Positions 1 to 64,000 of a DNA stretch of 64,000 bases are shown here, piece by piece. The notes beneath the pieces are model-generated. The model ran no database searches and had not been told where the DNA came from. It worked only from the letters and a program-made list of their open reading frames with translations. Within the stretch, counting starts at the first letter, position 1; each line of letters opens with the position of its first letter. Source of the stretch: a virus; IMG/VR virus record IMGVR_UViG_3300018059_000546; one strand, 5' to 3'. The translations under genes were made by a program, and so were the position numbers.

Positions 1-1488
1 GAGGAGCTTATTTGCATGGATCAGCTTACTGTTGAGCAGATTAACTTCTGCCAACTGCTTGCGATAACCGTCAGCTTCCCGACGACTTTCAGCGAGCTCG
101 GACTGGACAGCTTTATTCCTAGCAGCTGCTTCGTCCATCTTTTTCAGAGAAGGTCCGAGACGCCTGTTGGCGAGCTCTTTAATCTTCTCAAAGCGTTTCG
201 CGGCGCGCTCAACGACTTTGCGGGCGCTCGCTTCATTCTTAGTTCCGACATGCTTAAGATACCATGCTTTCGACTCTTTCAAGTCACTAGAAGCAATAGT
301 AAGCATACGATCGATGCTCTCGGGCTTGAGATGATTATCAGCTTGCTCACGACCTTTGTCGTCGCGCATGCGGCGGTTCTGCTGCTCTTCGACTTCGTCG
401 CCTTCGCAGGCCTCGTCCTCTTCACCTTCGCCGAGACGTTCTAGATCGCTATCAAGCCAGGGATCGCCCTCAGACGAGCCACCACCGAAGTTATCGAGAA
501 CTTCAGCTCCAACTCCACCCTTGGATCCGGGAGTCTTAGGAAGCTTACCCTTCTTCGATTCCTTCACAGAGGCGATAGCTTTACGAAGCATGGGAATAGA
601 AACTTCGACGACGGTATCGTCATGAAGAATTTCGTTCTCATCGTCATCTGATCCTTCGCTGTCATCCGATCCTTCGCTATAGACTGATTCGCCCATACCA
701 GGAACGGTCGGAGGGCCCGGAGGAGGCTCGCCGCCGTCCGGAGGAGCACCCATATCGTCGGTGGGGAGTCCATCTTCATCACCGAGTGGATCCTCATCTG
801 AGATGATATCGATGTTGAGGTTTTCAAGCTCGACGTCATCGGGGAGGCCGGTAATACGAAGGGTAACATCCTTCTCTTCAGAAACGAGTTCTTTCATCTT
901 CATCTTCGACTCCCTAAAGGAATTCAGTAATCCGTAACAGGTCTCAAGTTTCTCTTCGAGCTTGGGCTTGTTCTCGACACTGTTCTCCTGTAGATATGAA
1001 TAGATATCCTCAATTTTGCGAATTGTGGTATTCAATTCGTCAGAGTTCATTGTCCGAGCGCCAGTAATGACTTCGTTTATGTTATCGTATGTTTTATAGA
1101 CTTCTGCAACGATTCTATCCATCAGTGCAGGTCCAGCAAGCTTAGAGAGATGGAAAAGAGGTTCGTAAGATTCGTCCTTGACTTCGAACGACTCTTTCGT
1201 CGTTTCGTCACTTTCAGAATCGTCCCCTGCCTCTCCTCCACCAGAACCTGACGTCTGTCCTGTTCCTGACGTTGCGCCAGTCATTTCTGGATGAGACGAA
1301 CCAAGTGACCCTCCGGCGAATCCATTCTCATCAAGAGAATCTTCATCGGTGTTTCCGGAAAGGTTTCTCTCAATGAGGTCTTTCAACTTGGGTGTGAGAC
1401 TGTCGATGATAGTGTTGCGAGCATTCGCTTCCGCGACTTCACGCAACTGCTTCATGTCATTGAGAGCTTCTTCGTAGACGGTCTTCAT
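1..1488 (-). CDS. Putative prohead core/scaffold protein, 3' end runs off the window (absent from the ORF track)
   Basis: ATG at 1488 with AAGGA upstream gives MKTVYEEALNDMKQLREVAEANARNTIIDSL...; the same frame reads ...KQLAEVNLLNSKLIHANKLL at base 1. Acidic, low-complexity and coiled-coil-like; lies downstream of the prohead protease as in T4-like head clusters. Confidence 0.7.
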   Translation of the reverse strand, partial: MKTVYEEALNDMKQLREVAEANARNTIIDSLTPKLKDLIERNLSGNTDEDSLDENGFAGGSLGSSHPEMTGATSGTGQTSGSGGGEAGDDSESDETTKESFEVKDESYEPLFHLSKLAGPALMDRIVAEVYKTYDNINEVITGARTMNSDELNTTIRKIEDIYSYLQENSVENKPKLEEKLETCYGLLNSFRESKMKMKELVSEEKDVTLRITGLPDDVELENLNIDIISDEDPLGDEDGLPTDDMGAPPDGGEPPPGPPTVPGMGESVYSEGSDDSEGSDDDENEILHDDTVVEVSIPMLRKAIASVKESKKGKLPKTPGSKGGVGAEVLDNFGGGSSEGDPWLDSDLERLGEGEEDEACEGDEVEEQQNRRMRDDKGREQADNHLKPESIDRMLTIASSDLKESKAWYLKHVGTKNEASARKVVERAAKRFEKIKELANRRLGPSLKKMDEAAARNKAVQSELAESRREADGYRKQLAEVNLLNSKLIHANKLL

Positions 1489-1508
1489 TTAAGTCCTTGC
1501 AGCCTTTG

Positions 1509-2054
1509 TCATTGAGTGCGGCCCGGCCGCATACCAGGTGTGAGAGGTGAAGGAAGTTGACTTCCTTCGAACATCTCTTTAGAAGTTACGCTAGGAACAG
1601 TCGTTCCACCAATTCCGATCTGGACACCTGGTGCGACATCTTCTGCAGTTCTGAGGAAGGGCTCCACAGGTGCAGTACTTCCAGCGCCCGAAGGATCGGG
1701 AGACGACGTGTTAGGAGACCAAGCATTTCCAGGAGCGCCGATGCCAGTACCACCAGGTCCAAAAGGCCCATCAGGGATATTCGGGGCTGAATACGCAGGA
1801 TCCGGGTTCTGGAAATTGAGGTAGACACCCTTCGGGAAGAGAATAGGGTCTGCTTCCTGTTTAGCGGGGGTGAGGAATTGATTCGCACGAGCATGGATAT
1901 CAGCGGCAATGGTGAGCGTCGTGGGAGTCTTGAACAGCTGGTTCAAGAGTGAGTAACGCGACGCACCTAGCGCAGGAGGAGAATTTCCACCCGTAGACAG
2001 AGGAGCGCTCGGATCAACCGGTCGGTACCTCGTGTATTTGCCTTGTCCTGCCAT
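1509..2054 (-). CDS. Hypothetical Pro/Gly-rich protein (head cluster)
   Basis: 181 aa ORF, GAGGA-type RBS upstream, co-oriented with the operon. Confidence 0.6.
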   Translation of the reverse strand: MAGQGKYTRYRPVDPSAPLSTGGNSPPALGASRYSLLNQLFKTPTTLTIAADIHARANQFLTPAKQEADPILFPKGVYLNFQNPDPAYSAPNIPDGPFGPGGTGIGAPGNAWSPNTSSPDPSGAGSTAPVEPFLRTAEDVAPGVQIGIGGTTVPSVTSKEMFEGSQLPSPLTPGMRPGRTQ

Positions 2055-2082
2055 GTTCTTATCCTCTCCTCTAACAGTTCAA

Positions 2083-2349
2083 TTACTCAGAAATTTTGCG
2101 AATAAGCTTTTGTTTGCGCTCGTCGAGAGACTTCAACCGAAGGCGAAGTTTGGTTTCTTCAACCTTGAGTGCCTTGAGCATGTCGATGTGTGACGCGAGG
2201 GTGTCAGCGTAATCGCCGCCATCCTTAAGCTCCTTCGTCTCCTTAGCTTTATCTTCGACAGATTTCAGTTTCTTTTCTTCGTGAAGCTTCGCCATCTCTT
2301 CGAGGACGATCTTGCGGAGCATATCAGGAGTCAACGTCTTGCGATTCAT
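2083..2349 (-). CDS. Hypothetical coiled-coil protein, possible internal head protein
   Basis: 88 aa; N-terminal LRKIVLEE leader, C-terminal heptads. Confidence 0.6.
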   Translation of the reverse strand: MNRKTLTPDMLRKIVLEEMAKLHEEKKLKSVEDKAKETKELKDGGDYADTLASHIDMLKALKVEETKLRLRLKSLDERKQKLIRKISE

Positions 2350-2408
2350 CTGGTAAACCTTCCCATCCGTTAATTATGCAGTTCTAGCAAAAGGTAACGA
2401 CAAGTCGC

Positions 2409-2885
2409 TCATCGGCGTGAACGAGAGGCTGCTTTTACAGCTTCGTATGGGTCAAACCCATCGTCGTAGTCGTTATCTTGACCAACTTCCATAGGACCTG
2501 TAGATTGGGTACGGGTGATGTGAGAGTATGGATCTGTTGCCCTAGAAGGAAGCGGTGTGTCTCCGAATGTCATCTTATCCCACGTAGAAGCCATTTCTCC
2601 GAGAACTTCTCCCTGTTTTTCAGCCTGGATCGAATCTTGGTACATTTTGTCGGCGGCTCGACGTCGAGAATCGCTAAACAACGACTTCAAAGGAGTTGGA
2701 ATTCCCTCAGGGAGATCGTCTTCTTGCTGTCTGGACGGAAGTGCAACTCTTGTAGACTCTCTGACAGCTTCTTTTTGTGGAAGATGGGCACGACCCGGGT
2801 TAGTCATGGTGGTGCTTCCGTCTAACAGGATTTCAATCAGACATTCTTTGATCAATGCCTTGAAATCTTCTCTTTTGATTTTCAT
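2409..2885 (-). CDS. Hypothetical protein, possible internal head protein
   Basis: 158 aa; MKIKREDFKALIKECLIEIL leader; ATGA overlap with def. Confidence 0.6.
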   Translation of the reverse strand: MKIKREDFKALIKECLIEILLDGSTTMTNPGRAHLPQKEAVRESTRVALPSRQQEDDLPEGIPTPLKSLFSDSRRRAADKMYQDSIQAEKQGEVLGEMASTWDKMTFGDTPLPSRATDPYSHITRTQSTGPMEVGQDNDYDDGFDPYEAVKAASRSRR

Positions 2886-3358
2886 AGTACTTCTGTTCCT
2901 TTGTCAGCAATCGTGATGCCGTCCAAGTGGTCTACTTCATGCATGATGATTTGGGCCTTGAGCCCGTCAGCAACTGCAATCTTATGATCTCCGGTCAACG
3001 TAGTATACGAATACCATAGAGATTTGGCGCGGTGAACTCTGAATCTACGTCCTGGAAGAGATAAACAAGCCTCGATAACCTGTTCGAATTTCTTGCTAGT
3101 TTTTTTGATCCTGGGATTTAACATGACTAATGGTTTCGACAGAGCCGTACCAGCATGTTCATCAACAATTATGATCCTACGTAGAGAGCCGATCTGTGGG
3201 GCGGCGATGCCAACCCCTCCAGATTCAGCCAACTCTCCGAGCATTACCTGAATGATCGCTTGAAGTTCTTCGTCTTCGAAATCTAGGACTTTGACTTCCT
3301 TCGAGCGCTCATTCAGAATAGCGTTCGGATACACAATTATCATCCGATCCCTTGCCAA
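2882..3358 (-). CDS. def: Peptide deformylase
   Basis: All three PDF motifs present: GVGIAAPQIG, EACLS, HEVDHLDG. Confidence 0.95.
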   Translation of the reverse strand: MARDRMIIVYPNAILNERSKEVKVLDFEDEELQAIIQVMLGELAESGGVGIAAPQIGSLRRIIIVDEHAGTALSKPLVMLNPRIKKTSKKFEQVIEACLSLPGRRFRVHRAKSLWYSYTTLTGDHKIAVADGLKAQIIMHEVDHLDGITIADKGTEVL

Positions 3359-3744
3359 CCCAAGCTTCCGCTGCCGAGTGATCCTGTCAAAAGAGGCATT
3401 TGCTTCTCAGGAATTGTGGTACACCCAGCAAGAAAGCTGTAGTTCACAGTTCCCGAATCCGCTCTAAAAAATACAGATTTGACCCTAACATCGAAAGTAA
3501 CTGTACTACCAGACCTTATTAGGAAGTAGTTGTCTCCACCGTTACCATTCACTCCGTTGAGAGTGAAACCCAAACGAAGTGTGCTAGGACCTGAGTTGTC
3601 GATTGTTATGTCTCGAGTTACGAAGGCAAAATCAATTCTTCGAGGAACAGTATCAACAGTAAACGAAGAAGAAACTACGGGAATTCCCGAAGATTGGTAT
3701 TCTGCAGTCCAGTTCCAGCCTGGTACTGGCGTATAATTTGCCAT
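3340..3744 (-). CDS. Hypothetical beta-rich virion protein
   Basis: 134 aa, S/T/G-rich, adjacent to the prohead protease. Confidence 0.55.
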   Translation of the reverse strand: MANYTPVPGWNWTAEYQSSGIPVVSSSFTVDTVPRRIDFAFVTRDITIDNSGPSTLRLGFTLNGVNGNGGDNYFLIRSGSTVTFDVRVKSVFFRADSGTVNYSFLAGCTTIPEKQMPLLTGSLGSGSLGWQGIG

Positions 3745-3746
3745 TT

Positions 3747-4355
3747 TTACTTGTCTCCTCGTCTAGAGGTGATATCGTTCAATATACGATCAATTCGATC
3801 AGACTTTCGAAGAACCTTACGCAGGTCTGAATCTTCGATCTTGCGTCCTTCGGTGTAGAGGAAAGCTTGCGCCGTGGAAGGTTCTTGCACGAGATCAAAG
3901 GTGATCAAAACAAAATCGTCTCCGACCACGTTGTAATCTCCTTCCTTCTTAGTAGAACCAACTCCTCTTGAAGAGATTCCAAGCTTGACGCCTCCTTCAA
4001 CCAGCTCTTGCGCAATCTTGCCGCTCGGAGTGTTTAGCAGTTCAAGCACTCCAAAAACGTCGTCTCCTTCCATGCGAACTTCTCGCATGATATGAGAAAC
4101 ATTCTTCAGATTGATGATTGAACTATCGGGATGATCAAGCTCTCCGGTCGCTCGACTTTCAGCGATGAATTTCTGGTAGTTGCGAATCTCTCGTCCGAGA
4201 ATTTCCCGAGGATAAACTCGTCCATTCTGGTTCAGAGAATCGGCACGTTGAATGATGCCGCTGAGACGGATCTTCGCTCCTGCTTCCTTCGCTTCTTTAA
4301 TCTGCTGGGGATCGTAATCCAGGGCAGTCCATTCTGTCAGTAGGTTACGCATCAC
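3747..4355 (-). CDS. Prohead core protease (T4 gp21-like)
   Basis: NQNGRVYP, GELDHP, TPSGKI, LGISSRGVG and FDLVQEPS motifs. Confidence 0.93.
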   Translation of the reverse strand: MMRNLLTEWTALDYDPQQIKEAKEAGAKIRLSGIIQRADSLNQNGRVYPREILGREIRNYQKFIAESRATGELDHPDSSIINLKNVSHIMREVRMEGDDVFGVLELLNTPSGKIAQELVEGGVKLGISSRGVGSTKKEGDYNVVGDDFVLITFDLVQEPSTAQAFLYTEGRKIEDSDLRKVLRKSDRIDRILNDITSRRGDK

Positions 4356-5239
4356 TCCTCGCTTCCAAGTTCATCATGCAGTTTAGCGCAATCCATCAGA
4401 TCTACGAACCAATTCTCGTTCGTTCCCATTGCAGAGATTCCCAAGAGAGATCCATCAATGATGGTCTCCTTAAGACTGATCAATTTCTTGACCTCGTAGT
4501 CTTGGGACGACCTGTCTCGAATGTATACGTCAATTCGTTCCAGCAGTCCCTTTGTCATCTGTTCGACGATCGGAAGGAATTGGGGACATGCGCTGTCTTT
4601 TCCTCCCATGAGAATGTATTCTTTCATTATTGTGCGTTGCAGAGCTGTCAGAGAATTTCCGTACTTTTCCTCAAGTTTACGAGACATGATTCGAAGAATG
4701 AGTCGATCTTCTCCTGCATTTCCCTTCATCTCTTCGAGCTTCTTAGGAGAATCTTTTCTTTCCTGCAACCAAGTCACGATCTGATCTTCGTATTCGGCTA
4801 AGCGAATCAAATCGATATCACGAGGATCCTTCCGCCAATCATTGATCAACGTCTGGACTGTCGCTATGGTTTTATAAAGAGGCACTGGACGATCCCAGAA
4901 CAGAGGATCTTTGACCGTAGAGTGAATTTCCGTGATTAGTCTGAATTTCTCTTCATTCAGTCTTTTCATATCGTGGGCTCGCGCAGCGCGTTTAGCCTCT
5001 GACAAGATCGATGCGGCTGTACCTGACGAGCTCACCGTCGCTTTCACTAAAGATTCGGCCAAACGGTACTCTTTGTAGAGTTCCGTACCAGGACGATAGT
5101 GTTTCTTGATGATTCCTAAAGCTACCTTCGCCTCTGAATCTCGTCCTTCAACGAGAGCTGTGGACATCCACCGCACGAGGAATTCATAAACTAGGGCGCT
5201 GTTTCTCTTTTTTGAATGAGATTTTGACATTCGTGCCAA
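4352..5239 (-). CDS. Hypothetical helical protein between portal and protease (ATG at 5230 may be the true start)
   Basis: 295 aa ORF, N-terminus HSKKRNSALVYEFL, position in the head operon. Confidence 0.7.
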   Translation of the reverse strand: MARMSKSHSKKRNSALVYEFLVRWMSTALVEGRDSEAKVALGIIKKHYRPGTELYKEYRLAESLVKATVSSSGTAASILSEAKRAARAHDMKRLNEEKFRLITEIHSTVKDPLFWDRPVPLYKTIATVQTLINDWRKDPRDIDLIRLAEYEDQIVTWLQERKDSPKKLEEMKGNAGEDRLILRIMSRKLEEKYGNSLTALQRTIMKEYILMGGKDSACPQFLPIVEQMTKGLLERIDVYIRDRSSQDYEVKKLISLKETIIDGSLLGISAMGTNENWFVDLMDCAKLHDELGSEE

Positions 5240-5294
5240 TTTCCTTCTGTAGATCTACGTCAGATAAATAGTTCAGAACACTCGAATGTACTTC

Positions 5295-8200
5295 TCATGC
5301 TTTTTCTACGATGTCAGTATCATCAAAATCATCCAAGTCGATCTCTTCAGCATTTTCGCTAAGTACTGTAGCGTTTGTAACCTTCTTAGATTCGAGCTTT
5401 GCCTTCATTCTCTCGAGAGCATGACGAAGATCCTGCGACAAACCAGGATCGTCACCATTCAAGAATGGATCGATATGAAGAGCGTATTCTTTAGTTTCAG
5501 AGACAGCTCCCAATTTAGAGAATGATTTCATGAATGACGAATCGGTCGGATCCTTCATTTCAGGAGTGTCATTTCCAGTCATACGAGACAGGTCCGGCAT
5601 CCCATGCGTAGTAGAACCATCGTGTCGTCGGCGCTTTTTGTTATATAGAAGCCTATCCAGGTGGGTCTGCACCTTGACAGGGGAGTCGTCATCCTTCATA
5701 GACAATCGAATTGGTGCATCCGTAGTATCACTCGGGTCGTCGTGCGCAAGAACAAGGTCGTTACCCCGATATTCACCCGCCGTGACAACTTCTGATCCTG
5801 CGAGCGATGGGGACCCGCTAGGGGCCCCTCCCATATCGGGAGTTCCACCGGACAGATCTTCGCCACCAAGATCCATGCCTTCGTCCGTTTCTCCACCACC
5901 GCCAAGAGAAGCAGCTTCGCGGGCGGCAGCACCCTGAGCATCATCAAGAATCTCCTTTTCGACCTGGACAATCTCTTCTGGAGTCATTCCCATGACATTC
6001 AAACGGAGCCAATCCCTTGAAAGGAGACCTTCAGGAGACGTTCCCATGATTTCGAACTTAGAACGAATGAGCTCAAGTTTCTGCTGCTGAGCAACAGATG
6101 AGGGATTCGACAAGCGCAGGCTAAAGTTTACTAGATCCTGATCAGAGTATCCTGCTACTGCAAGATGGACCATGGCCAACTTGTTCAATTCTGAGATGAT
6201 TGTCCTTTGAATCATAGAAATCGTGCGACTAAAGCGAACATCGATCTGCGCCAGAGAAGCTTTGCTTCCTAGAGCTTCTTCGAACCCAAGGTACGCCTTT
6301 GGAACCTGCAATGCGGCGAACAACTTCTTCTGAATGTATTCGACATCGTTAACTGTTCCAACGTTTTCTCCACCCTTAAGAGTGTCGATTCTAGTTCCGG
6401 ACTCCGTTCCTCTAACTGGAAGGAAGTAGTCTTCCTCAATTGAGAGGGGTGAGTATCTTTGGTCTGTTCGTCCTGAAGCTTGATCGGACACAAGAGCTCC
6501 ACGAAGGGTGGTCTTCACCTGCTCCATATAGTGACCAACCTCGTCGGGTGGGATAGCTCCAATATCGATGTAGAAGACTCTTCGTTCAGGAGAACGAGTA
6601 ATCCGGTACGTAAGCATTGCATCTTCGATGAGAATCAACTGACGCCAAATGCGTCTCGCACCTTCGACGACAGATGATCCGTAAGGAAGGAACATGTCGT
6701 TACCGAGAAGGCGCATGTGCGTGACTTCCCAGTTATCCAATTCTTTGTTCTTGTCTACCCATCGAAATTTGATAGCGAACGGATCATTTGGATCGTAATT
6801 CTCGACCCTTTCGATATGATTAACAGGAATCGGAACAGCATTCACAACCCCTAATTCTGGATCGACGTCATTGAGAAGAAATGCATCACCGTACTTGCAG
6901 AGGTTTCTAACCCACGGTCGGAGGTTGAATTCAATGTTCAAGTTGTTGTAGAAGAGATCTTCGAGGACACTTCTAATCTTACTGTTCGTAGAATAGATGT
7001 GAAGAACTCTACCCTTCTCATCACTGGAACATGTTTCATCTGCGTACAGGTTCAAGCATGCATTTAATTCAGGAGTGTTGTGAGAAATTACAGTTGACGT
7101 CGCGAAATTCTTGTAACCGTCAACTGTTAGATCGTATAGATCGATTTCTCCATAGTATTCGACTGAAACGACCTTCATGTTCTCGTAGGTAGCGGTAAAC
7201 TCTTTGTAGTTCTTGTATCCTCTGAGCTGGATGCGTTTTTCGACCTTACACCTCGAATACCCCATCTTCGCAGCGAGTTGTTTGAGGTTCATTCCCTTTT
7301 CGTAAGCTGCACAAACTGTTTCGAATGTGATGCTCTTATCGAATTTCGGATTGCTTTCTGCCTGGTTATCCCACCCACCATTTCTCCAACCGGGAGAATA
7401 CGCTTTGGCGAAAGTAGAAAAATTCTTGAACCCTTTTTCTTCCAATCTATTTCCAATTACACTTAGATGAGCATCAAGAGCTTCCTGTAGTTTGTTGATG
7501 TTGAAACCAACACGCTCGCATGTTTCGAGAATTCTTCCAAAAGTGATGTCATGACGCTTGACAGGATTGTGGTTTTTCATGAACTCAGAATGGTTCTTTT
7601 TGAACTTATCGATCCATTCTTGGTTTTCAGGGGCCCACTTTTTTCCATTGACGATACGAGCATGATAGGCACGATGCTCTGCATCATCCATGATGAGAAG
7701 ATTACTAGGAGTGTTATCAGATTTCTTGAAGTTGATGTGATGAACAACTTCTGTTTCTGCAACTTCCCGGCCGGCGACAAACTCAGCTACGAGATTGTGT
7801 TCAGATTGCCATCCGTTGTAACCTCTGTCAGACATCGTGTACACCCAACGATATCCAGTTGTTTCTGCTTCTTCTTTCCTAGCATACAAGTCTCTTCGAT
7901 AGAACGGCATCATGGCCATCCCAGTCTTCAGTTCTCCGAGCTTACAATAGGTTCCGTCCCGTAACATCAAACGATGTTCGAAAGATCCGATGATTTCCTG
8001 TCCATCGTCGAACGTAACTTTCCACGATTTATCTGTCGTAGTTTTTCGAGCCTGTTTTCCAAGTGTTGGAACGATATGGCCTTTCTCATGGTTATAAGCA
8101 TAGACGATGAACGTTTTATCAGGATTTTTCTCACACTCCTCAGCAAGCTTTCCGATTTCTACGAACCCATCTTCGTATTCTGGAGATGCTATAAGTGTAT

Positions 8201-8453
8201 GATATGATAGGCACATTTCCATTTCGCAATAGTCCTGATACCTCGACAATCTCTCTTGAATAGAGAACGTATTGTTCGTGATCTGGTTGTACGTCGGAGT
8301 GACAGAACGCTGGAAGATCCGAGCAGCAGAGGACTTACCCCTACCCGGAACAGCGATCGAGGTGTCCACCGATACGATCTTCTTTCTGACCACAGGTCCG
8401 CTCCGAAACAATCTTGTGAGTCTCTGGAAGACATTTTCCTTATCTTGGGCCAT
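5295..8453 (-). CDS. Portal protein (T4 gp20-like) containing an intein
   Basis: Motifs WRQLILIEDAMLTYRITRSPERRVFYIDIG, EEDYFLPVRG, IDTLKGG, KKLFAALQVPK. Confidence 0.95.
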   Translation of the reverse strand: MAQDKENVFQRLTRLFRSGPVVRKKIVSVDTSIAVPGRGKSSAARIFQRSVTPTYNQITNNTFSIQERLSRYQDYCEMEMCLSYHTLIASPEYEDGFVEIGKLAEECEKNPDKTFIVYAYNHEKGHIVPTLGKQARKTTTDKSWKVTFDDGQEIIGSFEHRLMLRDGTYCKLGELKTGMAMMPFYRRDLYARKEEAETTGYRWVYTMSDRGYNGWQSEHNLVAEFVAGREVAETEVVHHINFKKSDNTPSNLLIMDDAEHRAYHARIVNGKKWAPENQEWIDKFKKNHSEFMKNHNPVKRHDITFGRILETCERVGFNINKLQEALDAHLSVIGNRLEEKGFKNFSTFAKAYSPGWRNGGWDNQAESNPKFDKSITFETVCAAYEKGMNLKQLAAKMGYSRCKVEKRIQLRGYKNYKEFTATYENMKVVSVEYYGEIDLYDLTVDGYKNFATSTVISHNTPELNACLNLYADETCSSDEKGRVLHIYSTNSKIRSVLEDLFYNNLNIEFNLRPWVRNLCKYGDAFLLNDVDPELGVVNAVPIPVNHIERVENYDPNDPFAIKFRWVDKNKELDNWEVTHMRLLGNDMFLPYGSSVVEGARRIWRQLILIEDAMLTYRITRSPERRVFYIDIGAIPPDEVGHYMEQVKTTLRGALVSDQASGRTDQRYSPLSIEEDYFLPVRGTESGTRIDTLKGGENVGTVNDVEYIQKKLFAALQVPKAYLGFEEALGSKASLAQIDVRFSRTISMIQRTIISELNKLAMVHLAVAGYSDQDLVNFSLRLSNPSSVAQQQKLELIRSKFEIMGTSPEGLLSRDWLRLNVMGMTPEEIVQVEKEILDDAQGAAAREAASLGGGGETDEGMDLGGEDLSGGTPDMGGAPSGSPSLAGSEVVTAGEYRGNDLVLAHDDPSDTTDAPIRLSMKDDDSPVKVQTHLDRLLYNKKRRRHDGSTTHGMPDLSRMTGNDTPEMKDPTDSSFMKSFSKLGAVSETKEYALHIDPFLNGDDPGLSQDLRHALERMKAKLESKKVTNATVLSENAEEIDLDDFDDTDIVEKA
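7077..8213 (-). mobile_element. Intein (379 aa) with HNH endonuclease domain, inserted after portal residue 80
   Basis: N-terminal CLSYHTLI, block B GSFEHRL, C-terminal YDLTVDGYKNF...ISHN followed by Thr; internal VVHHINFKKSDNTPSNL (HNH). Confidence 0.92.
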
Positions 8454-8551
8454 TTTTCTTCTTACAAACTTTCTCTACAGATTAAAATAAGTAAAACGCG
8501 ACCCCATCAACAAGAAAGGATCGCGTTATCTGGGTGAGAAAGCTCTTTAGT

Positions 8552-9142
8552 TTATGATTTCGAAGAACGAAGCTTGTTTGCCCACATTTCAGTGCTCTCT
8601 GTGGTCACCATCATTTTTGGTTCACCCTTTGCTTTAGCACACATAGGGCACAAACTAACTTTTTTATCATAATTGCAACCGCAAACTGGACAGTGTGTAG
8701 GATCCGAAAGAACTCTCTCAGTTCCAGTGTTCTTTGCAGCCTGCTCAGCAGTTTCCTGCACCGTGTGGTCGATCAATGCAGAATCATGACCACCCGAAGA
8801 TGGCTTCGACGAAGGAGGACCACGACCATCTAGGTCCGCCCTACGATTCGCTACGACCTCTTCTGGAGTGCTATCAAGATAGCTTAGAGGAGACTGCCAC
8901 ATGTCGTTGAAAAGCCCTTCCAGTGCATTTAGATGCATGGAAATGGCAGCGGAAGCTTTTCTGGAAGGCATCTGAGCTTTTTGCTTCAAACCTTCGAGTG
9001 CTTTCAGACTGGCAGAAGCGGCTTTTCCAAGCGCAACACCCATTTCGTGCATGCTCTTTGGAGATTCGACACCTTCACTGGCCTCGGCTATCTGCTTTCT
9101 GATCAAGTGTTTTAAAGAATCGATCGTCTTCTGATCCGTCAT
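8552..9142 (-). CDS. Hypothetical protein with C-terminal zinc ribbon
   Basis: 196 aa; LKHLIRKQIAE leader; CPVC...CPMC. Confidence 0.6.
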   Translation of the reverse strand: MTDQKTIDSLKHLIRKQIAEASEGVESPKSMHEMGVALGKAASASLKALEGLKQKAQMPSRKASAAISMHLNALEGLFNDMWQSPLSYLDSTPEEVVANRRADLDGRGPPSSKPSSGGHDSALIDHTVQETAEQAAKNTGTERVLSDPTHCPVCGCNYDKKVSLCPMCAKAKGEPKMMVTTESTEMWANKLRSSKS

Positions 9143-9162
9143 TTGTGGTATAGCTCTATAGA

Positions 9163-9639
9163 TTATGTATTAGATAGCAGCGTGGCTTTTTCTTGGTGTC
9201 TATAAACACGCTCTACCCAGTCGAGGAACTTCTCTACGACATAGGCAGATTTACCTTTGTTGCACATTGCGCAACATGAGACGCAATTGCCAGAGAGATA
9301 CCCTCTGTTATTATCAACATTGGACGAAAGACCGCAATAGTGACACGGTCCAATGACCAAATTTCGAGCCTCAGTTTGGGAAAGGTTCCATTCTAGACCT
9401 CTACGAGAGGCTCCGCCCTTTGAATCACCAATCCGCCGATCGACAGCACTACGTGCAGTGCGACGACGTACAGGTCGCTTACGTTTCCTAGCTCCAATTC
9501 CGATGTTCTTTCGATGCGCTTCAGATTTTTTTCTACCCCTAAGAACATCACTCATCATTTGGCAATATTCAGGAGTCGATCTTCTCTTTGCTGCTTCACT
9601 AAGTTTTCGACGAGTTTCTTCAGAATGTGGTTTTCTCAC
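9163..9639 (-). CDS. NUMOD3 plus HNH-like homing endonuclease, probably degenerate
   Basis: HSEETRRKLSEA and GRKKSEAHRKNI; CHYCG...GY...NCVSCCAMCNKGKS. Confidence 0.75.
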   Translation of the reverse strand: MRKPHSEETRRKLSEAAKRRSTPEYCQMMSDVLRGRKKSEAHRKNIGIGARKRKRPVRRRTARSAVDRRIGDSKGGASRRGLEWNLSQTEARNLVIGPCHYCGLSSNVDNNRGYLSGNCVSCCAMCNKGKSAYVVEKFLDWVERVYRHQEKATLLSNT

Positions 9640-9660
9640 CAGCTTAAATATTTGATGCCA

Positions 9661-11271
9661 TCACTTGAAGAGCCAATTGAAATCAATCGTTCCAGGTATC
9701 GGAGCGTCCACCTTTCTGTACCCAGACGTCAAAATCGGTGCTCTAATTTCGTTATTCTTCTGTTGTAGAATCTCAGGTTTCAACCCGTCCGGTTCTTTCA
9801 AAGGTCGCGAAGACTTACTGATGTGACCCAAAAGAATAGCATCTGCCACGAAGTCTCCTGTACCCTCACCGTAGACTGCGTCCATGACGTAGACTCCGAT
9901 AGCTAAAGATACGATCAGATCGTCATGTTTTCCTCGCATGGGACGAGCTTTTTCACCCTCCCAGATGAAAGTATCTAGCTCTTGCATGAGGCGGCTAGAG
10001 TACGTTCTGAGCTTTTTGCGTCTGATGATCGTTTCGAGCTTACTGAGTGCGATCCTTCTCGTATTCAAATCTGTCACAAATCCTGGCATCTCTTCAGCCG
10101 ATGGAATGTATCCATCCAGGCGTCCTTTGGGAGCCTTCATGTAGTACAGTTTGGGGTACTTCTTGAGCTTGAGATGAGAGCAGGTCATGTATCCGAACGT
10201 ATTCTGTTCTGGACAGCAAAGAGCGTTGTAGTAACGTCTGCCCCATTCGTCAATGAGCTCAGCCAGCTTATCAGGTGATCTCTTTCCACAGTACTCTACA
10301 ACGACCTCTGCAGCATCTACATCGATGATATGGAATGTGGAGAAGTCCTTAGCATCTCCTCTAGCAACGTCTGCAGAGATAATATATCGATGTCCAGAAA
10401 CGGGTGCTTTCCAAACCCAGCAGTCCTTGTTTTCAGGATCTTTCGAAGGTTCGGTCTTCAAAGAAGTGAGCCATAGCATCTCTTCGTTTTGGAAGAACGT
10501 ATCTCCCGATCCAATGAACTGACATAGAAGTTCTTGGAGCACTCGCTTGCGTGATCCTAGTTGACGTGATTGTTCTTCGAACCACGCTTGGTCACGTTCT
10601 GGATGTAGATCCCAGGATAGCTTGATGGGATTGAAGTCGTTTTTTCTGGCTTCGGCGGCCGTATAGAGGTCGTAGTACAGGCCACCGACACCGTTCGGAG
10701 TAGAGAGGATGATCGCATTGCCTCCAGTAGAAAGGGTAGGATAGATCGAAGTCCATAATTCTTCGAAGTTAGAAATGAATGCAGCTTCGTCGACGATCAG
10801 AAGCGAAATGGCCTCAGAGCGACCGGCATTCGATGAAGTCGTGGACGCCTGGATGATCGATCCATTGGCGAACCGAACTTCTTGACGGTTCGATTCGAAA
10901 GAACTGATCAAAAGCCATGGTGGAAGGCTTTCCATCATCTTTTTGACCTTCTTGATGAAGTTCACCGCGGTCGAGAGCTTGGTAGCAATGACAAGGATGT
11001 TCTTATCTCGATAGAACAGAGCCAACCAAACAGCGTAAGCGGCTGATATGGTCGAAATTCCCAGCTGCCTAGATTTCAGAATGATGTTGAATCGGTGTTC
11101 AATGAACTGTTCGATGCAATCTTTCTGGAAATCGTAAAGCTTGAAAGGGACAGTTCCCCTAGTCGGGTGTTGAACCTTGCAGTAATTCTCAATGAAGTGA
11201 ATTGGGTCTTTTCCACACTTCACAATTTCGTTAATGTGGAGCTGTCTACTTCTATCGAAAGCGTTCTTCAT
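9661..11271 (-). CDS. terL: Terminase large subunit (T4 gp17-like)
   Basis: LYDFQ, KSRQLGIST (Walker A), LLIVDEAAF (Walker B), LSTPNG, ISADVARG, HDDLIVS. Confidence 0.96.
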   Translation of the reverse strand: MKNAFDRSRQLHINEIVKCGKDPIHFIENYCKVQHPTRGTVPFKLYDFQKDCIEQFIEHRFNIILKSRQLGISTISAAYAVWLALFYRDKNILVIATKLSTAVNFIKKVKKMMESLPPWLLISSFESNRQEVRFANGSIIQASTTSSNAGRSEAISLLIVDEAAFISNFEELWTSIYPTLSTGGNAIILSTPNGVGGLYYDLYTAAEARKNDFNPIKLSWDLHPERDQAWFEEQSRQLGSRKRVLQELLCQFIGSGDTFFQNEEMLWLTSLKTEPSKDPENKDCWVWKAPVSGHRYIISADVARGDAKDFSTFHIIDVDAAEVVVEYCGKRSPDKLAELIDEWGRRYYNALCCPEQNTFGYMTCSHLKLKKYPKLYYMKAPKGRLDGYIPSAEEMPGFVTDLNTRRIALSKLETIIRRKKLRTYSSRLMQELDTFIWEGEKARPMRGKHDDLIVSLAIGVYVMDAVYGEGTGDFVADAILLGHISKSSRPLKEPDGLKPEILQQKNNEIRAPILTSGYRKVDAPIPGTIDFNWLFK

Positions 11272-11275
11272 TCAG

Positions 11276-11659
11276 TCATTCCATCGAGAACACAAGATGT
11301 CGTCTGTAGTACGACATACGACGTGGGCTAGTAAACGTTCCCGAAATCAACTCAAATGCGTCAGTGTCACCAACTTGCTTAAACTTCAGAGAATCGCCAC
11401 CCAAGTCCTTGTATTCCTTCTTTATCTTCGTCACTGCATCCTTGACTAGGGCCTCGGATTCGATCTTACAACGTTCTTGCGCTGTCTGAAGATCATGTGT
11501 ACCGAAGGTGTTCACAATCGTAGTAAAGACGAAGGTAACCAAGGTGTCATCTCCGTTGCCAGCAAGTTTGATCTTGACGGATTTTGTAGAATCTTCGGAC
11601 AGAGATGATCTTCCGAACGTAGTATCAATGCACTGTCCAAGCAAATTGAAGTCGACCAT
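11276..11659 (-). CDS. Hypothetical protein
   Basis: 127 aa ORF directly upstream of the terminase. Confidence 0.65.
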   Translation of the reverse strand: MVDFNLLGQCIDTTFGRSSLSEDSTKSVKIKLAGNGDDTLVTFVFTTIVNTFGTHDLQTAQERCKIESEALVKDAVTKIKKEYKDLGGDSLKFKQVGDTDAFELISGTFTSPRRMSYYRRHLVFSME

Positions 11660-11666
11660 TGTGCTA

Positions 11667-11948
11667 TTAAGTATCCCGTAGCATGGAGAGGTCTACTGAG
11701 ACTGGAAGAGAGAGCCTTTTCTCTACTTCTTCCTTCAGAGCCTCAGGTGTCGGACGCCAACCGGTCTTCCATTCTTCCAATCTGCTGTCAGCGAATGTCA
11801 TCCCGCACTTGTGGCAGCATTTCTTGGCCTCGTAGGAGACTCTATCCTCGTACGTTCGCATGGCAAACTCGCAGACAGGACAGAACATGGGAATGCCTTC
11901 CGATGGGTCTGTTCTCTTGTCAACGAAGACGAAATCCACGTTCTTCAT
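11667..11948 (-). CDS. Hypothetical zinc-binding protein
   Basis: CPVC...CCHKC; ATGA overlap with the upstream gene. Confidence 0.6.
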   Translation of the reverse strand: MKNVDFVFVDKRTDPSEGIPMFCPVCEFAMRTYEDRVSYEAKKCCHKCGMTFADSRLEEWKTGWRPTPEALKEEVEKRLSLPVSVDLSMLRDT

Positions 11949-14900
11949 GAATTTCCGCCATCCAGCTTAGAAAACTCTCCGACCATGCTAACTTCTAGAG
12001 TTCTATCCATCATTTCTTTGACCGAATCGTTATGGGTCATGACGATCACGAATCTGAAGATCTTCTTCAATTCTGCGAGCAATCCCTTGCAAGCCATGAC
12101 GTTGTCAGCATCCAACATAGAAAATCCTTCGTCTACGATGAAGAAGTCTGGCATAGGGATGCAAGATATGTCTCTAAGCGCCACTCGTAAAGCCAGAGAA
12201 ATAAGGGTTCTCTCCATCCCGGATCCAAGTTCGGCTATCCGCTTCTTCCCTTTCTTAGAAAGAATGACTTCTAAATTCCCCTTTTCGTCGTCCATCCTAA
12301 GTTGAACTGTGAAATCGACGATCTTGGAAAGTAGATCATTCATTCGATTGTTGATGTGATCCAAGTGCTGAGACATGATGAACCTTGGAAGTCCATCCTT
12401 AGAAAAGATTTCTGTGATAGTCTCTAAGAGATCTAGACGATTATCGAGTGTCGAACAGAGTTCGATCTGGGTTTTAGTGAGTTCTACTTCTTTGCGTAGA
12501 CTTCCCAATTCTGAGTGTGACTCGTCCAGTTCTAACTGAACAGTTGAGTGCCTAGTCCGTGTGGCCAACAAGAGCTCAACCTTTTTTTCATCGATCGTAT
12601 CGAATTGTGACTTAGTTGATTCGAGCTTTTCATTGACCTTTAGAAGCGAGTCCTTTCTCGATGAAACCAACGTATCGATAGAACGAAGCTCGTTTACGAA
12701 CTTCTCCTTCTCCTTGTTCAGATCATCTCTTGTCTTGCTCTTAGAGAGAAGATCATCGATCTTCAAAACTGCCATTTGGTCGGCAAGATCAGAAACTGCC
12801 GACTCTATCTTTTGGTAGTTTTTTCTCAACGATGAAAGAGATTGTTTGTCCTTATGAGAATCGACTATGAATTTGCACGTGAGAAACTGGTCTCCACAGG
12901 GTACCTCCAAAAGCTTGAGAGAAGACTTTTCTGCAGTCTTCAATTTTTCTGATGCGATTGACAGATCATTTTTAGCTGTTCCAAGAACGTCCTTCAGCTT
13001 CATTGCGTCCTTCATTTTTTGGACGATTTGCATTGCATCAATCGCTGCGATCTTAAAATCTAACTGTAGTACATCATCTTCGTAGGTTGCTTTCTTCTTT
13101 TCGCAATCAGAAAGTTGAGATGCTATTGAGTCACTCAGGACGATCAGTTTTGCCAGTTCTTTTTCCAGAGCACTCTTAGAAAGGAGAGAAGAACCAGACT
13201 TGGATATTTCCACTTCAAGTTTTTGAATCGATGCTGAAAGTTTATCTCGTTCCTTCGTTTTGCTGCCCAGGTCATTTGTCAGTTGGATGATGAGATTTTC
13301 TCTCTTCTTGAGCTCATCTCGAAGCATAGTCACAGGAATAGTACTTGTGACCTTTCTCTCCGTCTTGACAGTATTCATCTCTTTCTTTGCGAGAGAATGG
13401 ATATCAGACAAGCAATCGATTCCAAGGAATCTCGAAACGATTTCCTTCCTGACTGTCGATCCTTCTTTCAAGAACTTTCCGAGATCTTCTTGGGCTGCCA
13501 TCGAGGTCATCATGAAATCATCGACAGAACCGATCATATCTTTGATGACCTTGTCGGTGTCGTTTCTCTGTTCTCCTGTCAAATCAGATTTCTTCGACAA
13601 TGCCTTGAGATGAAGCTTAGTGGCCGAGGCATCTCTATTCACAGGATGACGGGTAGATGTTCTCACAATTTCGTAGGTATTGCCATCCACGTCCACCTCG
13701 CTACATGTCCTGGACGAATCCTTCGAATCGTTGATGTAGAATGCGTTCTTCGTACAGTCTCGATCAGAACTGTTGAAAAGTCCGTACAGGAGAGCTCCCA
13801 GAACAGACGATTTTCCGGATGCGTTGGGACCGATGATTCCGACGAGCCCTGATAAATCGGCAAAGTCTATTTCGTTGTTTTCAGCATATGAATACAGGTT
13901 GTCGAATGAGAACTTATTCATCGTCCATCGATGAGGCTTAACATTTCCGACCTTCAATCGGTCCGCATACGAACGAATTTCTACTTCGACATCTTTCCAC
14001 TTGATATCTGTTTTGACATTGTGGTCAGCATAGTGTTTAGCTTGCAGCACAAGAGAATCGATGGAATCTAACTTGACAGCTTCAGAAATTCTCTTCTTTA
14101 CGCTCTTTTCAGCTTTTTGACTTTCTAGCATCACCACTTCGTGAGCTTCAAAAGACGACAACGTATCTTTAAGGGAAGACTTCTGAACGGCTGTCAAGTC
14201 TTCGCAGATAAGACGGCATCGAACGTTTTTCAGATCTACCAAGTCAGTCGCGATTACGGACTTGTAGTTTTCTGGATTAATAGTGAGAGTGACGAAAGGA
14301 TTCGCACCTTCAATCTTTACGAACTCTACCTCTCTTTTGCCTGTATCAAGATCGATCGTCCACAACAAGTACCCGTGATCTAAATCTTCATCGTAGCTTT
14401 GTTGAATAAGAGAACCTGGGTAAGCTACTCTTGGAGGATTGTAGTTCCCAAGAAATTGGGTCTTATGGATATCACCAAGCATGGCGATGTCGAATTCGTC
14501 AAAATCAGAGACGAATTTCTCTCCCTCCATCTCCCAATCCGAAGCTGTCTTCGCTCCATGAACTGCGCCGTGAAAGCACGCGATATTGTATTTCCCTTTC
14601 TGCGCATGCAGGTCTTCCCAATTTTCTGGATCGAATGGACTGTAGACACACCAGTTCGCCCTATCGGTGATCGAATACACCCCTGTACGCTTGTACAGTT
14701 TCACCTTGGGGTCATCCATGATATCAACGATAGGAGAGACAGCATCTAGCCTCTCCAGATTCTTCAGATTCCCATCGTGGTTACCCAACATCATATGCAC
14801 TTCGGCCACTTCACGAAGTGATCTGAGCGTATCGTAGAGCAGATTTATGTACTCTGGGGAGATTCCTGACAACTTCGTATGGAAGATGTCTCCACCGATC

Positions 14901-15043
14901 CAAACGTATTCTACCCCTCTTTTAGCGATGTCTTGTTTGAGGTTTTCGAAGACGCGTCTGTACTCATCATGTCGCTGAGTGGACCTGATATGAATGTCAG
15001 CGATGTGGCAGATCTTCAGAATGTTTTTGCTTCTAGTTTCCAT
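11945..15043 (-). CDS. Fused Mre11/SbcD nuclease and Rad50/SbcC ATPase (T4 gp47-gp46-like)
   Basis: Phosphoesterase motifs HIADIH, GGDIFH, LGNHD, LGDIH; Walker A GPNASGKSS, coiled coil, Walker B FFIVDEGF, MTH. Confidence 0.92.
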   Translation of the reverse strand: METRSKNILKICHIADIHIRSTQRHDEYRRVFENLKQDIAKRGVEYVWIGGDIFHTKLSGISPEYINLLYDTLRSLREVAEVHMMLGNHDGNLKNLERLDAVSPIVDIMDDPKVKLYKRTGVYSITDRANWCVYSPFDPENWEDLHAQKGKYNIACFHGAVHGAKTASDWEMEGEKFVSDFDEFDIAMLGDIHKTQFLGNYNPPRVAYPGSLIQQSYDEDLDHGYLLWTIDLDTGKREVEFVKIEGANPFVTLTINPENYKSVIATDLVDLKNVRCRLICEDLTAVQKSSLKDTLSSFEAHEVVMLESQKAEKSVKKRISEAVKLDSIDSLVLQAKHYADHNVKTDIKWKDVEVEIRSYADRLKVGNVKPHRWTMNKFSFDNLYSYAENNEIDFADLSGLVGIIGPNASGKSSVLGALLYGLFNSSDRDCTKNAFYINDSKDSSRTCSEVDVDGNTYEIVRTSTRHPVNRDASATKLHLKALSKKSDLTGEQRNDTDKVIKDMIGSVDDFMMTSMAAQEDLGKFLKEGSTVRKEIVSRFLGIDCLSDIHSLAKKEMNTVKTERKVTSTIPVTMLRDELKKRENLIIQLTNDLGSKTKERDKLSASIQKLEVEISKSGSSLLSKSALEKELAKLIVLSDSIASQLSDCEKKKATYEDDVLQLDFKIAAIDAMQIVQKMKDAMKLKDVLGTAKNDLSIASEKLKTAEKSSLKLLEVPCGDQFLTCKFIVDSHKDKQSLSSLRKNYQKIESAVSDLADQMAVLKIDDLLSKSKTRDDLNKEKEKFVNELRSIDTLVSSRKDSLLKVNEKLESTKSQFDTIDEKKVELLLATRTRHSTVQLELDESHSELGSLRKEVELTKTQIELCSTLDNRLDLLETITEIFSKDGLPRFIMSQHLDHINNRMNDLLSKIVDFTVQLRMDDEKGNLEVILSKKGKKRIAELGSGMERTLISLALRVALRDISCIPMPDFFIVDEGFSMLDADNVMACKGLLAELKKIFRFVIVMTHNDSVKEMMDRTLEVSMVGEFSKLDGGNS

Positions 15044-15990
15044 ATGCTCCCACTGGCACTTTCGATAGTTCTATGAAGCTTGAGCTTCATGATGTCGTAT
15101 TCTGTCAGAACTTGAGCCTTTTTGACAACTTCTTCCACAGCCACGGCTGTCATTTGTCCCGGATCTTTGTTGTCTAAGAATACGCATTTTACCGATATTC
15201 CGTATGACATGAATCTCTTCGTAAGATACAACATCCTCTCTTGCATGTCAGAATCTAACATCAACACAATCGGTGTTCCATTGTACAAAATCTTATCGTG
15301 GAGGAGCGCTTCTTCTGAGATTGAAGATCCGAGAATGCATGTGGCGTTCATACGGCATTTGATAAGATCGAAAGGTCCTTCTACAAGAACGAGTTCTTTC
15401 TTCCAATCAATGTTCATTTCATCGAAGACTATCTCAGTTCGTTTGATGTCGCAATTCTCGTACTTTCGAAATTGCTGATCTGTGACTATTCTTCCAGTGA
15501 AGTAGTTCAAATCTCCGTTACGATCGAACGATGGAACGATGATTCGATCGATCCATTTTTCATTTCGAGAATATCCGAGCTTCCATCTCCACATCTCTCT
15601 GATTCCGATACCTCTAGATTTGAGGTATCCAACCAACCTATCAGCATACTGATCTCCTTGAGTCGCTCCAAGAAGTTTGAAATCTGATGGTAGACACAAC
15701 GGCATGACATCATCGATTGTTGCCGACTTGTCATGCAAGAATGGATTGATGACCTTGTAGTCTTCAATACGGTCTTGGGCGAATTTTTTGAGCAGAGGAA
15801 GAAGAGAACGGGCAGACCATCCACACACCCAGCAGTGGTTGACATCGTCTGTCAACCTGATTGACAACTTCTTTTTCTCTGCCCTGCTGTCGTTACAAAT
15901 AGGGCAACGAACTGTTATGTTCTCTCGTCGAACGTCACCAGCACCAAAAATGGACTGAATGAAGTCGATTTTTTGTGAGGCCGTGAGCAT
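15016..15990 (-). CDS. DNA primase (zinc finger plus TOPRIM)
   Basis: CPIC...HCWVC, RIIVP, LVEGPFD, LDSD, KDPG; start re-placed at ATG 15990 to avoid overlap with the upstream gene. Confidence 0.9.
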   Translation of the reverse strand: MLTASQKIDFIQSIFGAGDVRRENITVRCPICNDSRAEKKKLSIRLTDDVNHCWVCGWSARSLLPLLKKFAQDRIEDYKVINPFLHDKSATIDDVMPLCLPSDFKLLGATQGDQYADRLVGYLKSRGIGIREMWRWKLGYSRNEKWIDRIIVPSFDRNGDLNYFTGRIVTDQQFRKYENCDIKRTEIVFDEMNIDWKKELVLVEGPFDLIKCRMNATCILGSSISEEALLHDKILYNGTPIVLMLDSDMQERMLYLTKRFMSYGISVKCVFLDNKDPGQMTAVAVEEVVKKAQVLTEYDIMKLKLHRTIESASGSIWKLEAKTF

Positions 15991-16001
15991 TCTACATTTG
16001 A

Positions 16002-16030
16002 ATTTTACTTCTTCGGTGGTACCTTGTGCA
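16002..16030 (-). promoter_or_regulatory. Putative sigma70-type promoter for primase
   Basis: TGCACA-17 nt-TAAAAT, ending 11 nt upstream of ATG 15990. Confidence 0.4.
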
Positions 16031-16718
16031 TGTGACAAGTTTTTTGTAGATGGCCGCGGCCTTTACAGAGCTTGCAGAGTCTCTTTTTCCCTCTCAAAGA
16101 GGCAGCCATTTTTTCACGCGTTTCTAAAGAGATTGTAAGCTTTTTCTGAGCAACACTCATTCTCTGTCTAGTTTCATCGTTAGCTTTACGGCCGAGCATA
16201 CTTTTGATTCCCGGCTTTCCAAACATAGGATTTTTGTCACCTAGTTTAGATTTTCTAATGTTTTCGGCATGTTCTTTGCTCTTCTTTTTCCCTGTTAGAT
16301 TTTCACGTAAAATACGAGCAGCTTTGAGAGCAGTTTCAGGATCTTTCATGGGGTTGTTTTCACGCAACCTTTTTGAAAATTTCTCTCGTTTTTCGAGAGT
16401 CCATGATGCTTTCATTTTCTCACGAACTTCTTCAGATGGATTTACTATTCCGTCTCCGCCTCGTGTCATATTCGTTCCAATGTTTTTACCCGCCGCACGA
16501 GTTCCAAGTTCTGCGACTAGACGAATTTCTAAATCAAGAGCGTCGTATGGGCAACATGTTTGGTAGACTATTTGACGATGAATTCCAAATGTAGACGCTA
16601 TCTTACGATGTTTCGTGTTCCTACGAAAACTCTTGACACGATCCTTGTTTCCCTTTCCAACGTAGAAAGGTCTTGGAACTACTTCTTCTGTGTAGTCAAC
16701 GTAGACAAAATACCAGAT
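16005..16718 (-). CDS. GIY-YIG-like homing endonuclease with NUMOD3 repeats (start uncertain)
   Basis: YFVY...FYVGKG...R, LEIRLV, NMTRGGDG, NPMFGK and SKEHAENI repeats. Confidence 0.8.
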   Translation of the reverse strand: MWYFVYVDYTEEVVPRPFYVGKGNKDRVKSFRRNTKHRKIASTFGIHRQIVYQTCCPYDALDLEIRLVAELGTRAAGKNIGTNMTRGGDGIVNPSEEVREKMKASWTLEKREKFSKRLRENNPMKDPETALKAARILRENLTGKKKSKEHAENIRKSKLGDKNPMFGKPGIKSMLGRKANDETRQRMSVAQKKLTISLETREKMAASLRGKKRLCKLCKGRGHLQKTCHMHKVPPKK

Positions 16719-17236
16719 TTTGCAATCACGTAAGAGTCCATCGTATCGTACGCCCAATCGACTATTTTTGATGAACGTTTTTTGGTGGGCCAAACTAGAT
16801 GTTTGAGATCTCTCTCCATCAAATAGTCTGCTGTTTGCTGCTTGTGGGTTTTCCCGCATTTCGACACTCGTTGCGTCAAAATACCACACGTTTTTCTAGC
16901 GTGTGAGGCTGTTATGAATTTTGGAGAACTTAATAGTTCTCGAACTTTCCAAGACACCAATGTGTTGAATCTAATCAACGTCATCAGTGTGTGTGCAGAC
17001 GTCTTGCCCTGACTATAGCCAAGAGCAGGTTCTTCAATCCAAACTTCGTAGATTGAGTGCGCGATCAAAAGTTTAGAAATTTCGTCGTGTACGAAATCTA
17101 CTTTCTTCCAAAAATCATCTATCTTTCTAAGATCAATGTGTGTCATCAACACAATAGAAAAATCTTCTTTCAAAATCGTTACACCAACGATAGAAGTAGA
17201 GACGTCTAAACCCATAAAAAGATTTGACATTTTCAA
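16679..17236 (-). CDS. RuvC-like Holliday junction resolvase
   Basis: MGLDVSTSIVG, WIEEP, DTMDSYVIA acidic active-site pattern. Confidence 0.8.
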   Translation of the reverse strand: MKMSNLFMGLDVSTSIVGVTILKEDFSIVLMTHIDLRKIDDFWKKVDFVHDEISKLLIAHSIYEVWIEEPALGYSQGKTSAHTLMTLIRFNTLVSWKVRELLSSPKFITASHARKTCGILTQRVSKCGKTHKQQTADYLMERDLKHLVWPTKKRSSKIVDWAYDTMDSYVIAKSGILSTLTTQKK

Positions 17237-19626
17237 AAATCATGTCTCAGGCGAAAAAGAAACTTGCTTCGTGAACGTTTGACGATCGGTTGCGCAAGCT
17301 GAGCTTTCATGACAACGTTCAAATTTTCATCGTGTAGATTCACATTAGTGATGTACACGTACCTTTGATCGTCGTCGTTGGCAGAGAATGAAGCAGACAA
17401 GGGAACGTACGTTGCGTTAGAAGACGAATTGAGAGTAGCAGGCAGGGCGAGCACATTCACCTTCATCACGTGAACTTCTTGCTCTCCTCTAAAGTTCACA
17501 ACGTATCCACTTCGTCCGAAGAATGGAATTTCAGGAGTTTTGATTACGGCGAATCCGTCTTCGTACAACACGTTTCCGACGCTTGCCCAAGTTGCGTGTG
17601 GAGTTCGAGCGTTCGCCCTGTACAACCCTCCTCTGCCATCATCTTGGAATGTGATCTTCACTTTTCCGTCGCTGCCCGAGATGTTAGAGTCAGAAACAGT
17701 GAAAGACCCCGGCATGATCCTTCCTCCATAAAACAAGTTGCTGATATCAAACATCGCAACTTCGTTAGAACTTGCATCTCTAGTTCTTTGGTAAATTGTC
17801 AACCCTCTAGACCGAGAGCTAGTTCCAGGTGGCCTCTCGTGAACTTTACCGACTTCTGGACTGGGACCCATCAAACTATCGAACATCGATCCTGAATCGA
17901 CGCTTGTCAGAGCATCGTATGTCAGAACACCGCTCATCATATTTTCTAAGCTGATGAACGATGGGTCATAAGATCCTACAGCGTCGAGTTGGTTCGCATT
18001 CCCGTCGGTAAACGTACCTAGAAGAGAGAAATTCGGAACGAAATTCCCGTCGTCGCAAGGAAGAATCGTGAGATTTCTCTTGACAATTGGTGATTGGTCA
18101 TACAAGAAATCGTTAGCAGACTTTGCCTGGGTCGTAGCGGCGAGTATCGTCGCGGTCAAGTTCAGTAGACGAGGGAATCTTCCGGTCGCGAAATCCTTCG
18201 TGAAATTTTCGAGATTGATGTAGTGGCCGCCGACCCCAAAGGAGAAGTCCACGTTGAATGGGTCGACTGTTGTATCATCTCTTTGGAAGAATGGGGTTGT
18301 CGGTACGCCCCCGTATGTACCGACAAGAGTTCTTGTAGGAGATTCTCTTGTGAAGAAGGGAGGAACATAGAAGAGAACGTTGTCAAAATCTTCTATTCCG
18401 CTGCCAGCAGTACGATCTAGTTGAGCATCGTTCAGGTAAACATTTCTGATGCTTAGGTCATGAACTTCCGCGTTAAGAGGATGTGTGAACCTGTACGTTA
18501 CTGGAAAGTCTGCTCCTGCAACATCTAGAGATACAAGTCCATCGCGGGCTGCAACGTCAGCACCAAAGAAACGAGACTGCGCTGATGTTCCTGCGTTAGG
18601 ACCTTCGTAAAAATTACCAACGCAAAGAACGTCCGGGTACTCTCCCGTAAAAGCTCTTGGAAGAGCAATGCTCGTAGATGGAATGACGAAGTTTCCAGCG
18701 TTCAAACCATCGACAACGAAAGATCCCGTACCACTATTAGTGTTAGAAGTTCCCCATCGAACTACGACATGGTGCCAGTTGTTTCTAAGGAGAGAATTGT
18801 CGTTTGACATGAATGTCAAATTGTTAGCTGCAGGAAGAGCTAGCGAAGGCAGAACTTCAGAACTTTGACTAAGCTGCAATAGCAACCGAAATCCATTGGG
18901 ATACCCCTGCCCATCTTTTGAACTACCTGTCACAAGCGAAAGTGCGTAGGTAGAAGAATAGTGAAGTATCGTTCCGGGCCTAAAATTAGATAACGATTCA
19001 GCACGGTCTGTCGTATACCTGGGATTCAGATACATTTCGAACGTGAACGCACCTGTCACATTGTACGATGCGCTAGCGTAATTCGCGCTGTCGTAAACGT
19101 TTGGGTACAGAAGAACAGAATCGGACGGGACCTTCGACCCAGTAAAGAAATTCAACGCATGATAGTTCGTGTAACCCCACTGATACGACGGACGAACTGT
19201 TCGATAGAACGGCATCAACTTATTTTTGATAAGCAACTTCGCTGTCGTATCCTTAGTATACGCGAATGATGGTTCAAATCGAAGTATTTTCAGTTGCCTA
19301 TTTTTACGAACAGGAATTATCTGAGCATCGACTGCAGACATGTACGAGCTCATCTGTCGAAAGAAACTTCCAGTCGACGATGGGATCACATCGTTAGTTC
19401 TAACACCGGCTCTGATGTGTTGAAGTATGCTGTCTACCGATGAATCACTCGTACGAGTGTCAGTGAACGCAGATTTGGGACCGACGTCCTTTTGCGCATC
19501 TGACCTGCGTGGGAGAACGTAAATCGATCCCGTTGCGCCCGCGCTGGACGAAGTGAACGTCTGATACGGATTAGCAACTATGGTGAAGTGTTCGAGCTGA
19601 TCCTTGCCGATACGGAAAATTGACAT
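17233..19626 (-). CDS. Putative tail/baseplate protein with LamG-like domain
   Basis: AFTFEMYL...NNWHHVVVRW...VDG (concanavalin/LamG-like); C-terminus YITNVNLHDENLNVVMKAQLAQPIVK. Confidence 0.65.
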   Translation of the reverse strand: MSIFRIGKDQLEHFTIVANPYQTFTSSSAGATGSIYVLPRRSDAQKDVGPKSAFTDTRTSDSSVDSILQHIRAGVRTNDVIPSSTGSFFRQMSSYMSAVDAQIIPVRKNRQLKILRFEPSFAYTKDTTAKLLIKNKLMPFYRTVRPSYQWGYTNYHALNFFTGSKVPSDSVLLYPNVYDSANYASASYNVTGAFTFEMYLNPRYTTDRAESLSNFRPGTILHYSSTYALSLVTGSSKDGQGYPNGFRLLLQLSQSSEVLPSLALPAANNLTFMSNDNSLLRNNWHHVVVRWGTSNTNSGTGSFVVDGLNAGNFVIPSTSIALPRAFTGEYPDVLCVGNFYEGPNAGTSAQSRFFGADVAARDGLVSLDVAGADFPVTYRFTHPLNAEVHDLSIRNVYLNDAQLDRTAGSGIEDFDNVLFYVPPFFTRESPTRTLVGTYGGVPTTPFFQRDDTTVDPFNVDFSFGVGGHYINLENFTKDFATGRFPRLLNLTATILAATTQAKSANDFLYDQSPIVKRNLTILPCDDGNFVPNFSLLGTFTDGNANQLDAVGSYDPSFISLENMMSGVLTYDALTSVDSGSMFDSLMGPSPEVGKVHERPPGTSSRSRGLTIYQRTRDASSNEVAMFDISNLFYGGRIMPGSFTVSDSNISGSDGKVKITFQDDGRGGLYRANARTPHATWASVGNVLYEDGFAVIKTPEIPFFGRSGYVVNFRGEQEVHVMKVNVLALPATLNSSSNATYVPLSASFSANDDDQRYVYITNVNLHDENLNVVMKAQLAQPIVKRSRSKFLFRLRHDF

Positions 19627-19683
19627 CTGCTAAAGTAAGTAGCAAAGGTGGTATTTACTTGCTTTTAGAATATGCACTACTTT

Positions 19684-20928
19684 TTAGAAATCGAGGCGAA
19701 TTCTAATTGTCAGATCTCTTTCGCTGCTCTTTTCTATGGGACGGGACATCTTCGCAACGGCAAGAAGGTTATCATTGGCATCGTATAACCCCAAAGTAGT
19801 AGGCATCGTGAACGAGGTCTGGCTATCTTCTTGTCCGTTCTCAATGACAACAATTTTGTTGCTACTGTCGATGTAGGTTGGATTGCTTGAATAGTTGAAT
19901 TCGTCTGCCGAAGCCCGGCAGAACACAAGCATAGAATTAATTGTCGTAACATTCTGGAAGGTCATTGCTGAAAGTGAACCAGAATGGAAACGCACACCGC
20001 AGAGATGATCCAGAATGTCATCTATTGACCCCGAAACAAGGAAGTCTGGGATGAACGTCGCCGTATTATTTTCTGATCTGGGACCACCGATGAGAGTCTG
20101 TCCGGCGTTGAAGTTTAATCCACCCGTCGACATACCGTCGATGACACCTGATACGAACTGGGTTCCTGATACGATCTTGGCAAGGTCGAATACGGCGATT
20201 CCTCTATCGTAGAACATTAATCCTACAGAGGTCGACGTGTTAGAAGAATCGACAATGCTGCCAACTTCTCCACCAGCGACGAAGTTACGATTGTTAGACG
20301 ACCCAACGTCAGTGTAGATAAACGTAGCAGAAGAAATTTCAATAGATCCTGTGAGAGGTCTACCAAGGTTCGGAACGAGAGTACCTCCACCTTGTGTACC
20401 AATCGATGGGGCTCGGTTGAAGAACTTCAGGGCGAATGTTTCCCGCTTGATCTTGTCACGAGCAAAGAGTCGACGGAAGCACACGAACATTGCTGCATCT
20501 ATCTTGTCAGTAGTCGTTGTAGAGTCGAACGGGGCAACGAACTGTGCCGTTGCATCTCCAAGCAGGACTTGAGAGAACTGCCTATAGACGTTCACTTTTT
20601 CTCTCATCATGAGAGAACTAGACGGAAATAGAAGTTTTCCAGCCGAATCAGTTCCGAGCTTAGAACTGTTGACGATCGAACCTGATTCGAATAACCCTAC
20701 TGTCACATCGAAGATGGGGTTAGCTGTTTGGAGGGTGAAGTCCTGGTCGTATACTGTCTGAAACAGGGACGATGTCACTCCTGGACCAACGCCACCCGTG
20801 ACAAAGTGTTGGTAAGCCTTTCTAGTAGACGATCCAGAAATGTCATTCTGAAGAACGTCGATTAATTGGTTCAAAAACGCCCGCGAGGAACGGATATCGT
20901 CAGAGCTTAGTTCTTTGTAAGTTGCCAC
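19684..20928 (-). CDS. Putative tail/baseplate structural protein
   Basis: C-terminus FNYSSNPTY...TTLGLYDANDNLLAVAKMSRPIEK, paralogous to the neighbouring gene. Confidence 0.65.
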   Translation of the reverse strand: MATYKELSSDDIRSSRAFLNQLIDVLQNDISGSSTRKAYQHFVTGGVGPGVTSSLFQTVYDQDFTLQTANPIFDVTVGLFESGSIVNSSKLGTDSAGKLLFPSSSLMMREKVNVYRQFSQVLLGDATAQFVAPFDSTTTTDKIDAAMFVCFRRLFARDKIKRETFALKFFNRAPSIGTQGGGTLVPNLGRPLTGSIEISSATFIYTDVGSSNNRNFVAGGEVGSIVDSSNTSTSVGLMFYDRGIAVFDLAKIVSGTQFVSGVIDGMSTGGLNFNAGQTLIGGPRSENNTATFIPDFLVSGSIDDILDHLCGVRFHSGSLSAMTFQNVTTINSMLVFCRASADEFNYSSNPTYIDSSNKIVVIENGQEDSQTSFTMPTTLGLYDANDNLLAVAKMSRPIEKSSERDLTIRIRLDF

Positions 20929-20981
20929 GTTTTTATGAGTCCTTTCCTAAATAGACACAAAACGATGAATTCGGTAAAAGT

Positions 20982-21314
20982 TCATTGGCTGATGACATCG
21001 TAATAATATTCTTTCACAGTCAGATCGACGTTTCCGAGAGAAGCTTGATTGTTATCGAAAAATGTGTCTTTTCGATAGTAAATCACCTTGGGAGTTCCGC
21101 CTACGAGGATCGTCTGACCCACATGGAAGTCTTTTTCGGTTGTCTTCAGAATCGTGATAACTTCATTTTGTTTGATGTCTAGCAACATCATCGAACCTTC
21201 TTGATCTCCCAAGAAACCATGAAGATTCCAATCATGTCGCTCATAGAACAAATGGAGCCGAACAGGATTTTTGAACTTGATGACAGACCCTACAGGGAGC
21301 TCAGACGTTTTCAT
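20982..21314 (-). CDS. Hypothetical protein
   Basis: Start at ATG 21314 gives an ATGA overlap with the upstream stop. Confidence 0.55.
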   Translation of the reverse strand: MKTSELPVGSVIKFKNPVRLHLFYERHDWNLHGFLGDQEGSMMLLDIKQNEVITILKTTEKDFHVGQTILVGGTPKVIYYRKDTFFDNNQASLGNVDLTVKEYYYDVISQ

Positions 21315-21730
21315 TTGATCCTGTAACCAGGATCTCCATTGAACTCTGTCAGACCTGGATTTGCATTCTTGATGCAATCGATGACAGATTCTCTAGTTTC
21401 TGAAACTTCGAGATGAATCCACTGCTTGTCAGTGATCCTGAACAATTTAGGACCGGCTTTAGATCCGATGAACATACCATTGAGAAGCATGTCCTTTCTC
21501 ATCTTTCTAATGATAGCATTAGGTTTGTCGAGGTTTTCGTCCAAACCATGCCAGTAGACACCATCCAGCTGGACGTAGACATCGAACGCAGGAACGTACA
21601 TGTCAATCCGTTGGTCGTGCAGTCTAACCTGGGCTTTGATGTCCGGAAAATGGGTCTTAAGAAAGTTCAACAATCGGGTTTCCGGCCCTGAAATGTACTT
21701 GTTCCTGGTCTGACGACGTTTTTTGGCCAT
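21311..21730 (-). CDS. DUF559/Vsr-like endonuclease
   Basis: SGPETRL...QVRL...IDMYV...VQLDGVYWHG...FRIT. Confidence 0.75.
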   Translation of the reverse strand: MAKKRRQTRNKYISGPETRLLNFLKTHFPDIKAQVRLHDQRIDMYVPAFDVYVQLDGVYWHGLDENLDKPNAIIRKMRKDMLLNGMFIGSKAGPKLFRITDKQWIHLEVSETRESVIDCIKNANPGLTEFNGDPGYRIK

Positions 21731-21745
21731 CAGATCTAAATAGGT

Positions 21746-21868
21746 TCACACGATGCGCTTACGATCGTGTCTCTTTTGCTGTGAATCTCTTATTTTTTGC
21801 AGAATCTTTTCAGAGTACTTTCGACCTGCGTGCTGTAGACTTTTAGCTTCTTCTGACCATCTACAACC
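21746..21868 (-). pseudogene. NUMOD3 homing-endonuclease remnant
   Basis: Translates without a start codon as GCRWSEEAKSLQHAGRKYSEKILQKIRDSQQKRHDRKRIV*. Confidence 0.55.
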
Positions 21869-22585
21869 TTACAACGTTTTATTTACGTTTACCTTGAACT
21901 CGCGCACGGCCCCAGACTGAACTCCGGTGACTTTCACGTAACTCGAGATGATGTTCTTATTGCTCGAGCTGCCGAAGACAGTGAACTGGGCATCTGTGAG
22001 GCTCTTGACAGAAATAGTAAACTGCAACCGAGAACCATTCTGACTGTTCTCTGCAGCAGAGCGAGCCAGAATGTAAGTAGACTTCTGGTTTCCGTCCACA
22101 TTATCGGGAGACTGACGAAGAATTTGTAAGAACATGTTGTTCATTTCAATGATGAATGTTTGATCTCTCAACTCCACGTCGATGGTGGTTTCGTTGGTTA
22201 TAGTCTGCTCCACAAGGACTGTGGAGGTCTTCGAAAGGTTTCGACCTAAGGTTACCGTGCTGGCTGAGGAGTCGACGTTGCTGTCGCCAGAGAGCGACAG
22301 AGATGGTAGACGAATGAGGTTGGGATTCGAAATGCTAATGCATTTGTACTTCAAAGCGTAGTTTTGATTGGTCAAAGCTTCGAGAATGGGAGTATTCTTC
22401 TCGATTTTTTCCTTACCGACAGTACGACCGTACTTCTGAATGATCGAGTAATCTACCTCATCGTCACCCATCGCAAACTTCACTATTGAAAACGATCCAT
22501 CATTACGAGCGATGAATTGTCTTCCAAGATCTGTTAAAACTGCATCTAAGATCAGATTAGACGTCGTCGAGTCCAGTAGCCCCAT
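21869..22585 (-). CDS. Putative virion structural protein
   Basis: N-terminus LDAVLTDLGRQFIA...IVKFAMGDDEVDY; paralog at 31574-32536. Confidence 0.65.
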   Translation of the reverse strand: MGLLDSTTSNLILDAVLTDLGRQFIARNDGSFSIVKFAMGDDEVDYSIIQKYGRTVGKEKIEKNTPILEALTNQNYALKYKCISISNPNLIRLPSLSLSGDSNVDSSASTVTLGRNLSKTSTVLVEQTITNETTIDVELRDQTFIIEMNNMFLQILRQSPDNVDGNQKSTYILARSAAENSQNGSRLQFTISVKSLTDAQFTVFGSSSNKNIISSYVKVTGVQSGAVREFKVNVNKTL

Positions 22586-22592
22586 GATATTA

Positions 22593-22799
22593 TTATCCTT
22601 TTTGTCCGAGCTTTTTTAAGGTCGAAATATTTTCTCGACTTCTTGCGAATGAAAACTTCCCAATAGAATCTTCGCTCTTGATTATACGAAGCGCTTTACG
22701 AGCACTCATACGTTCTGGTTTAAATAGCATGCATGCATCTTCTACTGAAAGTAGAAGTGCATGCAACCTCACCATTTTAAATGATTTAGAAACTTTCAT
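22593..22799 (-). CDS. Small basic hypothetical protein
   Basis: 68 aa from ATG 22799 (MKVSKSFK...), 1 nt after the preceding stop. Confidence 0.4.
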   Translation of the reverse strand: MKVSKSFKMVRLHALLLSVEDACMLFKPERMSARKALRIIKSEDSIGKFSFARSRENISTLKKLGQKG

Positions 22800-22800
22800 C

Positions 22801-22968
22801 TCACTGCTTGTTCGTAGCGAGCAAAAGCCATTCGAATCCGTGTACCAGCGACACAGAACCGCCCAGAGCAACAATTTGCCAAGCTCCCGTGTAGATTCCG
22901 TAGGACATGATGACAGCCCCAATACCAATTTCTACTCCAAACAACATCGGAAGAACCTTGCTTCTCAT
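22801..22968 (-). CDS. Small membrane protein, 55 aa (absent from the ORF track)
   Basis: MRSKVLPMLFGVEIGIGAVIMSYGIYTGAWQIVALGGSVSLVHGFEWLLLATNKQ; ATG abuts the upstream TAA; two hydrophobic segments. Confidence 0.55.
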   Translation of the reverse strand: MRSKVLPMLFGVEIGIGAVIMSYGIYTGAWQIVALGGSVSLVHGFEWLLLATNKQ

Positions 22969-23613
22969 TTAGTTCACCGTCCCAGAATTCTCTTCATCCC
23001 CAACCGTCTGAATGTTCCATTCAGAACACTCACATTCGAGCTGCCATTTGATGGGTTCAGCTCGAGTATAATCTAACACCATCAGAGGATAGATAGCAAT
23101 CGGACGAACTTTCATCTTCCAAACTTCTAGGATAGTTCCAACAGAATCGACGATCTTGACACTCAGGTCAGTCGACATTCCAGTCATCAGAGATGCAAGT
23201 CTAGCTACCATGGATCCGCCGACAACGTCGTAGAAAGACATACGGACAGATCCGAAAACTGTGACTTCCTTATCTAGCTCAGTATCCCGAGCCCGGATGG
23301 TGCTGGGAGGAGAGAGATCCGCAACTAAGAAGGGTTCGATATCTCCAAGGTTAGCAATCCAAAGGTTCGTCCGGCATGAATTCATCATTGGAGCACAGAG
23401 ATCTTTGATCTGACCCATATGGGTCGGTCGACCTTTTTCGGGTTGCTTGAATAACTTTACAATTTCATCGAAGTGAACCCGAGCGTCGGGTGGAAGCTTG
23501 TCCCGAAACGAGAGTTTTCGAATTCCCGTCCACACTAAAAATGAATTCCAAACTGACAGCAGACGTAACCATGCAAATCTCATAGAAATATAGTACTCAG
23601 CTTCCTCGTTCAA
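22969..23613 (-). CDS. Divergent tail-tube (gp19)-like protein
   Basis: VRMSFYDVVGGS...LSVKIVDSVGTILEVWKMK...LDY pattern resembles the T4 gp19 family. Confidence 0.5.
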   Translation of the reverse strand: MNEEAEYYISMRFAWLRLLSVWNSFLVWTGIRKLSFRDKLPPDARVHFDEIVKLFKQPEKGRPTHMGQIKDLCAPMMNSCRTNLWIANLGDIEPFLVADLSPPSTIRARDTELDKEVTVFGSVRMSFYDVVGGSMVARLASLMTGMSTDLSVKIVDSVGTILEVWKMKVRPIAIYPLMVLDYTRAEPIKWQLECECSEWNIQTVGDEENSGTVN

Positions 23614-25432
23614 GTTTAGCCGTGGAGTTGTCTATTTCTCTCAAATCATCGATCGCTATGTTTACATCTTGTTGTTTCTGCAAATCTAGATTGATGAACT
23701 GGAATCTGTATGATCCTCCAGATCGACTCGTGGTCATGAACTTTAGGTCATTTCCTTGAGAATCGTAGACCACGTAATGTTCTGGATCGAATGCGATCTT
23801 TAGAGTGTGGTATCCGGATGTAACGATCGAATCTAAGAACGTATCTGCTAGCAAGAACATGTTCGGATAAGCTTTTGGAGCTCCCGAAGCTGAGATTCTC
23901 TTCAAAACCATTCTGTTTTTGAACCGATCGAAGGTAACCTGATACTGTTCAGCGTAGCTTGATGTCAATCCATGTGCATCAATCGAACAGACTGTGTAGA
24001 TGAAGTTCGAATCCTTCGAAAAATCATCATCGACGTACGTAAGACGAGGATTAAGATTTTGTTTGATGAGATTTACGAAGTACTGTTCCAGCTGAATTGC
24101 TTTGACAACCGAATCGTCGAAATCGACTAAACTCATCAGTTGGAACGGCTCTGAGATGTCTCGTCTTCTGAAGACTTGGAACTTCTTGATATCTCTCTGC
24201 CTGTTAGGCGGAAAAGTCCACGTCAGGTTTAACTTAACTTCGTCGTAATCCCAGATGAACTTGATATCAGCGGGAGGAGGAGGCGGAACTAGCTCAGAGC
24301 ACGTGACGTTTAAGGACTTTGACGGTCTAGAGCTAATTAAGAACTTAGCGACTACCAATTCACCGGTATCTTCTACAATGGAAGGAATGGTAAAGAGAGC
24401 TACAGATCTGATAGAATACACGTACTGTCCGTAGTATCTGATTTTCACATCTATCGTGCTAGTCGATGTAGGATCTTCTATGACAATACTATCGATTTTG
24501 TCCAGAGTTCTATTCTCACGTACAACGTACTTGTCGATGATGTAGCCGACTATTTGGACCTCAGAAGACACAGTGTACGTCGACTTCAACTTGAATGCTT
24601 CGATGTGATTTCCGAAGGTTCTGTAATCGTCCGACACCAAATCTCTCTGCGTGCGTGAGCGGGCATTTTTTTGAATGTCGACCGATATGGCATACGTCTT
24701 CACAAACTGATCTGAGAATATAGAATACGGGGACGAAAGTTGGCCCTTCATAAGGGTCGCAACGAACTTGTTGTTGATCTGGATGTTCAGATTCACGTCC
24801 TTCAACCTGTTGACAACATCGTTTCTGATGCGTTGAGAATTCTTCTCAAAGAAGAAGACGTTATTTTCGCTAGGTTGCACGAGGTATTTAGACAAGAATT
24901 TGTGAGTCACATCATCTGATGTGATAGCATTCGTGGCAAGGGCGAGTTCCTGTTGAGTAGATTTTTCTACGTACTTCCGTTCGTTATTCAAAAACTCAGC
25001 AGTACCAGAAATGGCTGTGTAGAGTTTTCTATCTATCGATTGATCGTTGAGGTTGATGCTGGTGAATTCTTTCCCCGCAAAAGAACTCTCATCCATTACC
25101 TTGTCTAGATTGTCTCCGATTAACGTAGAAGCAACTTGAAAGCTGATCCTAGTCTTCAGAATTTGCGCTTCGTCGACCATACTTGTTTCAGCATTCATGA
25201 TCACAGGTGTCCAGGTCAATCGGGCGTACCGAGGGATCCTCAGAGCTACGCTTTCTACGAATTTAGAGTCGACAGTCTCGCCAGCTTTTTCTAGAAGTCT
25301 CCGAGGTACAGATCCGTCCTCGGTGATTCCTTCGTCTGGAACGAAGAAATTGTAGCGGAACTCTGCAGTTAAGTTCTTCACATCTGGAACATCGATGATG
25401 TAAGTTTCTTTAGATGGAAGAGAAACGCTCAT
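23597..25432 (-). CDS. Putative virion protein with FN3-like domains
   Basis: PPPPPADI...LNLTWTFP...IKKFQVFRR...YVD...FIYTVCSIDAHG. Confidence 0.6.
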   Translation of the reverse strand: MSVSLPSKETYIIDVPDVKNLTAEFRYNFFVPDEGITEDGSVPRRLLEKAGETVDSKFVESVALRIPRYARLTWTPVIMNAETSMVDEAQILKTRISFQVASTLIGDNLDKVMDESSFAGKEFTSINLNDQSIDRKLYTAISGTAEFLNNERKYVEKSTQQELALATNAITSDDVTHKFLSKYLVQPSENNVFFFEKNSQRIRNDVVNRLKDVNLNIQINNKFVATLMKGQLSSPYSIFSDQFVKTYAISVDIQKNARSRTQRDLVSDDYRTFGNHIEAFKLKSTYTVSSEVQIVGYIIDKYVVRENRTLDKIDSIVIEDPTSTSTIDVKIRYYGQYVYSIRSVALFTIPSIVEDTGELVVAKFLISSRPSKSLNVTCSELVPPPPPADIKFIWDYDEVKLNLTWTFPPNRQRDIKKFQVFRRRDISEPFQLMSLVDFDDSVVKAIQLEQYFVNLIKQNLNPRLTYVDDDFSKDSNFIYTVCSIDAHGLTSSYAEQYQVTFDRFKNRMVLKRISASGAPKAYPNMFLLADTFLDSIVTSGYHTLKIAFDPEHYVVYDSQGNDLKFMTTSRSGGSYRFQFINLDLQKQQDVNIAIDDLREIDNSTAKLERGS

Positions 25433-28400
25433 ACGAGATCTCCCATAACAGTTTCAAGAGTGACAAAGTACTTCTCGAAAACTGCGTCATTTTCCTTTGG
25501 GTTTTTGTCAAGAAGTTTAAGACGAGTCATCATGTTAGTTTGCGTTGATCGAACAATACTCTGTTCCAGAGGTTCGATCACTTTTCCTGCTGAAAAGAGA
25601 GACTCTAACATATCCTTGCCTGAGTCAGTCTTGATCGTTTCTTGATGATCAATATCAAAGTCATCAGGATCTACAAATAGATTGAAGATTCTGTCGAACA
25701 TCTTTGGTTTCATGAGCCGTTTAGCTTCTTGCAGTGTATCAGAATAGAGAGTTTTCATTTTTATCGCGTCTACGATAACCTTTTTCTGGTTTTCTTCGCT
25801 CTTAACAGGGGCTACTGCCAGCCCAATGAAAGCATCATTAGATGCTGTTGTAGCCCTATCACCTGTAGATGCGATAGCAAACTGTGCCAGGTTCTTAGTG
25901 TTCACAGAAACCGTAGTTCCAGGAGCTGGTGTAACAGGTGCAATCTTGGGAGCACTCTCATCGATCAATTTATTGACAATTATCTGCGACATGGTCCCGA
26001 TCTTTGAATCGCTTTCATCGATCAAAAAGTCAAGTTCGTTAACCGAAAATCCTGACAGAAGCTTCATGTACAGTTCAAGCATGTGACTTCGAATGTGGTT
26101 GGCCATCAATTCATCTTTTTGTTTGACAGTCAAGAAATTGTACTCCGAACTCTGGTACAAAGGAGAGATATTTCCAAACGTCATTCCAGATTGCTGATTT
26201 GAATCACTTATGATCGAATAATCTCTCATGGGAATAGAATCAGAAATTGCTTTCTCCGATGCACCGTTCTTCACAGGCAAGTACGAAGAATAGTCTTTCG
26301 ATACAAATCTGCTCAATTCGAACAGAAAAGTTTGGGGTTTGAAGACGATATTTTGGTATCGAATATCAACTTTGTAGACACTGACTTTGATGATATCTCC
26401 TTCTTTATCATTCAGAGTTTGTTGCGTGACGTTAGAAAGAGCGATCTTCTCCTTCAAATATCTTTGAAACCCTTGTGGAACTCCCACAGTCAAAATTCGA
26501 GAATTGAACCCTTTGTTGAGAGAGAATTGCTCATTGGAAAAGTACTCGTATAGAGTTTGTTTGACGTCTCCTGGAACTAGAAAATCATCAAAGAGAACAA
26601 GGTCATTCTGCGACGTTTTCATGTATGTTGCAGCAACGTCTAGTCTACTAATATCTTTTTTGTAGTTTTGTCTAGCCCTAGCGTTGTACTTGCTATTGAT
26701 GTCATCAATAGCATTCTTGACTAGATTTATCTGGGGCTCATTCATAAGAAGAGAAAGTTGATCATTCGATCCAACGACCTTCAAAATGTCGTTTAGCGAC
26801 TTGATGTTATCTGCTCTTTGTAAACTTGCGATTCCATTCCTCATAGCATTTTGCAACGAATCGAACATGTTCAAATGAGTCAGAATAATTTTTATCACTA
26901 AGTCATTTTCGAACTTCAATTTGTTTGATATGATCTCAAAGAACGATTTTCTAACAAGCGTGTACGATGTTAGGTTAGAAAAGTGGAATACGTCCGCTCC
27001 TCTTGTCGCAAGAGGAGCGGTAAAAGCTGCAATCGACGAGGCGAAGCTGACAGCTTTCTTTTCATTCAACCTTGAAAACGTTGAAAACATCATTTCGAAG
27101 ATTGCCATAATCAACGTGGACGTCGACATTCCAGAGTATCTCGTAACTCCATCATCGATGCATTTAGAAGAAACAAACGTATCGTAAATGACACCTAGTT
27201 GTGCTGAGAACTGGTTGGTGAATTCGCTCTTGTCTTTTAATTCTGTGATTATAGATGCTGCTACTTTTGTAGAGACACCATTTCCCCCACCAATCGACCG
27301 TAAAATTGTGGTCGATCCAGCAGATGTATTTGTCTTCAATCTTTTTGTGATTTCGTCTGTTATGAATTCGACAACAGCCCAGGCAGATTGTTGAAAAGCG
27401 TTATCTCCCTCAAGCCCATGACTTCTAACGTAGAAGTACAAGAAAAGAAGAGCCTTTAAGTAAGAATCTGTGGTCGCTTTGTCGAACAAAATTCCGAGAT
27501 TAGAATTTGCGAATACGGCTTTCAATTCTTTGGTCGAAGGATCAAGAAATGTGTTCATCACGGTTTCAAACAACGACTTCGAATTGCTAACTTTTTCTCC
27601 GTATGCAGTATCATTGTTGAACGAACTCTGAAGACGTGGGATCAAGTATTTATACAGCGTCGATTGAATCTTCGTTTGGCTATCTGCGATAATCCTGATT
27701 TCATTCGGATTCTTTAAATCGAGTCCGGTCGTAGAAATTTTCAGAGCTTCGTCTACGTAGAAAACTGATCCTGGCGAGAAAATGCTAGCATCATAATCGA
27801 TGTAATCAGTTTCGAATGTCAGGACTATAAAATCTCCCTTGCTCTGTTGGGCGACGCTCATGGCAGCGTTCGGACTCAATGAATAAACATTGTCTATGAT
27901 TCTATTTCCTGGTTGCCCGATGAACGAATCGAACATCCTTGTATTGCCGGCTTTGCTCGTTCGATATCCAAATGTTTGTTCCGAAAAGCGTACGAATGAA
28001 TCATCAGCAAAAGCGTACGAATAGCTGTATTCTTTCGAGATAATATGGTAGAGCAATGCAATGCGATCATCTGACGTAGCTGCTTTTATCGAGTTAATTT
28101 GATTGAAGGCTGCTGTAACCTTTGCGGCTAGTCCAGTGATCGTTGCAGACTTGGCTTGCGCTAGATCTGTTGGAGAAACATCAGTAATATTAGAAAGGTC
28201 CCTGTTGATATCGATGATCTTCGTCTTAGTCATCGACGTCGGATCTGTATCTTTTAATTTTTGAGAACCATCGAGACCAGTCATTTCATCAGAAGCGCAT
28301 ACTAATAACTTCTTCAATTCGTACAATGACTGAAGATACGTTTTTGTATTAGAGAAATTGTTGGCGTTTGCTTCTGTGAATCCACACTCTCCAAGAATCT

Positions 28401-29148
28401 TGAAGAATCCAGTACTAGCCTCAAAGCTTGCAATGATCTCTCCCACAAGACCGTCGGTGTATGATTTGAAGTAGTTGTAGACTAACCTGACATAATCGAC
28501 TTTCGTTCGATTGTTTCGAAGGTTAAGAAACTGTTTGAGGTTTTCTAGCGTGATTACTACACTTCGAAGGAAATTTACTTGTGATGTCACCTTGTCGAGA
28601 TGGGCTAAAAACTGATCTTCACCGTCTACTAATAGAGCTGATGCGTCCTTGTTTTCTTTCATGCTAGAGATCAACTTAACGAATGCTTCGTACTTTAGAT
28701 TGATCATCTGAATCTGAGCGTCTATCAACTCACCTTCGTTAGTCAAAGTTTTGAACTGTCCGCTCTCTCTTCCAACAACGTCTTCTCTTTTCTCGTCTGC
28801 GAACAATGGTTTGAAAGTCATTGTCATAACGATTTCTGGACGCGTCGTAGTCAGACCAGTCAGGTCTTCGTATGGTTTGAATTTTGGAAATGGGTGGGTT
28901 AGAGCAACAGGATCGTAGTTAGCAAGAAGCTTGTGTATGTAGCTTTGCTGGATTGAATGGTAATTCGATTCAAATTTACTAGATTTGTCTAGAGCAAAAA
29001 CGTCTATGTTCGACTTTAGATTCACACTAGTTTTGGTTGATTTTCCCTCAGCATCAAGAAATGAAACAGTTGGGGTTGCAGCGGCTACTACAGGTTGCGT
29101 GCTGATATTCCCGAAAGATACAGCGTTAGATTTGAAGATTATGCTCAT
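25429..29148 (-). CDS. Large hypothetical protein, probably virion
   Basis: 1239 aa ORF, translationally coupled within the structural block. Confidence 0.7.
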   Translation of the reverse strand: MSIIFKSNAVSFGNISTQPVVAAATPTVSFLDAEGKSTKTSVNLKSNIDVFALDKSSKFESNYHSIQQSYIHKLLANYDPVALTHPFPKFKPYEDLTGLTTTRPEIVMTMTFKPLFADEKREDVVGRESGQFKTLTNEGELIDAQIQMINLKYEAFVKLISSMKENKDASALLVDGEDQFLAHLDKVTSQVNFLRSVVITLENLKQFLNLRNNRTKVDYVRLVYNYFKSYTDGLVGEIIASFEASTGFFKILGECGFTEANANNFSNTKTYLQSLYELKKLLVCASDEMTGLDGSQKLKDTDPTSMTKTKIIDINRDLSNITDVSPTDLAQAKSATITGLAAKVTAAFNQINSIKAATSDDRIALLYHIISKEYSYSYAFADDSFVRFSEQTFGYRTSKAGNTRMFDSFIGQPGNRIIDNVYSLSPNAAMSVAQQSKGDFIVLTFETDYIDYDASIFSPGSVFYVDEALKISTTGLDLKNPNEIRIIADSQTKIQSTLYKYLIPRLQSSFNNDTAYGEKVSNSKSLFETVMNTFLDPSTKELKAVFANSNLGILFDKATTDSYLKALLFLYFYVRSHGLEGDNAFQQSAWAVVEFITDEITKRLKTNTSAGSTTILRSIGGGNGVSTKVAASIITELKDKSEFTNQFSAQLGVIYDTFVSSKCIDDGVTRYSGMSTSTLIMAIFEMMFSTFSRLNEKKAVSFASSIAAFTAPLATRGADVFHFSNLTSYTLVRKSFFEIISNKLKFENDLVIKIILTHLNMFDSLQNAMRNGIASLQRADNIKSLNDILKVVGSNDQLSLLMNEPQINLVKNAIDDINSKYNARARQNYKKDISRLDVAATYMKTSQNDLVLFDDFLVPGDVKQTLYEYFSNEQFSLNKGFNSRILTVGVPQGFQRYLKEKIALSNVTQQTLNDKEGDIIKVSVYKVDIRYQNIVFKPQTFLFELSRFVSKDYSSYLPVKNGASEKAISDSIPMRDYSIISDSNQQSGMTFGNISPLYQSSEYNFLTVKQKDELMANHIRSHMLELYMKLLSGFSVNELDFLIDESDSKIGTMSQIIVNKLIDESAPKIAPVTPAPGTTVSVNTKNLAQFAIASTGDRATTASNDAFIGLAVAPVKSEENQKKVIVDAIKMKTLYSDTLQEAKRLMKPKMFDRIFNLFVDPDDFDIDHQETIKTDSGKDMLESLFSAGKVIEPLEQSIVRSTQTNMMTRLKLLDKNPKENDAVFEKYFVTLETVMGDLV

Positions 29149-31571
29149 CTTACAACCGTCATCAAATTAGACTTGACCTCTGCGCCGAGTTGATAATCGC
29201 TAAACACCGGAACTATGACGAATGCTAATTCTCCAATATCGTCGTCTGATATTTTTTTGACGTACTGGAACGTTCTATTTCCTGAGAGGGCATGAGATTT
29301 TCCAATCATCGATCTCATGCCTTGAAACTCCTTCATGACTATAAAATGATCGATATCATCTAATGATCCGTCGTACTTCCAACGTACCACAATGAAATTG
29401 TCGAAAATCGTCTCTGCTTTTGCATCTGAAGCACTTGAAACAGTCTTGTCTAAAGATACTTCGACAGAGATGAAGCTTCCAACGTTTCCGAATGCAAAAG
29501 GATCTTTAGCATGATTCAATTTCAATGTCTTACTAGTAGTAATAGATCCTCGTTCTAACGTAATCGGTTGAAAAAACTTGAATGGATGATACGAGTATTT
29601 CTTCTTTGTTGATGGATCAACAGCATCCTTAGAAAATTCTTCAAAGAGTGTTTCAGGTGATCGAAGTAATGTCGTCACAACGTATCTGTACTGCCTTCCC
29701 AGTTTAAGAGGAGATACGGAGTTCACAATGCGCAACTTTTCATCGGAGAATATTTTTTCTGAAACGATACCAAAGTTTTCTATCACTCCAACAGTAAGAT
29801 CTTGTCTTTGAATTTCGTAACAGATCAAATCGTTCAACTTGCTACGTTCTTTTAGAACATCTACAGAAAAAAAGTCTAAAAGACTATTCTGCGACAGAAG
29901 TTTCGTCAATGTATTAACATCTGTACTCACAACGTTGGTGTCTAGATCAAATGTAACATTAGGATCTGGATCGAGTGTGATAATCAAGTTTTGAACCTTC
30001 GTATCCACAACACTATTAGCTGCGGGTATATATTCGACAATGATATTTCCAACGATGTTCTTCCTACCATCTTTGAAAAATAACGATACAGCGTATTCGT
30101 ACACGTGCCGAGTTTTAACTGTAGAGTCGACAATCTGATATTGCGTTTGCCCGGTATCTACTAAAATTGGGGATGTCGTGATAGCCGTAAATTTCTTATC
30201 GAAGATAGTACGATCTTTTCTCACGATGTCGAAAGCTACGGCTTCGGGAGAAATTTCTCTCACCTCTATTTCAATCCCGTTGTTTGTGATTTTGAATGCG
30301 AGAGATGCATGCTTGAATCTGCGATATTTCGCCTTAGATGTCATCACTGCATTGGTGAATTCAAAACCCTCTATGCCGGTGGAACTGACAGGAATCGCTC
30401 GATAAACTATACTAGATCCTGCTGGAACGTCTACAACAACAACTTTTTCTCCCTCATGTATATCAAGAGAAATTTGATCTATGTAGAGATATGGTTGCGT
30501 TTCACTGGAAACATGAGACACCAGTTTTTGGTACAAGTTCACGAACTTTGCTTCTGGATCATTCTGCTGAATTCTAAGAGAACCGTGCAGACTCGCGTCA
30601 TTTTTGTAGATAGAAATAGTCGGAGGAATCTTGGGGATTTGAAACACTTCTACTGCCCTAGAAAGATCTACAAGTTTCTCTGTTTGCTGCTGCATGACCC
30701 CAAGCCTATCGAGCACTTCGAAGAATACGAACATCGTCTTGAATGTTCCATCAGAGTTCTTGATGCTTGAGTACGATAGCGTGAAATCTTTCTGAATGTC
30801 TATTTGGTTGTTCAGAGTATTTTGGACGACGAGAATTTTCTGCTGATCTGGGAAGCGTTCTGTCGAACTCGTACCCATGTCAGGAGTTCTGATCACGTGT
30901 TTATAGAACTCATTCAAGGTCGGAGACAGATCATACTTTTTGTTATGAGTTCCTGCGAGGGCTTCTTTAGAATTCAGATGAGGAAGAGATTGATCGATGA
31001 CAGAAGATGGATCTAACCTCTCTGTAACGAGCATTTTCTTTAGATTTACCTTGGAATTGAAATCTGCTACTTCCCCCTTTTGTAGAGTTGTCGCATGCAA
31101 AATTGGAGCGTAATTACCTGCATCGCTAACCTGTTTCACAGTCTGAAGAACGTATTTTGTGCTACGAATCTGAACAGCATTGAAAATGTCAGTACGATTT
31201 GCTTTGACGGCAGCGATCAACTGATTGTTGACTTTAGATGTAGAGTCTGCTCTGACTTGTAAAACAGTTGCTTTTTCGATGTTTTTTGCATGCTCTACGC
31301 TGTCTCGATACAGGGTAGTGACTGCTCTAGGTACGAGTTCTGGATGAAGCTGCAGGTTTACGTTTTTGATAGGGTCTGACTTCTGCGGATTTTTCGTCGA
31401 AAAAGTGATACGAACTATAGAGCCAGCATTCTGGATATCCTGGATAAGCTTCACCTGGTTCACGGTGTATTTGACTGTTCCTTTGATCATATCATCAGTC
31501 ACTGCTGAAATATTCATGAATGAATCTCCTACAATGATGATATCTTTCCTTTTTTTGACAGTGATATACAT
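29145..31571 (-). CDS. Putative virion protein with Ig/FN3-like beta domains
   Basis: 808 aa; repeated D...YEYAV / YRYVV / VYRAIPV beta-sandwich patterns. Confidence 0.6.
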   Translation of the reverse strand: MYITVKKRKDIIIVGDSFMNISAVTDDMIKGTVKYTVNQVKLIQDIQNAGSIVRITFSTKNPQKSDPIKNVNLQLHPELVPRAVTTLYRDSVEHAKNIEKATVLQVRADSTSKVNNQLIAAVKANRTDIFNAVQIRSTKYVLQTVKQVSDAGNYAPILHATTLQKGEVADFNSKVNLKKMLVTERLDPSSVIDQSLPHLNSKEALAGTHNKKYDLSPTLNEFYKHVIRTPDMGTSSTERFPDQQKILVVQNTLNNQIDIQKDFTLSYSSIKNSDGTFKTMFVFFEVLDRLGVMQQQTEKLVDLSRAVEVFQIPKIPPTISIYKNDASLHGSLRIQQNDPEAKFVNLYQKLVSHVSSETQPYLYIDQISLDIHEGEKVVVVDVPAGSSIVYRAIPVSSTGIEGFEFTNAVMTSKAKYRRFKHASLAFKITNNGIEIEVREISPEAVAFDIVRKDRTIFDKKFTAITTSPILVDTGQTQYQIVDSTVKTRHVYEYAVSLFFKDGRKNIVGNIIVEYIPAANSVVDTKVQNLIITLDPDPNVTFDLDTNVVSTDVNTLTKLLSQNSLLDFFSVDVLKERSKLNDLICYEIQRQDLTVGVIENFGIVSEKIFSDEKLRIVNSVSPLKLGRQYRYVVTTLLRSPETLFEEFSKDAVDPSTKKKYSYHPFKFFQPITLERGSITTSKTLKLNHAKDPFAFGNVGSFISVEVSLDKTVSSASDAKAETIFDNFIVVRWKYDGSLDDIDHFIVMKEFQGMRSMIGKSHALSGNRTFQYVKKISDDDIGELAFVIVPVFSDYQLGAEVKSNLMTVVR

Positions 31572-31573
31572 GT

Positions 31574-32536
31574 TTACTCGAAGTACATCGTGAACAAATT
31601 CACGAACGTATGTGAACCGTTACCGTCGACGTAGACCTTGCCTGCAAAGAACATTCTCTGCGTGGTTCCATCGTTTTTCAACCTAACTAACCCAAAGTCG
31701 ATGATATCTAACTTTTTTACCTGATTGTTGGACAGCTCGAAGAGCTGACAATGAAGATTGTTCGTATTGCTTGTTGGATCGAATTTGATTTCTTTAACGT
31801 TTCCTTGAAGTTCTAAAGATTTTAGGTTCGCGTATATCTTTTTTTCGATGTCGTGTTGTTCACCTGCTGAAGATATTCTTGGATAGTTTCCCAGCCTGTG
31901 AGCGTCCAAGAACTGTTTATTGTCGAAATCTATGGTCGTACTGTCACGAGGTTTGTTTATAGGAGGTAAGTACTGGAAGTTTGGTAGATGGACCATTCTT
32001 TCATCCTGAAACAGACTATCTAACGTGGTGATATTAGCAGCATACGTCGTATCAGATTGGATCGGATTTTTATCTGTCACGAGAAATCGAATGAAATTCT
32101 GACCAAGGCCGAATTTTTCATGTTCGAATAGCGTGTCTATAGTACCGATCAAAAAATTGTTTTGGAATGCACTTAGAGAAGAACTCAGAAGTATGTTCGC
32201 CGAGGTGACGAAATCATCTCCTGTTACAAATACGCCAGATCCTGTGAGAATCAACCCATTCGCAATAGGGATTTTTGTGTTTTTCAGCGGGTTGAGATGA
32301 CCTCCATCGTCAGATTCGAATGTGATCTGATCGTATGGAGAGGACGCACATTCGAGAAACAGTCTGTTCGAAGGATCGGACGAACCGCTCAGAATGTCGA
32401 GCTCATAAAAAGTTGTAGAATCACTGAAACTAGCATACTCTATCTTGACACCTCGACCGGTAGCAATTTGCCTTCGACCTTCTTCTGTAAGAAGAACATC
32501 CATGATTCTTGATTTAGGATCTAATATTCCGCTCAT
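31574..32536 (-). CDS. Putative virion structural protein (paralog of 21869-22585)
   Basis: MSGILDPKSRIMDVLLTEEGRRQIATG...IEYASFSD. Confidence 0.62.
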   Translation of the reverse strand: MSGILDPKSRIMDVLLTEEGRRQIATGRGVKIEYASFSDSTTFYELDILSGSSDPSNRLFLECASSPYDQITFESDDGGHLNPLKNTKIPIANGLILTGSGVFVTGDDFVTSANILLSSSLSAFQNNFLIGTIDTLFEHEKFGLGQNFIRFLVTDKNPIQSDTTYAANITTLDSLFQDERMVHLPNFQYLPPINKPRDSTTIDFDNKQFLDAHRLGNYPRISSAGEQHDIEKKIYANLKSLELQGNVKEIKFDPTSNTNNLHCQLFELSNNQVKKLDIIDFGLVRLKNDGTTQRMFFAGKVYVDGNGSHTFVNLFTMYFE

Positions 32537-32537
32537 T

Positions 32538-33662
32538 TTATGGTGTTCCAAAGCGTTGTTGGGCCCATCCGGTTAGGTTAGCCAGATCTCCAACCGAAAT
32601 GACAGTTGCACCAAGTGTGATGATGGCACCGATGTCGCCATCAAACCCATCGACATTCCCGTAACCATCACCGATGTGGTCCCAGTATGCGGCGGCAACG
32701 CCACCTAAAGCAGACGGAGAACCAACCTCAGCTCCATCTTTGTAACCTTTGCGAGTTGGTGTTGCATCGCTTGTCATACCGACGAGATGAGAATTTCCGT
32801 CGTTGCAATTCGTTCCCCACGATTCTTCAGCAACATCAAACGATTTATACGCAATCGCACCCGCTGACATGCCGAAATCAGACCACCCAGACCCACCAAG
32901 AATCGTTAGTGATGGGTTGAGTACCGTGTCAGTCGCCGTAGCATCAGAGCTCGTATACTTCACGATAGCGAACATAGAAAACGGTGTGATCGCTGATTCT
33001 CCTGAACCGGCTACCCATTGTTCAGGTGTAAATTTGATAGATGGGCAACCCGTGCCAAAGACGTCAGCTGTCTGAATAGGTCTGTTAGCGCCGACGGCTT
33101 GGACTTGCGTGTCAGCATTGACTGTTTGGTCGACCCATTGGCTGACAGCGCCGGCTCCTGCATCGGTGACACTTTTATTGGAGTCGAAGTAACGTGTGAT
33201 ACCAGTGATTTGTAACGGGCTCCAATATTCGATCAGACCGGTTCCACCGGTGCTAGTACCCGTCGCATTTGTGACAATAACATCGACAACGCCAGCTGCA
33301 TGTGCACCTGGAATACCAGACACATGCGTTGCGTTGTCGATAGCGAAAGATGTGAAAGCGACCCCGCCAGCAGAGATAGCAGTACATCCTGTCGAACTAT
33401 CAACAGTAACGACTACACGTTGGCCACCTCCTGCAATATCAATACGCGGATAATTAACAGCTGAAACTACAGGAACGCTTCCTACACTTTCCTCAACAAC
33501 TGGAATTATAAAGACTGATCCTCCTAAACGAGTAGAATAGTACGTTCGTCTCATCCTAGTAGCGTCGACAGTCCCTCCCCCTCCTTGACCATCTGTGACA
33601 ATGATTGGTCTTTGGATGAAAAAGGAGTAGTTCTTTTTAACTCTTCGATAATCTCTACTCAT
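32538..33662 (-). CDS. IPT/TIG plus LamG-like domain protein, putative fibre or adhesin
   Basis: PVVSAV...GGGQRVVV...PGAHAAGVVDVIVTN (TIG); VSQWVDQ...FSMFAIV...YKDG...FDGDIGAII (LamG-like). Confidence 0.65.
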   Translation of the reverse strand: MSRDYRRVKKNYSFFIQRPIIVTDGQGGGGTVDATRMRRTYYSTRLGGSVFIIPVVEESVGSVPVVSAVNYPRIDIAGGGQRVVVTVDSSTGCTAISAGGVAFTSFAIDNATHVSGIPGAHAAGVVDVIVTNATGTSTGGTGLIEYWSPLQITGITRYFDSNKSVTDAGAGAVSQWVDQTVNADTQVQAVGANRPIQTADVFGTGCPSIKFTPEQWVAGSGESAITPFSMFAIVKYTSSDATATDTVLNPSLTILGGSGWSDFGMSAGAIAYKSFDVAEESWGTNCNDGNSHLVGMTSDATPTRKGYKDGAEVGSPSALGGVAAAYWDHIGDGYGNVDGFDGDIGAIITLGATVISVGDLANLTGWAQQRFGTP

Positions 33663-33721
33663 AGTCGACGGTTCTACATAAGTAATCGAGCCTTATCGTC
33701 TACAGGCTTCGATTCTCATGT

Positions 33722-35152
33722 TTACAGGATCTGGCTTGCCAGGGTGGCAAGTGGACTTCTCTCTCCCTTAATGAGAGTAATGTGGCCCGCGATGCCGTGG
33801 TCTTTGAACTTCTCGACGGCACATGTGAGTCCATTCGTGAAGGCATCCACATGGATGTTATCGATCTGATCGATGTCTCCAAGAAGGATGATCTTAGTAT
33901 TGTCGCCCACACGAGTGATAATCGTCTTAAGTTCGTGCATGCTGAGGTTTTGGGCTTCGTCGATGATCATGAACGTATTCGGAATGGACCTGCCACGAAG
34001 GTATGTGATAGCTTCCACTTCGATCTTTCCATCGTTGATAAGCTTATCGACGTATGGATCACGCTTGAATTCATGGATAAGACCATCTTTTTTGATCTTC
34101 CTATGGGCAAAAAGGAACATCAGATTGTCCTTGATGGGTGCAATCCAAGGATCCATCTTCTCTTCTTTCGTTCCTGGAAGGAATCCGATGTCTTTACCAA
34201 CAGGCTGCACAGGCTTTGTTACGATGATTCTCTCGTACTTTCCCTCTTCGAGAACCTTTTTAAGTCCCGCAGACAAAGCTAGCAATGTTTTTCCGACACC
34301 CGATGAACCAATCAAGGTGACAAGTTTGATATCGTCGTCCATGAGGAGGTTCAATGAGAACACCTGTTCCTTGTTTCTGGGTTTCAGCCCAAAAACGTCC
34401 TTGTGATCGAAAAGCTTTTCGATAGGTTGACCTTCTTCGACGAAACGTCCGATTGCAGCTGGAGAATCAGGATTGCTCTTCATGATGACAATTTCGTTCG
34501 GATGTAGTCCTTCTCCGTCCAGATACACATTTCTTGACTCGTACCAGTCGGCGAGGACAAGATCCTCTACTATGAGAGTCTTCACTCCCTTGTAGAGTTC
34601 TGATGTGTCGTCGGCGATACGCATGTGAAAGTAGTCTTGGCACTTGATCCCGAGAGAGTCGCACTTTATTCGAACATTGATATCCTTAGAAATGAGGATG
34701 CAACGCTCTGAACCATTTTCTAAAGCATCGGATATAAGTTTCGCTTGTGCGATGATGACGTTATCGACTTTCGACTGGTCTTTCAGCTCTGCTGGTAGAA
34801 GCAAGTGGCTGTGAGGAGGAATGGGAAGCACAAAGAGCTTCCCACCGGTGGGCAAGACTACTCCTTCGGACAGATTTCCAAGCTCTCTCAATTCATCTAA
34901 ACGACGGCTGGTGGCGCGGGCATTTCGACCGATTTCATCCTGTCGCTTCTTTTGCCGATCGAGTTCTTCAAGAGCAACAAGAGGTACAACAACATCGTTA
35001 TCCTGAAATGCGTGCAAGCAATCTGAATCGCTCAGCATAATGTTCGTATCAAGGATGAACACCTTTGTCTTTGGAGGTGCACTCACCATACGTTTTATCT
35101 TACCAGCGGGTTTTGACTGCTTCGTATGTCGAACCGATGTTTTTCTGCTCAT
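33722..35152 (-). CDS. phoH: PhoH-family ATPase with N-terminal PIN domain
   Basis: ILDTN, EELD, DNVII, SKDINVR (PIN); GSSGVGKT, IGFLPG, RGRS, IIDEAQN, GDIDQID. Confidence 0.93.
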   Translation of the reverse strand: MSRKTSVRHTKQSKPAGKIKRMVSAPPKTKVFILDTNIMLSDSDCLHAFQDNDVVVPLVALEELDRQKKRQDEIGRNARATSRRLDELRELGNLSEGVVLPTGGKLFVLPIPPHSHLLLPAELKDQSKVDNVIIAQAKLISDALENGSERCILISKDINVRIKCDSLGIKCQDYFHMRIADDTSELYKGVKTLIVEDLVLADWYESRNVYLDGEGLHPNEIVIMKSNPDSPAAIGRFVEEGQPIEKLFDHKDVFGLKPRNKEQVFSLNLLMDDDIKLVTLIGSSGVGKTLLALSAGLKKVLEEGKYERIIVTKPVQPVGKDIGFLPGTKEEKMDPWIAPIKDNLMFLFAHRKIKKDGLIHEFKRDPYVDKLINDGKIEVEAITYLRGRSIPNTFMIIDEAQNLSMHELKTIITRVGDNTKIILLGDIDQIDNIHVDAFTNGLTCAVEKFKDHGIAGHITLIKGERSPLATLASQIL

Positions 35153-35168
35153 GGTCTACTAACTCAAT

Positions 35169-35197
35169 CTACACAACGAAAAACTCGAAATTAAAAT
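35169..35197 (+). promoter_or_regulatory. Putative sigma70-type promoter, possibly leaderless transcript
   Basis: CTACAC-17 nt-TAAAAT, 6 nt before ATG 35204, no SD sequence. Confidence 0.4.
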
Positions 35198-35203
35198 CTT
35201 CTT

Positions 35204-35473
35204 ATGGATAAGCGTCATTTAAAAGTGGTGGCAGGGCAATCCTGCTTTTCGTTCTACAGAACGAATGCAGTCGAATGCCAGAAGAAATCCTGCCGCAACT
35301 GGATGCAATCAGGTGAACACATGAACTGTGCCATCATTGCTGCATCGAGTGGAAAAATGACGCTTCACGAAATCGGAAAAATCTTCGGACTCACGAGGAT
35401 GAGAATTTGCCAGATAGAAAAAAGAGCCCTTCAAAAGATCAAACAGGCTTTGGGGTCTTATCTGTTTTCTTAG
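35204..35473 (+). CDS. Stand-alone sigma70 region-4 HTH protein with Cys-rich N-terminus
   Basis: MTLHEIGKIFGLTRMRICQIEKRALQKI matches the region 4.2 consensus TLEEVG..F.VTRERIRQIEAKALRKL. Confidence 0.85.
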   Translation: MDKRHLKVVAGQSCFSFYRTNAVECQKKSCRNWMQSGEHMNCAIIAASSGKMTLHEIGKIFGLTRMRICQIEKRALQKIKQALGSYLFS

Positions 35474-35753
35474 CTTCAACGGGTTTTGCCGGAGAAGGCT
35501 TGACTACGGATTTTTGAATTTTCTTCAGAGTGATCTCAGGAAATTCTTCTGGTTGATTTTCATCACCCTCCGTAAGAACATCCTTTTTGTCATTTACTAA
35601 AAGGTGTTCTTTCATGTCCGCGATGGACAAAACTGATGCACCTGAAGGTTCATGAGCTTTGATCAGATGGCCCTGCTTGCTAAGACGCGAATGCGCAATT
35701 CTAGGGTCAAGTCCAGCATCAATTACATCGATAAGGGGTCTATGGATAGCCAT
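35439..35753 (-). CDS. Hypothetical protein
   Basis: 104 aa ORF with AGGAG RBS and TACTTA motif upstream. Confidence 0.55.
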   Translation of the reverse strand: MAIHRPLIDVIDAGLDPRIAHSRLSKQGHLIKAHEPSGASVLSIADMKEHLLVNDKKDVLTEGDENQPEEFPEITLKKIQKSVVKPSPAKPVEAKKTDKTPKPV

Positions 35754-35779
35754 TTGCTCAGTTTTCTCCTAGAATAAGT

Positions 35780-35812
35780 AAGGGCGAGCCATCAGAAGAT
35801 GTGCTCGCCCTT
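35780..35812. terminator. Stem-loop, probable intrinsic terminator after the Hc1-like gene
   Basis: AAGGGCGAGC...GCTCGCCCTT 10-bp perfect stem with inner CATC/GATG pairing, intergenic. Confidence 0.65.
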
Positions 35813-35839
35813 TCAAGAGACATAGATCTTAGATAGAGA

Positions 35840-36064
35840 TTACGTCTTTTTAGCCTCTCGGGAAGCCTTTCGTTCAGTCTTTTTCTCCTGGTCTTCCTGC
35901 TTCAGAACCTTGACAAGACCACTGACTTTATTTCGAAGCATACGAAGGCCTCGACGTGCTCGAACTCCTGCAGATACGTTGCCCTCGGCATTTTTCAGAA
36001 CATCAAGTTCGACAGCAAGAACAGTAGCTTTAAGATCATCCCACAAAATTTTCACGTCACTCAT
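35840..36064 (-). CDS. Histone H1-like Hc1-family protein
   Basis: GNVSAGVRARRGLRMLR motif, basic 74 aa, GGAGG RBS. Confidence 0.75.
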   Translation of the reverse strand: MSDVKILWDDLKATVLAVELDVLKNAEGNVSAGVRARRGLRMLRNKVSGLVKVLKQEDQEKKTERKASREAKKT

Positions 36065-36114
36065 CGTTATCCTCCAAGATAGCTAGGCTAATTTTATCAT
36101 CTTTTTGGTCACTT

Positions 36115-36711
36115 TTAACCAATAATTTTGTCGACGATGCCCATTTTTACGGCATCTTCAGGTGTTAGAAACGTATCGTGACCTGCTTTCATCAACGATT
36201 CTAACTGTTTAGCTGTCATTTTAGTTTCAGCTAAGAGAGCATCTTCCATCATCTTCTGTGAACGAAGGCTCTCTTTTAGTTCATTCGTCAGCTGAAAAAT
36301 GTCTCCTTCAATAGCATCTGACATCGGATGGATCATCACACGAGCATGCTTTCCGATCATTCTTCCTCCCTTGAGACCACTCGCAAGGATCAAAACACCT
36401 GCAGACATGACCTTACCAAGCCCAACTGTATAGATAGGGCATGGTACAAACTTCATGATATCGTACAGAGCGAACATGTCGTCGACTGAACCACCTTCAG
36501 TGCTAATGATGAGAGTAATTGGATCTACTTTGTTTTGGTTGACGCACAGAATGATTTCAGATATTGTCGTGGCAATCGATTCTTCTGTCACTTCTCCCGT
36601 AAGATACAGAACCCGGCCTAAAGGATGGGGATCTGCCTCGAGCGCTGCTTTCGCAATGTCTTTCTTTGTGACTGTCTTTCTAATGCTCTTTCTGCGCTTT
36701 TTGACTGCCAT
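36115..36711 (-). CDS. clpP: ClpP-like protease subunit
   Basis: ISTEGGSV, GKVMSAG (Ser), MIHP (His), DTFLTPEDAVKMGIVDKI (Asp). Confidence 0.9.
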   Translation of the reverse strand: MAVKKRRKSIRKTVTKKDIAKAALEADPHPLGRVLYLTGEVTEESIATTISEIILCVNQNKVDPITLIISTEGGSVDDMFALYDIMKFVPCPIYTVGLGKVMSAGVLILASGLKGGRMIGKHARVMIHPMSDAIEGDIFQLTNELKESLRSQKMMEDALLAETKMTAKQLESLMKAGHDTFLTPEDAVKMGIVDKIIG

Positions 36712-36717
36712 GACTTC

Positions 36718-36751
36718 ATTGAACCTTTTCCTCTATTGAACCTTTTCCTCT
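36718..36751. repeat. Perfect 17-nt tandem duplication
   Basis: ATTGAACCTTTTCCTCT x2, immediately upstream of clpP. Confidence 0.9.
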
Positions 36752-36963
36752 ATAATATCAATGAAAAGGAACTTTTTTTCACGAAGGTATTCACGAAGAA
36801 GACTTGTGAGTTCCTGCATCTTTTCATGGTCTTCTAGTTCATATGACATGAGTTGCATGATCAAAAGTAGCTGATCTTGTGTTACTCCGAAGTTCACAAT
36901 TTCCTTGACAATGCCTCGACACTTTTCGATGTCGATAGATCGACCAACGTTTTCAGCTTCCAT
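36733..36963 (-). CDS. Hypothetical protein
   Basis: 76 aa, TAATG coupling with the upstream gene. Confidence 0.6.
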   Translation of the reverse strand: MEAENVGRSIDIEKCRGIVKEIVNFGVTQDQLLLIMQLMSYELEDHEKMQELTSLLREYLREKKFLFIDIIEEKVQ

Positions 36964-37427
36964 TAGCCAACCTCATCTCCTACGAATTTTCCTTCAATAC
37001 TGAACAAAGAAGTTCCAAGAATCTTCATGATTTTGACGATCTTACCTCCTTTGACCTTTTCCTGCTCTAACTGGACGAAAGATCCCCATTGGGCATTTTC
37101 GACAATCCACTTAGATTGCTCCCAAACAGACATATCGACATCATGTTTCTCAAGAATTGCGATCAAAGGTTCAGAAAGAGATACTTTTACGTCTTCTAAA
37201 CTCACTAGAGCTCTTGAATCATCCCGATTAAGCAATTCTGATTTACAGATGTCGATTATTTTGTGGATAATCCCACAGTTCGGGCAAGAAACGAGCTTAA
37301 CTTGCACGTTTCCATCCACAAGTTCAGAAAACACAACAAATTCATAAGCAGGTGGATCTGTCATCCGCTTGAATTGCGTAAGAATGCAACGGCACGTAAT
37401 GAGATGTCTTGCGCAAGACTTCTCCAT
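36963..37427 (-). CDS. Hypothetical zinc-binding protein
   Basis: CRC...CPNCG...C. Confidence 0.6.
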   Translation of the reverse strand: MEKSCARHLITCRCILTQFKRMTDPPAYEFVVFSELVDGNVQVKLVSCPNCGIIHKIIDICKSELLNRDDSRALVSLEDVKVSLSEPLIAILEKHDVDMSVWEQSKWIVENAQWGSFVQLEQEKVKGGKIVKIMKILGTSLFSIEGKFVGDEVG

Positions 37428-37433
37428 GTGAAA

Positions 37434-37700
37434 TTACTTCGTCTTCGAACTTTTAGAGTCGATTTCTTTTGACACCATCTCTGCCAGCTGATTCTCAAAA
37501 TTCCGGCTAGAATTGAGGCTGACCTGCTCACAGGTGCTGTTTACGATGTAAACAAGCTTCTGGAGATCTTCTTGAGTGATCTTGATGTCGTTATTTCTTG
37601 CAGCTGCAACAAGATTCTGCGTCGTCAACGTCTTACAAACCTCGGTAACGTCCCACAGCATCTTCACAACTTTCTTCGGTATCTCAGTCTTCATAGACAT
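37434..37700 (-). CDS. Hypothetical protein
   Basis: 88 aa, AGGAG upstream. Confidence 0.6.
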   Translation of the reverse strand: MSMKTEIPKKVVKMLWDVTEVCKTLTTQNLVAAARNNDIKITQEDLQKLVYIVNSTCEQVSLNSSRNFENQLAEMVSKEIDSKSSKTK

Positions 37701-37727
37701 CTCCTATCAGGCGATTATACCATAGTT

Positions 37728-38681
37728 ATGGATCGAAAGCACATGTCAACACTACGTAAAAACTACTCTGTCAAGAGACTTCGGCAAGAAAATCTTCTTC
37801 ATGAAGCTATCATTGATGCTTTCTCTAACAATTCTGGCAATGTGCAAAAGGTCAAAACTGCTCTGACAGGAGCGAAAAACGTGGCCCAAACGTACGGCAT
37901 GAAGAGCATCTTAACAGCTATCGCGACGGCTGAACAAAAATTCATGGCCGGAATAGCGAATCCAAAGGCCGCAGGAGACTCCATCTCGTACATCCTGACT
38001 TTCAGCGACATCATGGCAGAATTTTTCCAGCAGATGGACCAATGGGTCATGCAATTGCCTGCAGTTTCTCAAGCAATGGATGCGTCAGATGATCCTGTTA
38101 ACGCTCAGAAGACATTGAAAGAACTTCTTGGTGACCAGGCTCCAACCCTCACGAACATCGTTCAAAAACAATTTGATAAGAGCGCTGGAGGATTCATGAA
38201 ATCGCTTGGTCGTCTGTTCAAGTCTGGAAGAATGACGTCTGCTAAAGACGCGCTCACATTTGTCGGTCTAAATGCTCAGGCGGCTGCAGAAGATATTTTG
38301 AACATCCAAGTTTCGAAGTACAAACAACTTCTGCAAGCTGGTAAGCAGGTCCAAGCTCCCCAGATCACTCCACCAAACCCTAATCAGAATCCACAAAGTG
38401 GTTCTACCCAATCCACTCCTAGCACTCATGCCCAAGCGGCACAAACTAGCCAACCGACCCAAGCTCCCGTTCCTGCCCAGGGAACAACAACGTCAACAGG
38501 GAACGCTCAACTTGCTCAGAAACCTTCTCCTGAAGATGCTCAGAAGAGAGATACGACCCTTCAGGGTGTTGTTAAGAACAGAAATGCTTTCAACACTCAA
38601 TTGATGAGCCAGTTGTCTAACGACGAAATTAAGTCAGATCTTCTGCAGATCGCTCAGTCTCTCGGAATCAAATTAGTATAA
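37728..38681 (+). CDS. Hypothetical helical protein with Q/P/T-rich linker (start 37728 or 37743)
   Basis: Long ORF; the track start at 37572 overlaps a minus-strand gene. Confidence 0.65.
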   Translation: MDRKHMSTLRKNYSVKRLRQENLLHEAIIDAFSNNSGNVQKVKTALTGAKNVAQTYGMKSILTAIATAEQKFMAGIANPKAAGDSISYILTFSDIMAEFFQQMDQWVMQLPAVSQAMDASDDPVNAQKTLKELLGDQAPTLTNIVQKQFDKSAGGFMKSLGRLFKSGRMTSAKDALTFVGLNAQAAAEDILNIQVSKYKQLLQAGKQVQAPQITPPNPNQNPQSGSTQSTPSTHAQAAQTSQPTQAPVPAQGTTTSTGNAQLAQKPSPEDAQKRDTTLQGVVKNRNAFNTQLMSQLSNDEIKSDLLQIAQSLGIKLV

Positions 38682-39867
38682 CTCCTGCGAGGTTATTTTC
38701 CATGGTCTTTTCGAATTTTTTCGTGAAAACATTGGATGCAATGTACGTTGGAACAGGTATCACGTTTCCATCGATTTCGACCACTCCAAATTGGAGGCAT
38801 GCTCGAACGAGTCGTAAGAAAGAATCTAAAACAGATTCGATGTGATCATACTGTTTACCAAGCGGAACGCTGATCTTCAGGCAATTTGTGGACAGGGTGG
38901 CCATCCGTCCCTCTAACATCTTTCGTCTAACCTCATCCGTATCTGATGCACGTTTCTGGAGATTTCTCAGATGTTGTTTAACACTTCGGGTTGTCTGGGG
39001 ATTGATTATTACCAGCTTACCATTTTTGAAAATGACTCGTTCTAACCTTGGTGCAGCGTCTGCTGAGATTGTACGAATGAGATCTCCCTTGTCAGATGAC
39101 ACGAGATCACCCGCAGATACCATGGCAAGATCGACTAAGGTATTTAGGTCTTCGATGTCAAATCTCACCTGAATTAGGAGCACATTCAACTTACCAATGA
39201 TCTTGTTATGTTGAATGGTAGAGATTACATCATTGGCAAAGTTTCTGGCGAAGATGATTCCAGGAGTGGCATCCTTCGATAGATACTCCAAAATTCCGTG
39301 CACCTCTCCCACAGTTTCGATGAAACCGTCAATGATGAAGCACTTCACATTTCGTTCGTCGAACTGACATTTCATGGGACTTTCGAGATTGAAGACGTAA
39401 CCATCCATCTTCTCAAGGATGGTTTTGACAACGTGCTCTCTCCTCAAGAAAATGTTCCCGTCGGTTTCTATCAACCCCAGAACTGTCATGAGAAATTCAT
39501 GGTATCTCTCTTCAAATCGATCAAATATCATCTTTTCGAAGTCTCCAGTTCGAGGATACCGGCTATGCATCATTTCTTGTTCTAATGCCTTAACATCTTT
39601 CAACTTTCTTCCTGTAAGGATGTTCTTAGCGACGTCAACTCCAGAATTAACTCCGATCGATTCACTCTTCAAAGCATGCTGTTCAAGAACATCTAGGATG
39701 ATGTTTTGAACAGGGTCGGGTGTACGCAACCATCCGAGAAAATTCTTTCCTTCGATGAGATGGTTCTCTCCGATGCTTACAAGTGAGAGCTCTTCAGGAT
39801 TCCACCTTCCAAACATCTTTCGAAGATCATCTAACCCACGTAGCAGATCTCGCTTATCGTAGAACAC
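38668..39867 (-). CDS. Truncated, divergent GroEL-like chaperonin
   Basis: PGIIFARNFANDVISTIQHNKIIGKLNV...LVDLAMVSAGDLVSSDKG...KMLEGRMATL...VRACLQFGVV is colinear with the GroEL apical and intermediate domains. Confidence 0.75.
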   Translation of the reverse strand: MFYDKRDLLRGLDDLRKMFGRWNPEELSLVSIGENHLIEGKNFLGWLRTPDPVQNIILDVLEQHALKSESIGVNSGVDVAKNILTGRKLKDVKALEQEMMHSRYPRTGDFEKMIFDRFEERYHEFLMTVLGLIETDGNIFLRREHVVKTILEKMDGYVFNLESPMKCQFDERNVKCFIIDGFIETVGEVHGILEYLSKDATPGIIFARNFANDVISTIQHNKIIGKLNVLLIQVRFDIEDLNTLVDLAMVSAGDLVSSDKGDLIRTISADAAPRLERVIFKNGKLVIINPQTTRSVKQHLRNLQKRASDTDEVRRKMLEGRMATLSTNCLKISVPLGKQYDHIESVLDSFLRLVRACLQFGVVEIDGNVIPVPTYIASNVFTKKFEKTMENNLAGVILI

Positions 39868-39906
39868 GATGGTAATTCTTGTTCAGAATCATCAAGATTT
39901 GCAATT

Positions 39907-40281
39907 TCAGTGAAAACTAATGTGAGACGCCACGGCATCCCAGATGACTTTGGCCACCATCGTAATGACCGACAGAACGGCCGCAAAGACGTACTTTCGA
40001 TAAAGTTTTAGCTTATCTTCAGTGTCAGCCACCCGCTGCACGATCTTTTCGACGTCATGATCAGTTTCAATTTTTTCGGTTTGAACTCGAACGAAGAGAC
40101 CTGTCTGCGGATTGAAGACAGCTTCGTTCAGTTTATCGACGTTCTTTTCGATATTGTCGACTTTTTGGAAGAGTAGATCGAAACCACCGTTCAAAACGGG
40201 GGCATCCAACTTTTCTTCGAGCTTCGACAGAAATTTGAGAAGTTCTCCTTGACGGGAAGGAACGACTTTTGAACCGGCCAT
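39907..40281 (-). CDS. Hypothetical coiled-coil protein with C-terminal TM helix
   Basis: YVFAAVLSVITMVAKVIW hydrophobic segment. Confidence 0.6.
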   Translation of the reverse strand: MAGSKVVPSRQGELLKFLSKLEEKLDAPVLNGGFDLLFQKVDNIEKNVDKLNEAVFNPQTGLFVRVQTEKIETDHDVEKIVQRVADTEDKLKLYRKYVFAAVLSVITMVAKVIWDAVASHISFH

Positions 40282-40457
40282 GTCTTTAAATAGTATACAA
40301 TACTATTGGAGACCATTATAATGACGTCCGGACAAGCCGTCCGTCTCTTAAAGATTTAATAGTATCTTTAAAGACTGTTAATACAGTTAAGAAGTAGACG
40401 GGCGCGTAGTAAAATTCGAAGTACACTTTTCAAAATAGTGGTGTACTCTATGAAAAG
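40282..40457. promoter_or_regulatory. Divergent intergenic control region rich in palindromes
   Basis: Strand switch; TAGTAT-aca-ATACTA, CATTATAATG, TCTTTAAAGA, ACTGT-taat-ACAGT, AGTACAC...GTGTACT; GTACAC-17-TACTCT promoter-like element. Confidence 0.55.
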
Positions 40458-42407
40458 ATGAACTTTTTCGATGCTATTCAGTCCAAGAGTCAGATCAAAC
40501 CCGACACGCAAGTCATCTTTGTTGCCGATCTCTTCGTAGAAACATACGTGGGAGGAGCTGAGCTGACGACAGAAGCTTTGGTCGCTTCATCGCCCTATCG
40601 AGTCCAGAAGGTTTTTTCTCGAGATGTCTCGAAAGAGATGATCGACCAACACAAGGACAAAGCATGGATCTTTGGAAACATAGCCATGCTCAATCCGGCT
40701 GTAGTACCTGCGATCATGGGAAACTGCAAGTACGTTGTGCTAGAGTACGATTACAAGTTCTGTGCTCATAGATCACTTGAAAAGCATCTTGCAGTCGAGG
40801 GTAAACCATGCGATTGCCATGAGAAGCCGATCGGTGATCTCATCTCCACGTTTTTCGGTAACTCGTCTGGAATCTTCTGGATGTCAGAACAGCAGCAGGA
40901 AATCTACAGGAATAAGTTCCCATCTCTCGAAGACACGGACCAGTACGTTCTATCCTCAGTCTTCGATGAAACGTTCTTCATGTCGTTGAAGATTCTCAGG
41001 GAGAAGTACAAGGATCACGACAGGACAGAGTGGTTGGTCCTCAGGTCGAATTCTTGGATCAAGGGTAGCGAAGCCGGGGTGGAGTATTGCAAGAAAAACT
41101 CGCTTCCCTACAGAGAAATTTCAGGACTTTCTTACGACGCACTTCTCGAAGAATTAGCCCAAGCGAAGGGTTTCGTCTTCCTCCCTCCGGGTGGAGATAC
41201 ATGTCCACGCATCGTGATCGAAGCGAAACTCTTGGGTTGCGAATTGGTGCTCAATGATAACGTGCAGCATGCCAAAGAAATGTGGTTCGAGACATCCGAC
41301 CTGGCCGAGATCGAACAGTATCTCTACGCCTCCCGCGAACTCTTCTGGAATTTCGTCAAGAACGAAATCGTCGAAAAGATTCCGAGACTCAGTGGATACA
41401 CTACGACGTACAATTGCGTTTCTCAGAAGTATCCATTCGAACAATGTGTGCAGTCAATGCTCGATTTTTGCGACGAAGTTGTTGTCGTCGACGGTGGGTC
41501 GACCGATGGAACGTTAGCAGTTCTCATAGGATTGCAGCGTCAAAATCTTATCGAATCGACTGATGAGTACATCTACGATAAAGATTTGAATGAAAAGTCT
41601 AGGTTGAAAGTGCAAGTAATTGCTCGTGATTGGTCCCATCCGAGATTTGCAGTTTTCGATGGAATGCAGAAGGCCGAAGCTCGAGCACTTTGTACGGGGG
41701 ATTTCTGTTTGCAACTTGATGCCGACGAAATTATATCTACTGATGATGGTCCAAAATTTCGTAATCTCATTTGTAATTTTCCAAAGGGTGTCGACCTTGT
41801 TTCATTACCTGTGATAGAAGGGTGGGGAACTTTTGACAAAACAAGAATTGACATAACTCCATGGAAATGGAGACTTAGTCGAAATGTTCGTGGCATTACG
41901 CATGGTGTTCCAATTACCCATCGTAAATTCGATGAAAATGGGCAATTGTATGCAATTCAGGGTACAGACGGTTGCGATATGATTAGCTCTCGAACAGGTG
42001 AATCAATACCTTTCGTCGGGTTTTACGACAAAAAAGCCCATGAGCTTCGTCAACTAGCTCTTTCTGGAAATGAACAAGCTCGTGTCGCATATGAAAATTG
42101 GTTCAATGACGTAATCGACCAATTGCCTTCTGTGTTTCATTTTTCGTGGATGAATATTGAAAGAAAAATTCGTACTTACAGAGATTATTGGCAATCGCAT
42201 TGGCTTAGTTTGTATAACCAGCAAGTTGACGACATCCCTGAAAACAACATGTTTTTTGACAAGTCTTGGAAAGATGTCACCAATGACGATATTGAGAAAC
42301 TTTCACACCAGTTGGCAGCAAAAACTGGTGGACATATTTTTCACTCTAAGTGGAAGGGTCATTCGACGCCCTCGATTGCGTGTCGCAAGAAAGTTCCTTC
42401 GTTGTAA
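40458..42407 (+). CDS. Two-domain glycosyltransferase (GT-B/GT4-like plus GT2)
   Basis: GGAEL...KG...DTCPRIVIEAKLLGC; TTTYN...VVVVDGGSTDGT...QLDADE. Confidence 0.85.
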   Translation: MNFFDAIQSKSQIKPDTQVIFVADLFVETYVGGAELTTEALVASSPYRVQKVFSRDVSKEMIDQHKDKAWIFGNIAMLNPAVVPAIMGNCKYVVLEYDYKFCAHRSLEKHLAVEGKPCDCHEKPIGDLISTFFGNSSGIFWMSEQQQEIYRNKFPSLEDTDQYVLSSVFDETFFMSLKILREKYKDHDRTEWLVLRSNSWIKGSEAGVEYCKKNSLPYREISGLSYDALLEELAQAKGFVFLPPGGDTCPRIVIEAKLLGCELVLNDNVQHAKEMWFETSDLAEIEQYLYASRELFWNFVKNEIVEKIPRLSGYTTTYNCVSQKYPFEQCVQSMLDFCDEVVVVDGGSTDGTLAVLIGLQRQNLIESTDEYIYDKDLNEKSRLKVQVIARDWSHPRFAVFDGMQKAEARALCTGDFCLQLDADEIISTDDGPKFRNLICNFPKGVDLVSLPVIEGWGTFDKTRIDITPWKWRLSRNVRGITHGVPITHRKFDENGQLYAIQGTDGCDMISSRTGESIPFVGFYDKKAHELRQLALSGNEQARVAYENWFNDVIDQLPSVFHFSWMNIERKIRTYRDYWQSHWLSLYNQQVDDIPENNMFFDKSWKDVTNDDIEKLSHQLAAKTGGHIFHSKWKGHSTPSIACRKKVPSL

Positions 42408-43033
42408 TGTGGTACGTGTACGTAGACGAAACTCTAGAAGTCGTTCCAAGAATTTACTACATTGGAATGGGTTCTCTTGGTAGAACAAAATGTGTCAAAC
42501 GAAACAGTAAGCATACAGGAATTAGACACAAATATGGATTTGTCAGAAAGATAGTTTTTTCTACGTTTATTCGAAATCTTGCAATAGAATTTGAAAAACA
42601 ACAAATTGTAGAGTGCAAAACTTTCATAGACGATCCTTTGTCAGATGATATTGCATGTAATTTCACAACAGGTGGTGAAGGAAGCAAGGACGTTTCCGAA
42701 CAAACAAAGAAAAAGTTATCGCGCTCTCGGCAAGGAAAAAAATCGTCACTACCTACAAGAAAAAAACAAAGAGAAGCACTTCGTGGAAGATCTTTTTCTA
42801 TTGAACACCGCCGACGTTTAAGAGAGATTGCAAAAAAGAAAAATCTCTCTGAACAAACTCTCCAAAAAAGAAGAGACGCTCAAAAGAAAAAAGTAATTCA
42901 GCTGCTTAACGACAAAATTGTTGAATACTTCGACAGTGTCTTGTCTGCAAAAGAATTTACAGGATTTTCTAATATTGATCGTGCTGCTAGGCAAGGTACG
43001 ACAGCCGGTGGATTTCACTGGAAATATGTCTAA
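42407..43033 (+). CDS. GIY-YIG-like homing endonuclease with NUMOD3/NUMOD1
   Basis: MWYVY...YYIGMG...R, NFTTGGEG, SEQTKKKLS, YFDSVLSA...TAGGFHWKY; TAATG coupling. Confidence 0.82.
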   Translation: MWYVYVDETLEVVPRIYYIGMGSLGRTKCVKRNSKHTGIRHKYGFVRKIVFSTFIRNLAIEFEKQQIVECKTFIDDPLSDDIACNFTTGGEGSKDVSEQTKKKLSRSRQGKKSSLPTRKKQREALRGRSFSIEHRRRLREIAKKKNLSEQTLQKRRDAQKKKVIQLLNDKIVEYFDSVLSAKEFTGFSNIDRAARQGTTAGGFHWKYV

Positions 43034-44182
43034 ATGGGCGGGAACGCTAAAGCTGTCTATCGAAACACCGGAACCGTCCAAATATTCGACGGACGGTTGG
43101 CGTACGCTGAAAAGATCGATCTAAGAGAAGTTCAACCTGAACAGTTCGTAGACGATGTGAAGAAGCTCGTTCTAGAATTGAACAAGCCGGGAGTTTGGCA
43201 GCCGTCTTCCGTAGAAAATGAAACGATCTACTTCGGATCTTTCGACTCGCTTAGAGATCCAACAATTTCGAAGGAAGAGTACGTTACTTCCAAACCCATG
43301 ATGGGTGACGTGGACATTGCAGTACCCTCCGTACGCATGGAGGCTTTGCACGACTTTCTAGTCCAACTCGAGGGCAAGGATATCACACCCAACTTCACGT
43401 ACATCGGACAGAATCGCGTCGCTTTTAGCGGGAAGAAAGTCAACACGATATTCTTCTACAAGCGATGCAAGAAATTCCTGCAGGTTGACTTCGAAGGGAT
43501 GACATTCTTAAATAACGCACCCGAAGAGTACGTCAAGTTCATGCGTTCGAGCCCATGGAGAGATGTCAAGGAAGGTCTCAAGGGGCTTGGCCACAAGTAT
43601 CTTCTCACCTGCTTGGCAAGAATAGTGTCGTACAAGAGCAACATAGTCATCCTGACGGATAAATCTCCGATCCATCCGGCGAACAAGGTCAGGATCAAGC
43701 TCTTAGATGAAATTCCTCACTCGTTGACGTTTTCGAAGGAAGGACTTCGAGATAAGTTGAAGCAGCAGACCCGTCTAGGATATCCTGTCATGGTCGAAGG
43801 GAAGTACGCGTACAAGGAAGTTTCGAAGGAAGAGTCGATCGGAGAAACTAGCGTAAAGAAGATCTTCAAACGACTCTTTTCCAGAGAACCTCAAGGTAAA
43901 GATCTTGATGATTTTAGATCGTACATGGGGACTCTCGACCTGTGCCAGAAGTACCTCACCCGTGGAAAGATCGAATCCATCTACGAGTACATGGTGAACG
44001 TCAAACTATGGGGCCCCAAGGCCCAGGCCCTATCGAGGGATTCAGCCACGGATGATAAAGACATCAAAGAGATGATCATTTACACGATGGAGAGTAAATT
44101 CCCATTCTTGGTCGGAAACCTCCCACTGGAGGAGACCATGGACAAATACTACCTGAAGTACGAGGAGCGTGAGGAAGAGTGA
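43034..44182 (+). CDS. Putative Pol-beta-superfamily nucleotidyltransferase
   Basis: MGGN start, FGS...GDVDIAV...QVDF catalytic pattern. Confidence 0.6.
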   Translation: MGGNAKAVYRNTGTVQIFDGRLAYAEKIDLREVQPEQFVDDVKKLVLELNKPGVWQPSSVENETIYFGSFDSLRDPTISKEEYVTSKPMMGDVDIAVPSVRMEALHDFLVQLEGKDITPNFTYIGQNRVAFSGKKVNTIFFYKRCKKFLQVDFEGMTFLNNAPEEYVKFMRSSPWRDVKEGLKGLGHKYLLTCLARIVSYKSNIVILTDKSPIHPANKVRIKLLDEIPHSLTFSKEGLRDKLKQQTRLGYPVMVEGKYAYKEVSKEESIGETSVKKIFKRLFSREPQGKDLDDFRSYMGTLDLCQKYLTRGKIESIYEYMVNVKLWGPKAQALSRDSATDDKDIKEMIIYTMESKFPFLVGNLPLEETMDKYYLKYEEREEE

Positions 44183-44922
44183 TGGAACATATCAAGATTC
44201 AAAAGTTGTTGACAGATTACGACATCGATCTCAGCACCGTTTCATTGGGAGATTTCGACCACATCGGAGAATACACGGCCAAGAAGAGCCGTGATAAGAA
44301 TTCCCCTCTGTACGCAAATACCGGAGCCTACTTCAGACCGAACTACGAACGAGGAATCCTGATCTACTCTCTCATCAAGCGTTTCAAGCTCAAGTCGTTC
44401 CTTGAAATCGGATTCGGTAGAGGTTACTCTGCCATCTGCGCCGCCAAGGCATTCCATGACATCGGTGTCGACGGAAAGGTGACGACCATTGACCCCGTTT
44501 TTGATAAAGAACAGCTCGAAACCATGTCCCAGGTATTTCCGAAAGAATGGCTCGAAAAGATCGATCTGAAACAGGGTCTTTCGCAGCAAGTTCTCAAGGA
44601 GATGGATGGACCATGGGATTTCGTCTACATCGACGGCGACCATCATGCAGCAGCCGTTCAGGCCGACTGGGATCTGACGAAGAACAAGTGGGGAAGTTTC
44701 CTGCTCTTCGATGACTATCACCTACCTTCGAAGAAAGAAGCGAACATCGAATGTGCGATCGCAATCGATAGAATCGATGAAACTAAATTCGATGCTTCTA
44801 AGAAGTTGATCATCATGGATCGCAGAATTTTCTTGGACGATAGACGATACACGGACGAAGCCATAGATTATGGTCAGTGTTTACTAGCAAAGAATAGTTT
44901 GCTAGAATCTGATGGATGGTGA
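44179..44922 (+). CDS. Class I SAM-dependent methyltransferase (Methyltransf_24-like)
   Basis: LEIGFGRGYS, TIDP, FVYIDGDH, LFDDY. Confidence 0.88.
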   Translation: MMEHIKIQKLLTDYDIDLSTVSLGDFDHIGEYTAKKSRDKNSPLYANTGAYFRPNYERGILIYSLIKRFKLKSFLEIGFGRGYSAICAAKAFHDIGVDGKVTTIDPVFDKEQLETMSQVFPKEWLEKIDLKQGLSQQVLKEMDGPWDFVYIDGDHHAAAVQADWDLTKNKWGSFLLFDDYHLPSKKEANIECAIAIDRIDETKFDASKKLIIMDRRIFLDDRRYTDEAIDYGQCLLAKNSLLESDGW

Positions 44923-45755
44923 TTTCTACTTACAAAATCAAAAGACGATCTCATATTAGAGATGGAAGAAAGTCTCGATATCATGCAACAGAACAACTTA
45001 TTGCAGAACTTCATTGCGATAATTGCGACACATGGTTTAGCATGAAGATCACTCCATCTTTTCTTATCAAACAAAAACATCATTTCTGTTCGAAAGAATG
45101 TATGAATTTAGCTGCTAAAAATGGTGGGAAACTTTTTGAAGCAAAAAAGAAAACATGTTTAGAGCACTTTGGGCATGAATCTCAAAATTCTGTCCAAAGC
45201 GTCAAAGACAAGAAAAAGAAGACATTCGTAGAGCGGTATGGAGTCGAAAATCCATTCGAATCTTCTGATATTAAACTGCAAATTCGTAAAAATATCTTAG
45301 AGAGGTACGGTGTTGAACACACGTCTCAAATTCCAGAAAGTCGACGAAAGTTCAGAATAACGTGCCTTGAAAGATTTGGAACAGAAAATCCTCTACAAAA
45401 TCGAGAGATTTACTTAAAAGTTCTGAAATCACGATCCAAAACTACTTCATTGGTGCATTGGAAAACTCAAGAAGAACTTCTTTGCACGGCTTCTTACGAA
45501 ATTGCATTTGTAGAATGGTGTAACAAAAACCATATTGATTTTGATTGGCAAATTTCCCATACGATGCCCGATGGACGCGTTTACAATATCGATGCATTCA
45601 TCAAGGATGGAAAGTTTAGAAACACATGGATAGAAATCAAAGGGTGGAACTACGAGGGAGGAAAACAAAAGTGGGAATGGTTTCACTCTATCTACCCCGA
45701 ATGTTCTCAAATGTGGAATGAATCACGTTTAAAAGAACTCGGGATTTTACTGTGA
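44916..45755 (+). CDS. Putative homing endonuclease: zinc ribbon, TxxExYG repeats, PD-(D/E)xK domain
   Basis: CDNC...FCSKEC; TCLEHFG, TFVERYG, ILERYG, TCLERFG; SYE...YNIDAF...IEIKG. Confidence 0.75.
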   Translation: MVISTYKIKRRSHIRDGRKSRYHATEQLIAELHCDNCDTWFSMKITPSFLIKQKHHFCSKECMNLAAKNGGKLFEAKKKTCLEHFGHESQNSVQSVKDKKKKTFVERYGVENPFESSDIKLQIRKNILERYGVEHTSQIPESRRKFRITCLERFGTENPLQNREIYLKVLKSRSKTTSLVHWKTQEELLCTASYEIAFVEWCNKNHIDFDWQISHTMPDGRVYNIDAFIKDGKFRNTWIEIKGWNYEGGKQKWEWFHSIYPECSQMWNESRLKELGILL

Positions 45756-46711
45756 AGGTGCTGAAGGTTCTAATCAATCGTGATCCTGTAGTTGGCCCCT
45801 GGGGTGGTGGTGCACGATTTCTAGAAGCTTTCCATTCTATGGCTAGGGAAAACGGCATTGAAATTGTAAAGACGCTCCAGCAGTCGCCTGATGTCATCTT
45901 TATTTTTCACCCTGATGAAGAAATAACAACAGCAGGATCGATCTCTAATGGAAAAGCAGAAGTCAACATGACAATCCGCGGTGTTTCATTCGACGCAGCC
46001 TTGGAACACAAAAGAAATCATCCGGATGTACAAATCATCGTTAGAGTGAATGAATGCGACGCGCGAAAAAGAACGACGGGTGTCGACGAGAAATGGATGC
46101 ACATGATCCAACGCTCTGACCACGCGTTCTACGTGTCGAAATGGATGGAAACGTACTTCGATTCTCGCATCCAGCATGTTCAGAAGTCCTCAGTCATCAT
46201 CAACGGTGTTGATCGCAGTCTGTTCAAAAGAGCCAAGAAAATTTCTGATGTGACCGGAAAGGTCAACATCGTCTGCGCTCATTGGTCCGATAACTTCTTC
46301 AAAGGCCAGGATGTCTACGAATTTCTCGATCGTTTCGTAAGAACTCACCAAGATTTCACCTTCACTTTCATTGGAAGAACCAAGGCGAACTTGAAGCATT
46401 CCCATCTTGTTTCAGCGCTTGATCCAAAGGACCTGGCTCTTGAGCTGTCCCGGTACGACGTGTGTGTGAACGGATCCAGATTCGATCCAGGACCCAACGC
46501 GGTGATCGAAAGCATCGCTGCAGGACTTCCAACGTACGTTCATGCAGACGGTGGCGGCGGAGTGGATTTCGCAGGAGCAGAACACGCCTTCAAAACTCTT
46601 CCAGAGCTAGAAAACATTCTCCTTTCTAAGAACTATCCCGCGAATCCGGATATTTTTCGCTCATGGGGAGACGTCATGGCACGTGTCTTCGATAGGATCA
46701 AGAGTCTATGA
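45752..46711 (+). CDS. GT-B (GT4-like) glycosyltransferase
   Basis: WGGG, IINGVD, KG, SRFDPGPNAVIESIAAGLP. Confidence 0.85.
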   Translation: MKVLKVLINRDPVVGPWGGGARFLEAFHSMARENGIEIVKTLQQSPDVIFIFHPDEEITTAGSISNGKAEVNMTIRGVSFDAALEHKRNHPDVQIIVRVNECDARKRTTGVDEKWMHMIQRSDHAFYVSKWMETYFDSRIQHVQKSSVIINGVDRSLFKRAKKISDVTGKVNIVCAHWSDNFFKGQDVYEFLDRFVRTHQDFTFTFIGRTKANLKHSHLVSALDPKDLALELSRYDVCVNGSRFDPGPNAVIESIAAGLPTYVHADGGGGVDFAGAEHAFKTLPELENILLSKNYPANPDIFRSWGDVMARVFDRIKSL

Positions 46712-46896
46712 TTTCGACCACGGGTGACGATTTCGTCGTAACATTCACGAAAGAATTCGTGGAAGATCTAGTAGCATACGCTGGCGATGGAAAGCTGAAG
46801 GGACGATTCGACGTAGATGGAAAACATCACGAATTCGAGGCGTCTTGCTCGGATGGAATCTACAAAGTCGTCATAAAGAAAGAAGCAAACAAATGA
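46708..46896 (+). CDS. Small hypothetical protein
   Basis: 62 aa, ATGA-coupled on both sides. Confidence 0.55.
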   Translation: MISTTGDDFVVTFTKEFVEDLVAYAGDGKLKGRFDVDGKHHEFEASCSDGIYKVVIKKEANK

Positions 46897-47264
46897 CTCT
46901 CGCTCAGATACACAGTTTTTCTAACATGATGAGCGAGATGCTCACCGAACGTTTGACCGTCTTCAAGGGTAAGACGGCAAATCGTCAGACAATGATGGAG
47001 CTCTACACGACGATCTTTAATCTCACGGCAGACATCTTCATCCAGTCCAAGGTCGAACTTTCGAATGAGGCGGTGAACCTCATCGCCCAGCTCTATTACG
47101 AGGATTGTTCTATCAACAATCGTAACGAAGTCGACAATACCGTCTACACAAAGAAGGCTAAGCTCGAAAACATTCCGAACCACGAGCTTGTTATCATGAC
47201 TAAGCTATGGAAGGACCATCCGTACGGCCAATTATTCGTAGAGACTTTGAAAAGGAGATCGTAA
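46893..47264 (+). CDS. Hypothetical protein
   Basis: Start at ATG 46893 (ATGA overlap). Confidence 0.6.
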   Translation: MTLAQIHSFSNMMSEMLTERLTVFKGKTANRQTMMELYTTIFNLTADIFIQSKVELSNEAVNLIAQLYYEDCSINNRNEVDNTVYTKKAKLENIPNHELVIMTKLWKDHPYGQLFVETLKRRS

Positions 47265-47461
47265 TGAGATTATTATACTTTGCAATTGGAATTGCCATCG
47301 GCTTTTGTGGCGCAGATTTCATCGGTTCATGCAATCACATGAGCGATTTTCACGGTGCCAAACCGAATACTGACGACGTCGTGAAACTGTGTCGTGTGGT
47401 CACCCACAGTAGCAGCGATGGATACAAGTACTGGTCGTGCGACAAGATCGAGAAAAAATGA
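47264..47461 (+). CDS. Small protein with hydrophobic N-terminus (signal or TM)
   Basis: MRLLYFAIGIAIGFCG; AGGAG RBS; TAATG coupling. Confidence 0.55.
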   Translation: MRLLYFAIGIAIGFCGADFIGSCNHMSDFHGAKPNTDDVVKLCRVVTHSSSDGYKYWSCDKIEKK

Positions 47462-48186
47462 ATCGCTACGTTTTCATCGCTCCCACGTTCAATGCTCTTC
47501 TCACTTGCAAGAAAGCTATCTTGAGTCTTGCCGTACAATCGTTTGAAAATTGGCATCTCATCGTTATCGATGACATGTCAACAGATGGAACAGAGCTCGA
47601 AATCAGAAATACGTTCAGTTTTCTCGGAATCTATGAGAGATTGACGTACATCAAGAATGACAAGAAGCTCTGGGAAGTTGAAAACGTTCTTCAAGGTCTA
47701 AAGAGATGTACTCCAGATGATATCGTCTGTCGTTTCGACCTCGATGATTACCTGACAGATGCTAACGCGCTTGAAATCATCGACATGCAGTACAGGAGTG
47801 ATCAAAAATTAGAAGCATTATGGAGTTCTCATCGATGGTTTGATGAACGAGGTATCACCAACAATAACATCTCCGGTCCAATGCCTGACAATGCTGATCC
47901 GTACAAGTACCCATGGGTTTCCAGCCATCTCAAGACTTTTCGAAAAAGGGTCATCGACGAAGTGAATGACCAGAACTTTCGAGGACAGGATGGCAAATAC
48001 ATCCGTCGAGCGGGCGACCAAGCGATTTACCTTCCGTGTCTAGCTAGAGCTAAGAAGAGAATGTATCTACCTGTCACAATGTACGCTTATCGATGTGACA
48101 TGAATCCGCAGACATTTCAGACCGACGACGCTAAATTCCAAAAAACAGAGGCTGATTTCCTTAGAACCAGAGGGTTCGTTGAGTGA
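47458..48186 (+). CDS. GT2 glycosyltransferase
   Basis: APTFN...SLAVQ...VIDDMSTDGT...FDLDD. Confidence 0.88.
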   Translation: MNRYVFIAPTFNALLTCKKAILSLAVQSFENWHLIVIDDMSTDGTELEIRNTFSFLGIYERLTYIKNDKKLWEVENVLQGLKRCTPDDIVCRFDLDDYLTDANALEIIDMQYRSDQKLEALWSSHRWFDERGITNNNISGPMPDNADPYKYPWVSSHLKTFRKRVIDEVNDQNFRGQDGKYIRRAGDQAIYLPCLARAKKRMYLPVTMYAYRCDMNPQTFQTDDAKFQKTEADFLRTRGFVE

Positions 48187-48355
48187 GACTAGATTAGTCG
48201 CGTTCATGTACCTTCTGATGAGAGATGCGGCTCCCACCGGAGAGATCGTCAGAATCGTTCGTGAACTCAAAGTTCTTGGAGATGTGGACCCTATTTTCAC
48301 GAGCCCAGAATTAGAAGCTTACGCCAAGAGGTTAGTCAGTGAACTTTTAGCATGA
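48179..48355 (+). CDS. Small hypothetical protein, 58 aa (absent from the ORF track)
   Basis: TTG start; MSETRLVAFMYLLMRDAAPTGEIVRIVRELKVLGDVDPIFTSPELEAYAKRLVSELLA fills the gap and has an ATGA overlap downstream. Confidence 0.55.
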   Translation: MSETRLVAFMYLLMRDAAPTGEIVRIVRELKVLGDVDPIFTSPELEAYAKRLVSELLA

Positions 48356-49290
48356 AAATTTTTTTCGACAATTGCGATCTTGGAGGAAGCCGGACCGGAC
48401 CTAATACGTTCGCTCGAAGGTTAGCTCTAGAATTGTCGAAGAGAGGTCACGTTGTAGCGGACCCGTCCGATTACGATGTCGCGCTAACGTTCATAGAGAG
48501 ATCTTTGCTCGTAGATTCTAAGAAACCGCTCGTCCAAAGGCTAGATGGAATCTGGTTTCATCCCAGAGACATCAAGACGAAGAATATTTCTATCAAAAAC
48601 ACCTACGACCAAGCCACCGAAGTCATCTTTCAGTCCGATTTCGATAGAAAGATGGTAGAAAAGTGGTTCGGTCCGAAGGAGAGAGGAAACGTCATCAGAA
48701 ACGGCATTGAACTGTCGTCAATCGATGTTTCTCCAGGAATTTCAGCTCTCAAATCCACCTATTCGAAGGTTTTCGTGTGTTCTTCTAACTGGCATCGTCA
48801 GAAGAGATTGAAAGAGAACATCGAGTTATACCTTCAACTCAAGGCCTCCACGACAGAATCATGCTGTTTGATGGTCTTAGGCAGCAATCCAGACCACATG
48901 CAACCCGGCAAGGACATTTTCTACACGAACGCTTCTATTCCGCATGAAATTTGCCTGCAGATCTACTCTGTAGCTGATTGGATGATCCACCTAGCTTGGG
49001 CAGACCATTGTCCCAATGTCGTTGTGGAAGCATTGTCGCAAGGATGCCCTGTGATATGTTCTGAAACGGGCGGAACTCACGAACTCGTAGGTCAAAATGG
49101 TTTGATCCTCAAAGAAGGGCACGAATATGCCTTCGAAGCCTTCGATTACGATAACCCTCCAGTTTTAGATCTAAGCCAGGTCTCGTCCCTACCGTCCATC
49201 GTTGTCGACAAATCAACCGTGGATATCAGCAGAGTGGTAGACGAGTATGAAAAAGTGCTTTCAAAAGCCGCTACCTCACGTACTACTTAA
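48352..49290 (+). CDS. GT-B (GT4-like) glycosyltransferase
   Basis: TGPNTF, VIRNGI, KR, DHCPNVVVEALSQGCPVICSETGG. Confidence 0.87.
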   Translation: MKIFFDNCDLGGSRTGPNTFARRLALELSKRGHVVADPSDYDVALTFIERSLLVDSKKPLVQRLDGIWFHPRDIKTKNISIKNTYDQATEVIFQSDFDRKMVEKWFGPKERGNVIRNGIELSSIDVSPGISALKSTYSKVFVCSSNWHRQKRLKENIELYLQLKASTTESCCLMVLGSNPDHMQPGKDIFYTNASIPHEICLQIYSVADWMIHLAWADHCPNVVVEALSQGCPVICSETGGTHELVGQNGLILKEGHEYAFEAFDYDNPPVLDLSQVSSLPSIVVDKSTVDISRVVDEYEKVLSKAATSRTT

Positions 49291-49301
49291 GCACAGTCAA
49301 C

Positions 49302-50546
49302 ATGAAACTTTTCACAATCGAAGATCAGAATCGTCTGTCAGAAGCTCGGTACGAAGCAGAGCAGCGTGTTTTGAAGCTTGCAGAGATCCTCATTTCTGGT
49401 AGGGTCAATGAGTCTGTTGGTTTCGATGTCGGTGAGCAGCTGTTAGCTGAAGCTCACAAGCTCGAAAAAATCATGATTGTAGAAGCTCTTTCTGACCAGG
49501 ATTTCAATACCCTACAGAAAAACTTCCGATCCTTGCTTCGCCCGATAGGGTCTTTGGTGAAGAATTTGGCTGGAACTGATCTGGCTAGCAAGCTCGATGC
49601 CGCCAGAATCACAGGCACAGAACTTCTGAATGATCTCTACGATGATGTGAAAAACGTGGAAGCTGGCGTCGGTGGTGCAGGTGTTCCTAAGTCGAAGGAA
49701 ATGTCGGTTGGACGAGACAAGCTCGCAAAATGCTTTGCAGACATCGCTATCCTCACCAAAGGAGCGATGGCCCTGGGAGATCTCTTCAGTGATGATCCTG
49801 CCAGCTTGGGCGGATACACCGCAATGAAGGAAATCACATCTTCTCTTGAGCGTGACGATCTACTCAGCGTTCCTCTACGACAGGCTTTCGTTGCCTACGC
49901 CGAATCTGTCAAGGCTAATAGCCTTGACCAACATGAAAAAGACGATGCGAAGCATGACGATTGGTTCGCTCAGGGAGATGCAAATACCCATTGGGACGAA
50001 GACCAGAAGGCTCCACCCCCACCCCGCAAGGACAACGTTCCTGGCGGTGGAATCGCAAAAAAGAAAAAGCAGGGATTCTTCTCACGTCTCTTTGGAAAGA
50101 AACATGAAGGTTCCGAGCGTATTAGAGAGTACCAGGATGAAGCTCCCGCGACCAAACGTGGAGGATTCTCTACTACAAATTTTAGAACTTCCGAGAAGGA
50201 TCCGTTTCCGCAGCAGCCGCCTGAGAAGGATCCATTTGGATCTAACAAACATTCCCATCTTGAAAAGAAATTCAAGGCGATTCTTCAAAAGGCTATGTTG
50301 GAGAAATCACCGGGATTCGCTCGCATGGTGAACGTTCCTGCTCTCATCGACACCCTCATGAACAAGAGCTATGATCACCTCGCAGCAGTCTTTGGAAGAT
50401 TTAATGATCTCGTCTCGAATGACGTTGACATGAACTTTCTCAAGAGTGTCGTGAATAAGCCTCTCAGCGTCAGCGGAGCCCTGAAGACAGTTTGGGATTC
50501 GTTCAGTTCTGGCACCATGGGTGGAACCCATGGACGTCCTCGCTGA
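49302..50546 (+). CDS. Hypothetical protein, possibly late/virion, inserted in the glycan island
   Basis: 414 aa, no enzyme motifs; TACTTA upstream; internal EKDPF duplication. Confidence 0.65.
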   Translation: MKLFTIEDQNRLSEARYEAEQRVLKLAEILISGRVNESVGFDVGEQLLAEAHKLEKIMIVEALSDQDFNTLQKNFRSLLRPIGSLVKNLAGTDLASKLDAARITGTELLNDLYDDVKNVEAGVGGAGVPKSKEMSVGRDKLAKCFADIAILTKGAMALGDLFSDDPASLGGYTAMKEITSSLERDDLLSVPLRQAFVAYAESVKANSLDQHEKDDAKHDDWFAQGDANTHWDEDQKAPPPPRKDNVPGGGIAKKKKQGFFSRLFGKKHEGSERIREYQDEAPATKRGGFSTTNFRTSEKDPFPQQPPEKDPFGSNKHSHLEKKFKAILQKAMLEKSPGFARMVNVPALIDTLMNKSYDHLAAVFGRFNDLVSNDVDMNFLKSVVNKPLSVSGALKTVWDSFSSGTMGGTHGRPR

Positions 50547-50568
50547 GCTAAAAGCTTTAGTTTCTGAA

Positions 50569-50602
50569 TTTACAGGATCCTACTTTCTTGGTAGGATCCT
50601 GT
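50569..50602 (+). promoter_or_regulatory. 12-bp inverted repeat overlapping a promoter-like element and the RBS region of the HNH gene
   Basis: ACAGGATCCTAC-7 nt-GTAGGATCCTGT; TTTACA-17-TAGGAT. Confidence 0.6.
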
Positions 50603-50603
50603 T

Positions 50604-51296
50604 GTGTGTCAGGGGTATCGAGCTCAAAAAGTATGTAAATCTTGCGGAATGCAATTTCAGGTTGTAGGCAAGACTAGACACCAACAATTCTGTAGCAAGC
50701 CTTGCATCAACAAGGGACGAACACATACAGAAGAATGGAAGTTAGAGATGTCTACGCGCAATTCTGGATCTGGTAATCCATTCTATGGCAAGAATCACTC
50801 ACTTGAAACGAAGCTCTTTCTTAAAAACAGAATTGAAGGTTTGACGTGGGAAGAACAAATGGGAGAAGAAAGAGCTTCTCTAAGGAAAGAAAAACAGAGT
50901 GAAACTTACACTGGAGAAGGAAATCCGTTCTACGGCAAAACGCATACTGTTGAAACTAAAAACAAGATCTCAGAATCTCATCGAGATTGCTCTGGATCAA
51001 ATAATCCAATGTTCGGACAGGGAGAAAAACTAAGGGGAAACAAGAATGGTGCATGGGAGGGAGGAATTTCCCATGATCCATATTGCGGATTGTTTACTGA
51101 AAATCTCAAGACAAAGATAAGAACACGTGATAGATTTACATGTAGAGTGTGTGGGAAGAATGGTAGTCATGTTCACCACATTGATTATGACAAGTTGAAC
51201 AGCGTTGAAGATAATCTTGTAACTTTGTGTCATAGTTGCCACATGAAAACGAATTTTGGTCGAGAAAATTGGACGGAGTTCTTTCGTAATGAATAA
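50604..51296 (+). CDS. HNH homing endonuclease with NUMOD3 repeats
   Basis: GNPFYGKNHS, GNPFYGKTHT, NNPMFG; RDRFTCRVC...VHHIDYDKLN...NLVTLCHSCH. Confidence 0.88.
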   Translation: MCQGYRAQKVCKSCGMQFQVVGKTRHQQFCSKPCINKGRTHTEEWKLEMSTRNSGSGNPFYGKNHSLETKLFLKNRIEGLTWEEQMGEERASLRKEKQSETYTGEGNPFYGKTHTVETKNKISESHRDCSGSNNPMFGQGEKLRGNKNGAWEGGISHDPYCGLFTENLKTKIRTRDRFTCRVCGKNGSHVHHIDYDKLNSVEDNLVTLCHSCHMKTNFGRENWTEFFRNE

Positions 51297-52284
51297 GAAG
51301 AGCGCGATGATAACGGGATCGACGGGACAAGATGGATCGTACTTGTCAGAACTTCTCCTTTCTAAGGGATACGAAGTCTACGCCCTAGTGCGTCAGACGA
51401 CACAATTCACACCTGACAAGTACGGTCACCTCCGTAGCTGCATGTCCGACCCCCATTTTCACATCGTCACCGGAGATGTGAACGATCAACTACGGATGCA
51501 GGATCTCATTCGAGAGATCCATCCAAATGAAGTCTACAACCTGGCTGCCCAAAGTCACGTCGGAGAATCGTTCAAACAACCGATCAGCACCTGCGAGACG
51601 ACAGGTATGAGCGTCATCAAAATTCTAGAAGCCATCAGACAGGTCGATAAGAACATTAGATTTTATCAAGCTGGAAGTTCGGAGCAGTTTGGCAAGGTTT
51701 GCGAAACGCCACAAAACGAAAACACAAAATTTCACCCCCGCAGTCCTTACGGGTGTGCTAAAGTGTTCGCACACAACGCTACTGTAAACTATAGGGAAGC
51801 TTACGATATCTACGCTGTCAGCGGGATTCTCTTTAACCATGAGAGCGAACGTCGAGGAGAGAACTTCGTAACTAGGAAGATTACCAGAGCGATCGGTCGT
51901 ATCAAAGCGGGAATCCAACACGAGCTAGTGCTTGGTAACACAGATGCGACACGCGATTGGGGGCATGCTGAAGACTATGTCGAAGCCATGTGGCTGATGC
52001 TTCAGCAGGAAACTCCCAAGGATTACGTCATCGGAACGGGAGAGACCCACACGGTCCAAGATTTCATCGACATCGCATTCGCTCACGCGGGTCTCGATCC
52101 CAAGAAGTATGTGAAGACGAATCCCGATTTACACCGCCCTGCAGAAGTCGATACCCTCTGTGCTGACCCTAGTCTTGCAAAGAAGGAACTCGGTTGGTCT
52201 CCGAAGACGAACTTCTCTGAGCTTGCGAAAAGAATGGTCGATTACGACATCGCACTTGCTCTCAAGGAGAAAGAACAGCAGTGA
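51289..52284 (+). CDS. gmd: GDP-mannose 4,6-dehydratase
   Basis: ITGSTGQDGSYLSELLL, YNLAAQSHV, SPYGCAK, GILFNHES, FVTRKIT, RDWGHA. Confidence 0.96.
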   Translation: MNKKSAMITGSTGQDGSYLSELLLSKGYEVYALVRQTTQFTPDKYGHLRSCMSDPHFHIVTGDVNDQLRMQDLIREIHPNEVYNLAAQSHVGESFKQPISTCETTGMSVIKILEAIRQVDKNIRFYQAGSSEQFGKVCETPQNENTKFHPRSPYGCAKVFAHNATVNYREAYDIYAVSGILFNHESERRGENFVTRKITRAIGRIKAGIQHELVLGNTDATRDWGHAEDYVEAMWLMLQQETPKDYVIGTGETHTVQDFIDIAFAHAGLDPKKYVKTNPDLHRPAEVDTLCADPSLAKKELGWSPKTNFSELAKRMVDYDIALALKEKEQQ

Positions 52285-53207
52285 AAGTTTGGATTCTAGC
52301 TCCGGGAGAGAACTGGATCGTCGATGAAATGGCGAAGCAGTTCAAGCAGGACAACCCCAATATCTGCACTAACAATGTCGATGAAGCTGACGTCATTTGG
52401 GCGATGGCTGATTGGTGTTTCGATAGAATTCCCGTATCGTATATCAAGAGTGGTAAGCCCATCCTTACGATGTTGCATCATTTTGTTCCAGGCAAGTTCG
52501 ATTTCCTATCCGAAACGGAGTTCTCGCTACGAGATCGACGCACGACCGTGTACACAGCTCCGAACTTTCGCACTCGAGACTTCGTTTCCAACTTAACCAA
52601 CAAACCCGTTCACATCGTTCCGTACTGGGGTCACACTGAAAGTTGGAAAAAGACCGGTGACAAGTACGAACTTCGAAAGAAGTACGAAATTCCCGAGGAT
52701 GTATTCGTCATCGGATCTTTCCAACGAGACACAGAGGGACACGATCTCATCTCTCCCAAATTAGAGAAGGGTCCCGACCTGCTCGCAGATTTTATCTGCA
52801 GAGAGCATCGCAAAAGAGCCGTCGTGATCGGAGACATTCCCAAAGTTCATGTGCTTTTAGCCGGATGGAGACGGCAATACATCATCGAGCGTCTTGAAAA
52901 GGAACATGTTCCGTACACATACATCGAACTTCCATCGCAAGAAACGATCAACGAATTGTACCAAACACTCGACCTCTATCCTGTCACTTCGCGCTACGAG
53001 GGTGGACCACAATCACTCATCGAAGCAGGAATGCTAAGCATTCCGGTTGTATCCCGGCCCGTTGGTATAGCCGAGCTGGTGCTCACGAATAGCGCTATTT
53101 CTGACGATGTGTCATCGGCAGTTTCAGAAGTTCCTAACGTCGAACGACTCAAGACTCCTGGTGGGTATTCACCGTTCATCGAACTTCTTAAGAGCGTGAT
53201 CAAATGA
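52281..53207 (+). CDS. GT-B (GT4-like) glycosyltransferase
   Basis: EKGPD, SRYEGGPQSLIEAG..IPVVSRPVG. Confidence 0.85.
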   Translation: MKVWILAPGENWIVDEMAKQFKQDNPNICTNNVDEADVIWAMADWCFDRIPVSYIKSGKPILTMLHHFVPGKFDFLSETEFSLRDRRTTVYTAPNFRTRDFVSNLTNKPVHIVPYWGHTESWKKTGDKYELRKKYEIPEDVFVIGSFQRDTEGHDLISPKLEKGPDLLADFICREHRKRAVVIGDIPKVHVLLAGWRRQYIIERLEKEHVPYTYIELPSQETINELYQTLDLYPVTSRYEGGPQSLIEAGMLSIPVVSRPVGIAELVLTNSAISDDVSSAVSEVPNVERLKTPGGYSPFIELLKSVIK

Positions 53208-54325
53208 ACATTTTTCTGTGCGATAAGGATAATAGAGATGTCACCTCTCTTGTTTACCACTACTGCAAGATGGGTCACAAGGTCTTTCTTCCAAAGCCTG
53301 GAAGCGAGGGATTCGGACACCAGCCGTCGTGGCCTCGTCTTGTCCTCAAATCTACGAAAGAACCTACGAAAAGAAACTTAGATGTTCATGGGTACGAACA
53401 GTACGATGATGTCAAATTTGGTGAGGATCGATTTCTCTCCCAAGAGATCGAAGAAATACAACAAAAACTCTACGAGACCAATGCATCTTGCGAGCTCATA
53501 GACATCAATATTGATAATGTTCAGATCGACGCATGGCACACTACCCCGAATTCTATTTTAGATGTCCAACAATGGATGGACTACGCAAAGAAACACTTTC
53601 CTCATGCGAAGTGGATTTCTAGCTGCATGACGCACTGGGATCATAACCTCCAGGGAGGTCCAAAGAACATTGTCAAATTCTTGCCCGCGAACTATCGTGA
53701 TATTCATCCTCATCTGAATCAGGTCGAGATGTACCGACATCGAATCGAATTTGATGTCATGAACATTGATTACAACGAAGAAAAGAAACGTGAGGGGTGG
53801 GCATCTTTCAATCACAATTTTGCTGTTCGTCAACCCCAATATTGGGAGATTCAGCAAGAGCTCAACAAACGTCTTGATGGAAAGATCAACATTCCGAACT
53901 ACGGTGGCAACATTCGAGTCGTTGGTGCGGACATCAAGTATTCTGGAGAGAATGGTATCACCGGGAAGGACCTGACTATCTCCCCACGCCAAGCCATGAA
54001 GAAATACACAGAACTTCGGGGAGTCATGCACCTCAAGCAGGCAGATTGGGCTGGCGGAGTTCCGTCTATGAGTCGTATGGCAAGAGTCCCTATCATCGTC
54101 ACCGGAAAGTACGTGCAAGATACGAAGTCAGAAAAGGTGCTCATCCATGATTTCAACTGCTTCGTTGCTAACGACGTAGAAGAACTTGTCAAGTACACAA
54201 CATTGGTCAACGATGATGATTTCGCCTGGGCCAAGCTTTCGATGGGGCAGGATAGCATGAACGATATCATCTTCGATGAAGCATACTGGAAGTCTTGGGA
54301 AGAATTCCTTTCGAGGCTTGCGTGA
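53204..54325 (+). CDS. Hypothetical protein, weak GT-B-like C-terminus
   Basis: MARVPIIV...LIHDFNCFV...EEL resembles a GT-B C-terminal domain; island context. Confidence 0.5.
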   Translation: MNIFLCDKDNRDVTSLVYHYCKMGHKVFLPKPGSEGFGHQPSWPRLVLKSTKEPTKRNLDVHGYEQYDDVKFGEDRFLSQEIEEIQQKLYETNASCELIDINIDNVQIDAWHTTPNSILDVQQWMDYAKKHFPHAKWISSCMTHWDHNLQGGPKNIVKFLPANYRDIHPHLNQVEMYRHRIEFDVMNIDYNEEKKREGWASFNHNFAVRQPQYWEIQQELNKRLDGKINIPNYGGNIRVVGADIKYSGENGITGKDLTISPRQAMKKYTELRGVMHLKQADWAGGVPSMSRMARVPIIVTGKYVQDTKSEKVLIHDFNCFVANDVEELVKYTTLVNDDDFAWAKLSMGQDSMNDIIFDEAYWKSWEEFLSRLA

Positions 54326-55128
54326 ACATAGCGTATCTGCTCGTAACGTGTTCTAGAGAAAAAACGAGAGACCTCATGCTTAAGAAGGTCATCGAAAGTC
54401 TCAAAATTCAAGATGCTTGGAAAGTTTGGGAGAGCGACTTTTACGTTTTCGATAATGCATCGACATACGAACATACGCAAGTAGAATTGATGTCATCCTT
54501 TAAGAAAGTCATCTTAGCAGAGGACAATTATGGATACTGGAGCGCCGTGAATTGGTTTGTAGAGTTCTCTCAAAATCGAGGATACGACTACGTTTACATC
54601 ATGGAAAGCGATTGTGTTCATCACAACATCGAACAACTCCATGACGGAGTAAAGTTGCTTGAACTAGATCCCTCGTTGGGAATGTTGAGAGCTGCAGAGT
54701 TTTCTTTAGAGAACAAACATTTGTACGATAAAGCCCAACGTCATCCAGGATCTATCACTTCTGAGTGGTTCACACAGAGCAATTTTTTCACAAAGGAAAC
54801 GGCTTCATACGAACAAACCGAGGTTCCTAACGTCTATAAGACGAACTTAGTTGCGAAAGTTTGTGGACTTCATAGAGTCTCTGTTCTGAAAGCGGTGTTG
54901 TTTCAATTGCAGTCGATTGAATGGTTTATTGAAGTTGATTTTCAACGCTTTTACCACAAGAAGTACCCATTCAATGCAATATTGGATGGCGGGATATACA
55001 ATTCAACACCGGCTTACGAACCAAATGTAATTGCAGGAAGTCTCGTCAAAGAAGCAGTTGACGAGAATGGTTATCGTAAGACGAGAGAAGGATTCATCAC
55101 TCCTGTTACGGAGATGAGGGTAAAATGA
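54322..55128 (+). CDS. GT2-like glycosyltransferase
   Basis: VFDNAST, NYGYWSAVN, YIMESD. Confidence 0.7.
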   Translation: MNIAYLLVTCSREKTRDLMLKKVIESLKIQDAWKVWESDFYVFDNASTYEHTQVELMSSFKKVILAEDNYGYWSAVNWFVEFSQNRGYDYVYIMESDCVHHNIEQLHDGVKLLELDPSLGMLRAAEFSLENKHLYDKAQRHPGSITSEWFTQSNFFTKETASYEQTEVPNVYKTNLVAKVCGLHRVSVLKAVLFQLQSIEWFIEVDFQRFYHKKYPFNAILDGGIYNSTPAYEPNVIAGSLVKEAVDENGYRKTREGFITPVTEMRVK

Positions 55129-56186
55129 AGTTTTTCATCATTGGTGGAACGGGATCTCTTGGAAAGAAATTGATCGATAGACTCATCGATGTGCATGAAG
55201 TTTTTGTGTACTCACGTGATGAATCTAAACAATGGTCTATCAAGAATGACTTACTTCATCGCGGAACGGCTCCCGTTACGTTTTTCGTTGGAGATATCAG
55301 AGACAAGAATCGGTTGAAGGATGCCCTTCGCCAATCTCGACCAGACATCGTCATTTCTGCAGCAGCTCTTAAACAAGTCGATGTTTGTGAGATCAATCCT
55401 GACGAAAGCATAAAAACGAACCTCATTGGAACTCAAAACGTGATTGATGCTGTGAATGAGTACGCTCACAGCATGACGACAGGCATCGGAAACATCAAAA
55501 AGGTCACTCTTCTATTCGTCAGTACAGACAAGGCATGCGCACCTGTCAACACGTACGGAATGAGCAAAGCTCTTTCAGAACGACTCGTTACGAGCCAAGC
55601 AAAGACCGGTCTCAAGAATGTGAAGTACGTCTGCGTTCGTTACGGAAACGTTCTGGAATCCAGAGGGAGCATCATTCCGTTGTTCAGGTACCAGGCAGAG
55701 AATTCCGAGTACTTGACGGTCACTAATCCTGACATGACCAGATTCCTCATGACCCTCGACCAAAGTGTCGACCTGATCTTTAAAACTATCGAACTCGGAG
55801 CATCAGGAGAAACGTGGATTTCTAAGCTTCCTGCAATGAGAATCGGTGATATTGCTGACGTGTTCGCTGAACACTACGGGAAAGAAGTGAAGAAGATCAA
55901 TGAGCGTCCTGGAGAAAAGATGCACGAAGATCTCATCAACGAGTCTGAATCTATTAGAACTCGTCTCGTTGACAGTGGAAAATACTACGCTATCCAACCT
56001 GCTTTCATCGTAGACTCAGAACCAAGGTTCGAATATTCTAGCAATGATGACGTGATGACCAAGGTAGAACTCAGAGATTTTCTCACGAAGATCGAGGTTC
56101 TTGATGCTCCAATGGAACGGTTCTCTGGTCAAAAGATCGAAGAAATTGTCTCAACCGCTCCTGTCGCTAAGCGAGAGAAAAAGTGA
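55125..56186 (+). CDS. UDP-GlcNAc 4,6-dehydratase (PseB/CapE/FnlA family)
   Basis: GGTGSLG, SRDESKQ, GDIRD, AAALKQV, STDKACAPVNTYGMSK, RYGNV..SRGS, MTRF, RPGEK. Confidence 0.9.
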   Translation: MKFFIIGGTGSLGKKLIDRLIDVHEVFVYSRDESKQWSIKNDLLHRGTAPVTFFVGDIRDKNRLKDALRQSRPDIVISAAALKQVDVCEINPDESIKTNLIGTQNVIDAVNEYAHSMTTGIGNIKKVTLLFVSTDKACAPVNTYGMSKALSERLVTSQAKTGLKNVKYVCVRYGNVLESRGSIIPLFRYQAENSEYLTVTNPDMTRFLMTLDQSVDLIFKTIELGASGETWISKLPAMRIGDIADVFAEHYGKEVKKINERPGEKMHEDLINESESIRTRLVDSGKYYAIQPAFIVDSEPRFEYSSNDDVMTKVELRDFLTKIEVLDAPMERFSGQKIEEIVSTAPVAKREKK

Positions 56187-57352
56187 AAGAACGAAAAGAA
56201 ATCCATCTGTTCAAGGCACATCTTGATGTAGATCTTGCGATGGTCTATCTTAGAGATGCTCTCGAATCTGGATTCTTAAACGAAGGTCAGCAAGTAACAG
56301 ATCTCACGAAGGAATTCTCTCGTCTTCTAAAGTCCGACAAGTTGATCTTGGTCAATAGTTGCACGTCAGCTTTGACGATGGCTCTAAAGTTAGCAGGAGT
56401 TGAAGTTGGTGACGATGTTGTGACAACGTCTATGACATGCGTCGCAACTAACATGCCTATCAAACATGTTGGAGCAAACATCGTATGGGCTGACGTGGAC
56501 CCAGATACGGGAATGATCAGTGCAGAAACTCTACAAGCCGCAATCACATCCAAGACGAAAGCCGTGATGGTAGTTCTGTGGGCCGGCAACCCTTCTGAGC
56601 TGGAAGAAATCCAGAACATTTGTAAGACCAATGATGTCAAGCTCATTTTAGATGCTGCTCATGCGATGTGCGCAAAATACGATGGAAGGCCAATACACGA
56701 ATTCGCAGATTTTTCTTGTTACTCGTTCCAAGCAATCAAGCATGTGACCACCGGTGACGGAGGAGCTCTGATCTGTTCCAGCAAAGAAGATCATCTTCAA
56801 TCAAAGAAGATGAAATGGTTCGGCCTCGATCGCGATAAAGCGAAGGACGAAAAGGGAAATTGGAAGGGTCAGCAGTGGGATGTTGACATCGAAGATGTTG
56901 GATACAAGTTCAACCTCAACAACATATCCGCAGCCATCGGAATGTCTCAGGTTTCTCATGTCAATAGGATCATGAGTAAACACCGAGCAAACTCCGAGAC
57001 GTATGACGAACTCTTTACGACGACTGACCTGATCGAGCCAATCAAGAAAGACCCGAAAGCAGATGGATCTTCGTGGGTGTACACGATCGTTTTGTGTGAC
57101 AAGCTCGCTCCGAAACGCGATGAGATCCTTAAACGACTCAATGATGAAGGCATCAGAGCGGGCGTCGTACACGTTCCAAACCATGAATATACAGTCTTCA
57201 GAGATGAACGCAAGGATCTTCCTGGTGTCAAACGATTTTTTGATCGTCAGTTCTCGTTACCATGTGGGTGGTGGATGAAGAAATACGACGTATCCTATGT
57301 TTTCGATAGGTTGATGACCCACGTCGAAATCTGTGCTAAGGACCAAGAATGA
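56183..57352 (+). CDS. DegT/DnrJ/EryC1/StrS sugar aminotransferase
   Basis: VNSCTSAL, DAAHA, SFQAIKHVTTGDGG (PLP lysine), GYKFN, SLP. Confidence 0.93.
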   Translation: MKERKEIHLFKAHLDVDLAMVYLRDALESGFLNEGQQVTDLTKEFSRLLKSDKLILVNSCTSALTMALKLAGVEVGDDVVTTSMTCVATNMPIKHVGANIVWADVDPDTGMISAETLQAAITSKTKAVMVVLWAGNPSELEEIQNICKTNDVKLILDAAHAMCAKYDGRPIHEFADFSCYSFQAIKHVTTGDGGALICSSKEDHLQSKKMKWFGLDRDKAKDEKGNWKGQQWDVDIEDVGYKFNLNNISAAIGMSQVSHVNRIMSKHRANSETYDELFTTTDLIEPIKKDPKADGSSWVYTIVLCDKLAPKRDEILKRLNDEGIRAGVVHVPNHEYTVFRDERKDLPGVKRFFDRQFSLPCGWWMKKYDVSYVFDRLMTHVEICAKDQE

Positions 57353-58149
57353 GAATCCACATTGTTACAAATGCTTCCACGCTACCTTACCACGACTACT
57401 GTATCGACAATCATCGTAAGCTAGCCAAGAATCCAGAAAAGTTAGAATTTTTCTCCTACTGCTTGGACGCACAAAGCTATTTTCGTCTGACATCAGAGGG
57501 TAAGAATTCTGTTCGCATCGCTGACAGTAGCGGTTCAGTTGGACATGCCCTGGGGATCCAGGCATTTCTTGGAAATCTCAAACCGAATGAAGTCAATATC
57601 ATCACAGATTCGGACTGTATTGTTCTAATGAAAGAATGGGATGTTGCGATCGAGAACATTCTAACGACTGCTGGTATTGCAGGAACGACGTACGAAGATA
57701 TCGGTGGTCATAGTTCGGGTTCGGGTGCTGTTCAAACGTACAAGAAGATTCCTAACTTCACATGGGCAGTTCTTTCTCCGAACTACAATTGGGATTTCGA
57801 CGCCATGTGTCAGAAGCAATCAAATATGTTGATCGAAACTCCAGAAATGGAAGCGACATTCAACATTCCGATCGGTTCGTCTTTACTTCGGGAAGGAAAT
57901 TGGAAACTTCCTGTTCATCTTAGAGAACGCAACATTCCGTACTACAGTTTCGATTTTGTTAGGCCCACGTCACCCCAGGCGAAGGCCGTGTTAAGCGGTG
58001 AGGATTACCACACCGAATACCAATTGAAGGACGGAAGACCCTTCGTGGCTCACCAACGTGGCTCCATGAGCAAAGCCTTCCGTAGCCACCACCTGTCCAA
58101 GTCTTTCTATGACGTATGCGAGGCGTACCTGAACAAGGAGAATGCATGA
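57349..58149 (+). CDS. Hypothetical protein, possible GT-A-like
   Basis: GSVGHALG...ITDSD (DxD); island context. Confidence 0.5.
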   Translation: MRIHIVTNASTLPYHDYCIDNHRKLAKNPEKLEFFSYCLDAQSYFRLTSEGKNSVRIADSSGSVGHALGIQAFLGNLKPNEVNIITDSDCIVLMKEWDVAIENILTTAGIAGTTYEDIGGHSSGSGAVQTYKKIPNFTWAVLSPNYNWDFDAMCQKQSNMLIETPEMEATFNIPIGSSLLREGNWKLPVHLRERNIPYYSFDFVRPTSPQAKAVLSGEDYHTEYQLKDGRPFVAHQRGSMSKAFRSHHLSKSFYDVCEAYLNKENA

Positions 58150-58877
58150 AACCAATTCTCATCACGGGAGCTTCTGGTGGAATCGGTCTTGCGTTGGTAG
58201 AGTACTTCCTATCAACAGGACACCGGGACATCGTTTGTCAGTATCGATCTGGAAATTCGGCGCTTTCGGAACTCTTTGCAAAGCACGATCTTGACTACTA
58301 CAAACACACGTTCCCAGCTGATCTAACTGAAGAGCTCCAGGTTAGTTCTCTACACTCTCATGTGAATGCTCACTTTGGGAAGATATGGGGAGTGATCAAT
58401 CTCGCTGGTTCTTCGTCTAACGGTATGAGTTGGAGACTTTCTAAAGATGATTTTTCTAAAGTCATCAACAACAATCTCATGACAACATTCTTAGTTTCGA
58501 AGGAATTCATTCCTGAAATGCGAGAGCAAAACGGCGGAAGGATCATCAATGTATCTAGCGTTGTTGGTTTCACCGGAGCTGCGGGAGCGTCTCACTACAG
58601 CGCTGCCAAAGCCGGCATCGTAGGGTTGACAAAATCGATGGCTCTCGAACTTGCTAACAAGAACATCACAGTCAACGCTTTGGGGCTCGGGTACTTCGAA
58701 TACGGATTGATCAATCATCTCTCTCCTGCAATTCAAGAAGATGTCAAGAATAAGACTCCTGCCAAGCGTTTTGGAAAAGGAAATGAGATCGGGGGAGCAA
58801 TCAAGTTCCTGATGGGTGATGATGGAGCTTTCACGACAGGGCAGGTCATTCACATCAACGGTGGAATCTACCTGTGA
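58146..58877 (+). CDS. FabG/PhaB-like SDR (3-oxoacyl-ACP/CoA reductase)
   Basis: ITGASGGIG, INLAG, GRIINVSSVVG, YSAAKAG, TGQVIHINGG. Confidence 0.9.
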   Translation: MKPILITGASGGIGLALVEYFLSTGHRDIVCQYRSGNSALSELFAKHDLDYYKHTFPADLTEELQVSSLHSHVNAHFGKIWGVINLAGSSSNGMSWRLSKDDFSKVINNNLMTTFLVSKEFIPEMREQNGGRIINVSSVVGFTGAAGASHYSAAKAGIVGLTKSMALELANKNITVNALGLGYFEYGLINHLSPAIQEDVKNKTPAKRFGKGNEIGGAIKFLMGDDGAFTTGQVIHINGGIYL

Positions 58878-59791
58878 ACGAAATCGAATACAGGCCTCTC
58901 AAACTAGATGAGGACAAGAAAAAATTCAAAGCCCTCCATAACATTCTTTTCAAGAATACAGCCATGTCTTCAGAGTGGATGGACTGGTACTTCGAACTTG
59001 CTAAAGACGTTAGAACCTACGGGGCTTTTGACAATGAGAATCTCGTGGGAATCTGGTGTGTCGAAGCAAAAGAACTTAGTGTGGGCCGTAGAAACACGAA
59101 ACCTGTCGGACGATGTTTTTCTGTTGGTGTACATCCCAGTTTTCAACGTCGAGGAATCTTTCTCGCTCTCAGCAAGTTTGCAATCGAACAAGAGAAAAAG
59201 AAGGGTCAGTACGACTACATCTTGGGATTTCCGCAATTTGGAAGATCGGTCATCGATGGCCATCTAAAGGCTGGATGGGAACACGCCCAAGACATCGATG
59301 TGTTTAGCATCAAACCAAGTCTCGTCGACGAGAAAGCTTCGTTGAATAGCGTAGGACGTTTGGAAAAATTTGATAACGAAGATTCTTTTGTTCCAAAGGG
59401 TGGATTCAAAGAATCAGCGAGATATAACACACGTCGATGGCTACGCCATCCAGACAACCACTACGTCTGTCTCGATTATGAACCTGGAAGTTTTATCGTT
59501 GTGAAACCGTATGGAGATTCCTGCCACATCCTAGGGTTAGAAGGTCCTAACGAAGATGTTATTGAACTTCTTGAAGCTGTGAAGACACTTGCTAGGCGGC
59601 ATGCTTGGAAAGAAATCAACATGTGGTGTGCCTCGAATGATCCCAAGAAAAGCGCTGTAAAAAGCTGCGGATTCTCGTTAGGATCTGAAAGAGGAACAGG
59701 CGTCAAATTACTGGCTGTCAGAATCAATGCGATTGAACCACTTGTTCTTGACAAATGTAGTTTCCAAATGGGCGTCGAGGAGGTCTATTAG
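58874..59791 (+). CDS. GNAT-family acyltransferase
   Basis: VGVHPSFQRRGIF acyl-CoA motif A. Confidence 0.82.
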   Translation: MNEIEYRPLKLDEDKKKFKALHNILFKNTAMSSEWMDWYFELAKDVRTYGAFDNENLVGIWCVEAKELSVGRRNTKPVGRCFSVGVHPSFQRRGIFLALSKFAIEQEKKKGQYDYILGFPQFGRSVIDGHLKAGWEHAQDIDVFSIKPSLVDEKASLNSVGRLEKFDNEDSFVPKGGFKESARYNTRRWLRHPDNHYVCLDYEPGSFIVVKPYGDSCHILGLEGPNEDVIELLEAVKTLARRHAWKEINMWCASNDPKKSAVKSCGFSLGSERGTGVKLLAVRINAIEPLVLDKCSFQMGVEEVY

Positions 59792-59794
59792 TCA

Positions 59795-60664
59795 ATGAAT
59801 TACTCTCTACGACCCATCGAAGAATCTGATCATGAATGGCTTGTCGTTCTACATAACGATCCGCTTGTACTGAAAAACGTTACTGATCCCACGATAATCA
59901 CTCTAGAGTCTCATCTCAAATGGTGGGATGGCATCAAAGACTCGAAGAGTGAAGAACGTTTCATTTTCTGCGTGGATGGGATGAGAGCAGGGTTCACCAA
60001 GTTCTACAACATCGACCGTGCAAACAAAAACTGCAAGCTCGGTGCAGATCTTCACGAATCTTTTCGTGGTAAAGGACTTGCGAAACACATGTGGAACTTG
60101 ATGATCGATCGTTGTTTTCAAGTTCACAGATTACATCGAATTGCTTTGACAACAGCAGAGTACAATGATGTTGGAATTTACACGTATCTATCGTTAGGAT
60201 TTCGCATTGAAGGTCGAAATAAATGCTCTCTTCTAAGAGATGGAAAATTTTTTGATGAAGTTTGCATGTATATGCTCGAATCATTTCGCAATGAAAAACC
60301 GACACGTAGAGAAGGACTACAAAAATGTGCCAGTTGTTCAGAATTTATGATCAAAAAGAGCCATACGCACAAAGTTTGCAAAACCTGCACTCCTACGAAT
60401 TCGTCTCGTAGTCGATATAGACGATACAAAATTTCCAGCAAACAACTGCAAGAGATGATCAACGATCAACATGATTGTTGTTTTTTGTGCACAAAAAAAT
60501 TCACTAATCACCAAAGAGGAATGCATGTAGTTCATGATCATGAACTAGGGACCGTTAGGAAACTTCTTTGCCATCGATGCAATTGGATTGTCGGACTAAT
60601 TGAAAAAATGACATCTGATGAATCGCTAGATAAAGTGCTTGACTACGTCAAAATGTTCAAATGA
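59795..60664 (+). CDS. PseH/RimJ-like GNAT fused to an Endonuclease VII-like domain
   Basis: LRPIEESD, FRGKGLAK, YLSLGFRIEG; C-terminus CCFLC...HDH..GTVRKLLCHRCN. Confidence 0.8.
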   Translation: MNYSLRPIEESDHEWLVVLHNDPLVLKNVTDPTIITLESHLKWWDGIKDSKSEERFIFCVDGMRAGFTKFYNIDRANKNCKLGADLHESFRGKGLAKHMWNLMIDRCFQVHRLHRIALTTAEYNDVGIYTYLSLGFRIEGRNKCSLLRDGKFFDEVCMYMLESFRNEKPTRREGLQKCASCSEFMIKKSHTHKVCKTCTPTNSSRSRYRRYKISSKQLQEMINDQHDCCFLCTKKFTNHQRGMHVVHDHELGTVRKLLCHRCNWIVGLIEKMTSDESLDKVLDYVKMFK

Positions 60665-61563
60665 AAAAAGTTCTACAGATAGTTGATAGTCTTGAGTACG
60701 TAACGACGAACGGGTTCCAACACCAACTTCTAAAAACTCTTCAGCAAGAAACAGATCTGCTGACGATTCCCATCACTAAGTTGGAAAAATTTCACTGTGA
60801 AGGTCGGATCGTGCTATCGACCCTTAAGTTGAGATCTGTCGTAAAACATGTTGATTTGCTACAATTCGTTCTCGGATCAACTCCGCTGTATGTATACGAC
60901 CAAGACGCTTGGGAATCGTTCATGGATGAAGGGTCTTACAGAGGAAGCTATAAGATGATCAGTTCAAAACTCAATGTCGTGAGTTTTTTAAATCCATCCA
61001 AGTGGTGGTCAGACCACATCAATTCGATGGGATCACCCAGCAAATTCATCAAAATTTGGATCTTACCAGAGTACTGCGGATCAAAACAATTCTCTCAGAG
61101 GACAATAGACGTGGGTTTCATGGGACAACTTCACCCATTCAGAAAAGAATCATTCGAATCGTTGAAAGTTCTGGGGATCGATGTCACAACTTTTCCGGGT
61201 GAGAGCTACGCTGCTTACCTTACTAAGGTTTCTGACATGAAATTCTTTCCACATTACGAACCCGCACGATGGCACATCGATGGAAAGTTAATCGAATGCA
61301 GCGCACTCTACGGTAAAACTGTTGAAGTCATGGCTCGAGGAACATTCTGTTTGAGAGAGAAATGTGGTGAGGCCGCACATTGGAACTTGTCCCAAAATCC
61401 CTTGTTACTTGAGTTCGAATCTCTTGAGGAGTTCGTGGAAAAAGTTCGTCACGTGCAATCTCTCCCTGTAGAAGTTGTTGATTCTATGATTGAAACTGGA
61501 GTGAAAATGATCGTAGAAGACATTGGTTGGAAAACTGTCGTGGAGGCTATCGATGAAGCCTAA
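60661..61563 (+). CDS. Hypothetical GT-B-like protein
   Basis: IDVGFMGQLHPFR...KTVEVMARG. Confidence 0.55.
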   Translation: MKKVLQIVDSLEYVTTNGFQHQLLKTLQQETDLLTIPITKLEKFHCEGRIVLSTLKLRSVVKHVDLLQFVLGSTPLYVYDQDAWESFMDEGSYRGSYKMISSKLNVVSFLNPSKWWSDHINSMGSPSKFIKIWILPEYCGSKQFSQRTIDVGFMGQLHPFRKESFESLKVLGIDVTTFPGESYAAYLTKVSDMKFFPHYEPARWHIDGKLIECSALYGKTVEVMARGTFCLREKCGEAAHWNLSQNPLLLEFESLEEFVEKVRHVQSLPVEVVDSMIETGVKMIVEDIGWKTVVEAIDEA

Positions 61564-62296
61564 GATCTTTGTCGGGACCATGCGAAGTGGAGAAGAAGAG
61601 TTCGAAGAATCTCGAAAGTTGATTCTCCAGCAGAAAGATGTCGACGTTGTTCACTTCATTGTAGACAGCTTGCCAGAATACGAAGCCCATAATGCTCTCT
61701 GGGAAACATGGAACGATTGCAAGTGGAACTTTGAAGTATTCATCAAAGTGGACGCAGACACATTGATCGATGATCACACGAAGTTCTCGCAAATCGCTGC
61801 AGAATTCGCTAAGAACCCTCGTTTGACTGGAATGCAGATCCCGTTACATGATTACTTCATGGATGGACCGATCCTCGGGTTGAACTGCTTCACTCCGCAG
61901 GTCGTGTTCATCCACGCGAAGAGTCGTTTACATGCTGACCATGCGGACACCAATCATGACATCGTCTATCGAGGAGAAGCTGTTACCCACCTAACTCCAG
62001 CTGGCAGGCACTGCGCATATCCGAATGATCGGCAGGCATTCCACTACGGTTTGCATCGCATGAAGAAGAACCAACGAGACACTATCGTAAGCGTCTATCA
62101 TGCCTGGAAGAAGAGCGGAGGAAATGGGAGATTGCTTGCTCTTCATGGAGCTCGAACAGCAGCCATTTCTTCAGTAGACCATGATTACAACTCTTCAACT
62201 TTTGACGGAGCTTTCGCTCAACTCATGAGTGACGGAATTTTTGAGAATGGAAAGCTTTCAGACATGGAAGCATTCATGAGAATGCTCGGAGCTTAG
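61553..62296 (+). CDS. GT-A-like protein
   Basis: FIKVDAD (DxD); GGAGG RBS before ATG 61553. Confidence 0.6.
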   Translation: MKPKIFVGTMRSGEEEFEESRKLILQQKDVDVVHFIVDSLPEYEAHNALWETWNDCKWNFEVFIKVDADTLIDDHTKFSQIAAEFAKNPRLTGMQIPLHDYFMDGPILGLNCFTPQVVFIHAKSRLHADHADTNHDIVYRGEAVTHLTPAGRHCAYPNDRQAFHYGLHRMKKNQRDTIVSVYHAWKKSGGNGRLLALHGARTAAISSVDHDYNSSTFDGAFAQLMSDGIFENGKLSDMEAFMRMLGA

Positions 62297-62862
62297 AATT
62301 CTACGAAATCGCTTCCAAGTTCGAGAACAGTCTTAGAACATAGAAGAGTTTCCGGATTCATTCCAATATGTTGTCGAATGAAATATCCCGTTTCTTTCTC
62401 GACATCTTTGATTCGGGCAACTTCTTCACTTGTGAGAGTTTCTGCATCATGAAAGACGACTCCAGGGGCTCCTAGTCTGATGAGAGCAACCAGAACATCT
62501 ATTCTTTGTGGACCGGGTCCGTCTACTAAGCACACTGTCTTTTGAAGATCTGGTATTGTCGTTCCGACCTTTTCAACAAATTCATCGATTCCCTCGTACG
62601 GAACAATCACATGCGTATTTTTGCAGGGGTTACAAACGCGCCAGCGTGGGTCATCCTCGTACGATAAAAGCACTTCCAGATTCATTCCGTGAAACCATGG
62701 AGTACTGCTGTTGCCCATTCCATGCTCGACTCCGTACACTGGGTGGATCGTATCTGAGAGAATTTGTAAACACTTCAAATGGGTAGCCACCCGAACAATC
62801 TTATCGGGATTTCTTGCAGCTGACCCACGAGTGTTGGGATAGAGGTTCATACCGATGAACAT
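62293..62862 (-). CDS. Class I SAM methyltransferase-like protein
   Basis: VEHGMGNSST, SYEDDPRW, LVDGPG, VFHDAE. Confidence 0.6.
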   Translation of the reverse strand: MFIGMNLYPNTRGSAARNPDKIVRVATHLKCLQILSDTIHPVYGVEHGMGNSSTPWFHGMNLEVLLSYEDDPRWRVCNPCKNTHVIVPYEGIDEFVEKVGTTIPDLQKTVCLVDGPGPQRIDVLVALIRLGAPGVVFHDAETLTSEEVARIKDVEKETGYFIRQHIGMNPETLLCSKTVLELGSDFVEF

Positions 62863-62902
62863 ATCAAAATTCTCGATCTATTATTCCTGAAGAATACCCA
62901 AA

Positions 62903-63802
62903 ATGCTATACGTTGTTCATAAAGACGGTAACGAAGACTACATCTGCACGACAGACACTATCGACTTCCATGAAGAACTTCGTAAGAACGGAGCGACTGT
63001 CATGACCGAAACTGCCTTCCAACCAGTGATTCCTAACCTGCAAGCGACGGATGTGGTCATGATTCACGTTGGGCTTGGAAATGAGGTCACCAGAATGGGT
63101 CTGAAGCACTTCTCGGGGCGTAAGCTATTGTTTACCATTGACGAATGCAAGAGTGACGGGATCCTCTTCAGAACTCATCGCGAGCTCTGCGAACAAATCG
63201 ACTGTAAAGAGATGATCTTATCGTACCCGTCTGATAGGAACGTCAAATTTCTCCAAGAACATGGGTATAAAACGATCGCGTATAATCCTTCCAACGTCAT
63301 CAGAACGTATCGAGAGAAAAAGTACGACATCATCATCAGCGGACAAATGGATAGAGCGTACTATCCGACCAGGGTACATATTGCAGAAATCGTCCTCAGA
63401 AATAAACACAGGTGGAATGTGGTACATTTACCACATCCGGGTTTCGAATTGTCTAAAGCTACGCATCAGTACACGGGTGAGAAGTATAGAGAACTTCTCG
63501 ATGAATGCCGAATCGGCGTTGCATGCAAAGCGGGATGGAGAGATCGTCTAGTTGCCAAGTACATTGAACTAGGAGCTTCGTGGTGCTTGCCAATCGGAGA
63601 TGCTCCTTCGTACATGCATCCTCTCATGGTAGAGTACATGATCTTGGTAGATTCTAACACTCCCGAGGCAGAGGTCGTATTAAAGATCGATGAAGCTCTT
63701 GAGAACATCGAATCTCGGAGAGATTCTTACACGGCAATGTGTCTTTGCGAACATGATCTATCGACGAACGTTTCGAAACTGGTGAAAGAACTGACGGGAT
63801 GA
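62903..63802 (+). CDS. GT-B-like glycosyltransferase
   Basis: YDIIISG...YPTR...HPG...KYIELGAS. Confidence 0.6.
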   Translation: MLYVVHKDGNEDYICTTDTIDFHEELRKNGATVMTETAFQPVIPNLQATDVVMIHVGLGNEVTRMGLKHFSGRKLLFTIDECKSDGILFRTHRELCEQIDCKEMILSYPSDRNVKFLQEHGYKTIAYNPSNVIRTYREKKYDIIISGQMDRAYYPTRVHIAEIVLRNKHRWNVVHLPHPGFELSKATHQYTGEKYRELLDECRIGVACKAGWRDRLVAKYIELGASWCLPIGDAPSYMHPLMVEYMILVDSNTPEAEVVLKIDEALENIESRRDSYTAMCLCEHDLSTNVSKLVKELTG

Positions 63803-64000
63803 AAAAGATCGGCTGCAGCTCAGAATTTCTTGAAGATCTCTTGGATCTTTCTTGCGGTGGTCTTGAGCTCTACAGGGGACTTAAGAAGTTCCCTTACACT
63901 CCTGACGCAAAATTGGTAGAAGGTGTACCCGTGCTGGTATCTTTCGAAAATGATGGAGCAAAAACTCAAATGTCTGTGACACTTAAGTTGAATCCTGAAG
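63799..64000 (+). CDS. Hypothetical protein, partial (runs off the window)
   Basis: ATGA-coupled start MKKIGCSSEF..., open to the window end. Confidence 0.45.
   Translation, partial: MKKIGCSSEFLEDLLDLSCGGLELYRGLKKFPYTPDAKLVEGVPVLVSFENDGAKTQMSVTLKLNPE

Follow-up and report, generated by a model that had tools for sequence, protein, structure and literature searches.

A putative N-hydroxyacyl amino-sugar cassette in the glycan locus of an uncultured jumbo phage

We analysed a stretch of 64,000 nucleotides (the window) from an uncultured jumbo phage of ~350 kb. Positions 55125–60664 hold six ORFs, all co-oriented and translationally coupled, with junctions that are mostly 4-nt overlaps (Table 1). 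The ORF layout and the profile and fold matches bear out the gene inventory given for this region in a preliminary description. Because dozens of independent loci likewise contain these genes together, their arrangement is far beyond what chance would give. Comparison of these loci showed that the six genes form two units, which the preliminary description had missed. The dehydratase, DegT, GT-A and small GNAT genes belong to the core of the phage glycan locus, whereas the short-chain dehydrogenase/reductase (SDR) and tandem-GNAT genes are an optional pair behaving as one unit.

Table 1. Genes of the six-gene run and of the surrounding phage glycan locus
Feature	Position	Strand	Basis
GDP-mannose 4,6-dehydratase (Gmd), accessory gene	51256..52284	+	PF16363
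UDP-GlcNAc 4,6-dehydratase, PseB/FnlA/Mg534 (Polysacc_synt_2) type	55125..56186	+	PF02719 match
DegT-family PLP-dependent NDP-4-keto-sugar 4-aminotransferase	56183..57352	+	PF01041 match, catalytic Lys
GT-A-fold glycosyltransferase, unnamed family; candidate amino-sugar transferase	57349..58149	+	AlphaFold2/Foldseek
Classical FabG-like SDR, predicted 3-oxoacyl reductase; cassette gene 1	58146..58877 (alternative start 58116)	+	adh_short
Tandem-GNAT N-acyltransferase, small unnamed family; cassette gene 2	58874..59791	+	PF13527, fold
PseH/SpeG-like GNAT fused to Endonuclease VII-like domain	59795..60664	+	PF13302, PF02945
CgeB/YkvP-like (Glyco_trans_1_2) glycosyltransferase, conserved partner 3' of small GNAT	60661..61563	+	Structure match
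Conserved unnamed protein, possibly GT-A-like (weak lead)	61523..62296	+	Structure-atlas lead
O-methyltransferase-like gene in wider phage locus	44179-44922		

The dehydratase matched Polysacc_synt_2 (257.7 bits) and retains the TDK and YxxxK motifs; its best solved relative in a PDB search was 4TQG (258 bits), which is Mg534 of Megavirus. The aminotransferase (293 bits to PF01041) carries its catalytic lysine in an SFQAIKH motif and matched 4zwv/4xau, CalS13, ArnB and PseC in the PDB. The protein encoded by the third ORF had no match in Pfam, NCBIfam or PHROG. It has 43 homologues, chiefly on large phage-like contigs. D87 and D89 (D87-x-D89) are invariant, and Foldseek assigned its AlphaFold2 model (pLDDT 93.1) to the GT-A fold, with B3GNT2, GlyE, RmlT, TarS and Mimivirus R699 as top matches. 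When eight viral loci were anchored on this gene (ORF7), the dehydratase gene was present in seven. Both genes immediately 3' of the run were likewise kept in seven of the eight, and neither product matched Pfam. The first reached TM scores of 0.79–0.80 to PF13524 clusters in a structure atlas; for the second, the atlas gave a lead to PF00535, a label found on 17% of one cluster.

The last ORF of the run encodes a GNAT at about residues 1–163 (PF13302, 46.4 bits), fused in frame to an Endonuclease_7-like domain within residues 167–287 (PF02945, 54.3 bits). The profile matches themselves cover residues 4–163 for GNAT and 208–286 for Endonuclease_7. Its relatives in the compared loci are GNATs of ~160 aa alone, without the endonuclease domain. 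The best sequence matches of the GNAT part were spermidine acetyltransferases, and its score against SpeG (53.9 bits) was under the cut-off. From its sequence, we regard it as the candidate core N-acetyltransferase. The adjacent dehydratase (a relative of the inverting-type UDP-GlcNAc 4,6-dehydratases), DegT 4-aminotransferase and small GNAT resemble the PseB, PseC and PseH steps of the pseudaminic acid pathway, and family membership supports the proposal of the preliminary description that such a trio would provide a route to a 4-acylamino-4,6-dideoxy sugar. However, none of the three reached the corresponding equivalog cut-off: the dehydratase scored 276 bits against PseB (TIGR03589; cut-off 407.75), DegT 246.5 bits against PseC (TIGR03588; cut-off 423.5) and the small GNAT 51.9 bits against PseH (cut-off 93.1). 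Moreover, no NeuB/PseI-type, PseG or PseF genes were found among the ORFs scanned at 40–64 kb, nor was NeuB found in five related viral records. Taken together, these scores and searches suggest that the sugar probably remains a hexose. Pseudaminic acid is an unlikely product, in agreement with the earlier view that it was not supported.

The start of the SDR gene is most likely at 58146, because this ATG shares bases with the TGA stop codon of the gene before it (ATGA) and AAGGAG lies 7 nt upstream. The protein matched adh_short (155.7 bits) and contains the TGxxxGIG, N, S and YxxxK motifs. Its best NCBIfam matches were FabG and acetoacetyl-CoA reductase models, but it did not reach any of the curated cut-offs for FabG or PhaB (199.4 bits against FabG TIGR01830; cut-off 297.75). 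With 243–253 aa, it is of the classical FabG type. Known 4-keto-6-deoxy sugar reductases, in contrast, are extended SDRs of ~300 aa. The preliminary description had proposed a phylogeny of the SDR against FabG, PhaB and sugar-locus reductases. In our tree, for which only housekeeping FabG and other SDR paralogues of three Bacteroidota genomes served as outgroups, all 12 tandem-GNAT-linked SDRs formed one clade (support 100/99), separate from the three housekeeping FabG genes and from the other SDR paralogues.

The tandem GNAT matched Acetyltransf_9 (PF13527) with 42.9 bits (cut-off 25) and had no sequence match in the PDB. With its AlphaFold2 model (pLDDT 90.9), Foldseek recovered Eis-like GNATs (3n7z with an E value of 2.6e-14, as well as 2i00 and Eis), the tandem-GNAT GlcN N-acetyltransferase 5kf1 and N-myristoyltransferase (NMT). 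A C-terminal SCP2-like third domain is a defining feature of Eis structures. The phage protein has 305 aa compared with 380–400 aa for the Eis-like targets, and the target-normalised TM score was ~0.5; length and TM score suggest that the Eis-type third domain may be absent. The family is small, with 38 representative clusters at E≤1e-30 among 1.84 billion. We predict that the tandem GNAT would acylate the 4-amino sugar with a hydroxyacyl (or acetoacetyl) group. The modelled Eis-like fold gives no reading of acyl-chain preference, which counts against the certainty of this prediction.

We found a tandem-GNAT homologue in 48 loci. In 18 of the 21 loci with enough flanking DNA, an SDR gene lay no more than 1.2 kb away, and widening the limit to 5 kb brought the number to 20. 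FabH adjoined the tandem GNAT in nine loci of this survey. SDR and tandem GNAT were missing from six of the eight viral loci anchored on the GT-A gene, and those six retain the core. Where phage loci carry the pair, the SDR gene is directly upstream of the tandem GNAT, and the pair is located at four or more distinct sites. In nearly every locus, both in phages and in several bacterial phyla, the tandem GNAT is directly beside a DegT gene, and it also lies inside Wzx/Wzy polysaccharide loci. This neighbourhood speaks against the possibility that the substrate of the tandem GNAT is a protein, a polyamine or a finished glycan and that the pair is a metabolic passenger in a glycan locus. Such targets would suit the Eis-type GNATs, which acetylate proteins and aminoglycosides, and the spermidine acetyltransferase matches of the small GNAT, but we consider this explanation very improbable.

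Named bacterial homologues of the cassette were mostly from Bacteroidota. Seven bacterial loci, one of them from Tenacibaculum ovolyticum, had the gene order dehydratase, DegT, DegT-like, tandem GNAT, FabH, SDR and Wzx. The FabH exceeded its curated cut-offs (TIGR00747, 347.5 vs 292.1; PRK09352, 375.4 vs 249), and tblastn with the Tenacibaculum FabH detected the gene in seven of eight bacterial homologue loci. Four metagenome loci had the order SDR, tandem GNAT and FabH, with SDRs 49–59% identical to that of the phage, so the phage pair looks like this trio minus FabH. In the window and the viral loci, the same tblastn search did not detect FabH. Five related viral records likewise gave no FabH and contained no PP-binding match indicative of an acyl carrier protein (ACP). 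The keto-acyl precursor would therefore have to come from the host. The pairing of SDR and GNAT, the FabH neighbours and the separate SDR clade lend comparative support to the link between reductase and acyl group drawn in the preliminary description. On the strength of these sequence comparisons, we lean towards the reading that the cassette yields a 4-N-(3-hydroxyacyl) amino sugar, the acyl group most likely being 3-hydroxybutanoyl.

The group could instead be a longer, host-derived 3-hydroxyacyl or of the 3,5-dihydroxyhexanoyl type, which occurs on amino sugars of Flavobacterium psychrophilum and Vibrio cholerae O100. NMT, which accepts long acyl chains, shares the tandem-GNAT fold, and no FabH that would set the chain length was found for the phage. 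The bacterial loci, however, have a single FabH and a single reductase with no second ketosynthase, which fits one condensation to a C4 product; the ORFs of the Tenacibaculum locus are so tightly packed that they leave no room for an ACP gene between them, and the C4 group 3-hydroxybutanoyl is the common N-acyl substituent on such sugars in the literature consulted. We therefore consider a different acyl group unlikely.

The Gmd gene, which had been placed at 51289, was confirmed (PF16363, 420.7 bits; TIGR01472, 411.6 bits vs a cut-off of 415). It was present in only two of nine phage loci, the window and L005, and varied independently of DegT, SDR and the GNATs in the phage loci compared. The suggestion that one aminotransferase serves both Gmd and the UDP-GlcNAc-type dehydratase therefore finds no support. 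Of the preliminary interpretation, the inventory, the amino-sugar route, the improbability of pseudaminic acid and the reductase–acyl link were supported. No reductase or epimerase partner for Gmd was found in the window. The SDR might fill this gap as a nucleotide-sugar oxidoreductase that converts, for example, a 4-keto-6-deoxy intermediate from Gmd or the UDP-GlcNAc dehydratase into a 6-deoxy sugar. On this view, the tandem GNAT would serve simply as another N-acetyltransferase, and a hydroxyacyl group would not arise. The sub-threshold FabG and PhaB scores and the failure to find FabH or ACP in the viral sequences searched are compatible with this role. So are two related bacterial contigs (L059 and L060) with a tandem GNAT and neither SDR nor FabH nearby, which indicate that the tandem GNAT can work without them, perhaps with acetyl-CoA. 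The SDR, however, co-varies with the tandem GNAT and not with Gmd: L005 has Gmd and no SDR, whereas L002 and L010 have the SDR and no Gmd in the stretch fetched. Its classical length does not match that of the extended sugar reductases, its bacterial orthologues adjoin FabH, and separate extended-SDR genes located elsewhere in related phage genomes could partner Gmd. The oxidoreductase role thus appears improbable to us.

Returning to the hydroxyacyl reading, we infer all substrates and products of the following scheme from the gene content, folds, catalytic motifs, synteny and phylogeny that we observed. As judged by family membership, the dehydratase would turn UDP-GlcNAc into UDP-4-keto-6-deoxy-HexNAc, which DegT would aminate at C4. 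The small GNAT would N-acetylate the C4 amine, and the GT-A protein and other glycosyltransferases would move the sugar to a non-lipid acceptor, perhaps a virion protein. SDR and tandem GNAT would redirect the same 4-amino sugar from acetyl to 3-hydroxyacyl. In this branch, the SDR would reduce a 3-oxoacyl group with NAD(P)H, either on a host-derived acetoacetyl thioester or on the N-acetoacetyl sugar after transfer, and the tandem GNAT would perform the N-acyl transfer. The predicted product is UDP-2-acetamido-4-(3-hydroxyacyl)amino-2,4,6-trideoxyhexose. Several points count against this reading, among them the failure to find FabH or ACP in the viral sequences searched, the contigs L059 and L060 and the narrow choice of outgroups in the SDR tree. 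In addition, the phage keeps its small GNAT, which would leave one amine open to competition between two acyltransferases, and a phage-encoded reductase is hard to account for if 3-hydroxybutyryl-ACP is already produced by the host. Two phage-like loci (L049 and L052) carry the cassette and have no small GNAT within 6 kb, which agrees with a picture in which the two acyltransferases replace one another at a single amine.

The principle of in-locus hydroxyacyl genes for an amino sugar is already known from two bacterial systems, one of them predicted. The viosamine island of Pseudomonas syringae pv. tabaci 6605 (vioA, vioS for a KAS III, vioR for a reductase, vioB, acp, vioM and vioT) makes Qui4N(3-hydroxy-1-oxobutyl)2Me on flagellin, and deletion of vioR abolishes the sugar (PMC3927599). 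The island and the phage each combine a 4-aminotransferase, a FabG-like 3-oxoacyl reductase, an N-acyltransferase and a dedicated glycosyltransferase in one locus, and the wider phage locus adds an O-methyltransferase-like gene. Unlike the phage, in which the searches described above detected neither, the island has a KAS III and an ACP. Its acyltransferase is of the VioB type rather than a GNAT, its backbone derives from dTDP-glucose rather than, probably, from UDP-GlcNAc via a PseB/Mg534-like dehydratase, and its genes are not phage-encoded. In the O-polysaccharide locus of F. psychrophilum, wfpC–wfpG are predicted to provide a route to UDP-Qui2NAc4N(3,5-dihydroxyhexanoyl) (PMC6519341). Here, as would be the case in the phage, the sugar is a UDP-GlcNAc-derived 2-acetamido-4-amino-2,4,6-trideoxyhexose, N-acylated with a hydroxyacyl from in-locus FAS-II-like genes, and F. 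psychrophilum belongs to the phylum of most named bacterial cassette homologues. The wfp genes encode two ketosynthases together with an ACP and a PglD-type acyltransferase, whereas the phage has the reductase and the tandem GNAT only.

Viral precedents are the fibril sugar genes of giant viruses, namely Megavirus Mg534–536, the Moumouvirus diNAcBac genes and Mimivirus R141/L136/L142 (PMC10117803). Giant viruses infect eukaryotes and no hydroxyacyl module is reported in that work, but they likewise encode bacterial-type routes to rare amino and deoxy sugars beside many glycosyltransferases, and they use these sugars on the virion; among solved structures, the one nearest to the phage dehydratase comes from this group. 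It is conceivable, though rather doubtful, that aquatic jumbo phages decorate the virion or another non-lipid acceptor with a glycan that has 2-acetamido-4-(3-hydroxybutanoyl)amino-2,4,6-trideoxyhexose at its end or within it, the keto-acyl precursor coming from the host. The tandem-GNAT family, uncharacterised so far, would then be a dedicated hydroxyacyl/acetoacetyl N-transferase, and the SDR–GNAT pair a plug-in that passes between phages and the O-antigen or capsule loci of Bacteroidota and modifies the chemistry that a shared amino sugar presents at the surface. Beyond carrying glycosyltransferases, large uncultured phages appear to make and vary rare nucleotide sugars via a swappable cassette, which is relevant to virion glycosylation, host recognition and antigenic variation. 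The source of N-hydroxyacyl groups on bacterial surface sugars has rarely been established, and gene neighbourhood in phages and several bacterial phyla ties an unnamed tandem-GNAT family and its partner reductase to this role. The proposal is testable, since one of the loci lies in a cultured strain, T. ovolyticum DSM 18103.

All six ORFs that the preliminary description had placed in the run 55125-60664 were found as claimed, and they are translationally coupled. The closest solved relative of the dehydratase is 4TQG (258 bits). The third ORF, formerly labelled "GT-like", deserves that label on account of its confident GT-A-fold model and invariant DxD. The SDR most likely starts at 58146. 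The predicted Eis-like fold of the tandem GNAT is uninformative on acyl preference.

Genes of the translationally coupled run and the features that support their assignment
Product	Coordinates	Features
Polysacc_synt_2 dehydratase	55125-56186	PseB model 276 bits, under cut-off; TDK and YxxxK retained
DegT aminotransferase	56183-57352	Schiff-base Lys in place
GT-A-fold glycosyltransferase	57349-58149	No family match; model pLDDT 93, invariant DxD
Classical FabG-like SDR	58146-58877	Full set of catalytic motifs; score under FabG cut-off
Tandem GNAT, Acetyltransf_9	58874-59791	Eis-like, ~90 residues shorter
Small GNAT fused to EndoVII-like domain	59795-60664	

Using a search anchored on the GT-A gene, we fetched eight IMG/VR loci and compared the window proteins with them by tblastn. 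Seven of the eight share a common core, which comprises GT1 and GT2 genes, two unnamed proteins, the dehydratase, the DegT aminotransferase, the GT-A gene, a small GNAT that lacks EndoVII, and two proteins further downstream, of which one is a CgeB/YkvP-like glycosyltransferase. The SDR and the tandem GNAT were present in only one locus, where they are adjacent to each other. We conclude from this pattern of presence that the dehydratase, DegT, GT-A and small GNAT genes belong to the core and that the SDR and the tandem GNAT constitute an optional cassette.

The in-frame fusion of the small GNAT with an Endonuclease VII-like domain was seen in the window phage only. In five relatives the small GNAT stands alone (~160 aa), and in the related loci L002, L004 and L010 it has a shorter C-terminal extension, matching the query to ~198-220 and overlapping the next gene. 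This pattern looks like the leftover of a mobile endonuclease insertion. The unannotated conserved protein at 60661-61563 is, by predicted structure (TM ~0.8), a CgeB/YkvP-like (Glyco_trans_1_2) glycosyltransferase, a family known from spore-coat maturation.

An alignment of tandem-GNAT homologues, used as query, retrieved loci from viral (4), genomic (8) and metagenomic (35) collections. A few of these appear in more than one collection: the contig of L009 is that of L002, and L043 and L035 show the gene arrangements of L010 and L012. The family is small. At E<=1e-30 it comprises 38 representative clusters in a set of 1.84 billion proteins, beyond which scores drop steeply. Three layouts recur. 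In phage-like loci the SDR always adjoins the tandem GNAT, and the pair occupies at least four positions relative to the core genes. The second layout is bacterial (for example Tenacibaculum ovolyticum DSM 18103; uncultured Tenacibaculum; Bacteroides, Bacteroidales and Chitinophaga MAGs) and reads dehydratase, DegT, DegT-like, tandem GNAT, FabH and SDR, then Wzx and glycosyltransferases. The third consists of DegT, DegT-like, SDR, tandem GNAT and FabH, its SDR being 49-59% identical to that of the phage. In a WOR-3 MAG, a locus that includes Wzx and Wzy encodes the tandem GNAT and an SDR sharing 61% identity with that of the phage, and no FabH.

Flanking DNA was sufficient in 21 loci. The tandem GNAT had an SDR at most 1.2 kb away in 18 of them and at most 5 kb away in 20; FabH was adjacent in nine. 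The FabH genes of the bacterial loci score over curated cut-offs. On two related bacterial contigs the tandem GNAT occurs with neither SDR nor FabH. The paper on the T. maritimum O-antigen makes no reference to these genes. A viral contig with another backbone (L011:6725-12657) encodes a dehydratase, an extended-SDR epimerase/reductase, an FdtA/RmlC-like cupin, a 79-aa ORF, SDR, tandem GNAT, DegT and a hexapeptide acyltransferase; judging from it, several sugar routes seem to make use of the cassette.

In a midpoint-rooted tree, with outgroups drawn from three Bacteroidota genomes (housekeeping FabG plus further SDR paralogues), all 12 SDRs linked to a tandem GNAT fell into one clade (support 100/99), outside which lay the housekeeping FabG and the paralogues. 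The window SDR is sister to that of the WOR-3 locus. The references in the tree are those of the three genomes, with neither PhaB nor sugar reductases among them.

We propose that the core enzymes would make a UDP-4-amino-4,6-dideoxy-HexNAc, whose configuration depends on the stereochemistry of the dehydratase and is not readable from sequence, and would then N-acetylate it, and that the cassette would furnish another N-acyl group in place of acetyl. The tandem GNAT regularly goes with a FabG-like reductase, and in bacteria with a KAS III as well, a combination that marks the making of a short 3-hydroxyacyl chain. Acetyl and malonyl would give acetoacetyl, and its reduction 3-hydroxybutanoyl. 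Reduction may also follow acyl transfer, since an N-acetoacetyl sugar is an intermediate in the scheme of the P. syringae authors (PMC3927599).

This kind of pathway is already known. In P. syringae pv. tabaci, vioA, vioS, vioR, vioB and acp direct the synthesis of Qui4N(3-hydroxy-1-oxobutyl)2Me, and the sugar is lost upon vioR deletion, which demonstrates the principle genetically (PMC3927599). A similar module has been predicted in Flavobacterium psychrophilum (PMC6519341), and sugars such as Qui4N(3-hydroxybutanoyl) have been described, E. coli O49 being one case. What is new is the minimal two-gene form, in which the reductase is paired with a tandem GNAT where a VioB/PglD-type acyltransferase would otherwise stand, the cassette acting as a mobile plug-in inside a jumbo-phage glycan locus, and the tie to a small uncharacterised protein family that Bacteroidota polysaccharide loci also have.

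In two phage-like loci the cassette occurs without the small GNAT, as would be expected if the two acyltransferases stood in for each other on one amine. The second DegT-like gene of the bacterial loci, found directly 5' of the tandem GNAT or of the SDR-GNAT pair (L015:8902-9978 and L014:8042-9172), might have provided the tandem GNAT with another amine. Its product has Arg at the position of the catalytic Schiff-base Lys (TVRLPNT and PNRHLTT vs AIKHVTT) and Glu at that of the His in DAAHA. The Arg indicates that it is not a standard aminotransferase; it is a conserved PLP-fold protein, probably no aminotransferase, that accompanies the FabH/SDR/GNAT module. In view of this substitution and of the absence of the gene from the phage, we rejected a second amine of this origin.

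FabH was not found in the window region or the related viral records, nor ACP in the latter, so that the host would have to supply the keto-acyl precursor. With such a supply, the benefit of a private phage reductase is hard to see. No Wzx, Wzy or lipid-linked initiation genes occurred among the phage ORFs with family matches, several ORFs being unnamed; this lack hints at a protein acceptor.

The earlier view that pseudaminic acid lacks support was borne out: PseG, PseI and PseF were not found among the ORFs scanned, and NeuB was found in none of five related viral records, two of which are 86% and 90% complete. The suggestion that Gmd and the UDP-GlcNAc-type dehydratase share a single aminotransferase was not sustained, as Gmd is accessory and varies independently. 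It was present in one of the eight GT-A-anchored loci only, and not in the one with SDR and tandem GNAT. Further extended-SDR genes elsewhere in related phage genomes could be Gmd partners. A NUMOD3/HNH homing endonuclease gene (50604-51296) lies directly upstream of Gmd (51256-52284), which in the related locus L005 is upstream of the same GT1 gene as in the window. Endonuclease genes may mark insertion points of accessory sugar genes in the glycan locus.

This locus is dense and extends on the plus strand from ~40 kb to 62 kb, with several GT1 and GT2 genes, Gmd, homing-endonuclease genes and an O-methyltransferase-like gene. The last (44179-44922; Methyltransf_24/Methyltransf_3) is kept in most related loci and recalls VioM, the O-methylator of acylated viosamine in P. 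syringae. Promoter and terminator scans gave no more sites than in shuffled sequence.

The window belongs to an uncultured jumbo phage. It also encodes a large terminase, an SbcC-like nuclease, PhoH and a portal protein with an HNH insertion, and the contig on which the GT-A-fold protein is listed measures 350,418 bp. The nearest GenBank phage terminases, those of Microcystis phage Mel-JY01 and the Flavobacterium phage "immuto" group, are ~41-42% identical. Among GenBank phages, neither megablast of 51-61 kb nor tblastn of the GT-A gene and of the tandem GNAT gave a match. SDR matches there were generic FabG (~33% identity); several fall under annotated fabG/fabD genes and look bacterial, filed under phage names. 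SDR peptide patterns run against IMG/VR yielded no relative. Aquatic jumbo "moraphages" have core glycosyltransferase genes, Clp protease, PhoH and predicted Bacteroidota hosts, and the terms "dehydratase" and "acetyltransferase" are absent from the 2025 paper describing them (PMC12619734). In the portal ORF (5295-8453, minus strand, 1052 aa), an HNH endonuclease-like segment at residues ~179-317 precedes the portal domain (591-843); it could represent an intein or else an endonuclease inserted there.
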